A stretch of DNA of 9,596 nucleotides, taken from the IMG/VR virus record IMGVR_UViG_2706794686_000013; one strand, 5' to 3'. Both the position numbers and the translations under genes were made by a program. Below are positions 1 to 9,596 of this stretch, piece by piece. Below the pieces are notes generated by a model that ran no database searches, was not told the origin of the DNA, and saw only the letters and a list, made by a program, of their open reading frames with translations. Positions within the stretch are counted from its first letter, which is position 1. Each line of letters begins with the position of its first letter. Source of the stretch: a virus. Taxonomy: Duplodnaviria; Heunggongvirae; Uroviricota; Caudoviricetes.

Positions 1-90
1 GAACAGGAGGGACAGCTGATAGAAACAGAAGCCACTGGAGCACCTCAAAAACACCATCATACACTAAATCAGTAAGTTGGCAGCATCACC
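1..90 (-). mobile_element. IS1 insertion sequence, terminal 90 bp (IRL end); element body continues beyond the window start
   Basis: Reverse complement of 1..90 reads ggtgatgctgccaacttactgatttagtgtatgatggtgtttttgaggtgctccagtggcttctgtttctatcagctgtccctcctgttc, which I recognise as the left end of IS1 (same end that abuts cat in Tn9). The InsA start (GTG gct tct gtt tct atc agc tgt ccc) lies at about 33..35 on the minus strand, reading out of the window. Match is from memory of IS1, not a database search. Confidence 0.9.
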
Positions 91-242
91 CCGCCACAGA
101 ACAATTATTGCTTTTGCCGTTGATGACAATAAAGTTTTTATCGCAGGCGTATACCACGGTGGGCAAATCTATGAAACCGATTTTTTATCCAGTGCACCGT
201 AAAACCCCCATCCTTCAGGGCGTGGCGGATATCAAACTTTGG

Positions 243-1325
243 TCATTTTCTCTGGCTGATCTTTACCGGATAACCATCCCGAAGATCAATTAAGTGCTCC
301 GGTTCAGAAGCAAACCATGCATAAGATCCCCACGCCAATTCTGGTATTGCCTTTTTAAAAGGCAGAGCACTTCTGTCCATAAATGCCGTAAGGAATGCAA
401 GATTTTTCTCGCTGAACCCAGCGTCAATAGCCAAATGAGTGAGAGTAACTTTTCGTTCCCTGTTTATAGGCCCATCTGTCGCAACTACTTCAGTGAAAAC
501 TACAAGCATGTCCGAACCCGTTCGGTCCTCTCCCAAATCAATCAAAATAATATCTGGAAGTGCTTTTGAGGCATCAATATTCAGCCCCAATGCTTTTGCC
601 AATACATCATCCTGAGCAACAACTTTATTCCCGGATTCAGACAACCAGAGCACAGTTGGATTCTTAAGAAAATTAGGAGCAAAAACTTCGATGACGGCCT
701 TAGCTATTGTACTTGACGGGCCCGGAGCTAAAGTTCTCTTCTCTCCATTTGGGAAAGTGACGACTACGGCATCAGCAGCAATCACTGCCCCTGATTTCAA
801 TAAACGCAACCTAGCAAGAGCGGCTTTGTTCAAATGATTTTCTTGCCAGGAACTTATTGCACTCAGCAGCGAATCTCCTTCAAGCCCGGCATCAAAGAGT
901 GCTGCAAAAGAGCGATTCAAACTGTAACGAGGACGAGAGGATGTGGTGGGTATACCTTTACGCTCAACAATTGCATTGCAAGGTATTAGGCCATTTTTTA
1001 TAGTTTCATCACGTATTGGCTCACGCGTATTTTCCGCATACCATGCATCAGCAGGCCTTATCTTTTGTTTAGAGAAAGTCATCTTTACCCAGCTTTCTCT
1101 GGACGCATCATCAGTAAGAGCAGCCTGCGAATCTCCCATACTTACAACCTGGCTGGGCCTTATCCATCGCCCCAGCCCCTCAACCGCACCAGCATAAAAC
1201 ATGACAAAAATTGTTTTTGCAGCTATTTCCCGAATTAAATATCCACGATTCTCAGTCCCTTCAGGGAAAATTAATTGTAATCTTTCCCGGATAACATTCA
1301 ATGGGGGAACAACAGGCAGATTCAT
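243..1325 (-). CDS. Putative restriction endonuclease partner of the adjacent methyltransferase (type II R-M R subunit, inferred from context)
   Basis: 360-aa ORF whose ATG overlaps the stop of the upstream methyltransferase by 4 nt (ATGA at 1322..1325), so translationally coupled. GGAG lies about 10 nt upstream of the ATG. No catalytic motif confidently identified by eye (possible hhhExK-like strand at NAIVERK); assignment is by genomic context and size only. Confidence 0.45.
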   Translation of the reverse strand: MNLPVVPPLNVIRERLQLIFPEGTENRGYLIREIAAKTIFVMFYAGAVEGLGRWIRPSQVVSMGDSQAALTDDASRESWVKMTFSKQKIRPADAWYAENTREPIRDETIKNGLIPCNAIVERKGIPTTSSRPRYSLNRSFAALFDAGLEGDSLLSAISSWQENHLNKAALARLRLLKSGAVIAADAVVVTFPNGEKRTLAPGPSSTIAKAVIEVFAPNFLKNPTVLWLSESGNKVVAQDDVLAKALGLNIDASKALPDIILIDLGEDRTGSDMLVVFTEVVATDGPINRERKVTLTHLAIDAGFSEKNLAFLTAFMDRSALPFKKAIPELAWGSYAWFASEPEHLIDLRDGYPVKISQRK

Positions 1326-3154
1326 GCAATCATCACTCCATAGAAACCAGCGATAGTTCTCTCAATAATCCGTCTGTGGACGCCAGCATCAATTAACGAT
1401 TGAATCTCCATCACCTGCTCCAGAGAAGGCAACGGGATTGAATTCAATTCATAGGCCGAAACAGCAACACTTCCGCTTATACACCTGAACGCCCGATCGA
1501 CAACATGCGAATTAAGTAGCATATCAATAACATCAGGGCGAACCGCAGAGAACAATCCGTTTGAATATACAATATTAATATGGTTTTCAACTACTACGCC
1601 ACCAGTTTCATCTATAAATCCCTGAGGTAAAATTGCCGCTAAAATCCTTCTGTCCTGTTCCTTCGATGTTGTCCGCTGAACAAGCACACATTCAGATTTT
1701 GTCACAAGGAAACCCTGTTGTGGGGTTATATCGATATAGGGAACATGATTTTTTCTGTCTGCACTAAAACGAAAACCAGCTGAAGTTATTGATTCCGCCC
1801 AGACTAATGGGTAGCTATTTTTTCCTTTCGTCGTACGCAACTGCGACTTAAATCGATTCCAGACTAACTGACCTGTAGAGACTGAGTATCCCAGATCAGC
1901 TAAACGCGTAGACATCTGTTTTAATACATTAAGAAAACAGGCATCATCTTTAACGCGTGGCAAAAGCCACGTTGCTCCACCTTTTTCTATATCAACATTA
2001 CCTATTTTCTCAATTTTTGCTTTGTTCAACCCCTTAGGGACAAGTGAGGATACCTGGGCCCGAACTTTATGTTCTCCCGCCTTGAATGCTGTCAACATTG
2101 TTTCCTGGAGAACATCGTCAAAGACCCCATCCCTGTCAGTGACGAAATCAAGGGCATACGGAGTAGTTTTTTCGGTCAAAAGGGTTCGCAGCGCGGTGAA
2201 ATACTGCCCACCAAGAAAAGAAGTTGGCGTAAGAAATGCAATAACTCCTGTTTTCTCTTTAACCATGCGAACAGCTAAGTCGGTGAACAATCCATATAGA
2301 TTTGCATGACCAAATAACGAACGAGAATATTTTTCTCTCGTTTTAATATCGAGAGTGACACGTCCGTAAGGCGGATTCCCTACCACAAGATCATAACCAG
2401 AAAATTTATCTTGCTGAAGCGCATCAGCAACAATAATTGTATCTTCAGGCAATCTACGTTTTACCTTTACACATAGTGGCATTAGTACAGATTCGAGCAA
2501 TACCAAACTCATCCAAGCCGCAAATGGATCGATCTCTATCCCCTTTAAACGACGACTGATTCTCCTCAACATCCATTCAGGGGAAGACCCCTTGTCTTTT
2601 TTTAACATTCGAATGGCTACTGGTGCCAAAAATGCACCGCCACCACACGCAGGATCAATAACCGATGCATGAGAAAAATCAACACCAGACTTTTCAGCCA
2701 GGTCCAAGAGACGCGCTACCAAAGGTGGGGGGGTATAGTAAGCCCCCAATTCCGAACGGTAAGCGGATGGCAGCATTACCGTATAAATTGACCCAATCAG
2801 ATATCCAGCGTCCTCCGCCGGAAATTGAGCAATAAGCTCACCTGTTCGTTCAGCGAGCTCGCGTGCATCACATGGAATGTCTTCTATGTAAACAGTGTGC
2901 GGTACTGCCCTCATTTTAATGCTGCTTTTTTGCTTTTTTGCAAGGGTATCCCAATATGCAGCTACGATGCTGAAGCAGTATGAGCGGGCATGCATCAACC
3001 TTGACTGCCCGGTTTTGTAATTGCCCGCATAACCTTTGGCCATGGCTTTACAAGTTTGATATCTTTCCAGATTAGAAAACTCATTATCTGTAAAAAAATC
3101 AAAATGTTGCACATTCATAATGTAAAATCCTAATGTATCAAACATGCGGGCCAT
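1322..3154 (-). CDS. N6-adenine-specific DNA methyltransferase, gamma-class motif order
   Basis: 610-aa ORF with AdoMet-binding motif I (IDPACGGGAFL) followed by catalytic motif IV (VVGNPPYG) and a motif X-like GAYYTPP upstream, then about 330 aa C-terminal to NPPY consistent with a target recognition domain. Start is ambiguous between ATG 3154, ATG 3145 and ATG about 3118 (the last has AGGA upstream). Confidence 0.85.
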   Translation of the reverse strand: MARMFDTLGFYIMNVQHFDFFTDNEFSNLERYQTCKAMAKGYAGNYKTGQSRLMHARSYCFSIVAAYWDTLAKKQKSSIKMRAVPHTVYIEDIPCDARELAERTGELIAQFPAEDAGYLIGSIYTVMLPSAYRSELGAYYTPPPLVARLLDLAEKSGVDFSHASVIDPACGGGAFLAPVAIRMLKKDKGSSPEWMLRRISRRLKGIEIDPFAAWMSLVLLESVLMPLCVKVKRRLPEDTIIVADALQQDKFSGYDLVVGNPPYGRVTLDIKTREKYSRSLFGHANLYGLFTDLAVRMVKEKTGVIAFLTPTSFLGGQYFTALRTLLTEKTTPYALDFVTDRDGVFDDVLQETMLTAFKAGEHKVRAQVSSLVPKGLNKAKIEKIGNVDIEKGGATWLLPRVKDDACFLNVLKQMSTRLADLGYSVSTGQLVWNRFKSQLRTTKGKNSYPLVWAESITSAGFRFSADRKNHVPYIDITPQQGFLVTKSECVLVQRTTSKEQDRRILAAILPQGFIDETGGVVVENHINIVYSNGLFSAVRPDVIDMLLNSHVVDRAFRCISGSVAVSAYELNSIPLPSLEQVMEIQSLIDAGVHRRIIERTIAGFYGVMIA

Positions 3155-3368
3155 AACATCTCATGGTGGCGCATAGCAAACTGGCCCGAAGAATATCACG
3201 CACCAAGTCGATCTCATAACCCGTTATGACAATAAATCTTTGTAGCTGAACTCACTTGGTGATTTGTCAATCATTCCTGGCCTCCAGTTCGTCCTGAATC
3301 TCTTTATCGAGTTCACCGTATTTGTTAGTCCTCATCACTCACGACTTGACTTCCAGAAATAACCTTGA

Positions 3369-3725
3369 TTATTCGGGGCTATATTTTGTCACCCTGCGTA
3401 TCCGCGCTTTCGCATTACGCTCAATCTGGATTAGCTTTTCTATATTTTTTCGCCTTTCCCGCTCCTCCTGGCGCAAGAGCCTTACATCATCTGCCAGTCT
3501 GGTTTCTCTTTTCGCCACAGAGAGCATCCAGTCAAATGGCTCCACAACTGCACCGCAAATTTTACAGCGGACCTGACGCTCTTTTTCGTCAACCCGGACA
3601 GAAGCGTGATGGCAATATGGTCTTTCCGATGGCTCATAAAGAAAATTAACCTGATTACGAGGGTTATCCTCTTTTACCGGAAATAAAACAATATTGCTTA
3701 ACTCATCTTCTGGTTTTATTTCCAT
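3369..3725 (-). CDS. Hypothetical prophage protein; possible Cys/His zinc-ribbon followed by a basic coiled-coil tail
   Basis: Track ORF 3369..3782 begins at a GTG; an in-frame ATG at 3723..3725 (MEIKPEDEL...) has a strong SD (aggagaggag) 5-8 nt upstream and is preferred. Contains CHH...x14...CKIC and an Arg/Glu-rich C-terminus (RLLRQEERERRKNIEKLIQIERNAKARIRR). Same strand and tight packing with neighbouring genes. Confidence 0.5.
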   Translation of the reverse strand: MEIKPEDELSNIVLFPVKEDNPRNQVNFLYEPSERPYCHHASVRVDEKERQVRCKICGAVVEPFDWMLSVAKRETRLADDVRLLRQEERERRKNIEKLIQIERNAKARIRRVTKYSPE

Positions 3726-3782
3726 GCTCCTCTCCTTTGATGCGAATGCCAGCGGTAATTGAAGCCTGATAGCTAATTTCAC

Positions 3783-4205
3783 TCACAGTACCGCCTCCTG
3801 AAAATCACCCTGATAGAAAGCCGGTACACGCTGCATAACTTCACTCTTCCGGCACTCGCGACAGATTATGTTCTGATGTCTGTCGTAGCGGCGTATTTCT
3901 CCGTCCGGTAATGACCAGATAAGGTCCGGATCAACCACAGATGGTTTCTTCAGCTTTGCCCTCGAGAGTTTTTTGCGGGCGTTTTGCCAGTCCTTACGAG
4001 CCTGTTCAGACGGGAATAACCCGTAGCCAGAGTTGTATACATCCCCACTGGCAACCAGCTCTCTGGCGAGAACGCTTATTAAATATCTTGTCGCCCCGGT
4101 TTTAGCTTCCAGTTGTCGTAACGTCTCGCGCCCACTCTGGCGTACGAGTTCAACAACCTGCCCCTTAATTTTTTCCCGCTCTTCCTGTGTAAATACTTTT
4201 GCCAT
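3783..4205 (-). CDS. Hypothetical prophage protein (CxxC-containing)
   Basis: Track ORF 3783..4220 starts at TTG; the in-frame ATG at 4203..4205 (MAKVFTQEERE...) with a GGGGG run about 6 nt upstream is preferred. 15-nt spacer from the upstream gene stop (4221..4223). Contains ICRECRK. No family recognised. Confidence 0.5.
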   Translation of the reverse strand: MAKVFTQEEREKIKGQVVELVRQSGRETLRQLEAKTGATRYLISVLARELVASGDVYNSGYGLFPSEQARKDWQNARKKLSRAKLKKPSVVDPDLIWSLPDGEIRRYDRHQNIICRECRKSEVMQRVPAFYQGDFQEAVL

Positions 4206-4220
4206 AAGCGCCCCCGGCAA

Positions 4221-4946
4221 TCACTTTTCCGACACAATACGACCGGAGGAATCGACAATCTGTCGAACAATATCCCGGTGCTTGTTCAGCTCCCGCAACG
4301 CGGCGCAGACACGCTCCCACTTCTGGACATGACTTTTCGCCCGACGCAGTTCGCGGTTTGCCATATGCAGCGATGGTAAAACCAGGTCATCCGCTTGCGT
4401 TTCGGTGAACGATGGCAACGACTGCACAATGTCCGCCACAGTTTCTGTTTTAATTTCTTCCTGTGTTGCAGCTTCCTGTACCGGTAACGCAACACCTGCT
4501 GGCTGAGGAAAGACTTTACCATCCGTTTCCGCTATGGATGCGGCTTTCGGCTCTGCCGGTAAATCAGCGCCCGGTATGCAGTACCGAAATTTACCGCCCT
4601 GATTCACGCGAATCAGACGCCCTTTGCTGATTGCCATGGCCAGCGATGAATTCGCCCGGCGGGAGGTAATCCCGAACATCAGTGCCAGCTCATCCGCCGT
4701 TTGTGGGCCATGTTGTTCAATCGCCTCAGTCAGCATTTGCGCTGTCACTTTCGGTACCGGTGACACTGGTTCACTTTCACCAGCCTGAATCAGCCACCAC
4801 ATCGAACCCTTGTTATCCGCTTCACCACGGCGCTTCAGTTTCCACAGTTCGTTGACCGCATCTTCACGGCTGATTCCAAGGCGGGACGCCACCACATGTG
4901 AAGAGGCTCTTTTCAGTGCTTTCAGTGCGTCAAATACAGTTTCCAT
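4221..4946 (-). CDS. Hypothetical prophage protein (acidic, Pro/Ala-rich central linker)
   Basis: Track ORF 4221..4964 starts at TTG; ATG at 4944..4946 ([12 protein letters not shown]...) with GGAGGA 8 nt upstream is preferred. Lies 21 nt downstream of the DnaC-like gene stop in the same operon. No family recognised with confidence. Confidence 0.55.
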
Positions 4947-4967
4947 TAAAACATCCTCCAACAAAAA

Positions 4968-5465
4968 TTACTTCACAACTCCCGGAAAGCTGACATTTGA
5001 ACGCCAGCTATCCCAGTTAAACGTCACCCACCGACAACCGTTCATGGTCATGCGGTCCATAATCCTCTCACCAAGAAGCGTGCTCATTGCGGCATGATTC
5101 AGGTTTGTTAACATCCCGACACTGCACAGTGATGCTGTCCGGCGATCAATTATCTGGTGCAATACCACCTGCTCGTTTTTCGTCTCCCGCTGAATGCCTA
5201 TTTCATCCAGGACCAGCAAATCAACCCCGCAAAGCTCCTGTAAAAATTTTTCACCGGATTTGCCGTTGTCGTAGCTGTCATGCAACACGCTCATGACATC
5301 AGACTCGGTGACGATAATCACGCTGCGCCCCTTCGCCATCAGCCGGTTACCCATCGCCGCTGCAAGGTGATTTTTCCCGGTGCCGGTTTTACCGCTGAAC
5401 ACAAAATTCGTGCACCCGGTCATCAGTTCGTCAGCTATGGATTTGGCCTGGCTCAGCGCGTATTT
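4968..5465 (-). CDS. DnaC-like helicase loader / phage replication protein P-analogue (AAA+ ATPase), 5' end lost in N-run
   Basis: Visible portion reads ...KYALSQAKSIADELMTGCTNFVFSGKTGTGKNHLAAAMGNRL..., with the Walker A SGKTGTGKNHLAAA that closely matches E. coli DnaC (SGKPGTGKNHLAAA), and a Walker B-like LLVLDEIG. The frame is open right up to the N-run at 5466, so the true start is inside the unresolved block. Confidence 0.85.
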   Translation of the reverse strand, partial: KYALSQAKSIADELMTGCTNFVFSGKTGTGKNHLAAAMGNRLMAKGRSVIIVTESDVMSVLHDSYDNGKSGEKFLQELCGVDLLVLDEIGIQRETKNEQVVLHQIIDRRTASLCSVGMLTNLNHAAMSTLLGERIMDRMTMNGCRWVTFNWDSWRSNVSFPGVVK

Positions 5466-5686
5466 NNNNNNNNNNNNNNNNNNNNNNNNNNNNNNNNNNN
5501 NNNNNNNNNNNNNNNNNNNNNNNNNNNNNNNNNNNNNNNNNNNNNNNNNNNNNNNNNNNNNNNNNNNNNNNNNNNNNNNNNNNNNNNNNNNNNNNNNNNN
5601 NNNNNNNNNNNNNNNNNNNNNNNNNNNNNNNNNNNNNNNNNNNNNNNNNNNNNNNNNNNNNNNNNNNNNNNNNNNNNNNNNNNNNN
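5466..5686. other. Unresolved/masked bases (221 N)
   Basis: Continuous run of n. Covers the 3' end of the O-like gene and the 5' end of the DnaC-like gene; ORF-track residues shown as X are not real. Confidence 1.
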
Positions 5687-6673
5687 TACCGGGAGCAACC
5701 AGGGGTTTTCAAAATTCCGGTCCGGCCCAAAAAACGTCGTCGCTCGCTGAACAAATTCCGTTCCCGCTTTCCCGGTCGCCGCCAGGTATCTCGCGTAACG
5801 CCTCACACCATCCAGCATGGTCTCTGGTGGCACCCCCTCGCGCAATCTGGCCTTCCAGGCACTGAATGCGGATTTCTTCGGGTTTGCCCCGGCACGCAAC
5901 GGGTATTCCCGCCAGACCTGTTCGAACACATCCGGATAATCCACTCGTCCCACAGGCTGCCCGGTGTTTTCCGGGGCTACCCGATCGGCTTCCCGCTGAA
6001 TGGCGGAATCGGCTTCAGGCTGCTGCAGTTGGAGTGATTGCTCCGGCCTTGCGGTCATCACCTGCTGCACAGCGCCCGAATCGGCTTTCAGCGCATACGC
6101 TGAATCGGCTTCCGGTGTCGAGCCTGCTGGCTGACCAGGATTGACGGTCTGAACATCCCCTGCCTGGTTCGTGGCGTTTTTTACGCCATGGACCATAGTG
6201 TTTTGATCTTCTTTATCTGTATCTTTATCTGTATCTGTCGTGACTCGTCGTGACATGTGCGTGACATTTCGTGACGCGCCGTGACAATCGCCATTTTGTT
6301 CCCGCTTTCTTTCCCTCTCTCGCTGCGCCCTCTTGCGCTCTGCAGGAGATTTTGCGGTTTGCGAAATATTGCCGTTGTCCTCTTTAAGCACCTGGCGTTT
6401 TTCCCATCCAGTGATTAAATCACCATCAAGTACCCGCCCCTGCATCGTCTGCAAAATTGAATCAATTACCTCTTCTGTCACGTCGAGCGCACTTGCCAAA
6501 TCTTCTGTCGTGACATCAATGTGACCTCGCGTGACATTTCGTGACGCGCTCACCAGGAGGTGGATATACACTGCCATCACTGTTGCAATTGGCTGCCCTG
6601 ACACCCTGGCAATTGTTCGCCACTTAGGGTCATTTGGCATGTCATGCCATAATCTGAGCCAGGCGTTAGCCAT
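5687..6673 (-). CDS. Phage replication initiation protein (lambda O-like role), 3' end lost in N-run
   Basis: ATG at 6671..6673 (MANAWLRLWHDMPNDPKWRTIARVSGQ...) with SD agaggtg upstream; the track start at 6679 is GTG. Sits immediately upstream of the DnaC-like gene and contains the iteron arrays within its coding sequence, as lambda O does. C-terminal region visible to 5687 (...FENPWLLPV) then runs into N. Confidence 0.6.
6211..6234 (+). repeat. Perfect 12-bp tandem duplication (ctttatctgtat x2) in an AT-rich stretch adjoining iteron array A
   Basis: 6211..6222 and 6223..6234 are identical; encodes the TDKDTDKD stretch of the initiator on the opposite strand. Confidence 0.8.
6240..6285. repeat. 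Iteron-like array A: five helically phased GTGAC(A) repeats
   Basis: GTGAC begins at 6240, 6250, 6261, 6271 and 6281 (spacing 10, 11, 10, 10 bp). Contains the 21-mer gcgtgacatttcgtgacgcgc at 6259..6279. Confidence 0.75.
6510..6549. repeat. Iteron-like array B: four helically phased GTGAC repeats plus one inverted copy upstream
   Basis: GTGAC begins at 6510, 6521, 6531 and 6541 (spacing 11, 10, 10 bp); inverted GTCAC at 6477..6481. The exact 21-mer gcgtgacatttcgtgacgcgc recurs at 6529..6549, 270 bp from the copy in array A. Confidence 0.75.
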
Positions 6674-6744
6674 ACTCACCTCTTCTGATACCGAATCTTT
6701 TTACTCACGAGTTGCCGGGAGCGATTCGATATGGCTATTGTCAG

Positions 6745-7170
6745 TCAATGTACTGCCACAGCATTTCCTGCCGGGCCACCACGGTTCATCTGATTGAAAC
6801 CGGCGATTGCCACTGCGACAAAATCATCAGCGTCTCTCACCAGTCGTTCATGCGTCTCCACCAGTTCCCGAAAATAAGCTGAACTGTGGCTGCGCATTCG
6901 AGCCACCAGCGGAGGTGGCATTGCCCTTTCGATCGCAGGTAACAACGCCTGAATTTTTTCAACAGCGTCAGGGGTGTCTTTATCCAGCCAACGGAAAATC
7001 TTTTGGGTGTTGAGATAAAGCGTGTTGTGCTTGCTGTCGTTATGCAGAACCGGAAACGTCATTCCCAGTTCGAAATAAACCCTGGTTATTTCAGCTGCCG
7101 GAACTTTTTCACCGTCCGGATGCGCCCAGGCTTTCATCGCCATGCGGATGTGTTCATGCTTGATTTTCAT
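6745..7170 (-). CDS. ydaT: YdaT-like protein (CII-like regulator position in a Rac-type immunity region)
   Basis: 141-aa ORF starting MKIKHEHIRMAMKAWAHPDGEK..., which I associate with the YdaT family of Rac-like prophages (recall, unverified). Sits between the cro-like gene and the replication initiator. Its ATG overlaps the cro-like stop (ATGA at 7167..7170); GGGGG SD upstream. Confidence 0.5.
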   Translation of the reverse strand: MKIKHEHIRMAMKAWAHPDGEKVPAAEITRVYFELGMTFPVLHNDSKHNTLYLNTQKIFRWLDKDTPDAVEKIQALLPAIERAMPPPLVARMRSHSSAYFRELVETHERLVRDADDFVAVAIAGFNQMNRGGPAGNAVAVH

Positions 7171-7420
7171 GAATCAACCCCCGCCGATGGTTGTGTGTTA
7201 GCCTGAAACTCAGCAGGCAAGCCGTCAGTTGGGTTGGGGTAGGTTTTACTGTCAATCTCATGTGGGGTCACCACCCATCCCGTTGCTTCACACCAACGTA
7301 ATATTTTTTCTCCTGTAAGTTTTGCACGCCCCGTTATAACGTGGCTGACCATCCCTTGGGATGCGCCAACAATCTCAGCAAATGAACTCTGGGTTATATG
7401 AAAATGATGCAAATATTCTC
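7167..7420 (-). CDS. Cro/YdaS-like HTH regulator, 5' end lost in N-run
   Basis: Visible C-terminal 83 aa: EYLHHFHITQSSFAEIVGASQGMVSHVITGRAKLTGEKILRWCEATGWVVTPHEIDSK... The helix-turn-helix (SSFAEIVGAS-QGMVSHV) is typical of Cro/XRE. No in-frame ATG before the N-run, so the start is in the masked block. First gene of the leftward operon. Confidence 0.6.
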
Positions 7421-7717
7421 NNNNNNNNNNNNNNNNNNNNNNNNNNNNNNNNNNNNNNNNNNNNNNNNNNNNNNNNNNNNNNNNNNNNNNNNNNNNNNNN
7501 NNNNNNNNNNNNNNNNNNNNNNNNNNNNNNNNNNNNNNNNNNNNNNNNNNNNNNNNNNNNNNNNNNNNNNNNNNNNNNNNNNNNNNNNNNNNNNNNNNNN
7601 NNNNNNNNNNNNNNNNNNNNNNNNNNNNNNNNNNNNNNNNNNNNNNNNNNNNNNNNNNNNNNNNNNNNNNNNNNNNNNNNNNNNNNNNNNNNNNNNNNNN
7701 NNNNNNNNNNNNNNNNN
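7421..7717. other. Unresolved/masked bases (297 N)
   Basis: Continuous run of n covering the 5' ends of both divergent regulator genes and the whole intergenic operator/promoter region between them. Confidence 1.
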
Positions 7718-8090
7718 ACAAGGGGCGGTAAGTCACTACCTAAATGGTCAAACCCCACTAAACCTTGAGGCTGTTCTAAAGTTTGCTGGCTTACTGAAAG
7801 TTCCCCCTGAGTCAATCAGGCCAGACATGGTAGATTTGCTGCAAATTGCAAGGATGTATTGTCGAGAACCACAGCAAGATAACATAGTCGCATTACCAGC
7901 AGACACAGAACAAACAGAGGATGAACTACCGTTTGCCGTAGAGCCGATGGAACGAGATTTAATCCATACGTTCAGAGCTTTTCCGAAAGAAGATCAAGAA
8001 CACATGCTTCAGGAGATGAAAGATAAAAAAGAATCAATGGATCGTACGGTTGCGCGGTGGTTAGCTGCACAAAAAGGCCGTCGCGCCTAA
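7718..8090 (+). CDS. HTH repressor-like regulator (CI/RacR-position; possible PaaR-type regulator of the downstream toxin-antitoxin pair), 5' end lost in N-run
   Basis: Visible 123 aa begin mid-HTH (QGAVSHYLNGQTPLNLEAVLKFAGLLKVPPE...), a recognition-helix signature of XRE-family repressors. Divergent to the cro-like gene. Stop at 8088..8090, only 19 nt before the antitoxin start. No S24 peptidase-like C-terminal domain seen. Confidence 0.6.
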
Positions 8091-8109
8091 ATCAGAGGAG
8101 ATATGTAAA

Positions 8110-8304
8110 ATGAGTACAGTCCTTTCCCCAATGGTTTCAGAATTTGAGACAGTTGAGCAAGAAAATAGTTACAACGAATGGCTGCGGGCCAAAGTAGCAG
8201 CAAGCCTCGCGGATCCCCGCCCGGCGATTCCGCATGATGAGGTAATGGCGGAAATGGAACAAATTATTGCCCAAATTGCTGCTGCAACTCACAGAGGTGA
8301 ATAA
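8110..8304 (+). CDS. paaA: Type II antitoxin, ParE-associated (PaaA-like)
   Basis: 64-aa ORF with GAGGAG SD 9 nt upstream. Its stop overlaps the toxin ATG (TAATG at 8302..8306), the classic antitoxin-toxin arrangement. Sequence (SPMVSEFETVEQENSYNEWLRAKVAASLADPRPAIPHDEV) resembles my recollection of the PaaA2 antitoxin of E. coli O157 prophages (unverified). Confidence 0.65.
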   Translation: MSTVLSPMVSEFETVEQENSYNEWLRAKVAASLADPRPAIPHDEVMAEMEQIIAQIAAATHRGE

Positions 8305-8594
8305 TGTTACCCGTTTTATGGCTACCATCTGCTCGTGATGATTTGCGCCAGATCGTAGCCTACATAGCTAAAGAAAATCCCGCGGCAGCACGCAGAATGA
8401 AAATTCGAATTGAAACATCCGTTTTGCCGCTCACAGAGCATCCTTACCTGTATCCTCCAAGCGAGCGAGTTCTTGGTCTTCGTGAAATTGTAACTCATCC
8501 TAACTACATCATCCTTTACCGAGTAACAGCATCAAGCATAGAAGTAGTAAATATTGTGCATTCTCGAAGACAGTATCCAGGCAAAAACAGTTAA
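8304..8594 (+). CDS. parE: ParE/RelE-family toxin
   Basis: 96-aa ORF (MLPVLWLPSARDDLRQIVAYIAKENPAAARRMKIRIE...LGLREIVTHPNYIILYRVTASSIEVVNIVHSRRQYP) showing the conserved ParE/RelE pattern: W.P.A..DL..I..YI near the N-terminus and GLRE...nYiIlYRV...ieVvnIvH near the C-terminus. Confidence 0.85.
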   Translation: MLPVLWLPSARDDLRQIVAYIAKENPAAARRMKIRIETSVLPLTEHPYLYPPSERVLGLREIVTHPNYIILYRVTASSIEVVNIVHSRRQYPGKNS

Positions 8595-8610
8595 TTATTC
8601 CCGCCGACAG

Positions 8611-8634
8611 AACCACCTTAGGGTGGTTTTTTCT
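8611..8634 (+). terminator. Rho-independent terminator downstream of the toxin gene
   Basis: Stem aaccacc (8611..8617), loop ttag, stem ggtggtt (8622..8628), followed by a T-run (ttttttctt), 17 nt after the parE stop. Confidence 0.55.
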
Positions 8635-8647
8635 TGCCCCAACAAAA

Positions 8648-8695
8648 AACAATAGCGATGCTATTTACATCAAAAAAAAATAATGATGCTATTGT
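8648..8695. promoter_or_regulatory. Palindromic / direct-repeat element flanking an A9 tract (candidate operator-promoter for the downstream small genes)
   Basis: aacaatagc (8648..8656) is the exact reverse complement of gctattgtt (8687..8695); gatgctatt occurs twice in direct orientation either side of aaaaaaaaa; tttaca is -35-like. No convincing -10 hexamer at canonical spacing. Confidence 0.3.
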
Positions 8696-8874
8696 TTCAG
8701 GCGTCAACCCACCCCGCCCCACAGAATGCAGGGCAATACTTCGAGTTACCAGACAGTGGTCAGGGGTTAAGTAGCCAGCCCGAGGCGTAAGAACATGACG
8801 GCAGGGTTCAATCTTTAACTATGCAGCAGGTTTTTTGTTCCGCCACCCCGGCGTTAAGGGGAAATGAGGTCAGC

Positions 8875-9027
8875 ATGGATACTATCGATCTTGGCAACAA
8901 CGAATCTCTGGTGTGCGGCGTGTTCCCTAACCAGGATGGAACGTTTACCGCCATGACGTATACCAAAAGCAAAACGTTTAAAACCGAATCTGGCGCGCGT
9001 TGCTGGTTAGCCAGAAACACTGACTGA
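8875..9027 (+). CDS. Small hypothetical prophage protein (50 aa)
   Basis: ATG at 8875 with GAGG 5 nt upstream (MDTIDLGNNESLVCGVFPNQDGTFTAMTYTKSKTFKTESGARCWLARNTD). The track ORF starts earlier (8821) but that ATG lacks an SD. Reminiscent of tiny early-left proteins of Rac-like prophages; identity unverified. Confidence 0.45.
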   Translation: MDTIDLGNNESLVCGVFPNQDGTFTAMTYTKSKTFKTESGARCWLARNTD

Positions 9028-9038
9028 TGAGGCTGACG

Positions 9039-9404
9039 ATGGAATTTAAAGATTTACCGTCTGATGTACAGAAAACAGCAGCTCATACATTGCATTCTGT
9101 GCTGCGAGAAATCGGGAAAGATATTGCAAGCGAGCCAGCAAAAGATCTGGCCCGGAAAATCAAGACCGCTTTCGTTGAGCTTTATAATGTTGGCACTGAC
9201 TCTGAAACTGTCGAGACCAAGACCGTAAGTTCACCAATATTCTCACTTGAGCCAAGCGTATTATCAGGTGAAATATGCACCGAGATTTCCAGCGAACTGC
9301 TTCCGGTAATACGAGAAGCAATTCGCCGTCGCGGTTTGGATGGAAGTTATGATCATGACGTTCTGCAAGTTCTCAGGACAATGGTGACTTCACTGGGGAT
9401 TTGA
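9039..9404 (+). CDS. Hypothetical protein (121 aa)
   Basis: ATG at 9039 (MEFKDLPSDVQKTAAHTL...) with GAGG 6 nt upstream. An alternative ATG at 9027 overlaps the previous stop (TGATGA), which would indicate coupling. No family recognised. Confidence 0.5.
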   Translation: MEFKDLPSDVQKTAAHTLHSVLREIGKDIASEPAKDLARKIKTAFVELYNVGTDSETVETKTVSSPIFSLEPSVLSGEICTEISSELLPVIREAIRRRGLDGSYDHDVLQVLRTMVTSLGI

Positions 9405-9536
9405 TCCCTGCGTCCTCTAAGCTTTTGATATAGCGGTCCTCCAAGAAGCGGTAAATTTTGTCGAAATCATCTTTTCCCTCTGGTTTATTCAGAGGATTAC
9501 AGGACCCGTAAGTAGCGGCATACATTTCAACCGTTT

Positions 9537-9596
9537 GGTAATGACTCCAACTTATTGATAGTGTTTTATGTTCAGATAATGCCCGATGACTTTGTC
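9537..9596 (-). mobile_element. IS1 insertion sequence, terminal 60 bp (IRR end); element body continues beyond the window end
   Basis: 9537..9596 reads ggtaatgactccaacttattgatagtgttttatgttcagataatgcccgatgactttgtc, the reverse complement of the IS1 right end (...gacaaagtcatcgggcattatctgaacataaaacactatcaataagttggagtcattacc). Same orientation as the copy at 1..90. Confidence 0.9.
9552..9596 (-). CDS. insB: IS1 transposase InsB, C-terminal end (partial; rest beyond window)
   Basis: Minus-strand translation gives ...DKVIGHYLNIKHYQ followed by stop (TAA at 9552..9554), matching the known InsB C-terminus. Confidence 0.8.
   Translation of the reverse strand, partial: DKVIGHYLNIKHYQ

Follow-up and report, generated by a model that had tools for sequence, protein, structure and literature searches.

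The locus studied here raises the question whether a stretch of DNA enclosed by two IS1 copies in direct orientation came to its present place as a transposon, or whether the two insertion sequences reached a resident piece of DNA separately. The window, by which we mean the whole stretch of 9,596 nt that was analysed, ends within an IS1 copy on each side, and 9.4 kb of decayed lambdoid prophage lies in between. The preliminary description had left two readings side by side, an IS1 composite transposon of the Tn9 type and a prophage remnant trapped by IS1; the second withstood the analysis, while transposition as a unit did not, since the outer 9-mers differ and the right IS1 has a target-site duplication of its own. 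We consider it highly probable (roughly 0.88) that the window is a Shigella sonnei scaffold with a defective lambdoid prophage at the Qin position in its central 9.4 kb, and that the flanking IS1 copies go back to two independent events without transposition of the whole unit. The features are as follows.

1-90, minus strand: left IS1, first 90 nt only (the reverse complement is IS1 nt 1-90; comparison with E. coli K-12 IS1A and with the S. sonnei copy gives 0 mismatches); IRL at 68-90, insA at 1-35 (its first 35 nt)
91-202, plus strand: 3' remnant of a ParE/RelE-family toxin gene, 36 codons and a stop, cut by the left IS1; translates to RHRTIIAFAVDDNKVFIAGVYHGGQIYETDFLSSAP
243-1325, minus strand: type II restriction endonuclease of the BsuBI/PstI family, 360 aa (PF06616, 9e-45; PF17728, 1e-30)
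1322-3154, minus strand: N6-adenine DNA methyltransferase, 610 aa, partner of the endonuclease (PF07669, PF02384)
3369-3725, minus strand: hypothetical protein of 118 aa, called in closed genomes, with a sub-threshold zinc-ribbon match only; the longest ORF reaches 3782
3783-4205, minus strand: DUF977 prophage protein (PF06163, 3e-30)
4221-4946, minus strand: DUF1627 prophage protein, YdaW-like (PF07789, 4e-93)
4968-5465, minus strand: DnaC-like replication ATPase, 3' two-thirds, its 5' end in an N run (248 aa in closed genomes, PF01695/PF00308)
5466-5686, no strand: run of 221 N, a scaffold gap (333 bp in closed genomes)
5687-6673, minus strand: phage replisome organizer (O-like), its 3' end in an N run (relatives' annotation; 354 aa in closed genomes)
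6745-7170, minus strand: YdaT-family protein (PF06254)
7167-7420, minus strand: Cro-like regulator, 87 aa, first codons in an N run (called in closed genomes; Cro/CI family in relatives)
7421-7717, no strand: run of 297 N, a scaffold gap (in closed genomes 249 bp, with the divergent-promoter/operator region and the beginning of the repressor gene)
7718-8090, plus strand: HTH_3 repressor gene, 3' part (166 aa in closed genomes; the called product matches PF01381)
8110-8304, plus strand: PaaA2-type antitoxin (PF21217, 3e-23)
8304-8594, plus strand: ParE-family toxin, intact (PF05016, 2e-17)
8875-9027, plus strand: DUF1391 (YdfA-like) small early-left gene (PF07151; 91.8% nucleotide identity to ydfA of the K-12 Qin prophage)
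9027-9404, plus strand: 125-aa protein (orf125), present in intact relatives; a Pfam search gave no family match
9528-9536, no strand: target site of the right IS1, CAACCGTTT; in 10 of 18 closed genomes a second copy directly past the element completes a 9-bp target-site duplication
9537-9596, minus strand: right IS1, last 60 nt only (the reverse complement is the final 60 nt of IS1, with 0 mismatches to IS1A); IRR at 9537-9559, insB at 9552-9596 (its last 45 nt)

The window is evidently one complete short-read scaffold of an S. sonnei chromosome, stopping in the collapsed IS1 repeat. It is 99.9-100% identical to the same locus in 18 closed chromosomes of 4.8-5.0 Mb, among which FORC_011 (CP010829; PMC5447701) and UKMCC1015 (CP060117; PMC11296047) are the two confirmed as S. 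sonnei. The ends fall in IS1 because the assembler was unable to cross a repeat with about 165 copies per genome, and the bracketing of the window partly reflects this stop point. An independent draft scaffold (CWVT01000151.1, L037) begins at the identical IS1 base and stops 103 bp into IS1, and contigs of 5-10 kb carry the window genes in most assemblies (2,158 of 4,192, 633 of 792 and 3,988 of 5,498 blocks for three protein queries). The two N runs (5466-5686 and 7421-7717), whose lengths differ from the real sequence, had been overlooked in the preliminary description.

It was clearly confirmed that two IS1 copies in direct orientation, both on the minus strand, bracket the window, as had been proposed: the ends are 100% identical to IS1, and IRL and IRR were recovered at the same coordinates. 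The left copy continues beyond the window to the left and the right one to the right, and the expectation of two full 768-bp elements was borne out at both positions in all 18 closed genomes, where they are about 768 bp long, lie on the same strand and have insA and insB' called (in L018, i.e. FORC_011, the full copies stand at 234-1001 and 10511-11278). The full length of the window's own copies, as well as its right-junction type, is deduced from these near-identical genomes. In FORC_011, which is among the cleanest, both copies are exactly 768 bp, identical to each other and different from K-12 IS1A at 3 positions; closed-genome S. sonnei copies are 99.6% identical to IS1A, and a few long-read assemblies show single-base differences in IS1 length. 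The insA and insB' frames are open in the closed-genome S. sonnei copy, where the A6C frameshift site AAAAAAC stands at nt 307, and the called products match Pfam InsA, HTH_Tnp_IS1 and DDE_Tnp_IS1. Assignment to IS1 is thus based on the length of 768 bp and the imperfect terminal inverted repeats of 23 bp, seen in the window ends and the closed genomes together (IRL and IRR in the window share 18 of 23 positions), and on the 9-bp duplication of a simple insertion, which was found at the right IS1 and is lacking at the left one.

The DNA between these elements carries lambdoid early-region modules in the canonical order, according to Pfam and the annotation of relatives: an O-like and a DnaC-like gene, the divergent cro/repressor pair, and an early-left region of the ydfA/dicB type. 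By megablast the window matches lambdoid phages and prophages of the Rac/Qin type. CGTGAC iteron-like repeats (repeat family D2) lie inside the replisome organizer gene at 6247-6545, the methyltransferase gene has a GC content of 0.43 versus 0.51-0.55 in the replication module, and the HTH_3 repressor gene is the first member of a three-gene module of the PaaR-PaaA-ParE type. The left side of the prophage has been replaced by IS1 beside ydfI; on the right the prophage ends either in a truncated exo beside an IS3-family element or in IS1 beside ynfF. Gene order and orientation of the block match Qin, between ydfI/ydfJ and ynfE/ynfF, and integrase and attachment sites were absent from all S. sonnei copies examined.

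The left junction is invariant in 18 of 18 genomes and shows no duplication, the outer flank being TTTTGTTATATG and the inner one CCGCCACAG. The outer flank, with TGTTATATG as its outer 9-mer, maps between ydfI and ydfJ, at position 1630961 of K-12; parE continues from codon 68 in the inner flank, and the other half of that gene is absent. The remnant peptide is the C-terminus of the 103-aa ParE of an intact prophage (L001, 5801-6112), in which parD stands upstream of parE. Since an IS1 without duplication joins a truncated parE to the ydfI-ydfJ intergenic region, this is a deletion or recombination junction. An IS1 copy inside the prophage parE may have become the endpoint of a deletion, either by IS1-mediated adjacent deletion or by IS1 x IS1 recombination, which would have taken away parD, the nin, Q, lysis and structural genes, the left attachment site and ydfJ; at present the IS1 stands 48 bp upstream of ydfI. 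The left IS1 is separated from the restriction gene's stop codon by 152 bp (91-242), in agreement with the spacing given in the preliminary description; the 3' end of parE within this interval was overlooked there.

The right junction has a different history. The arrangement CAACCGTTT|IS1|CAACCGTTT is present in 10 of the 18 genomes, and the empty site that had been suggested as a comparison was found in relatives for this IS1: in L019 and L015 CAACCGTTT is single-copy and uninterrupted, and the sequence past the right IS1 in L017 runs exactly as in these empty sites, so that the prophage is colinear beyond the IS1. These genomes demonstrate that this copy entered the early-left region downstream of orf125 by a separate transposition, which duplicated CAACCGTTT. 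A second IS1, with its own duplication TTTCCGGTT, follows 1,244 bp further right (L017). In 2 of the 18 genomes one IS1 links CAACCGTTT to the outer flank of the second copy with an offset of 2,012 bp, exactly the structure that recombination between the two IS1 copies produces; in the other 6 an IS1 links CAACCGTTT to ynfF at K-12 position 1661901. Three right-junction types thus occur among the strains, with CAACCGTTT, TTTCCGGTT or CGACCCGTG as the right outer 9-mer. Further direct IS1 copies on this side have recombined, with the loss of 2,012 bp (one IS1 and 1,244 bp); some lineages would in this way have lost all DNA as far as the middle of ynfF. Loss of DNA through recombination between direct IS1 repeats, as claimed earlier, is therefore seen for the first and second copy immediately to the right of the block. 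At the left and the ynfF junctions, the product is the same whether the DNA was lost by adjacent deletion (intramolecular transposition) or by recombination with an IS1 copy that has since disappeared.

Since the attachment sites and the integrase are gone, and the closest intact relatives that share the R-M cassette occupy a site between potB and potC and not the Qin site, it is position and orientation that argue for decay in situ of a Qin-site prophage. The fragment might instead have been moved to the ydfI-ynfE interval by IS-mediated inversion or translocation from a prophage elsewhere, e.g. at potB/potC, where the nearest intact prophages carry parDE besides the cassette. A left junction without duplication is what any IS1 x IS1 exchange would give, and IS-mediated rearrangements are abundant in Shigella genomes (PMC8072062; PMC7373316). 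Nevertheless, we regard such a relocation as unlikely: neither border of the remnant is more than a few kb away from the attachment sites of K-12 Qin (1.3 kb on the left, 6.9 kb on the right), the modules have the Qin orientation, and two independent long-range events are less parsimonious than local deletions. Furthermore, lambdoid phages are mosaic, so that phages with unlike integrases often share an identical early region.

Insertion as a unit, i.e. a Tn9-like IS1 composite transposon with the R-M and toxin-antitoxin genes as passengers, is hardly credible. All the machinery needed is in place, as in the closed genomes a passenger is flanked by two intact IS1 copies in direct orientation, whose outer ends are intact and whose transposase frames are open, and Tn9 and IS1B-argF-IS1C of K-12 share this geometry. 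Yet in none of the 18 closed genomes does one 9-bp duplication lie outside both outer ends: the comparison of outer 9-mers proposed in the preliminary description gave TGTTATATG on the left and CAACCGTTT, TTTCCGGTT or CGACCCGTG on the right, which are not identical. With a target duplication and an empty site for the right IS1 by itself, and with prophage sequence running on past that element, the block does not qualify as a discrete passenger; at its left inner flank, moreover, stands a truncated gene, the remainder of which is missing. No second genomic context was found, the contexts returned for three window proteins being the same locus or an intact prophage, and no place covering at least 80% of the window was detected in 5,426 E. 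coli genomes, 72,556 plasmids and 50,697 phages. Additionally, the transposition frequency of IS1-flanked transposons drops as their length rises, by which a passenger of 9.4 kb would be a poor substrate. A Tn9-like unit that moved as a transposon was rejected on the differing 9-mers, the duplication and empty site of the right IS1, and the single context.

That the IS1 sequence at the two ends stems from isolated fragments or misattached repeat ends, as 90 and 60 bp of IS1 in a gapped draft scaffold might suggest given that repeat contig ends are prone to misjoins, can practically be dismissed, since complete IS1 copies stand at exactly both junctions in 18 of 18 closed chromosomes from several sequencing technologies, and independent draft contigs (L012, L019, L020, L021, L022, L037) end no more than a few bases away from them.

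The block nonetheless has composite geometry, and in principle its excision, amplification or mobilisation is possible; formally the structure is still competent for composite transposition. It is very doubtful that it is an active, mobile or amplifiable 9.4-kb "addiction island" in which a complete type II R-M system is combined with a ParE toxin-antitoxin module of three genes. In that case post-segregational killing would penalise loss of the block by IS1 x IS1 recombination, which would explain why the insert was kept in every genome seen while neighbouring IS1 pairs recombined repeatedly. However, all loci were retrieved via proteins encoded inside the block, and strains without it fall outside this sample, so that retention in every genome reflects a biased sample.

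Enclosure by direct IS1 copies is to be expected by chance in this genome, since the chromosome of S. sonnei 53G carries 165 IS1 copies (Hawkey 2020, S1 Table, PMC7373316), and a neighbouring 8.2 kb of housekeeping genes likewise lies between direct copies. IS1 is the most expanded IS in Shigella, where IS disrupt genes, promote deletions between homologous copies and vary in their sites by strain (Hawkey et al. 2020, PMC7373316). The three right-junction types are an instance of this expansion without difference in kind, and the finding is ordinary for an S. sonnei genome and already known in kind.

Compared with the K-12 Qin prophage, the S. sonnei remnant occupies the same interval, from ydfI/ydfJ to ynfE/ynfF, in the same orientation, and shares the order Q/nin side, cro-like gene, repressor, ydfA, dicF, dicB, ydfD, exo, the ydfA and dicB-ydfE segments being 92% identical. 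The immunity and replication modules are unlike those of Qin, whose cargo consists of relBE, hokD and csp genes, whereas that of the remnant consists of R-M and PaaR-PaaA-ParE; furthermore the late genes, the integrase and both attachment sites have been lost from the remnant through IS-associated deletions.

With Tn9, which is about 2.6 kb long, the block shares the direct IS1 pair around a passenger, the IRR/IRL pair as outer ends and InsAB' from at least one copy. Tn9 is found in many contexts with a 9-bp target duplication around the unit, whereas the S. sonnei block was found in one context and has no unit duplication, its passenger being 9.4 kb of resident prophage DNA and its right IS1 duplicating a target by itself. 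The IS1B-argF-IS1C segment of K-12, known as Tn2901 in the older literature, lies in the cryptic prophage CP4-6 and consists of two same-strand 768-bp IS1 copies (279163-279930 and 290634-291401) around about 10.7 kb. It is almost identical to the S. sonnei block in size, geometry and setting, and differs in its passengers, which are argF and xylonate genes there and R-M, replication and toxin-antitoxin genes here.

The window begins and ends in IS1. Read as reverse complements, window 1-90 (GGTGATGCTGCCAACTTACTGAT...) is IS1 nt 1-90 and window 9537-9596 is the final 60 nt of IS1, both with 0 mismatches to IS1A of K-12; these two terminal matches cannot have arisen by chance. The two partial copies lie on the minus strand, thus they are direct repeats with their inner ends toward the 9.4-kb block, and the coordinates and orientation assigned to them in the preliminary description were right.

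Features of the window (coordinates, strand where given, description)
68-90, minus strand: IRL (23 bp) of a partial IS1
243-3154: restriction gene (BsuBI/PstI family) and 610-aa N6-methyltransferase gene, with a 4-bp overlap
5466-5686: run of 221 N; 333 bp here in closed genomes
7421-7717: run of 297 N; 249 bp here in closed genomes
7718-8594: three-gene toxin-antitoxin module (HTH repressor, PaaA2-type antitoxin, ParE toxin); the repressor start is in the N run
9537-9559, minus strand: IRR (23 bp) of a partial IS1
Junctions of the block: ydfI/IS1; IS1/parE'; CAACCGTTT/IS1; IS1/CAACCGTTT; and IS1/TTTCCGGTT or IS1/CGACCCGTG

Among complete E. coli genomes, plasmid records and phage records, none had a place spanning at least 80% of the window. 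The same locus was found by exact-protein look-up with the restriction enzyme, the product of orf125 (window 9027-9404, 125 aa) and the DUF1627 protein, in closed chromosomes of 4.8-5.0 Mb and at 99.9-100% identity. Two of these chromosomes are documented as Shigella sonnei, strains FORC_011 (CP010829; PMC5447701) and UKMCC1015 (CP060117; PMC11296047). The left inner junction (IS1 end and parE') had no match in the GTDB species-representative genomes, as expected if S. sonnei is not such a representative, and Rfam detected no RNA families in the window. A complete IS1 stands on either side of the block in all 18 distinct closed genomes, and the two share one strand throughout. In FORC_011 both copies are 768 bp long and mutually identical, with 3 differences from K-12 IS1A; their insA and insB' frames are open, and the A6C frameshift site is present. 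Neither the fragmentary nor the inverted copies that would speak against a direct pair were thus found.

The right IS1 has CAACCGTTT on either side in 10 of the 18 closed genomes, while the site is uninterrupted, with a single CAACCGTTT, in two of the compared loci, L019 and L015. Beyond the right IS1 the UKMCC1015 chromosome is the exact continuation of these empty sites, in the order dicF-like region, rha, dicB, ydfD and truncated exo gene. The duplication, the empty sites and the colinear continuation together indicate that the right IS1 is a simple insertion into a prophage which continues past it.

The left IS1 has an outer flank (...TTTTGTTATATG) and an inner flank (CCGCCACAG...) that are invariant in 18/18 closed genomes and differ from each other, so there is no target duplication. 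The outer flank corresponds to K-12 sequence between ydfI and ydfJ and extends to position 1630961, 48 bp upstream of ydfI, and the inner one is a gene for a 103-aa ParE toxin, resumed at codon 68; in intact relatives parD and then this parE stand beside the same R-M cassette. The left IS1 is thus a deletion or recombination junction: missing here are parD and ydfJ, the left attachment site, and the nin, Q, lysis and structural genes. Two draft contigs, L012 and L019, start at window 95 and 96, at most 5 bp from the IS1/parE' junction, and lack the right IS1; in L012 the immunity region is also different. This suggests that the left junction predates the right insertion and is common to variant prophages.

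The preliminary description had proposed either a Tn9-like mobile unit or an IS1-trapped prophage remnant. When the outer 9-mers were compared in the closed genomes, no right one equalled the left one; this inequality, and the prophage past the right IS1, argue that en bloc transposition of the unit did not occur and that the 9.4 kb are not a discrete passenger. The trapped remnant is therefore retained and the mobile unit is not, although on formal grounds the structure could still be excised, amplified or, rarely, transposed as a composite; it bears no sign of past movement.

The next direct IS1 further right (IS1#2) lies, in UKMCC1015, 1,244 bp right of the right IS1 of the block (IS1#1), in the rha 3' end and with its own duplication TTTCCGGTT. 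In 2 genomes one IS1 links CAACCGTTT to the outer flank of IS1#2, and this state is exactly what IS1#1 x IS1#2 recombination yields, with a loss of 2,012 bp. Some genomes of the first right-junction type (by sequence, CP045524) have IS1#2 joined to ynfF at K-12 1661901; in 6 others a single IS1 links CAACCGTTT straight to ynfF at the same position. Both ynfF states have one and the same ynfF junction, so the simplest history would include the IS1#1 x IS1#2 deletion at least twice, a step we infer. The expectation that direct IS1 repeats delete DNA was borne out, by this neighbouring pair rather than by the one that brackets the block. The locus cleanly records a stepwise erosion by IS1: first a simple insertion, next an IS1 x IS1 deletion, and finally rha and dicB lost together with part of the ynfEF selenate-reductase genes. 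The three right-junction types could act as lineage markers.

In the UKMCC1015 locus an IS3-family element (14635-16189) follows the truncated exo gene, and then comes mid-ynfE (K-12 1659600). The K-12 IS2E site in ydfE was suspected to be common to the prophage, as the K-12 match stops at 1650844; this was rejected, the element matching nothing in the K-12 region, and 1650844 is merely where K-12's own ydfE is interrupted. The locus thus lacks intQ, rspAB, ynfA-D and speG; that Shigella has lost speG is known (PMC7373316), and the two agree.

The remnant stands between ydfI and ynfE/ynfF, the interval occupied in K-12 by the cryptic lambdoid prophage Qin, with the module order in the same orientation, and its borders lie 1.3 and 6.9 kb away from the attachment sites of Qin; in the S. 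sonnei copy the integrase and attachment sites are absent. Of the intact prophages that carry this R-M cassette, the closest were at first assumed to sit at the Qin site too, which was rejected: they are integrated at potB-potC, and for this reason we can only infer that the site is native. The most parsimonious reading, though not proven (probability about 0.85), is that a Qin-site prophage decayed in situ.

The limits of the window have their own origin. An independent draft scaffold of 9,828 bp (CWVT01000151.1) starts at the same IS1 base, stops 103 bp inside the right IS1 and contains N runs of its own; further draft contigs break within 5 bases of the two block/IS1 junctions, and according to look-ups with three window proteins 5-10 kb contigs carry these genes in most assemblies. 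The N runs, unmentioned in the preliminary description, disagree in length with the closed genomes and are thus scaffold gaps. From all of these it follows that the window is an entire short-read scaffold with a collapsed repeat at its limits. Two mechanical ORFs, 5453-6679 (408 aa) and 7398-8090 (230 aa), read through Ns and were discarded as artefacts; the real genes across the runs encode proteins of 248 aa (DnaC-like), 354 aa (replisome organizer), 87 aa (Cro-like) and 166 aa (HTH repressor). The terminal IS1 explains why a separate 9.4-9.8 kb scaffold occurs in thousands of S. sonnei draft assemblies, and in an IS-rich genome IS at both contig termini should not be taken as a composite transposon.

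The GC content of the R-M genes (0.43-0.44) is below that of the replication genes (0.51-0.55), which makes them moron-like cargo. CTGCAG occurs twice in the window (6023, 6340), about as often as expected. UKMCC1015 has a 1,847-bp deletion (window 2734-4580) that takes the first ~140 methyltransferase codons and the upstream region, a hypothetical gene, the DUF977 gene and part of the DUF1627 gene; its restriction gene is intact despite the methyltransferase loss. A live R-M system would not be expected in this state, which points to an inactive or silent restriction enzyme in this strain. The module at 7718-8594 is similar to PaaR2-PaaA2-ParE2, known from E. coli O157 prophages. The block holds the remains of two ParE systems (this module and the truncated parE at 91-202) and an R-M system. 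R-M and toxin-antitoxin modules might help the fragment persist, the one mildly interesting biological question at this locus. Clusters of CGTGAC repeats (family D2, window 6247-6545) within the replisome-organizer gene look like putative origin iterons, as in lambda O. One draft genome carries a 1.7-kb insert with a Y2 (IS91-family) transposase in ydaT (window ~6880-6884); in another, Mu-like phage tail genes adjoin the ydfA-like gene at window 8798, which suggests a Mu-like prophage inserted in the remnant, or a rearrangement there.

The 4.99-Mb chromosome of S. sonnei 53G has 165 IS1 (Hawkey et al. 2020, S1 Table, PMC7373316), from which we computed a mean spacing of ~30 kb; with random placement, by our own arithmetic, ~27% of the inter-IS1 gaps (~44) would be 9.5 kb or shorter, about half of them direct. 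The adjoining 8.2 kb of housekeeping genes, ydfI to dgcZ/mgtT, likewise lie between two direct IS1: in one compared locus (L003 20226-20994) a third copy of the same orientation stands 8.2 kb left of the block, beside mgtT, and as it has no target duplication it marks another rearrangement or deletion junction. In K-12, IS1B and IS1C are direct around 10.7 kb of the cryptic prophage CP4-6, a likeness of geometry. With many short gaps expected and with these two examples, IS1 geometry alone is uninformative. IS1 expansion and IS-mediated erosion have been described for Shigella before (PMC7373316), and this locus is an ordinary case of them, by a mechanism that is not new.

Follow-up and report, generated by a model that had tools for sequence, protein, structure and literature searches.

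Why should a short stretch of DNA between two IS1 copies hold a replication initiator, a helicase loader, a restriction-modification (RM) pair and a ParE toxin-antitoxin pair? An earlier sequence-only reading of the window (the whole 9,596-nt stretch of DNA analysed here) took this collection for a plasmid-like maintenance set, and regarded replication of an excised prophage fragment, offered as speculation, as an unusual fate. The parts list stands, but the framing does not. A lambdoid prophage sits at the Qin locus of the Shigella sonnei chromosome, and the segment is its IS1-trimmed core, comprising immunity and early-right functions (replication plus nin); locus identity, boundaries, shared architecture and cis elements all agree on this. 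We assess it as an ordinary, explainable prophage remnant. The best explanation as a whole, to which we give a probability of roughly 0.7, is a silent lambdoid core with accidental IS1 borders, carrying an RM pair and a PaaA2-ParE2 pair as cargo that penalises its loss.

S. sonnei chromosomal loci are 99.9 to 100% identical to the window, and all 17 that were read have the unit as a single copy at the same site, next to ydfI; they were retrieved through their restriction endonuclease (RE) or ParE, so that genomes without the unit are invisible and the sample is biased. Outside the left IS1 lies ydfI-ydfZ, and outside the right IS1 either ynfF or residual prophage DNA. Coverage of the unit by PLSDB plasmids never exceeds 30%, the partial matches being prophage regions of E. 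coli records, and no extrachromosomal copy was found among these plasmids. There is no integrase within the unit. Two stretches of the window are masked, one at the O/P junction and one in the cI-cro operator region; both were read from genomes 99.9 to 100% identical elsewhere, where their real lengths differ from the numbers of N in the window (Table 1).

Table 1. Features of the window, with the matches or contents that define them
Feature	Position	Strand	Basis or content
Left IS1, IRL-side terminal 90 nt	1..90	-	Equals last 90 nt of 768-bp IS1 in L063; copy extends left of window
parE' remnant, codons 68-103 plus stop of a 103-aa ParE	92..202	+	100% identical to residues 68-103 of FDAARGOS_943 prophage ParE
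Type II RE, BsuBI/PstI family, 360 aa	243..1325	-	PF06616 9e-45; PF17728 1e-30
N6-adenine DNA methyltransferase (MTase), 610 aa	1322..3154	-	PF07669, PF02384 (N6_Mtase/Eco57I domains)
118-aa zinc-ribbon protein, phage nin-region gene	3369..3725	-	phrog_1621 2e-54; weak Zn_Ribbon_TF match
DUF977/LygF/Ren-like exclusion protein, 140 aa	3783..4205	-	PF06163 3e-30; phrog_142
DUF1627 (YdaW-like), 241 aa	4221..4946	-	PF07789 4e-93; Rac ydaW region 83% DNA identity
DnaC-type helicase loader P, visible C-terminal 165 codons	4968..5465	-	N-terminal 83 codons under mask 1
Mask 1, 221 N	5466..5686		Real 333 bp: P 5' end, 6-bp spacer, O 3' end
Replication initiator O, 354 aa	5687..6673	-	phrog_3729 "replication initiation protein", full length, 3e-250
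Putative ori inside O	6165..6545	-	Two iteron arrays, AT-rich stretch, palindrome
YdaT (CII analogue), 141 aa	6745..7170	-	PF06254; phrog_163 "CII-like activator"
YdaT operator TTGATTTTCATGAATCAA, perfect	7160..7177		On cro-stop/ydaT-start overlap; matches published site
Cro/YdaS-like HTH regulator, 87 aa	7167..7420	-	HTH_3; phrog_35; first codons under mask 2
Mask 2, 297 N	7421..7717		Real 249 bp: cro start, operators, promoters, repressor codons 1-43
CI/PaaR-type repressor, 166 aa in full	7718..8090	+	HTH_3 only in Pfam
PaaA2-type antitoxin, 64 aa	8110..8304	+	PDB 3ZBE/5CW7 PaaA2 1e-23; PF21217
ParE2-type toxin, 96 aa	8304..8594	+	PDB 5CW7 ParE2 7e-37
Two OL-type operators, AATAGCGATGCTATT and AATAATGATGCTATT	8651..8692		Motif as in OR sites
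YdfA-like DUF1391 protein, 50 aa	8875..9027	+	PF07151; phrog_751
121-aa phage protein	9039..9404	+	phrog_33007 5e-80
66-aa phage gene (phrog_34441), 3' part	9373..9536	-	Broken at about codon 15 by right IS1
Right IS1, IRR-side first 60 nt	9537..9596	-	Equals IS1 in L063; 768-bp copy extends right of window

Both window ends are the ends of 768-bp IS1 copies, and the unit is indeed IS1-bounded. The copies run from IRR to IRL on the plus strand and are thus direct repeats, identical at 768 of 768 positions in three genomes and one base apart in a fourth; the left one gives InsA, HTH_Tnp_IS1 and DDE_Tnp_IS1 calls. The right IS1 arrived by simple insertion, breaking a small phage gene: the 9-bp target duplication around it is perfect in L059, L062 and L063 (CAACCGTTT), and subtracting the IS1 together with one duplication copy restores the phrog_34441 gene. 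The left IS1 has no target duplication (flanks TTGTTATATG and CCGCCACAG) and is a deletion endpoint, at which a second parDE pair, the late genes and ydfJ were lost and the RM pair was joined to ydfI. The parE' remnant is dead, its ParD partner and 5' part having been removed at the IS1 junction.

Could the unit have arrived whole, as a Tn9-like IS1 composite transposon with replication, RM and toxin-antitoxin cargo? Two intact direct IS1 copies flank the segment, as in Tn9. Unlike in Tn9, the outer flanks (ending in GTTATATG on the left and beginning with CAACCGTTT on the right) are unrelated and have no common 9-bp duplication, and therefore the unit was not transposed in one piece. The duplication at the right IS1 spans that IS1 alone, the interior is collinear with prophage DNA continuing past it, and the unit sits at one locus among those read and on none of the PLSDB plasmids. 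Arrival as a transposon is contradicted by the duplication pattern at the IS1 copies, and we find it hardly credible. The borders are accidental, the product of one insertion and one deletion and not of mobilisation. Shigella chromosomes carry 229 to 348 IS insertions, 46 to 73% of them IS1 (PMC7373316), and at such a density chance alone should produce short segments between IS1 copies, with roughly 10 to 50 direct IS1 pairs no more than 9.5 kb apart. Several strains lack a Rha/Ash piece, which direct IS1 copies enclose, along with all DNA up to ynfF; the core unit is intact save for one internal deletion.

What lies between the borders has the gene order of a standard lambdoid immunity and replication region, as found in CP-933P of E. 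coli O157:H7 EDL933, in a complete E. coli prophage (FDAARGOS_943) and in deposited phage genomes, which speaks against a plasmid-like set. CP-933P (Jurenas et al. 2021, PMC8630535) has paaR-paaA-parE on one side and ydaS-ydaT-O-P-DUF1627-DUF977 on the other, and the unit resembles it in gene order and orientation, with identities of 86% for ParE, 77% for PaaA, 81% for YdaT, 95% for the loader, 90.5% for DUF977 and 91% for the C-terminal half of O. The unit's repressor gene is predicted to be co-transcribed with paaA-parE and faces the cro/ydaS-like gene. Also shared are a perfect YdaT site (published as TTGATTN6AATCAA; PMC9986795), an apparently leaderless repressor gene and an operator set downstream of parE, where CP-933P has its PL promoter (PMC8630535). 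In near-identical genomes, the second masked stretch contains three AATAGyGATrCTATT-type operators and divergent PR- and PRM-like promoters; the PRM-like TAGAAT ends 7 nt ahead of the repressor ATG, a position that fits a leaderless repressor mRNA, as reported for the paaR2 and cI mRNAs (PMC8630535).

The unit differs from CP-933P in its specificity determinants and its cargo. The N-terminal DNA-binding domain of its repressor is an HTH like that of lambda CI (PDB 1LMB, 3e-9, residues 2 to 81) and not like PaaR2, whereas the C-terminal domain is PaaR2-like (residues 103 to 166, 56% identical); no S24 peptidase domain was found in it with Pfam. The Cro-like protein is 36% identical to YdaS. The operators differ from the GTTTAGTAA-type repeats of CP-933P, so that the unit should be heteroimmune to it. 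The N-terminal domain of O and the iterons differ as well, the nin region holds the RM pair in place of a hydrolase and hokD, and IS1 stands on both sides. Experiments on CP-933P have shown the CI-like, Cro-like and CII-like roles as well as bistability (PMC8630535). A CI/Cro/CII-type switch, central to our reading, is missing from the list of the sequence-only reading, as is the parE' remnant.

The initiator with internal iterons and the helicase loader hold up. O, whose last 26 codons including the stop lie under mask 1, is 96.6% identical to that of phage vB_EcoS-813R8, where O and iterons together are essentially the same. The iteron arrays are identical in this phage genome and in complete prophages, and absent from the O of CP-933P with its different N-terminal domain. 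Array 1 (6509-6545) has four GTCAC(G) units and array 2 (6239-6285) five, about 10.5 bp apart; CGTGAC occurs 9 times, all within 6239-6545, against 2.9 expected, a count reached in 0 of 200 shuffles. The putative ori further comprises an AT-rich stretch at 6195-6238 (73% AT), which contains the repeat TCTTTATCTGTA, and, at 6165-6195, a palindrome of 31 nt (z = -5.1). The full loader, taken from L062, has 248 aa and scores 499 bits with NF009043 (cutoff 389); its DnaC equivalog match of 296 bits is below that model's cutoff.

Might this module replicate on its own? RecA recombination of the direct IS1 copies would release a circle of about 10.3 kb, which would replicate in lambda-dv fashion from the ori in O and be retained by post-segregational killing through the RM and ParE modules. 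Identical IS1 copies in direct orientation are available, and the circle would in principle hold everything that a lambda-dv-type replicon needs in cis and in trans: operators and promoters, a cro-type gene, a CII analogue, O with an ori of iterons, AT-rich stretch and palindrome, and a loader, in a block of about 3.5 kb whose O/ori part is essentially that of a deposited phage. The bistability of the CP-933P switch also favours a circle. Lambda-dv plasmids comprise imm and rep and replicate with cI silent (PMC3349717); lambda-dv1 carries a repressor gene, as does the unit. Autonomous replication is established for lambda-dv and conjectural for the unit. Moreover, the unit's loader is DnaC-like and not lambda P, its iterons, grouped in two arrays, are short GTCACG units spaced about 10.5 bp apart where lambda has four 18- to 19-bp repeats, and its 9.5 kb include RM and toxin-antitoxin cargo, with release depending on IS1 recombination.

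Rac (ydaS-ydaT-ydaU-ydaV-ydaW) provides a second precedent. Likewise cryptic and a lambdoid remnant, it has a YdaS/YdaT switch, a DnaC-like YdaV and a DUF1627 YdaW, its loader-DUF1627 DNA being 83% identical to the unit's; its repressor and O type differ, and it keeps int/xis and site-specific excision, whereas the unit is integrase-free. Rac is reportedly the source of the oriJ plasmids (Potrykus, 2000). On derepression, Rac DNA increases up to 9-fold against a distant chromosomal marker, an increase that vanishes when normalised to a nearby one. Replication of an excised prophage fragment is then the classical situation of lambda-dv and Rac oriJ and not an unusual fate. Against a replicating circle stand the lack of substantial PLSDB matches, the one copy beside ydfI at every locus read, and the lack of any partition or multimer-resolution function in the unit. 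The circle would also bring its own repressor; in lambda, the ori is not activated while PR is repressed (PMC3349717; PMC3017604), and the unit's CI-like repressor would likewise oppose autonomous replication. A circle excised by IS1 x IS1 recombination might conceivably replicate in this way, but as an account of this unit it strikes us as improbable.

For the silent core we propose the following. In the resting state, repressor on the OR and OL operators would keep the PR-like promoter off; because of this, neither O nor the loader would be made, and the ori, left without transcriptional activation, would be inactive. The replication module would thus stay silent and be replicated as a passive part of the chromosome. 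As selfish cargo of the prophage, the RM pair and PaaA2-ParE2 would have the side effect of penalising any loss of the segment, for instance when the two identical direct IS1 copies recombine. This cargo may help to explain why the core persists while adjoining prophage DNA has eroded, which is the least certain step.

Both modules that the sequence-only reading regarded as addiction-type are present. The toxin and antitoxin are sequence homologues of the solved ParE2 (5CW7) and PaaA2 (3ZBE). The RM pair is an M-to-R operon carried as nin-region cargo, with a 4-nt overlap between MTase stop and RE start. The intact RE has BsuBI_PstI_RE_N and BsuBI_PstI_RE domains and matches PADLOC REase_II (PDLC03589, 3e-128) over its full length, and the exact protein occurs in 4192 collection blocks, named Shigella sonnei; the MTase matches MTase_II (PDLC03338, 2e-300), again at full length, and its translation contains DPACGGG and NPPY motifs. 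The RM pair also lies in the nin region of the complete FDAARGOS_943 prophage, which has Q, lysis and terminase genes, and in L060. Among related prophages (L065, L077) RM and toxin-antitoxin modules assort independently, as phage cargo does, rather than forming one maintenance set.

Does persistence call for the cargo at all? The same structure might be a neutral leftover in a few-centuries-old clone, its retention purely historical and both modules uninvolved; S. sonnei is a young clone, and persistence may reflect merely a lack of time. The chance expectation of short IS1-bounded segments and the independent assortment of the modules favour this, as does the tolerance of MTase damage. In CP060117.1, a 1,847-bp internal deletion removes the MTase N-terminus and leaves the RE full length, and a C7 homopolymer in the MTase gene (G7 on the plus strand, 2727-2733), whose run length varies between assemblies, is frameshifted in two. 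If these lesions are genuine, cells tolerate the RE in the absence of its MTase, and the RM pair is no active addiction module. On the other hand, the homologous paaR2-paaA2-parE2 locus of CP-933P stabilises an unstable plasmid in experiments (PMC8630535); nearly all assemblies read encode RE, MTase, PaaA and ParE at full length and with the same sequence as in the window; and deletions outside the right IS1 have recurred within the species with the core kept in the genomes seen, a biased sample. We regard purely historical retention as unlikely, though a serious contender to penalised loss.

The RM pair also invites comparison with EcoGIII, the PstI-like RM system of Stx2 prophages (CTGCAG). 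The window RE is just 27 to 28% identical to the BsuBI-like RE gene in Stx phage records, which we infer to be of EcoGIII type, and its recognition sequence therefore cannot be taken to be CTGCAG; in the window, that sequence occurs about as often as expected (2 sites against 2.2). What the two systems share is a BsuBI/PstI-family RE with an N6-adenine MTase, carried as lambdoid cargo.

In the Shigella sonnei chromosomes used for comparison, which are 99.9 to 100% identical to the window, a complete 768-bp IS1 copy stands on each side of the segment; both copies have IRL, IRR, and InsA/InsB calls and run from IRR to IRL on the plus strand of the window. In three genomes the left copy matches the right one at every base, and in a fourth the two are one base apart. 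A perfect 9-bp duplication, CAACCGTTT, surrounds the right IS1 alone in three loci (L059, L062, and L063), and taking this IS1 out restores a 66-aa phage gene, which identifies this IS1 as a simple insertion. The prophage DNA carries on past it, in the ancestral order Rha/Ash, a further IS1, dicB, ydfE, an IS3-family element, and ynfE/F. No target duplication accompanies the left IS1, which joins a truncated parE gene (parE') straight to the Qin locus on its ydfI-ydfZ-ydfH-ydfG-dcp side and is therefore a deletion endpoint.

Two intact-ended IS1 copies around cargo are a feature of Tn9-like elements, and an IS1 composite transposon was considered as the source of the block. Next to IS1, the unit reads CCGCCACAG.. 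at its left end and ..CAACCGTTT at its right end; the flank on the far side of the right IS1 reads CAACCGTTTTATC.., and the ydfI side reads ydfI..TTGTTATATG. The outer flanks, TTGTTATATG on the left and CAACCGTTT on the right, share no 8- to 9-bp duplication and have nothing in common, meaning that the block was not brought in by composite transposition. No second genomic site or replicon for the unit was found among 17 S. sonnei chromosomal loci or in PLSDB.

The right outer flank is polymorphic within S. sonnei. Some strains lack a 1.3-kb Rha/Ash piece that lies to the right of the window and is bounded by another direct IS1, and others lack all of the DNA as far as ynfF, as a comparison of locus L075 (10248-12958) with L069, L068, and L072 shows; IS1 x IS1 deletions thus do happen at this site. 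Shigella chromosomes carry 229 to 348 IS insertions, 46 to 73% of which are IS1 (PMC7373316). At that density, about 10 to 50 direct IS1 pairs no more than 9.5 kb apart are expected per genome, and a third IS1 lies 8.2 kb to the left. Hence, being bounded by IS1 is no distinguishing property of the unit. In draft S. sonnei assemblies, contigs bearing the restriction endonuclease (RE) measure 5 to 10 kb in 2158 of 4192 blocks, many of them 9.2 to 9.8 kb, a clustering which shows that the inter-IS1 unit assembles as its own contig. A second contig class of 2 to 5 kb suggests a repeat within the unit, probably the loader/DUF1627 region common to other prophages.

The four modules that the sequence-only reading had placed between the IS1 copies, namely, an initiator with iterons, a helicase loader, a restriction-modification (RM) pair, and a ParE toxin-antitoxin pair, are all real. 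The exact RE, methyltransferase (MTase), and ParE proteins bear S. sonnei names, which identifies the source species. No complete Escherichia coli genome covers at least 80% of the window, consistent with a Shigella origin and mosaicism. The two N-masked stretches correspond to 333 and 249 bp, respectively, in genomes identical to the window elsewhere, so window numbering to the right of each mask is offset from that of the real locus. In near-identical genomes they contain the junction of the O and P genes and the repressor-cro operator region; the masked sequence was taken from L062, and statements on masked parts depend on that substitution.

Features of the window and of the masked parts as read from S. 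sonnei locus L062
Feature	Position	Strand	Remarks
IS1 ends	first 90 and last 60 bases		
Dead ParE gene, 3' remnant	92-202	+	
BsuBI/PstI-family restriction endonuclease	243-1325	-	full-length type II model match
N6-adenine methyltransferase	1322-3154	-	4-nt overlap with RE gene; full-length type II model match
Three small phage genes	left of loader		zinc-ribbon protein, DUF977/Ren-like, DUF1627
DnaC-type loader (P)	from 4968	-	NF009043, 499 bits vs cutoff 389
Mask 1	5466-5686		221 N
O-type initiator	up to 6673	-	phrog_3729, full length, 3e-250
Palindrome in O	6165-6195		31 nt, 13-bp stem
CGTGAC arrays in O	6239-6545		
YdaT, CII analogue	6745-7170	-	
YdaT-type site, TTGATTN6AATCAA	7160-7177		perfect; on overlap of cro-like stop and ydaT start
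cro/YdaS-like HTH protein	7167 into mask 2	-	
Mask 2	7421-7717		297 N
Operator-like sites, first group	L062 3686-3748		three sites, in mask 2
166-aa repressor	7718-8090 plus mask 2 part; L062 3172-3672		opposite strand to cro
PaaA2-type antitoxin	8110-8304	+	PDB 3ZBE, 1e-23
ParE2-type toxin	8304-8594	+	PDB 5CW7, 7e-37
Operator-like sites, second group	8651-8665, 8678-8692		two sites
YdfA-like and small unassigned genes	right of parE		
66-aa phage gene	right end of window		split by right IS1

The nearest known counterpart is the immunity region of CP-933P, a cryptic prophage of E. coli O157:H7 EDL933, which shares the order and orientation paaR-paaA-parE followed by divergent ydaS-ydaT-O-P-DUF1627-DUF977, with most proteins 77 to 95% identical. 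For CP-933P, Jurenas et al. (PMC8630535) showed that the locus is bistable, that PaaR2, YdaS, and YdaT take the parts of CI, Cro, and CII, and that the toxin-antitoxin locus stabilizes an unstable plasmid; they proposed that the locus keeps rearrangements of the immunity region in check. The S. sonnei locus belongs to this CP-933P type; its repressor is chimeric and heteroimmune, and its RM pair is a distant one of the PstI family. An ordinary lambdoid core for immunity and replication, carrying phage cargo and caught between an IS1 insertion on one side and an IS1 deletion endpoint on the other in a genome rich in IS1, accounts for the locus better than a plasmid-like maintenance set does.

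In the switch, palindromic 15-bp sites of the type AATAGyGATrCTATT lie between the divergent repressor and cro genes and again downstream of parE, forming an OR/OL-like pair, and in near-identical genomes the promoter-operator region with the cro-like gene reads toward the putative origin. The PR hexamers are weak on inspection (4/6 and 4/6), the promoter scan gave no PR call, and a generic promoter/terminator scan of the sequence was uninformative, with fewer promoter-like matches than in shuffles. A PRM-like element, TTCAAA-17-TAGAAT, stops 7 nt short of the repressor start codon (ATG), a position that would fit a leaderless repressor mRNA; such mRNAs are reported for paaR2 and lambda cI (Jurenas et al., PMC8630535). 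The perfect site on the cro-like/ydaT overlap has the form of the published YdaT binding site (PMC9986795). The repressor N terminus resembles the lambda CI DNA-binding domain (1LMB, 3e-9), and identity to PaaR2 is 56% over the last 64 residues. The position of its gene, first in the operon and divergent from ydaS-ydaT-like genes, and its C-terminal domain agree with a PaaR-type regulator, but its lambda-CI-like N-terminal domain departs from one; we read it as a chimeric, heteroimmune PaaR variant. Because an S24 peptidase domain is missing from it, RecA-mediated self-cleavage is unlikely, judging from domain content. The operators reported for CP-933P are instead GTTTAGTAA-type repeats, and this difference in predicted sites indicates another immunity specificity.

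The O-type initiator has no family in Pfam or NCBIfam, with PHROGs alone assigning one, and is 96.6% identical at the protein level to O of the deposited phage genome vB_EcoS-813R8; the DnaC-like loader gene sits downstream of it. The hexamer CGTGAC occurs 9 times in the window compared to 2.9 expected, a count reached by no shuffle, and all nine copies lie inside O as two arrays with a period of ~10.5 bp. Array 2 is followed by a 73% AT stretch with a 12-bp tandem repeat, and the palindrome, located in the O linker region, abuts both and folds 5 standard deviations better than shuffles (z = -5.1). The lambda ori likewise has a flanking palindrome. The candidate ori in O also shares the layout of the lambda ori, in which iterons are followed by an AT-rich stretch (PMC3349717). 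The arrays are conserved base for base in the vB_EcoS-813R8 O gene, as well as in complete E. coli prophages; the O gene of CP-933P lacks them, and its product is 91% identical in the C-terminal half and has a different N-terminal domain. This covariation of the arrays with the O N-terminal domain supports their assignment as predicted initiator sites (iterons). Some relatives with the same O and iterons, including vB_EcoS-813R8 (L066) and a prophage locus (L060), lack the DnaC-like loader and DUF1627 and carry DUF977 directly after O, suggesting that the loader may be dispensable for this O type.

Could the unit leave the chromosome and replicate by itself? The sequence-only reading had proposed an IS1-IS1 circle maintained by the RM pair and ParE. 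In principle this part of the proposal stands: the unit holds every element of a lambda-dv-type replicon, and recombination between the IS1 copies yielding a circle that replicates in the lambda-dv manner is mechanistically reasonable, although not new in kind. Its precedents are old: lambda-dv plasmids carry imm plus rep and replicate with cI silent (PMC3349717), and oriJ plasmids stem from the Rac prophage, as related in a paper citing that work. Derepressed Rac DNA rises up to 9-fold against a distant chromosomal marker, but the rise is gone upon normalization to a nearby chromosomal marker. The distribution of the unit speaks against a circle, since no plasmid in PLSDB covers >30% of it, with partial prophage matches only, and all 17 S. 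sonnei chromosomal loci carry it in single copy at the same place with ydfI on the left. Moreover, a circle would bring its own repressor, and in lambda, repression of PR keeps O and P from being made and ori from being activated by transcription (PMC3349717, PMC3017604). A non-excisable lambda fragment, once derepressed, undergoes lethal "replicative killing" (PMC3349717), implying that a firmly repressed state is favored. We consider it very improbable that the IS1 pair occasionally loops out the 9.5-kb core, that the circle replicates like lambda-dv in Cro/YdaS-ON cells and is retained through killing by RM and ParE, and that it reenters any of >100 chromosomal or plasmid IS1 copies. If this were true, IS1 would turn a prophage remnant into a self-maintaining, relocatable mini-replicon, providing a route from decaying prophage to addictive plasmid via insertion sequences in a pathogen that harbors hundreds of IS copies.

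The ParE2-type toxin is 86% identical to ParE2 of CP-933P, and the PaaA2-type antitoxin, encoded directly upstream and overlapping the toxin start, is 77% identical to its counterpart. Addictive behavior, i.e., stabilization of an unstable replicon, is demonstrated for the CP-933P locus only (PMC8630535). A second ParE toxin gene survives as the remnant next to the left IS1, which encodes residues 68 to 103 of 103 with 100% identity; its ParD partner and 5' part are gone at the left IS1 junction. An intact parDE counterpart is present in a complete E. coli prophage (L001, 11538-12112).

The RE carries the BsuBI/PstI N-terminal HTH and catalytic domains (PF17728 and PF06616, with profiles nearly fully covered; PDLC03589), and the adjoining MTase matches PF02384, PF07669, and full-length PDLC03338, with AdoMet and NPPY motifs in its translation. 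The best MTase match in a scan of genome contigs is 67% identical and comes from Erwinia dacicola, with remoter relatives in marine gammaproteobacteria and Burkholderia. The phage collection holds no close relative of the RM pair, although it has O/imm relatives at 93 to 95% DNA identity. E. coli FDAARGOS_943 has a complete lambdoid prophage whose nin region contains the pair at 99% DNA identity, with the replication genes on one side and parDE-DUF968-rusA-Q-lysis-terminase on the other; the parE' remnant of the window is the end of the parDE pair seen there. PstI-family RM systems are known on lambdoid prophages, such as EcoGIII of Stx2 phages, but the RE is only 27 to 28% identical to the BsuBI-like RE gene product of Stx phage records. 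A test for CTGCAG avoidance in the window found none, and a literature search judged by titles and abstracts returned no evident paper on the S. sonnei methylome. Querying the literature with genome accessions likewise yielded no paper.

Assemblies of S. sonnei differ in the MTase gene. In CP060117.1, 1,847 bp are deleted internally (window 2734-4580), beginning exactly at a G7 run. The loss covers the MTase N terminus, the zinc-ribbon gene, DUF977, and half of DUF1627; the RE is full length with one substitution (S62G). The same G7 run, at 2727-2733 (C7 in the MTase coding strand), reads G6 in 2 of 17 S. sonnei assemblies (L058 and L074), a frameshift in the MTase. These changes could be sequencing errors, slippage, or real MTase loss. 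Unless they are sequencing errors, S. sonnei tolerates the RE in the absence of its MTase. The truncated variant raises doubt on RM activity in vivo.

The RM pair and PaaA2-ParE2 would protect the core while IS1 erodes its surroundings, a role of the kind proposed for the CP-933P locus (PMC8630535). Such protection is no more than plausible, because all loci were ascertained via RE or ParE, which makes losses of the unit invisible, because S. sonnei is a young clone, and because of the MTase variants in CP060117.1 and the G6 assemblies. The locus is of modest value as a clean natural CP-933P-type immunity/replication core with a new, chimeric repressor specificity, in a chromosome undergoing IS1 erosion on both flanks, and as a possible test case for whether RM and toxin-antitoxin cargo slows IS-mediated genome reduction in Shigella.

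Two other loci carry one of the two addiction modules each. A contig of GCA_014628865.1 (L065) has a loader-to-RE block 99.8% identical to that of the window, stopping 4 bp before the same IS1 junction, together with another cI/cro/ydaT/O set and no paaA-parE. In AATXGX010000137.1 (L077), the repressor-to-DUF977 block is 99.6% identical, and queH-hok-rem-Q replaces the RM pair, indicating that the two modules assort independently.

Follow-up and report, generated by a model that had tools for sequence, protein, structure and literature searches.

A two-gene BsuBI/PstI-family cassette, very probably an orthodox restriction-modification system, in an IS1-truncated lambdoid prophage of Shigella sonnei

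The locus

The window is the whole stretch of 9,596 nucleotides that was analysed, a tailed-phage sequence with the IMG/VR record IMGVR_UViG_2706794686_000013. This work focuses on a cassette of two genes, a methyltransferase (M) and its partner (R), and on what surrounds it. The features are these:

1..90, strand not given: terminal 90 bp of IS1 (100% identity to IS1 ends), truncating the prophage just beyond the cassette
92..202, plus strand: 3' remnant of a parE toxin gene, 36 codons by translation, convergent and cut by IS1
243..1325, minus strand: R, a gene for a BsuBI/PstI-family type II restriction endonuclease by its domain matches, 360 aa
1322..1325, minus strand: ATGA stop/start overlap, visible in the sequence itself, by which M and R are translationally coupled
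1322..3154, minus strand: M, longest open reading frame 610 aa, likely true start at ATG 3118 giving 598 aa
3119..3232, minus strand: conserved cassette leader with a candidate extended -10 promoter and a ribosome binding site for the 3118 start

A sequence-only reading of this DNA had described two minus-strand open reading frames, a 610-aa methyltransferase and a 360-aa protein, joined by an ATGA overlap. Both frames are found at these coordinates, and so is the overlap. The junction runs ...GCA TGA / ATG AAT..., so that the two genes share 4 nt, and a GGAG lies about 10 nt 5' of the R start. The same reading held that the cassette is much poorer in GC than the neighboring replication genes. 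The direction of this contrast stands but its size is about half of what was claimed: the cassette is 43.6% GC (60-bp windows have a mean of 43.7% and an interquartile range of 41.7-46.7%) versus 51.7% for the replication block at 3369-7170 (interquartile range 48.3-55.0%). GC3 differs as well, at 36-37% in the cassette versus 51-64% in the replication block.

The leader was delimited by a three-way alignment with Kluyvera and Citrobacter prophages, in which the sequences nearly coincide between about 3232 and the start codon and are unrelated farther upstream. The candidate extended -10 element, TGaTATTCT at about 3199-3190, was assigned by eye and is conserved across the three genera; a consensus scan of the spacer found no canonical sigma-70 site. 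It had also been said that no controller (C) protein gene is visible upstream, and this is correct. The spacer at 3155-3368 holds no open reading frame longer than 32 aa, so a C-protein gene does not fit there. The conserved leader, at about 115 bp, is too short for one, and in the Kluyvera and Citrobacter prophage loci the flanks enclose no further conserved gene. The cassette is outside the C-protein-controlled type II restriction-modification systems.

The methyltransferase

Motif I of M, DPACGGGAFL, occupies residues 167-176 and motif IV, VVGNPPYG, residues 257-264 (of 610), and the roughly 340 residues C-terminal to motif IV give the gamma-class order. M scores above the Pfam cut-offs for both Eco57I (PF07669, 51.4 bits with a cut-off of 25.3) and N6_Mtase (PF02384, 37.6 bits with a cut-off of 20.4). 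It matches the PADLOC MTase_II model PDLC03338 over residues 7-608 (E 1.8e-300), and the closest solved structure is M.TaqI. Judged by these motifs and family matches, M is a gamma-class N6-adenine DNA methyltransferase, which is what the motifs had been taken to mean from the start.

The length of 610 aa needs a small correction. It is the length of the longest open reading frame, but nearly all of the 120 homologues listed are about 590-600 aa long, with 93-98% query coverage. Most of them are 598 aa and align from residue 13, so the real start is probably Met13 at ATG 3118, which has an AGGA upstream of it. The protein would then have 598 aa and the upstream gap would be about 250 bp.

The restriction endonuclease

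The sequence-only reading could assign no motif to the 360-aa protein and proposed that BsuBI/PstI-family and similar nuclease folds be looked for in it. The BsuBI/PstI domains are there. R combines a DNA-binding HTH domain at its N-terminus with a PD-(D/E)XK-type nuclease domain at its C-terminus; these correspond to Pfam PF17728 (residues 10-172, E 1.2e-30, 106.6 bits) and PF06616 (residues 188-349, E 9.3e-45, 152.2 bits), each with a cut-off of 27 bits. The PADLOC REase_II model PDLC03589 covers it over its full length (E 2.8e-128); the PADLOC models for M and R are both derived from REBASE. NCBIfam has no model for R. By sequence its sole relative in the PDB is the restriction enzyme SdaI (2ixs), which aligns over residues 96-349 with an E value of 1.8e-16. 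SdaI is also the sole significant Foldseek match to a low-confidence model of R (E 3e-10, TM about 0.3). That AlphaFold model, built from a 15-sequence alignment, reaches a pLDDT of only 61.5 and stays under 50 in its catalytic half; taken alone, the fold evidence is therefore weak.

In the alignment R keeps E213, K234, P257-D258, E279-x-V281 and R291, all of which are invariant in its subfamily, R.EcoGIII and SdaI. The lysine of the SdaI 'EAVK' segment is an alanine in R (EVVAT). The same position holds a threonine in R.EcoGIII, which is biochemically active, so the alanine is no sign of inactivation. This homology places the 360-aa partner among the type II restriction endonucleases of the BsuBI/PstI family.

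Prophage setting and distribution

The host element is a decayed lambda-like prophage of Shigella sonnei, an IS1-truncated remnant that is fixed in this species. Positions 1..90 are 100% identical to the IS1 ends of phage P1 and of thousands of E. coli records, and beyond the IS1 the S. sonnei chromosomes continue with chromosomal ydf genes. The downstream limit of the prophage context around the cassette is marked by the parE remnant, which lies outside the restriction-modification system; an intact parD-parE stands at the same place in E. coli FDAARGOS_943 and in one further locus. Except for the 90-bp IS1 end, the phage collection gave no 'near' DNA match.

The cassette is about 3.0 kb long and sits in a ninR 'moron' position, between the replication genes and RusA/DUF968/Q. 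It has the same ninR position in prophages of E. coli FDAARGOS_943, Kluyvera and Citrobacter. Its homology starts about 115 bp upstream of M and stops within about 15 nt of the R stop codon. The presence of the same cassette, sharply bounded, in the unrelated lambdoid prophages of Kluyvera and Citrobacter supports the suggestion that it is horizontally acquired cargo. We see it as another clean example of a restriction-modification 'moron' that moves between lambdoid prophages, a unit of about 3 kb made of promoter, M and R with no controller protein.

The exact proteins, WP_001053102.1 and WP_000113425.1, occur on at least 1000 S. sonnei contigs, where they are annotated as 'BsuBI/PstI family type II restriction endonuclease' and 'N-6 DNA methylase', and the exact R sequence is indexed in 4192 collection blocks. 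A PADLOC survey of 994 S. sonnei genomes counted 982 type II restriction-modification systems, uniform in content (PMC13293514). S. sonnei appears to have only this one type II system and to carry it almost universally.

The subfamily reaches much further, with 277 species representatives, and forms a widespread and deeply divergent branch of the BsuBI/PstI family. In all 80 loci fetched from other species M lies directly upstream of R on the same strand with a tight junction. These loci span the Proteobacteria, Acidobacteria, Chloroflexi, Firmicutes and Bacteroidetes; across them R is 51-68% identical and M, in 77 of them, 42-67% identical. The 4-nt overlap, the constant arrangement in 80/80 loci and the joint moves between prophages all describe two separate, adjacent genes that are inherited together.

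The sequence-only reading considered the cassette the best candidate in the window for a novel or poorly described defence module. That view has to be given up. Identical proteins already carry these names in S. sonnei records and the PADLOC models match them. Since public databases already list the cassette as restriction-modification, it cannot count as a new type of defence module. It is a standard type II system, one that existing annotation pipelines and finders of defence systems pick up, and its discovery value is small.

The recognition sequence

PstI and BsuBI recognise CTGCAG, and SdaI recognises CCTGCAGG. The BsuBI/PstI family has these two specificities, CTGCAG and CCTGCAGG. [quoted passage not shown] From family precedent our best guess is that the cassette targets CTGCAG or another palindrome with a TGCA core, carrying m6A. 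CTGCAG itself we would put at somewhat better than an even chance. Since identity to the EcoGIII pair and to SdaI is only about 26% for R and M, a CTGCAG specificity is an extrapolation.

The main alternative is a functional type IIP system with a target other than CTGCAG, either a new specificity or that of another prototype, and we consider this a serious contender that falls a little short of even. The low identity to EcoGIII and SdaI speaks for it, as does M, which exceeds M.EcoGIII in length by about 110 aa and resembles it only in the part that begins with motif IV. The family itself has the two specificities mentioned above. On the other hand, the post-catalytic C-terminal part of M is presumably its target-recognition domain, and residues 418-585 of M are homologous to residues 297-465 of M.EcoGIII (29% identity, E 5e-19). 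Moreover, three endonucleases of the subfamily, 52-60% identical to R, are paired with intact PstI/EcoGIII-type methylases of 511-537 aa.

Site avoidance was scored for all 64 palindromic hexamers by comparing observed counts with Markov expectations, with no control set and with generic palindrome avoidance present. In the 1.10 Mb flanking 80 homologous cassettes, CTGCAG had an observed/expected ratio of 0.77 in this uncontrolled test and ranked 20 of 64; the most depleted palindromic hexamer was CTCGAG at 0.53, again with no control set. Likewise uncontrolled, CTGCAG was about 2-fold enriched inside the cassettes versus the flanks. There is no special avoidance of CTGCAG here, a result that would fit another target, but with no control set the tests are uninformative for either view. 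In the window there are 2 CTGCAG sites, both outside the cassette, and 4 ATGCAT sites, all inside it; these numbers are too small for inference.

The searchable literature yielded no restriction or methylation phenotype for this subfamily, no S. sonnei methylome and nothing under the accession numbers. A bolder version of the alternative is that this divergent BsuBI/PstI branch targets neither CTGCAG nor CCTGCAGG, and that the cassette gives S. sonnei an uncharacterised, lineage-wide m6A motif and a barrier to gene transfer. We find this version rather unlikely. If it were true, the near-universality of the cassette would mean a lineage-wide m6A motif in an important pathogen that has yet to be characterised. 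In this version the cassette may also account, through post-segregational killing, for the retention of a prophage remnant truncated by IS1. Whatever the site is, once determined it would be useful for improving transformation, for reading nanopore and SMRT methylation signals, and for understanding the barriers to plasmid and phage entry in S. sonnei.

Function and rival explanations

We are confident that M and R make up an orthodox type IIP restriction-modification system of the BsuBI/PstI family, self-contained in the ninR region of a lambdoid prophage. The type II architecture that had been proposed from gene order and coupling is borne out by the family matches of both proteins together with the ATGA overlap. 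On host and prophage DNA M would mark an adenine within a short palindromic site, and R would cut incoming DNA that does not carry this mark. Transcription of both genes would begin in the conserved leader, about 115 bp long, at the putative promoter, with a start predicted near 3183. With M placed before R and translation coupled, no R should be made without M or before it, and this arrangement may stand in for a controller protein. Phage and plasmid DNA without the modification would be kept out of the lysogen. The cassette may, as other type II systems can, also work as an addiction module and so stabilise the prophage remnant.

It had been suggested that the 360-aa protein could equally be an uncharacterised effector, acting with the methyltransferase in a new methylation-associated defence system with no restriction involved. 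The attraction of this idea was that no motif could be assigned by eye, and M does show weak matches to BREX PglX and MADS MAD2. In NCBIfam M has only sub-threshold matches, and these two lie far below, at 17-37 bits versus curated cut-offs of 400-900; the conserved unit is only two genes with no BREX or MADS partners, and we reject both assignments. R carries both BsuBI/PstI Pfam domains far above threshold, matches a REBASE-derived endonuclease model end to end, and has a restriction enzyme as its sole structural relative. At the level of homology a non-restriction effector is already refuted, and we give it next to no chance.

A better argument can be made that the cassette is degenerate or silent, with M active as an epigenetic or orphan-like methylase and R inactive or unexpressed in a decayed prophage. 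The prophage is an IS1-cut remnant in a genome known for pseudogenisation, the scan found no strong promoter, and R lacks the lysine of SdaI. However, R is full length and identical on at least 1000 contigs, it keeps every residue that is invariant across its subfamily, EcoGIII and SdaI, the lysine is equally absent from the active R.EcoGIII, and the leader is conserved across genera. One S. sonnei assembly, JBEAAA01, has a -1 frameshift in M next to an intact R, a combination that would be lethal if R were active; should the frameshift be genuine, that strain may carry a silent or inactive R. The frameshift falls in a C7 homopolymer, and the assembly is a draft in which several other genes are split as well, a pattern typical of sequencing error. 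We also considered phase variation through this C7 tract and rejected it as a conserved feature, since the tract is missing from the Kluyvera and Citrobacter alleles. On balance we think a silent cassette improbable, and we keep to the orthodox restriction-modification system.

Comparison with known systems

The closest comparison is with EcoGIII, a PstI isoschizomer (CTGCAG) found in the lambdoid Stx2a-converting prophages of E. coli O104:H4, O145:H28 and O103. Both are type II systems of two genes on one strand, M before R, that overlap by 4 bp and have no C protein. R.EcoGIII has the same two Pfam domains as R, and M.EcoGIII is an N6-adenine methylase homologous to M, the C-terminal region included. 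The differences are just as clear. Identity is 26% for R and 25.6-29% for M, over part of its length only, as described above. The EcoGIII proteins are smaller, with an M of 489 aa and an R of 317 aa compared to 598/610 and 360 aa here. EcoGIII lies directly downstream of cI in the immunity region, whereas the cassette lies downstream of the replication genes in ninR. With identity at about 26%, we regard the cassette as belonging to the same family as EcoGIII but as a different system.

SdaI and BsuBI have been listed as one PD-(D/E)XK group (PMC3424549). SdaI is the structural prototype of PF06616/PF17728 and has the PD...E-x-V core and other invariant residues in common with R. It is only about 26% identical to R, which has about 75-95 extra N-terminal residues with no aligned SdaI counterpart; the SdaI segment compared starts at residue 76. 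PstI and BsuBI themselves, for which we used EcoGIII as a proxy, resemble the cassette in having an R of the same Pfam families and an m6A gamma-class methylase. The PstI genes are divergent, not tandem. A CTGCAG system of Pseudomonas syringae pv. actinidiae is 2.4 kb long, the classical PstI-type size, unlike this subfamily.

The same two modules also exist in fused form. The PADLOC model PDLC03359 describes an 840-aa fused methylase-nuclease, presumably the YenI-type fusions, and M matches its positions 28-257 while R matches 595-831. What these enzymes carry in one polypeptide the cassette keeps as two separate, translationally coupled genes.

Identity of the two genes

The cassette consists of two minus-strand genes, and their span (243-3154) agrees with the sequence-only reading:

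1322..3154, minus strand: methyltransferase ORF (M), 610 aa as the longest ORF
243..1325, minus strand: second ORF, restriction endonuclease (R), 360 aa

That reading found R unassignable by eye and proposed a check for the BsuBI/PstI family. We ran this check, and R can be assigned. Its N-terminal HTH domain (PF17728, residues 10-172, E 1.2e-30) and its nuclease domain (PF06616, residues 188-349, E 9.3e-45) both score far over the gathering cut-offs, and the PADLOC type II REase model covers R end to end (E 2.8e-128). SdaI is its sole relative among solved structures (E 1.8e-16) and the sole significant fold match (E 3e-10, TM ~0.3) of a low-confidence AlphaFold model (pLDDT 61.5). The residues invariant across an alignment of five subfamily members, R.EcoGIII and SdaI are all present in R: E213, K234, P257-D258, E279-x-V281 and R291. 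The lysine of the SdaI EAVK motif is alanine in R and threonine in R.EcoGIII. Since R.EcoGIII is reported to be biochemically active (PMC3893438), we see no sign of decay in this alanine. Judged by these matches, the 360-aa protein is a BsuBI/PstI-family restriction endonuclease.

The claim that M is a gamma-class N6-adenine methyltransferase holds up well. DPACGGGAFL (residues 167-176) is followed by VVGNPPYG (257-264) and then by ~340 residues, which is the gamma-class order. PF07669 and PF02384 both match above cut-off, the PADLOC MTase_II model matches residues 7-608 (E 1.8e-300), and M.TaqI is the closest solved structure. We therefore read the 610/598-aa product as an N6-adenine methyltransferase on sequence grounds. 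The length of 610 aa is correct for the longest ORF, but the true start is probably the ATG at 3118, giving 598 aa, because nearly all homologues among the 120 matches listed have lengths of ~590-600 aa, their alignments beginning no earlier than residue 13. AGGA precedes this ATG.

A C7 homopolymer on the M coding strand (2727-2733) encodes the TPPP of a YYTPPP motif. In the S. sonnei draft assembly JBEAAA01 a -1 frameshift falls exactly at this tract (~8593 of locus L005); M is thereby broken into pieces of 133 and 428 aa, with R left intact. This is probably a sequencing error; genuine slippage would be lethal, or R would have to be silent. The Kluyvera and Citrobacter M alleles lack the tract.

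Gene layout and leader

The junction reads GCA-TGA / ATG-AAT, confirming the 4-base ATGA overlap at 1322-1325, and GGAG lies ~10 nt upstream of the R start. In the spacer at 3155-3368 every ORF is 32 aa or shorter, in agreement with the earlier statement that no C-protein ORF is visible there. A consensus scan of the spacer found no canonical sigma-70 promoter. The leader does hold a candidate extended -10, TGaTATTCT (~3199-3190), conserved in three genera. A Dam site, GATC at 3210 (3207-3213, minus strand), lies just upstream of it and is kept in the Kluyvera and Citrobacter leaders. The GC content of the cassette is indeed lower than that of the adjacent replication genes, though by less than the sampling suggested: 43.6% vs 51.7% rather than 37-42% vs 55-62%; GC3 is 36-37% vs 51-64%.

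Prophage setting

The following features surround the cassette:

1-90: IS1 terminus
92-202: parE remnant, 36 codons, convergent, cut by IS1
3783-4220: DUF977, conserved prophage gene
4221-4964: DUF1627, conserved prophage gene
6745-7170, minus strand: YdaT_toxin-family gene (E 5e-9), in a cII-like position downstream of a cro-like gene
7398-8090, plus strand: HTH_3 repressor-like gene, partly N-masked, adjoining the immunity region
8110-8304, plus strand: PaaA2 antitoxin (E 3e-23)
8304-8594, plus strand: ParE toxin (E 2e-17), 1-nt start/stop overlap with the PaaA2 gene
8821-9027: DUF1391, conserved prophage gene

ORFs across the N runs at 5466-5686 (221 bases, masking part of the replisome-organiser gene) and 7421-7717 (297 bases, masking part of the repressor/cro region) are uninterpretable. 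The YdaT_toxin-family gene is placed as in Rac/Qin-type prophages. The repressor-like, PaaA2 and ParE genes (7398-8594) are co-oriented and together adjoin the immunity region, an arrangement we take to resemble the three-component paaR-paaA-parE toxin-antitoxin systems of E. coli O157:H7 prophages.

Among 5426 complete E. coli genomes, only 2 have the cassette. One of the two is FDAARGOS_943. Its lambdoid prophage is intact and has the cassette at the ninR "moron" site, with the replication module on one side and parDE, DUF968, RusA and Q on the other; nothing is missing from the parDE pair (L001 11538-12112) or the late region. In S. sonnei chromosomes (cf. L003 11291-13512) a ydfI-like mannitol dehydrogenase gene directly follows IS1, so the half of the prophage with Q and the lysis and structural genes has been deleted.

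Distribution and mobility

Exact R is indexed in 4192 assembly-collection blocks, 102 of them with contigs >1 Mb; among these are IS1-rich 4.8-5.0 Mb chromosomes with chromosomal ydf genes directly after IS1. By cluster look-up, exact R and exact M are each on at least 1000 contigs. A PADLOC survey counted 982 type II R-M systems, noted as uniform, in 994 S. sonnei genomes (PMC13293514), and we infer that the cassette is the system counted.

Kluyvera and Citrobacter lambdoid prophages encode proteins 86-89% identical, in the same relative position with different neighbours. Their DNA homology to the window runs from ~115 bp upstream of 3118 to within ~15 nt of the R stop codon, so the mobile unit is leader, M and R, ~3.0 kb, without room for a controller gene. 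Relatives are encoded in 277 species-representative genomes. The M-first order is conserved: all 80 fetched loci (Proteobacteria, Acidobacteria, Chloroflexi, Firmicutes and Bacteroidetes) have a same-strand methyltransferase gene directly upstream of the R relative.

Proposed mode of action

M would methylate adenine within a short palindrome on resident DNA, and R, probably dimeric in line with SdaI-family enzymes, would cut unmodified incoming DNA. Transcription would begin in the conserved leader, where the candidate extended -10 lies. The M-first order and translational coupling would delay restriction, a role that C proteins fill in other systems. Cells that lose the cassette would be expected to suffer toxicity, by analogy with other type II systems, and this could help explain why S. 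sonnei as a whole has kept the IS1-truncated prophage fragment.

Recognition sequence

The nearest characterised system among those compared is EcoGIII of Stx2a prophages, a CTGCAG-specific M-to-R pair (PMC3893438). Three subfamily REases, 52-60% identical to R, are paired with intact 511-537-aa methylases rather than the long type (~598 aa); the shorter methylases share 31-36% identity with M.EcoGIII along their whole length:

L034 8410-11071: REase with PstI/EcoGIII-type methylase
L036 8407-11059: REase with PstI/EcoGIII-type methylase
L060 767-3995: REase with PstI/EcoGIII-type methylase

They come from three distant lineages: a betaproteobacterial MAG, Desulfurivibrio and Isosphaeraceae. 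This looks like a methylase swap within the family. It suggests, if only modestly, that either methylase type can stand in for the other, and hence that both have the same specificity. We lean slightly towards CTGCAG; should the site differ, we would mostly expect another palindrome.

Palindrome-avoidance statistics, computed without a control set, were uninformative about the site. Of the palindromic hexamers, CTCGAG shows the strongest depletion, both in the flanks of the 80 homologous loci (1.10 Mb; O/E 0.53, z -10) and within the cassettes (O/E 0.34), which, with no control set, may be generic avoidance in these GC-rich taxa. The searched literature appears to document no biochemical specificity for this branch. 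We consider it rather unlikely that the specificity is other than CTGCAG and sets a methylation motif for the whole S. sonnei lineage, and even then its interest would be modest.

Relation to known systems

The sequence-only reading recognised a type II R-M architecture, which the family assignments, overlap and gene order bear out. It also ranked the pair first in the window as a possible novel or poorly described defence module, with R a possible uncharacterised effector; this is not supported, R being a BsuBI/PstI REase and both proteins already annotated. The scores of M for BREX PglX and MADS MAD2 fall far below curated thresholds, so neither M nor the cassette belongs to those systems, and with no C gene in the spacer or leader it is not C-controlled. 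The EcoGIII locus is likewise M-to-R with a 4-bp overlap, but it adjoins cI. R is only 26% identical to R.EcoGIII (E 3e-22) and M 26-29% to M.EcoGIII, with similarity extending to the C-terminal region past the catalytic motifs (E 5e-19); this is too low for the cassette to be EcoGIII itself. On sequence-level tests of membership, the cassette belongs with the orthodox type IIP R-M systems of the BsuBI/PstI family, its methylase being a gamma-class m6A enzyme, and its proposed mode of action is like theirs. Identical S. sonnei proteins already carry family names (BsuBI/PstI family type II restriction endonuclease; "N-6 DNA methylase [Shigella sonnei]"), and both proteins are covered from end to end by PADLOC profiles derived from REBASE.

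Follow-up and report, generated by a model that had tools for sequence, protein, structure and literature searches.

Origins of replication that lie within the gene of their own initiator are textbook knowledge. In phage lambda, the origin starts at about codon 117 of gene O, with iterons that lead into a tract rich in A on the coding strand; an inverted repeat comes next (PMC7466680). The oriL of phage SPP1 is located in gene 38 and contains repeated boxes and an unwinding element, with G38P acting as the replisome organizer (PMC5737612). In plasmids, iterons are bound by winged-helix initiators, and extra iteron clusters can serve copy control (PMC4980987).

The DNA analyzed here, referred to as the window, is 9,596 nucleotides long and corresponds to the early-right region of a Qin/dicB-type lambdoid prophage of E. 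coli. The initiator gene contains two arrays of short direct repeats, and we consider positions 6165–6549 to be probably (with a probability of roughly 0.8) a cis-acting replication origin of the prophage, situated within its own initiator gene. A literature search, to which most subscription journals were not open, found no description of iterons or of an origin in this protein family, so that an earlier prediction may exist; a paper on the 'Eru' replication regions of Stx phages does not mention iterons.

The initiator and its genomic context

The genes surrounding the putative origin are as follows:

5687–6673, minus strand: visible part of the replication initiator gene, translated from the ATG at 6673–6671
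5466–5686, masked run of N: contains the 3' end of the initiator gene
4968–5423, minus strand: gene for a DnaC-like helicase loader, located downstream of the initiator, with its 5' end inside the N run
6745–7170, minus strand: cII-like/YdaT gene, directly upstream of the initiator

The initiator belongs to PHROG 3729 ('replication initiation protein', E = 2e-230) and is of the 'phage replisome organizer' type, a name that NCBI sources also give to its close relatives. The loader is matched by Pfam IstB_IS21 (5e-18), PHROG 50 'DnaC-like helicase loader' (2e-55) and NCBIfam DnaC (4e-59), and is followed by a DUF1627 gene; the genes are on the minus strand. The cII-like/YdaT gene, matched by Pfam YdaT_toxin (5e-9) and PHROG 163 'CII-like transcriptional activator' (3e-40), shows synteny in related phages. 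Its position immediately upstream indicates that the initiator belongs to the early-right (pR-type) operon, which also holds a cro/YdaS-like gene interrupted by a masked run (7421–7717). Seven related phage records (Tritos, Evi, vB_EcoS-640R1, and others) are 93–95% identical across this region, and related records annotate the initiator as a replication protein or replisome organizer. The module has a match in 2237 of 5426 complete E. coli genomes (∼40%). A search for plasmids with the module as their only replicon gave just 11 records, mostly large plasmids or mislabelled chromosomes, together with two ∼51-kb Pseudomonas circles that are probably phage genomes, and is no evidence either way. 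An Rfam scan of the window identified no RNA family, and an interpretation as an RNA element was dropped.

An initial annotation of this DNA had described the protein as an O-like initiator. This description is appropriate for its role and position but not for its descent, as no homology to lambda O is detectable: hhalign of the homologue alignment against lambda O gave a probability of 0.1%, and the initiator has no match to PF04492 (Phage_rep_O), which recognizes lambda O itself at 6e-36. Homology to SPP1 G38P was rejected on similar grounds (hhalign probability of 0.1%; PF09524, the family that G38P matches, does not match the initiator). Searches of the initiator against Pfam and NCBIfam gave nothing above threshold, and a sequence search of solved structures gave nothing relevant. 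PF09681, the N-terminal phage replisome organizer domain, scores below its cut-off of 23.3 bits (E = 0.016, 15.6 bits), with an alignment that extends from end to end (residues 5–123 on profile positions 1–119 of 121).

An AlphaFold2 model of residues 1–159, calculated from an alignment of 22 sequences and of medium confidence (pLDDT 68), contains helices at residues 29–45, 56–63, and 67–77, as well as a hairpin at 78–88. The predicted topology of this N-terminal domain (N-domain) is winged-helix-like. A Foldseek search of the model against the PDB returned nothing significant, the weak look-alikes being the winged helices of MarR/MepR, CAP, and ArsR. Residues 132–159 are disordered in the model (pLDDT<50).

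Iteron arrays, AT-rich tract and mosaic junction

The candidate origin and its elements are:

6239–6285, minus strand: array A, five direct GTCACG iterons, starting on the plus strand at 6240, 6250, 6261, 6271, and 6281
6509–6545, minus strand: array B, four direct GTCAC(G/A) iterons, starting on the plus strand at 6510, 6521, 6531, and 6541
6477–6482, plus strand: inverted iteron GTCACG in codons D64-V65-T66, about three helical turns from array B
6196–6239, no strand assigned: AT-rich tract and putative DNA-unwinding element, 44 nt with a GC content of 0.30, directly abutting array A
6165–6195, no strand assigned: imperfect inverted repeat with a 13-pair stem and a 5-nt loop, just past the AT-rich tract
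6200–6216, no strand assigned: mosaic (recombination) junction between initiator alleles, from the split in megablast matches

The iteron reads GTGAC on the plus strand and GTCAC on the coding strand, and recurs at a pitch of 10–11 nt in both arrays, which are ∼230 bp apart within one gene. Read on its own strand, the inverted copy is part of a longer hexamer, GTCACG, and so are eight of the nine direct copies. The initial annotation had located five copies of GTGAC at 6240–6285 and four at 6510–6545 with a spacing of 10–11 bp, plus an inverted copy at 6477–6481, and these coordinates are confirmed. The same is true of an exact 21-mer (GCGTGACATTTCGTGACGCGC) that is common to 6259–6279 and 6529–6549, and the repeated peptides that it had listed (ASRNVT...VTTDTDKD and ASRNVT...DVTTED) are found in the translation from the ATG at 6673. 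Its placement of the repeats in the protein linker applies to array A, which occupies codons ∼130–145 in the disordered interdomain linker (the disordered residues 132–159 of the model correspond to array A and the AT-rich tract). It does not apply to array B, which falls in the N-terminal DNA-binding-type domain: the direct copies occupy codons 43–55 (ASRNVTRGHIDVT), or codons 43–66 together with the inverted copy, and the array-B peptide forms the end of the first helix (29–45) and the loop 46–55 in the model.

The phasing of the repeats far exceeds chance. When the window was shuffled 300 times with dinucleotides preserved, the longest phased run (10–11 nt) of any 5-mer reached 2–3 copies, compared to the observed run of 5. 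When the same protein was recoded synonymously 20,000 times, GTCAC occurred 1.8 times on average, with a maximum of 7 and never 9 copies, and a phased run of at least 4 was seen in 0.055%. In the complete genome of the related phage Tritos (46 kb), GTCAC clusters only in the two arrays; a third cluster was looked for, and none was found.

A search for DnaA boxes found no TTATCCACA with at most one mismatch anywhere in the window. Such boxes are present at some iteron origins, and neither lambda nor SPP1 needs DnaA. Scans for promoters and terminators gave no excess compared to shuffles. The iterons form a weak promoter-like match on the plus strand (9/12), which is no commoner than in shuffles.

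The AT-rich tract is composed of GAT-AAA/ACA hexamers that encode D-K/T repeats. The local GC content, 27% for 6200–6236 and 30% for 6200–6239, is the minimum of the gene. A perfect 12-bp tandem duplication, already noticed in the initial annotation, is present in this tract at 6210–6233 (Tandem Repeats Finder: period 12, 100% matches). Array B has no adjacent AT-rich tract. The inverted repeat past the tract may mark a boundary of the origin, which probably reaches left to ∼6165.

Matches found by megablast break at query positions 515/527, corresponding to 6204/6216 of the window, and E. coli 118UI, when aligned, breaks at this place too. One module comprises the N-domain, both arrays, and the AT-rich tract, while the C-terminal domain and the helicase loader form the other. 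The partners exchanged across the junction are a DnaC-like loader here, a lambda-P-like protein in 118UI, and a DnaB helicase in Ralstonia phage Firinga. These comparisons show that the N-domain, the arrays, and the AT-rich tract are inherited as one module.

Conservation and co-variation among homologous genes

Homologues were gathered with the N-terminal 159 residues of the initiator from phage records (Aeromonas phage pAEv1818, Pseudomonas phage phi1, Ralstonia phage Firinga, and a freshwater podovirus), E. coli 118UI, and one genome per species (47 loci). The initial annotation had proposed such an alignment as a check, and the phased repeats and the AT-richness proved to be kept well beyond what the protein requires. 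Homologues with GTCAC-type repeats (n = 23–25) have 62–73% DNA identity to the window and come from γ- and β-proteobacteria, including Shigella, E. albertii, Aquitalea, Rahnella, Serratia, Bordetella, Pseudomonas, Acidovorax, Aeromonas, Gilvimarinus, Castellaniella, Chromobacterium, and others. They contain 3–6 copies at coding positions ∼129–181 and 3–5 at ∼380–500, always with a pitch of 10–11 nt, and most have the inverted copy at coding position 193.

The motif is spelled in three frames, as gcG TCA Cga (A-S-R/M-S-R), GTC ACg (V-T), and gGT/tGT CAC (G-H/C-H). A peptide repeat therefore cannot account for the arrays. The codons of the array residues are nearly invariant among these homologues:

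Array B, S44: TCA in 24 of 25
Array B, V47: GTC in 25 of 25
Array B, T48: ACG in 25 of 25
Array B, G50: GGT in 25 of 25
Array B, H51: CAC in 24 of 24
Array B, V54: GTC in 25 of 25
Inverted copy, V65: GTG in 22 of the 22 homologues with Val
Array A, Ser: TCA in 25 of 25
Array A, Val: GTC in 25 of 25
Array A, His: CAC in 21 of 21

Other invariant residues (R7, L8, P13, V32, G79, V81, and others) use 3–6 codons. The normalized codon entropy is 0.24 for array B with the inverted copy and 0.26 for array A with the AT-rich tract, compared to 0.84 for 60 other conserved columns used as controls (Mann-Whitney p = 7.5e-7 for array B and 4.7e-6 for array A plus the AT-rich tract). These frozen codons directly support the earlier suggestion that selection on the DNA constrains the protein.

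Copy number shifts in steps of 21 nt, the length of two repeats and of seven codons. The arrays of E. coli 118UI and E. albertii comprise 6+5 copies, and their array B loop is longer by 7 residues; enterobacterial alleles carry an additional HMSRRVT in array A. The helical phase between the two arrays is not kept among homologues, where the distances range from 250 to 350 nt.

In all 23 GTCAC-type homologues, array A runs directly into an AT-rich tract of the form (n)AGATAAAGATAAAGA..., 25–59 nt in length with a GC content of 0.17–0.36. The choice of codons in this tract is near-fixed (Asp is GAT in 21 of 21 cases and Lys is AAA in 19 of 20), indicating that AT-richness is itself selected. Most homologues also have a short GC-rich inverted repeat at the position equivalent to 6165–6195, with sequences that are unrelated among homologues (e.g. 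CGCGCACGTGCGCG in E. coli 118UI and TACCCCC-TGA-GGGGGTA in phage phi1). The mean fold z at this position is -1.39, compared to -0.48 for 138 control segments (p = 3e-4), and the conservation of the inverted repeat is suggestive rather than strong. Overall, the aligned genes provide clear evidence of purifying selection on the DNA itself, which acts on the repeats, on the AT-richness, and on how they are arranged.

More distant homologues (35–60% identity) have no GTCAC; another core is found at both places, with the same pitch of 10–11 nt, and is followed by an A-rich tract. The cores assigned to particular sources are:

CGAACGCA: Massilia, Collimonas, several metagenome-assembled genomes, and the freshwater podovirus
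GTAACGCA: Sphingomonas and Marinobacter
GCAACGC: Ralstonia phage Firinga
CGTCACGT: Erwinia

GAACGCA is among the cores of the more distant subfamilies. The encoded peptides shift at both positions (NATERG/PNATER; ETTGNAGVTQG twice), and the loop and linker peptides vary in step with the core: ASRNVTRGH with GTCACG, SNATERGRT with GAACGCA, and ETTGNAGVTQG with GTAACGCA. Defined as an exact 5-mer with at least two phased copies in each zone, the two-array layout is present in 38 of 48 homologous genes, compared to 8 of 692 random 620-nt control segments (∼1%). About 10 of the 48 homologues have no recognizable two-array layout, some of them with the N-domain kept; among these are the Ventosimonas/Entomomonas loci, as well as two genes whose C-terminal fusion differs. 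Within the protein family, the two array positions thus change their core together.

A putative origin and its comparison with known systems

The anatomy of 6165–6549 matches that of lambda ori and SPP1 oriL, and we therefore interpret this segment as an origin. At least three direct repeats in the initiator gene, an adjoining AT-rich tract, and maintenance at the DNA level, which characterize an intragenic iteron origin, are all present. In the mechanism that we propose, the N-terminal winged-helix-type domain would bind the GTCACG iterons, whose pitch of 10–11 bp puts every site on the same face of the helix. Bound monomers may oligomerize on array A into an O-some-like complex, which would strain and open the abutting 44-bp AT-rich tract. 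The exchangeable C-terminal domain would then bring the DnaC-like loader, together with host DnaB, to the opened DNA. The initiation core would thus consist of array A, the AT-rich tract, and the inverted repeat, while array B with the inverted copy, ∼230 bp upstream, could be an auxiliary or control iteron cluster. It might contribute to a cooperative or looped assembly, or exert control, by titrating or handcuffing the initiator or as a roadblock to transcription of its gene. We infer these roles of the N-domain (iteron binding), the AT-rich tract (opening), the C-terminal domain (recruitment of the loader), and array B.

Control might also be the function of both arrays. Initiator-binding sites for autoregulation, titration, or handcuffing, with replication starting elsewhere in the prophage, would be compatible with an array B that has no adjoining AT-rich tract and is located towards the 5' end of the initiator coding sequence, where a bound protein could block transcription, as well as with the inter-array spacing, which is not conserved in phase. 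In plasmids such as P1 and F, a second cluster of iterons is known to act in control. We nevertheless regard this as unlikely, as a conserved AT-rich tract abuts array A in all GTCAC-type and most other homologues, and the complete genome of a related phage has no other iteron cluster. Furthermore, the characterized analogues, lambda and SPP1, initiate at such intragenic sites (PMC7466680, PMC5737612). It is even less probable that the repeats serve packaging (pac), mark a recombination hot spot, or bind some regulator of the host or phage instead of the initiator, despite the coincidence of the mosaic junction with the AT-rich tract and the promoter-like match that the iterons form on the plus strand. 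The pac site of P1, with its two clusters of short repeats, has a layout resembling the arrays. However, the arrays travel with the initiator N-domain despite unrelated packaging and morphogenesis modules and differing neighbor regulators, over a host range from Escherichia to Ralstonia; the repeat core differs between initiator subfamilies; and the promoter match, at 9/12, does not exceed that in shuffles.

An explanation with no function of the DNA, that the repeats merely reflect a needed peptide repeat (SRNVT/VT) or a recent internal duplication or gene conversion, might be suggested by the 21-mer shared between the arrays and by the array-encoded residues, which are invariant in the protein alignment. 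This explanation is effectively refuted. Different amino acids spell the motif in the three frames, synonymous sites are frozen while other invariant residues vary in codon, recoding never regains nine copies, and subfamilies with wholly different peptides keep matching DNA cores at both positions. The invariant appearance of the array residues is instead attributable to selection on the DNA sites, and their conservation should not be taken as a constraint at the protein level.

If 6165–6549 is the origin, it provides a precise putative start site of replication for a module carried by ∼40% of complete E. coli genomes, and present also in phages that infect Aeromonas, Pseudomonas, Bordetella, Ralstonia, and further hosts. 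The element is also a clean natural case of dual coding, in which selection for DNA sites freezes synonymous codons and fixes the loop and linker peptides. The motif can be destroyed synonymously, and the DNA and protein roles are therefore separable experimentally. Since array B lies in the sequence for the DNA-binding-type domain, the loop between helix 1 and strand 1 is spelled by the initiator's own putative binding sites. It is conceivable, although we would not expect it, that this loop shares in iteron recognition, or that binding at array B gates initiator synthesis in cis, giving a self-referential overlapping code. Either would mechanically couple origin specificity to protein sequence, and such a code could let initiator and origin diversify together rapidly in temperate phages, giving replication 'incompatibility types'.

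The parallel with lambda ori drawn in the initial annotation (phased iterons next to an AT-rich region inside the initiator gene) is supported, and the inverted repeat adds to it. Both lie at the boundary of the N-terminal DNA-binding domain and the linker, start near codon 117–130, and have the same order and polarity, with iterons followed by a coding-strand A-rich tract and an inverted repeat. Both genes are part of a cro-cII-initiator-loader operon. As in lambda, the N-domain and ori constitute one specificity module, while the C-terminal domain pairs with the loader; the modular exchange seen here fits the known domain logic of lambda O. Extra iterons lengthen the protein in frame in both cases, by 13 residues in Stx phages (PMC7466680) and by 7 in the family described here. 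However, the iterons of lambda are 18–19 bp long with internal symmetry, and form one array of 4; Stx phages 933W/P27 have 6. The iterons in the window are not of this type: the core is only GTCAC(G), 5–6 bp repeated at a pitch of 10–11 bp, its flanks are weakly conserved without a dyad, and there are two arrays ∼230 bp apart, one of them within the coding sequence of the DNA-binding-type domain.

SPP1 oriL is likewise embedded in the gene of a replisome organizer, with repeats adjoining an AT-rich element, and a separate helicase loader and helicase act downstream in both systems. The repeated boxes of SPP1 are targets of the organizer, which binds two discrete regions (PMC5737612), for which the two arrays would be the counterpart if they are bound as we propose. 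The second site of SPP1, oriR, is in a separate region of the genome, whereas both arrays are within one gene here. Plasmid iteron origins (pPS10, F, P1, R6K; PMC4980987) share the helically phased direct repeats and the adjoining AT-rich unwinding element, but their iterons are ∼17–22 bp long, lie outside the rep gene, and are usually accompanied by DnaA boxes (PMC4980987), of which the window has none. Intragenic origins are a known kind, here probably represented in an unrelated and widespread protein family. Notable distinctions of this putative origin are the very short core at helical pitch and the presence of two arrays in one gene, one of which lies in the sequence encoding the DNA-binding-type domain.

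Repeats and a promoter-like match within the initiator gene

The C-terminal module's half of the initiator gene contains a second repeat, distinct in location from the putative origin iterons. This repeat is listed here with a weak promoter-like match that overlaps array A, one of the two iteron arrays.

5984-5991, 6008-6015, 6080-6087 and 6104-6111, plus strand: four copies of ATCGGCTT
6261-6288, plus strand: weak sigma-70-like match (GTGACA, 16-nt spacer, GACAAT; 9/12)

The four copies of ATCGGCTT compare with 0.28 expected by chance, and successive copies start 24, 72 and 24 nt apart. Read on the coding strand, the repeat is AAGCCGAT, which falls in one reading frame in all copies and encodes an E/K-A-D peptide of the 'PEADSA' type. 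This could be a repeat of the peptide, or else a DNA site of a second type. The sigma-70-like match is built from the iterons themselves and is antisense to the initiator gene; matches of this kind are no commoner than in shuffled sequence.

Masked runs and possible assembly breaks

A run of N at 5466-5686 masks two gene ends, 3' for the initiator and 5' for the DnaC-like gene, and another run (7421-7717) masks the cro-repressor intergenic (operator) region. Among the protein database matches (P0001-P0038), most close relatives are labelled 'partial' and lie on short contigs. One protein cluster comprises 1121 member sequences, with a representative from a 683-nt contig. This pattern suggests frequent breaks in short-read assemblies within or close to this prophage gene, which is multi-copy and carries repeats.

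Homologous alleles and the module junction

Pseudomonas phage phi1 (L003, KT887557) carries a homologous initiator ORF with 4+4 GTCAC iterons at ~2501-3400. This ORF has no annotation in the GenBank record, and the records of sister Pseudomonas phages list two hypothetical proteins there. In alleles from Erwinia phyllosphaerae (L031) and from Pantoea and Enterobacter (L026/L029), the iterons are in part overlapping or unevenly spaced (examples are CGTCACGTCACGTCACG, and GTAACGTTAC palindromes), which may point to another binding geometry for this subfamily.

Genes from a Serratia MAG (L044) and Pantoea sp. (L052) share the N-terminal ~100 residues, here joined to another C-terminal portion that starts near residue 110 (...YVYYV...GISRNPWAR...). 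The iteron arrays are absent from both genes, and their N-domain may have been co-opted for a different role.

A recombination junction between initiator alleles maps to the outer boundary of the AT tract.

~6200-6216: recombination junction between initiator alleles

It separates one module, consisting of the N-domain, the arrays and the AT tract, from another formed by the C-domain and its loader, which among relatives is DnaC-like, lambda-P-like or DnaB.

Follow-up and report, generated by a model that had tools for sequence, protein, structure and literature searches.

The window, that is, the whole stretch of 9,596 nucleotides analysed here, is a cryptic prophage remnant of Shigella sonnei, lambda-like and decayed. 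In S. sonnei this remnant measures 9.4 kb, is bounded by directly repeated IS1 copies and lies at the chromosomal position of Qin; it has no integrase, lysis or structural genes, and retains a PstI/BsuBI-type restriction-modification system at its other end. The locus of interest comprises, in this order, an OR region, a regulator gene, a PaaA antitoxin gene, a translationally coupled ParE toxin gene, a terminator and an OL/PL-like region, with the three genes in the same orientation. The features of the window are as follows.

6745..7170, minus strand: YdaT-family gene, 141 aa (Pfam YdaT_toxin PF06254, E = 5.1e-9)
7160..7177, no strand: YdaT operator TTGATTTTCATGAATCAA at the ydaS/ydaT junction, PRE-like promoter region (exact match to TTGATTN6AATCAA)
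7167..7420, minus strand: visible part of a cro-like (YdaS-type) HTH gene, first 10 nt masked (list of open reading frames)
7421..7717, no strand: N mask hiding the 5′ end of the cro-like gene, a 111-bp intergenic region with OR, PR and PRM, and nt 1-128 of the regulator gene
7718..8090, plus strand: visible 3′ part of the regulator gene, 123 codons and stop, frame from 7719 (translation, Pfam HTH_3)
8094..8100, plus strand: Shine-Dalgarno AGAGGAG of the antitoxin gene, 9 nt before ATG 8110 (read directly)
8110..8304, plus strand: PaaA-family antitoxin, 64 aa (Pfam, PDB, identity to PaaA2)
8304..8594, plus strand: ParE-family toxin, 96 aa (Pfam, PDB, identity to ParE2)
8609..8636, plus strand: intrinsic terminator, 9-bp stem, 4-nt loop and T-run (fold; scan match in the E. 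coli locus L001)
8651..8695, plus strand: OL/PL-like region (pattern search; promoter scan in L001)
8651-8665, plus strand: predicted OL1, AATAGCGATGCTATT (pattern search)
8679-8693, plus strand: predicted OL2, AATAATGATGCTATT (pattern search)
8664-8669 and 8690-8695, plus strand: putative PL -35 TTTACA and -10 TATTGT, overlapped by OL1/OL2

Reading frames, junctions and encoded proteins

When the window was aligned to S. sonnei genomes with 100% identity on either flank, the N masks proved not to have their true lengths: 249 real bases lie behind the 297 N at 7421-7717, and 333 behind a run of 221 N. An apparent excess of about 50 bp over the E. coli FDAARGOS_944 counterpart, which an additional operator or a larger regulator might have explained, was therefore dismissed. 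Likewise, the listed open reading frames of 230 and 408 aa, both of which read through N masks, are artefacts. The masked bases were recovered from S. sonnei (L015:3166-3414, minus strand) and from the near-identical E. coli FDAARGOS_944 (L001:8322-8570). Recovery of the 5′ end of the regulator gene, as the earlier note had proposed, gave a full-length protein of 166 aa in loci that match the window fully or at 98.7% identity, while gene callers place its start so as to yield 166, 161 or 145 aa. The complete cro-like gene encodes 87 aa (L001:8068-8331) and matches Pfam HTH_3 weakly (E = 4e-4).

As the earlier note had described, the regulator gene is divergent to the cro-like gene, which extends on the minus strand from 7167 into the mask and is accompanied on that strand by the YdaT-family gene. 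In E. coli relatives the latter bears the annotation 'toxin YdaT family protein', and its role is that of a CII analogue (PMC8630535, PMC9986795). The sequence TTGATTN6AATCAA is the footprinted OM operator of CP-933P and has the same position there as in the window (PMC9986795); our motif search found one exact match in the window against 0.06 expected by chance.

The regulator frame emerges from the mask at 7718 and ends with TAA 8088-8090. The 19 nt up to the antitoxin ATG at 8110 (8091-8109) contain a ribosome-binding site as their sole content, and the antitoxin stop and the toxin start overlap by one base (TAA 8302-8304, ATG 8304-8306; TAATG). None of the three reading frames is interrupted in the window, and the exact proteins were found on at least 1000 contigs each. 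The toxin gene is followed by a hairpin at 8609-8630 with a T-run (-15.1 kcal/mol, z = -3.55; none of 200 shuffles was as good); a simple terminator scan passed over this hairpin by one T, and found it in L001. These readings agree with the junctions and the terminator that had been noticed before. According to the earlier note, a separate promoter and terminator between regulator and antitoxin would have spoken against a single unit; our scan of the plus strand from 7718 to 8110 revealed neither promoter-like nor terminator-like sites. Co-transcription of the three genes from a promoter 5′ of the regulator is thus compatible with the sequence. An Rfam search of the whole window at a permissive threshold gave no match.

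The antitoxin matched Pfam PaaA2 PF21217 (E = 3e-23) and PaaA2 in the PDB (chain 3zbe_A, E = 1.4e-23). PaaA2 was the sole Pfam family matched, with no DNA-binding family and no ParD/RHH match. The toxin matched Pfam ParE_toxin PF05016 (E = 1.8e-17) and, over residues 1-93, ParE2 in the PDB (chain 5cw7_B, E = 6.7e-37). By these family matches, the antitoxin and toxin frames are not chance open reading frames. The antitoxin has 67% identity to PaaA2 and the toxin 67% to ParE2; with their counterparts in the other O157:H7 paralogue the figures are 78% and 83%. Together with a regulator C-terminal segment of 44 aa that is 52% identical to that of PaaR2 (E = 4e-15), these identities bear out the three-component PaaR-PaaA-ParE-type organisation suggested previously.

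The regulator itself begins with an N-terminal HTH like that of lambda CI, continues with a linker and ends in a C-terminal segment of the PaaR/DicA type. It matched HTH_3 (E = 5.9e-9) and otherwise only HTH_31 in Pfam, and its N-terminal HTH matched the lambda CI N-terminal domain in the PDB (1lmb, E = 1.3e-9). Its likeness to PaaR2 is limited to the C-terminal segment, the last ~45 residues; the DNA-binding domain is of another, lambda-CI-like kind. An S24 peptidase domain was not found by Pfam, and the PDB matches to CI end at about residue 90; since this peptidase/dimerisation domain is lacking, RecA-mediated induction would not be expected. The C-terminal likeness to DicA is weaker than that to PaaR2, with 29% pairwise identity over 51 aa. 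The NCBIfam DicA profile NF007257 was matched over positions 74-130 only (E = 7.6e-8) and at 32.2 bits against a curated cut-off of 101, which places the regulator outside the full-length DicA subfamily. Public annotation calls the regulator merely a 'helix-turn-helix domain-containing protein' and the antitoxin 'RelB family'; more precise names are possible for both.

Predicted operators and promoters of the immunity region

The predicted operator is a 15-bp palindrome, AATAGCnnnGCTATT, which occurs both at OR and at OL/PL 3′ of the toxin gene. OR is masked in the window, and its operators were taken from the sequences of other genomes, both S. sonnei and E. coli. In L001, OR contains three copies (AATAGCACTGTTATT, AATAGCGATGCTATT and ATTAGCAATCTTATT), and a 16-mer is identical in OR2 and OL1. 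The operators at OR and OL overlap promoter hexamers. Upstream of the regulator lies a PRM-like element, TTCAAA-17-TAGAAT, of which the -10 TAGAAT ends 7 nt before the regulator ATG, and there is no Shine-Dalgarno sequence. The spacer of the putative PL is 17 nt long in L001, where the promoter scan gave a match, 18-20 nt in S. sonnei and, because of a run of 9 A, 20 nt in the window. Promoter-like matches were no commoner than in shuffled sequence, so that these elements draw their weight solely from where they lie with respect to the operators.

The S. sonnei form of OR2 has one or two changes (AATAGTGATACTATT). The left-arm change was present in every S. sonnei copy compared, and most also had the right-arm change, which is its mirror image and hence restores the palindrome rather than degrading it. 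The OR2 changes and the lengthened PL spacer imply that the S. sonnei switch may be partly degenerate.

The same OR/OL search recovered the published GTTTAGT-type operators in a PaaR2-type locus (L005), and in two loci with further N-terminal domain types (L003 and L002) it detected other sequences common to OR and OL. Operators that recur, as predicted here, between the divergent genes and a second time at a PL-like promoter beyond the toxin-antitoxin genes are a feature of the CP-933P-type immunity region. Both these repeats and the divergence from the cro-like/YdaT pair support the view that the regulator occupies the CI position. A conserved block of 105 nt after PL showed no stable fold (z = +1.08), giving no support for a structured RNA.

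Relation to published immunity regions

The nearest described system is paaR2-paaA2-parE2 of prophage CP-933P (Sp12) in E. coli O157:H7, in which PaaR2 is the CI analogue, YdaS acts as Cro and YdaT as CII (Hallez 2010; Jurenas 2021, PMC8630535). There, the repressor promoter drives the toxin-antitoxin genes, the mRNA is leaderless, PL and PRE promoters have been reported, and the locus is bistable and addictive (PMC8630535); the evidence came from 5′ RACE, footprints, reporter fusions, and assays of bistability and plasmid stabilisation (PMC8630535, PMC9986795). For the O157:H7 homologue, the part of Hallez 2010 relayed in PMC4803016 describes an operon transcribed from the paaR promoter, repression by PaaR, partial repression by the PaaA-ParE complex alone, and no cross-neutralisation. 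Publications on E. coli O157:H7 thus already cover the architecture, the addiction phenotype and the link between repressor promoter and toxin-antitoxin genes, and the best-ranked literature matches included no description of the S. sonnei locus.

CP-933P and the S. sonnei locus have in common the gene order, orientation and position within the immunity region, the divergent YdaS/YdaT pair with its YdaT operator, a regulator without an S24 autocleavage domain, and OL/PL-like operators 3′ of the toxin with DUF1391/dicB genes further on. They differ in the regulator, which has 166 aa in S. sonnei versus 123 aa in PaaR2 with 28% identity overall and unrelated N-terminal domains, in the operators (AATAGCnnnGCTATT versus the GTTTAGTAA type of CP-933P) and in the C-terminal 18 residues of the antitoxin. 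Moreover, the S. sonnei prophage is an IS1-bounded remnant, unlike CP-933P. Judged by its lambda-CI-like DNA-binding domain and predicted operators, both of which differ from those of PaaR2, the S. sonnei locus is a heteroimmune allele of the CP-933P-type system. The second O157:H7 paralogue (locus L003), which we take to be paaR1-paaA1-parE1, has the toxin-antitoxin genes closer to those of S. sonnei (the 78% and 83% given above) and has the architecture and the regulator C-terminal segment in common with it; its regulator is 39% identical overall with another N-terminal domain, and its operators are built on AACAGTTTTTTATTGT.

Lambda cI-rexA-rexB resembles the S. sonnei locus in the recognisably similar N-terminal domain of its repressor, in the accessory genes between the repressor gene and OL/PL, in operators that overlap promoters and in the leaderless cI gene, whose -10 lies right before the start codon much as the -10-like element of the S. 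sonnei regulator does. In contrast, lambda CI has the S24 peptidase/dimerisation domain that the S. sonnei regulator lacks, the accessory genes are rexAB rather than a toxin-antitoxin pair, and lambda Cro and CII stand in place of the unrelated YdaS and YdaT. DicA of the E. coli K-12 prophage Qin has the same position, divergent from dicC and upstream of ydfA/dicB, and a similar C-terminal segment, but its N-terminal domain is different and, unlike in S. sonnei, no toxin-antitoxin genes lie between dicA and ydfA. Canonical parDE of the RK2 type likewise encodes a ParE-fold toxin behind an overlapping antitoxin gene; however, ParD has a ribbon-helix-helix DNA-binding domain, whereas the S. sonnei antitoxin has none and regulation is by a separate repressor.

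When the heteroimmune loci were compared, identity in the cro-like gene, OR and the regulator N-terminal domain fell to 30-45%, while the regulator C-terminal segment and the toxin-antitoxin genes showed 75-85%, and OL/PL was lower again. A paaA-parE homologue is present in 842 of 5426 complete E. coli genomes, and in every locus inspected a regulator with the C-terminal segment lies upstream of it; a DNA search with the segment alone was too insensitive, detecting 139 genomes versus the 842 for the toxin-antitoxin genes. The idea that the segment is confined to toxin-antitoxin-linked regulators was rejected, as DicA of Qin has it without such genes. By these comparisons the regulator C-terminal segment and the toxin-antitoxin genes are a conserved unit, around which DNA-binding domain, cro-like gene and operators are swapped.

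As a further allele of a system already described, the S. sonnei cassette carries little weight for new biology. It adds a third immunity type to the PaaR-PaaA-ParE family, set apart by predicted operators of its own and a DNA-binding domain resembling that of lambda CI, and an allele that is fixed in Shigella sonnei within an IS1-bounded remnant.

Proposed working of the locus

We consider it likely, at a probability of roughly 0.85, that regulator, antitoxin and toxin form a PaaR-PaaA-ParE-type module inside the immunity region of a lambdoid S. sonnei prophage that has become defective. By homology with CP-933P, the repressor would bind the predicted operators and keep off both the rightward promoter of the cro-like/YdaT genes and the leftward PL, while the PRM-like promoter would drive regulator, antitoxin and toxin, probably from a leaderless mRNA. 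The cro-like protein would compete for the same operators, creating a bistable switch, and YdaT at TTGATTN6AATCAA may provide a second, PRE-like entry into the operon. PaaA would be the labile partner that neutralises ParE through direct binding, and ParE a gyrase-poison-type, SOS-inducing toxin. With PaaA labile, loss of the locus would free ParE, so that a cell which deletes or replaces the immunity region would pay a penalty. The earlier suggestion that toxin-antitoxin expression is wired to the repressor promoter thus gains support by homology, the wiring having been demonstrated experimentally for the CP-933P homologue (PMC8630535). In the CP-933P system, ParE2 activity was undetected in either transcriptional state and plasmid stabilisation, a sign of addiction, is the sole demonstrated phenotype of PaaA2-ParE2 (PMC8630535); any other physiological role would be hypothetical.

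Conceivably, antitoxin and toxin could be an autonomous type II module of two genes, driven from a promoter of their own, the regulator having no part in their expression. In CP-933P reporter cells the pair is indeed transcribed appreciably in both switch states (PMC8630535), the partial repression by PaaA-ParE alone would suit such a module, and DicA of Qin, with the C-terminal segment and no toxin-antitoxin genes, would make the pair an insertion. Yet the 19-nt gap with nothing but a ribosome-binding site, the plus strand free of promoter-like and terminator-like sites, a PaaA devoid of a DNA-binding domain and the co-transcription of the homologue from the paaR promoter, as relayed in PMC4803016, render this autonomy highly improbable. 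A decaying relic, with genes intact only through the youth of a clonal lineage and a dead switch, is also unlikely, if less so. It would account for the stripped, IS1-bracketed remnant, the mutated OR2 and lengthened PL spacer, and, in some assemblies, a regulator called at reduced length or interrupted genes next to it. Against it stand the three intact reading frames and their exact proteins on so many contigs, the restored OR2 palindrome in most S. sonnei copies compared, and the resistance to loss that is in the nature of an addictive module.

Prophage toxin-antitoxin systems often defend against phages. The cassette might serve mainly abortive infection or superinfection exclusion like rexAB, and addiction only secondarily. 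It occupies the position equivalent to that of rexAB behind lambda cI (PMC9986795), and the restriction-modification system is kept in the same remnant. However, PADLOC models matched none of regulator, antitoxin and toxin, and the literature examined yielded no phage-defence phenotype for PaaA2-ParE2 beside plasmid stabilisation; a mainly defensive role is accordingly quite improbable, ranking between the relic and the autonomous module.

Returning to the addictive PaaR-PaaA-ParE-type module, we tentatively propose, while regarding it as rather doubtful, that the C-terminal segment and paaA-parE move as one cassette among heteroimmune lambdoid prophages with a breakpoint inside the repressor gene, and that the cassette and the PstI-type restriction-modification system prevent IS1-IS1 deletion of the 9.4-kb S. 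sonnei remnant. If the cassette is mobile in this way, any new set of DNA-binding domain and operators would inherit an addiction module. The survival of two potentially addictive modules in one remnant agrees with the view, already in print, that the cassette makes the immunity region stable.

Organisation of the three-gene unit

Searches with the 64-aa protein returned PF21217 (Pfam, E = 3e-23) and PaaA2 (PDB 3zbe, E = 1.4e-23), while the 96-aa protein matched PF05016 (E = 1.8e-17) and ParE2 (5cw7_B, E = 6.7e-37). By these similarities the two are a PaaA antitoxin and a ParE toxin, as the earlier note had proposed. Upon re-reading of the sequence, the note's coordinates and junctions for the repressor-like regulator, antitoxin and toxin proved correct. 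The regulator frame exits the N mask at 7718, with codons in frame from 7719 and a stop at 8088-8090, and the 19-nt gap that follows contains a good ribosome-binding site, AGAGGAG, 9 nt ahead of the start codon (ATG, 8110).

8110-8304, + strand, antitoxin ORF (64 aa; RefSeq name 'RelB family antitoxin', gene relB)
8304-8594, + strand, toxin ORF (96 aa), overlapping the antitoxin ORF in TAATG
8609-8630, terminator hairpin and T-run after the toxin (fold -15.1 kcal/mol, beating 200 of 200 shuffles)

A simple terminator scan missed the window hairpin by one T and detected the same hairpin in a near-identical E. coli locus. On the + strand of 7718-8110, scanning gave no promoter-like or terminator-like site separating regulator from antitoxin, which fits the single unit suggested earlier.

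BLAST and exact-protein matching show the window to be a segment of the Shigella sonnei chromosome: many genomes of S. sonnei, CP000038 among them, match it at 100% or 99.9% identity. Each exact protein occurred on at least 1000 contigs, nearly all S. sonnei, and the same allele was present in 2 of 5426 complete E. coli genomes, at 98.7% identity. The N masks are not length-true: the one at 7421-7717 has 297 N for 249 bases, and the one at 5466-5686 has 221 N for 333. ORFs listed through them, such as 5453-6679 and 7398-8090, have artificial lengths. We recovered the missing 5' end of the regulator gene by reading the bases behind the 7421-7717 mask in E. coli FDAARGOS_944 and in S. sonnei loci whose two flanks are identical to those of the mask. 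The complete regulator has 166 aa and the N-terminus MKRKSLSDTDLNAARRLKEIW.

Regulator residues 2-82 were similar to the lambda CI N-terminal domain (PDB 1lmb, E = 1.3e-9), and residues 106-162 to the C-terminal part of DicA (NCBIfam NF007257, E = 7.6e-8, under the family cut-off; 29% identity to DicA over 51 aa). Since a Pfam search found no S24 peptidase domain in the regulator, we infer that it is not SOS-inducible via RecA-mediated autocleavage, and likewise PaaR2 of the O157:H7 cryptic prophage CP-933P lacks such induction. A cro-like HTH gene neighbours the regulator on the minus strand, along with a YdaT-family gene, and a DUF1391 (ydfA-like) gene lies downstream of the toxin, joined in relatives by dicB, exonuclease and integrase genes; the neighbourhood is a lambdoid immunity region. 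The RefSeq name 'toxin YdaT family protein' is at odds with the published evidence for YdaT as a CII-like transcription factor.

Predicted operators and promoters

Pattern searching of the intergenic region between the cro-like and regulator genes (OR) in E. coli FDAARGOS_944 returned a 15-bp palindrome three times: AATAGCACTGTTATT, AATAGCGATGCTATT and ATTAGCAATCTTATT. The window has two further copies of the palindrome downstream of the toxin terminator, and OR2 and OL1 have an identical 16-mer in common.

8651-8665, predicted OL1 operator, AATAGCGATGCTATT
8679-8693, predicted OL2 operator, AATAATGATGCTATT

The predicted operators overlap promoter hexamers in lambda-like fashion. A PRM-like TTCAAA-17-TAGAAT has its -35 abutting OR2 and its spacer and -10 overlapping OR3; a PR-like TTTACT-17-TATTAA on the opposite strand, read from the recovered region, overlaps OR2 and OR1; and PL-like hexamers TTTACA and TATTGT overlap OL1 and OL2. 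As the PRM-like -10 stops 7 nt short of the regulator's start codon and there is no Shine-Dalgarno, the regulator mRNA may be leaderless. Furthermore, the YdaT operator TTGATTN6AATCAA occurs in one exact copy at 7160-7177, at the ydaS/ydaT junction (0.06 expected by chance), the same position as in CP-933P (PMC9986795). This operator is read from the sequence, as are the family assignments and the three-gene unit with OR on one side and OL/PL on the other.

Applied to the PaaR2-type locus, the OR/OL comparison returned the published GTTTAGT-type operators, which validates the approach. For two further types of regulator N-terminal domain (L003, the second O157:H7 paralogue, and L002), it gave different shared OR/OL sequences, which argues for heteroimmunity.

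The OR2 left arm carried a C-to-T change in every S. sonnei copy examined (e.g. L019:3320-3345). In most copies a mirror-image G-to-A in the right arm keeps the palindrome, giving AATAGTGATACTATT versus AATAGCGATGCTATT in E. coli; a few strains (L007, L013, L015) had the left-arm change only. The A-run at 8670-8679 in the predicted PL spacer varied from 6 to 9 A among strains, so that the spacer ranges from 17 nt in E. coli FDAARGOS_944 to 20 nt in the window; either slipped-strand variation or sequencing error in the homopolymer could explain this.

Relation to known PaaR-PaaA-ParE loci

The proteins of the E. coli O111 locus L005 correspond to the published set: its antitoxin agrees with the PDB sequence of PaaA2 and its toxin with that of ParE2, while the regulator begins MQKKE, as sequenced for PaaR2. 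The comparison with PaaR2-PaaA2-ParE2 proposed in the earlier note gave the values below; the last 44 residues of the regulator were 52% identical to the PaaR2 C-terminus (E = 4e-15).

Identity of window proteins to related loci (regulator, overall identity)
L005 (PaaR2-PaaA2-ParE2 type): antitoxin 67%, toxin 67%, regulator 28%
L003 (second O157:H7 paralogue): antitoxin 78%, toxin 83%, regulator 39%

Among heteroimmune loci, sliding identity was 30-45% over the cro-like gene, intergenic region and regulator N-terminal domain and linker, returned to 75-85% from ~7935-7990 (the regulator C-terminal segment) through both toxin-antitoxin genes, dropped again at the terminator and OL/PL, and exceeded 90% in a non-coding block from ~8705. 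This profile shows a mosaic in the aligned sequences. The block (8705-8810, ~105 nt, PL to the DUF1391 gene) is >90% conserved across loci with otherwise unrelated immunity regions. It had no Rfam match, no stable fold (z = +1.08) and no counterpart after dicA in K-12 Qin; it could serve in antitermination or regulation. In E. coli RM10466 (L023:1826-2677), the antitoxin-toxin pair follows two tandem regulator genes (123 aa, 138 aa), an arrangement that recombination between immunity regions seems to have produced.

According to the summary in PMC4803016, Hallez et al. 2010 reported that a promoter located upstream of paaR drives co-transcription of paaR-paaA-parE, that full repression requires PaaR, and that the two O157:H7 paralogues show no cross-neutralisation. 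In CP-933P, Jurenas et al. 2021 described PaaR2, from a leaderless mRNA, as the CI analogue, PaaR2 and YdaS binding overlapping operators at PRM/PR and PL, and YdaT activating a PRE-like promoter; the immunity locus was bistable, ParE2 activity was detected in neither state, and the region stabilised a mini-F plasmid (PMC8630535). There, paaA2-parE2 replaces rexAB (PMC9986795). The suggestion that a CI-position regulator wires toxin-antitoxin expression to the repressor promoter was therefore right, but already published. By homology, the regulator would bind AATAGCnnnGCTATT sites and shut off PR and PL, while PRM would transcribe regulator, antitoxin and toxin; the cro-like protein would compete with the regulator, and a second promoter would depend on YdaT. 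PaaA would neutralise ParE, with post-segregational or post-deletion killing as the expected outcome.

It is unlikely that the toxin-antitoxin genes are an autonomous module driven by a promoter of their own, because only 19 nt separate regulator and antitoxin and the antitoxin has no DNA-binding domain. The three genes may have a rex-like defence role, but this is unsupported, PADLOC giving no match for any of their proteins. It is possible that the immunity switch has decayed in S. sonnei, given the altered OR2 and a PL spacer of 18-20 nt caused by the variable A-run; all three reading frames, however, are intact.

The window cassette is a heteroimmune allele of the known, experimentally characterised PaaR-PaaA-ParE kind. 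Mildly new are the conserved unit of regulator C-terminal segment plus toxin-antitoxin genes, with a breakpoint inside the repressor gene, and its retention by S. sonnei in an IS1-bracketed remnant alongside a restriction-modification system; beyond these points, the cassette will not surprise specialists.

The remnant and its restriction-modification genes

Both window termini, 1-91 and 9537-9596, are ends of IS1. The two IS1 copies have the same orientation in S. sonnei genomes (L016/L017), so the 9.4-kb prophage remnant is bracketed by direct repeats; it is flanked by ydfI-like genes on one side and ynfE/F/G-like genes on the other, the place that Qin occupies in K-12. At the far end from the toxin-antitoxin cassette (243-3154) lie two restriction-modification genes, identified with Pfam and PADLOC, which are potentially a second addictive module:

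243-1325, - strand, PstI/BsuBI-family type II restriction enzyme (360 aa; PADLOC E = 2.8e-128)
1322-3154, - strand, Eco57I/N6-type methyltransferase (610 aa; PADLOC E = 1.8e-300)

Some assemblies of S. sonnei have a split methyltransferase gene beside an intact nuclease gene; the split may be an assembly error.
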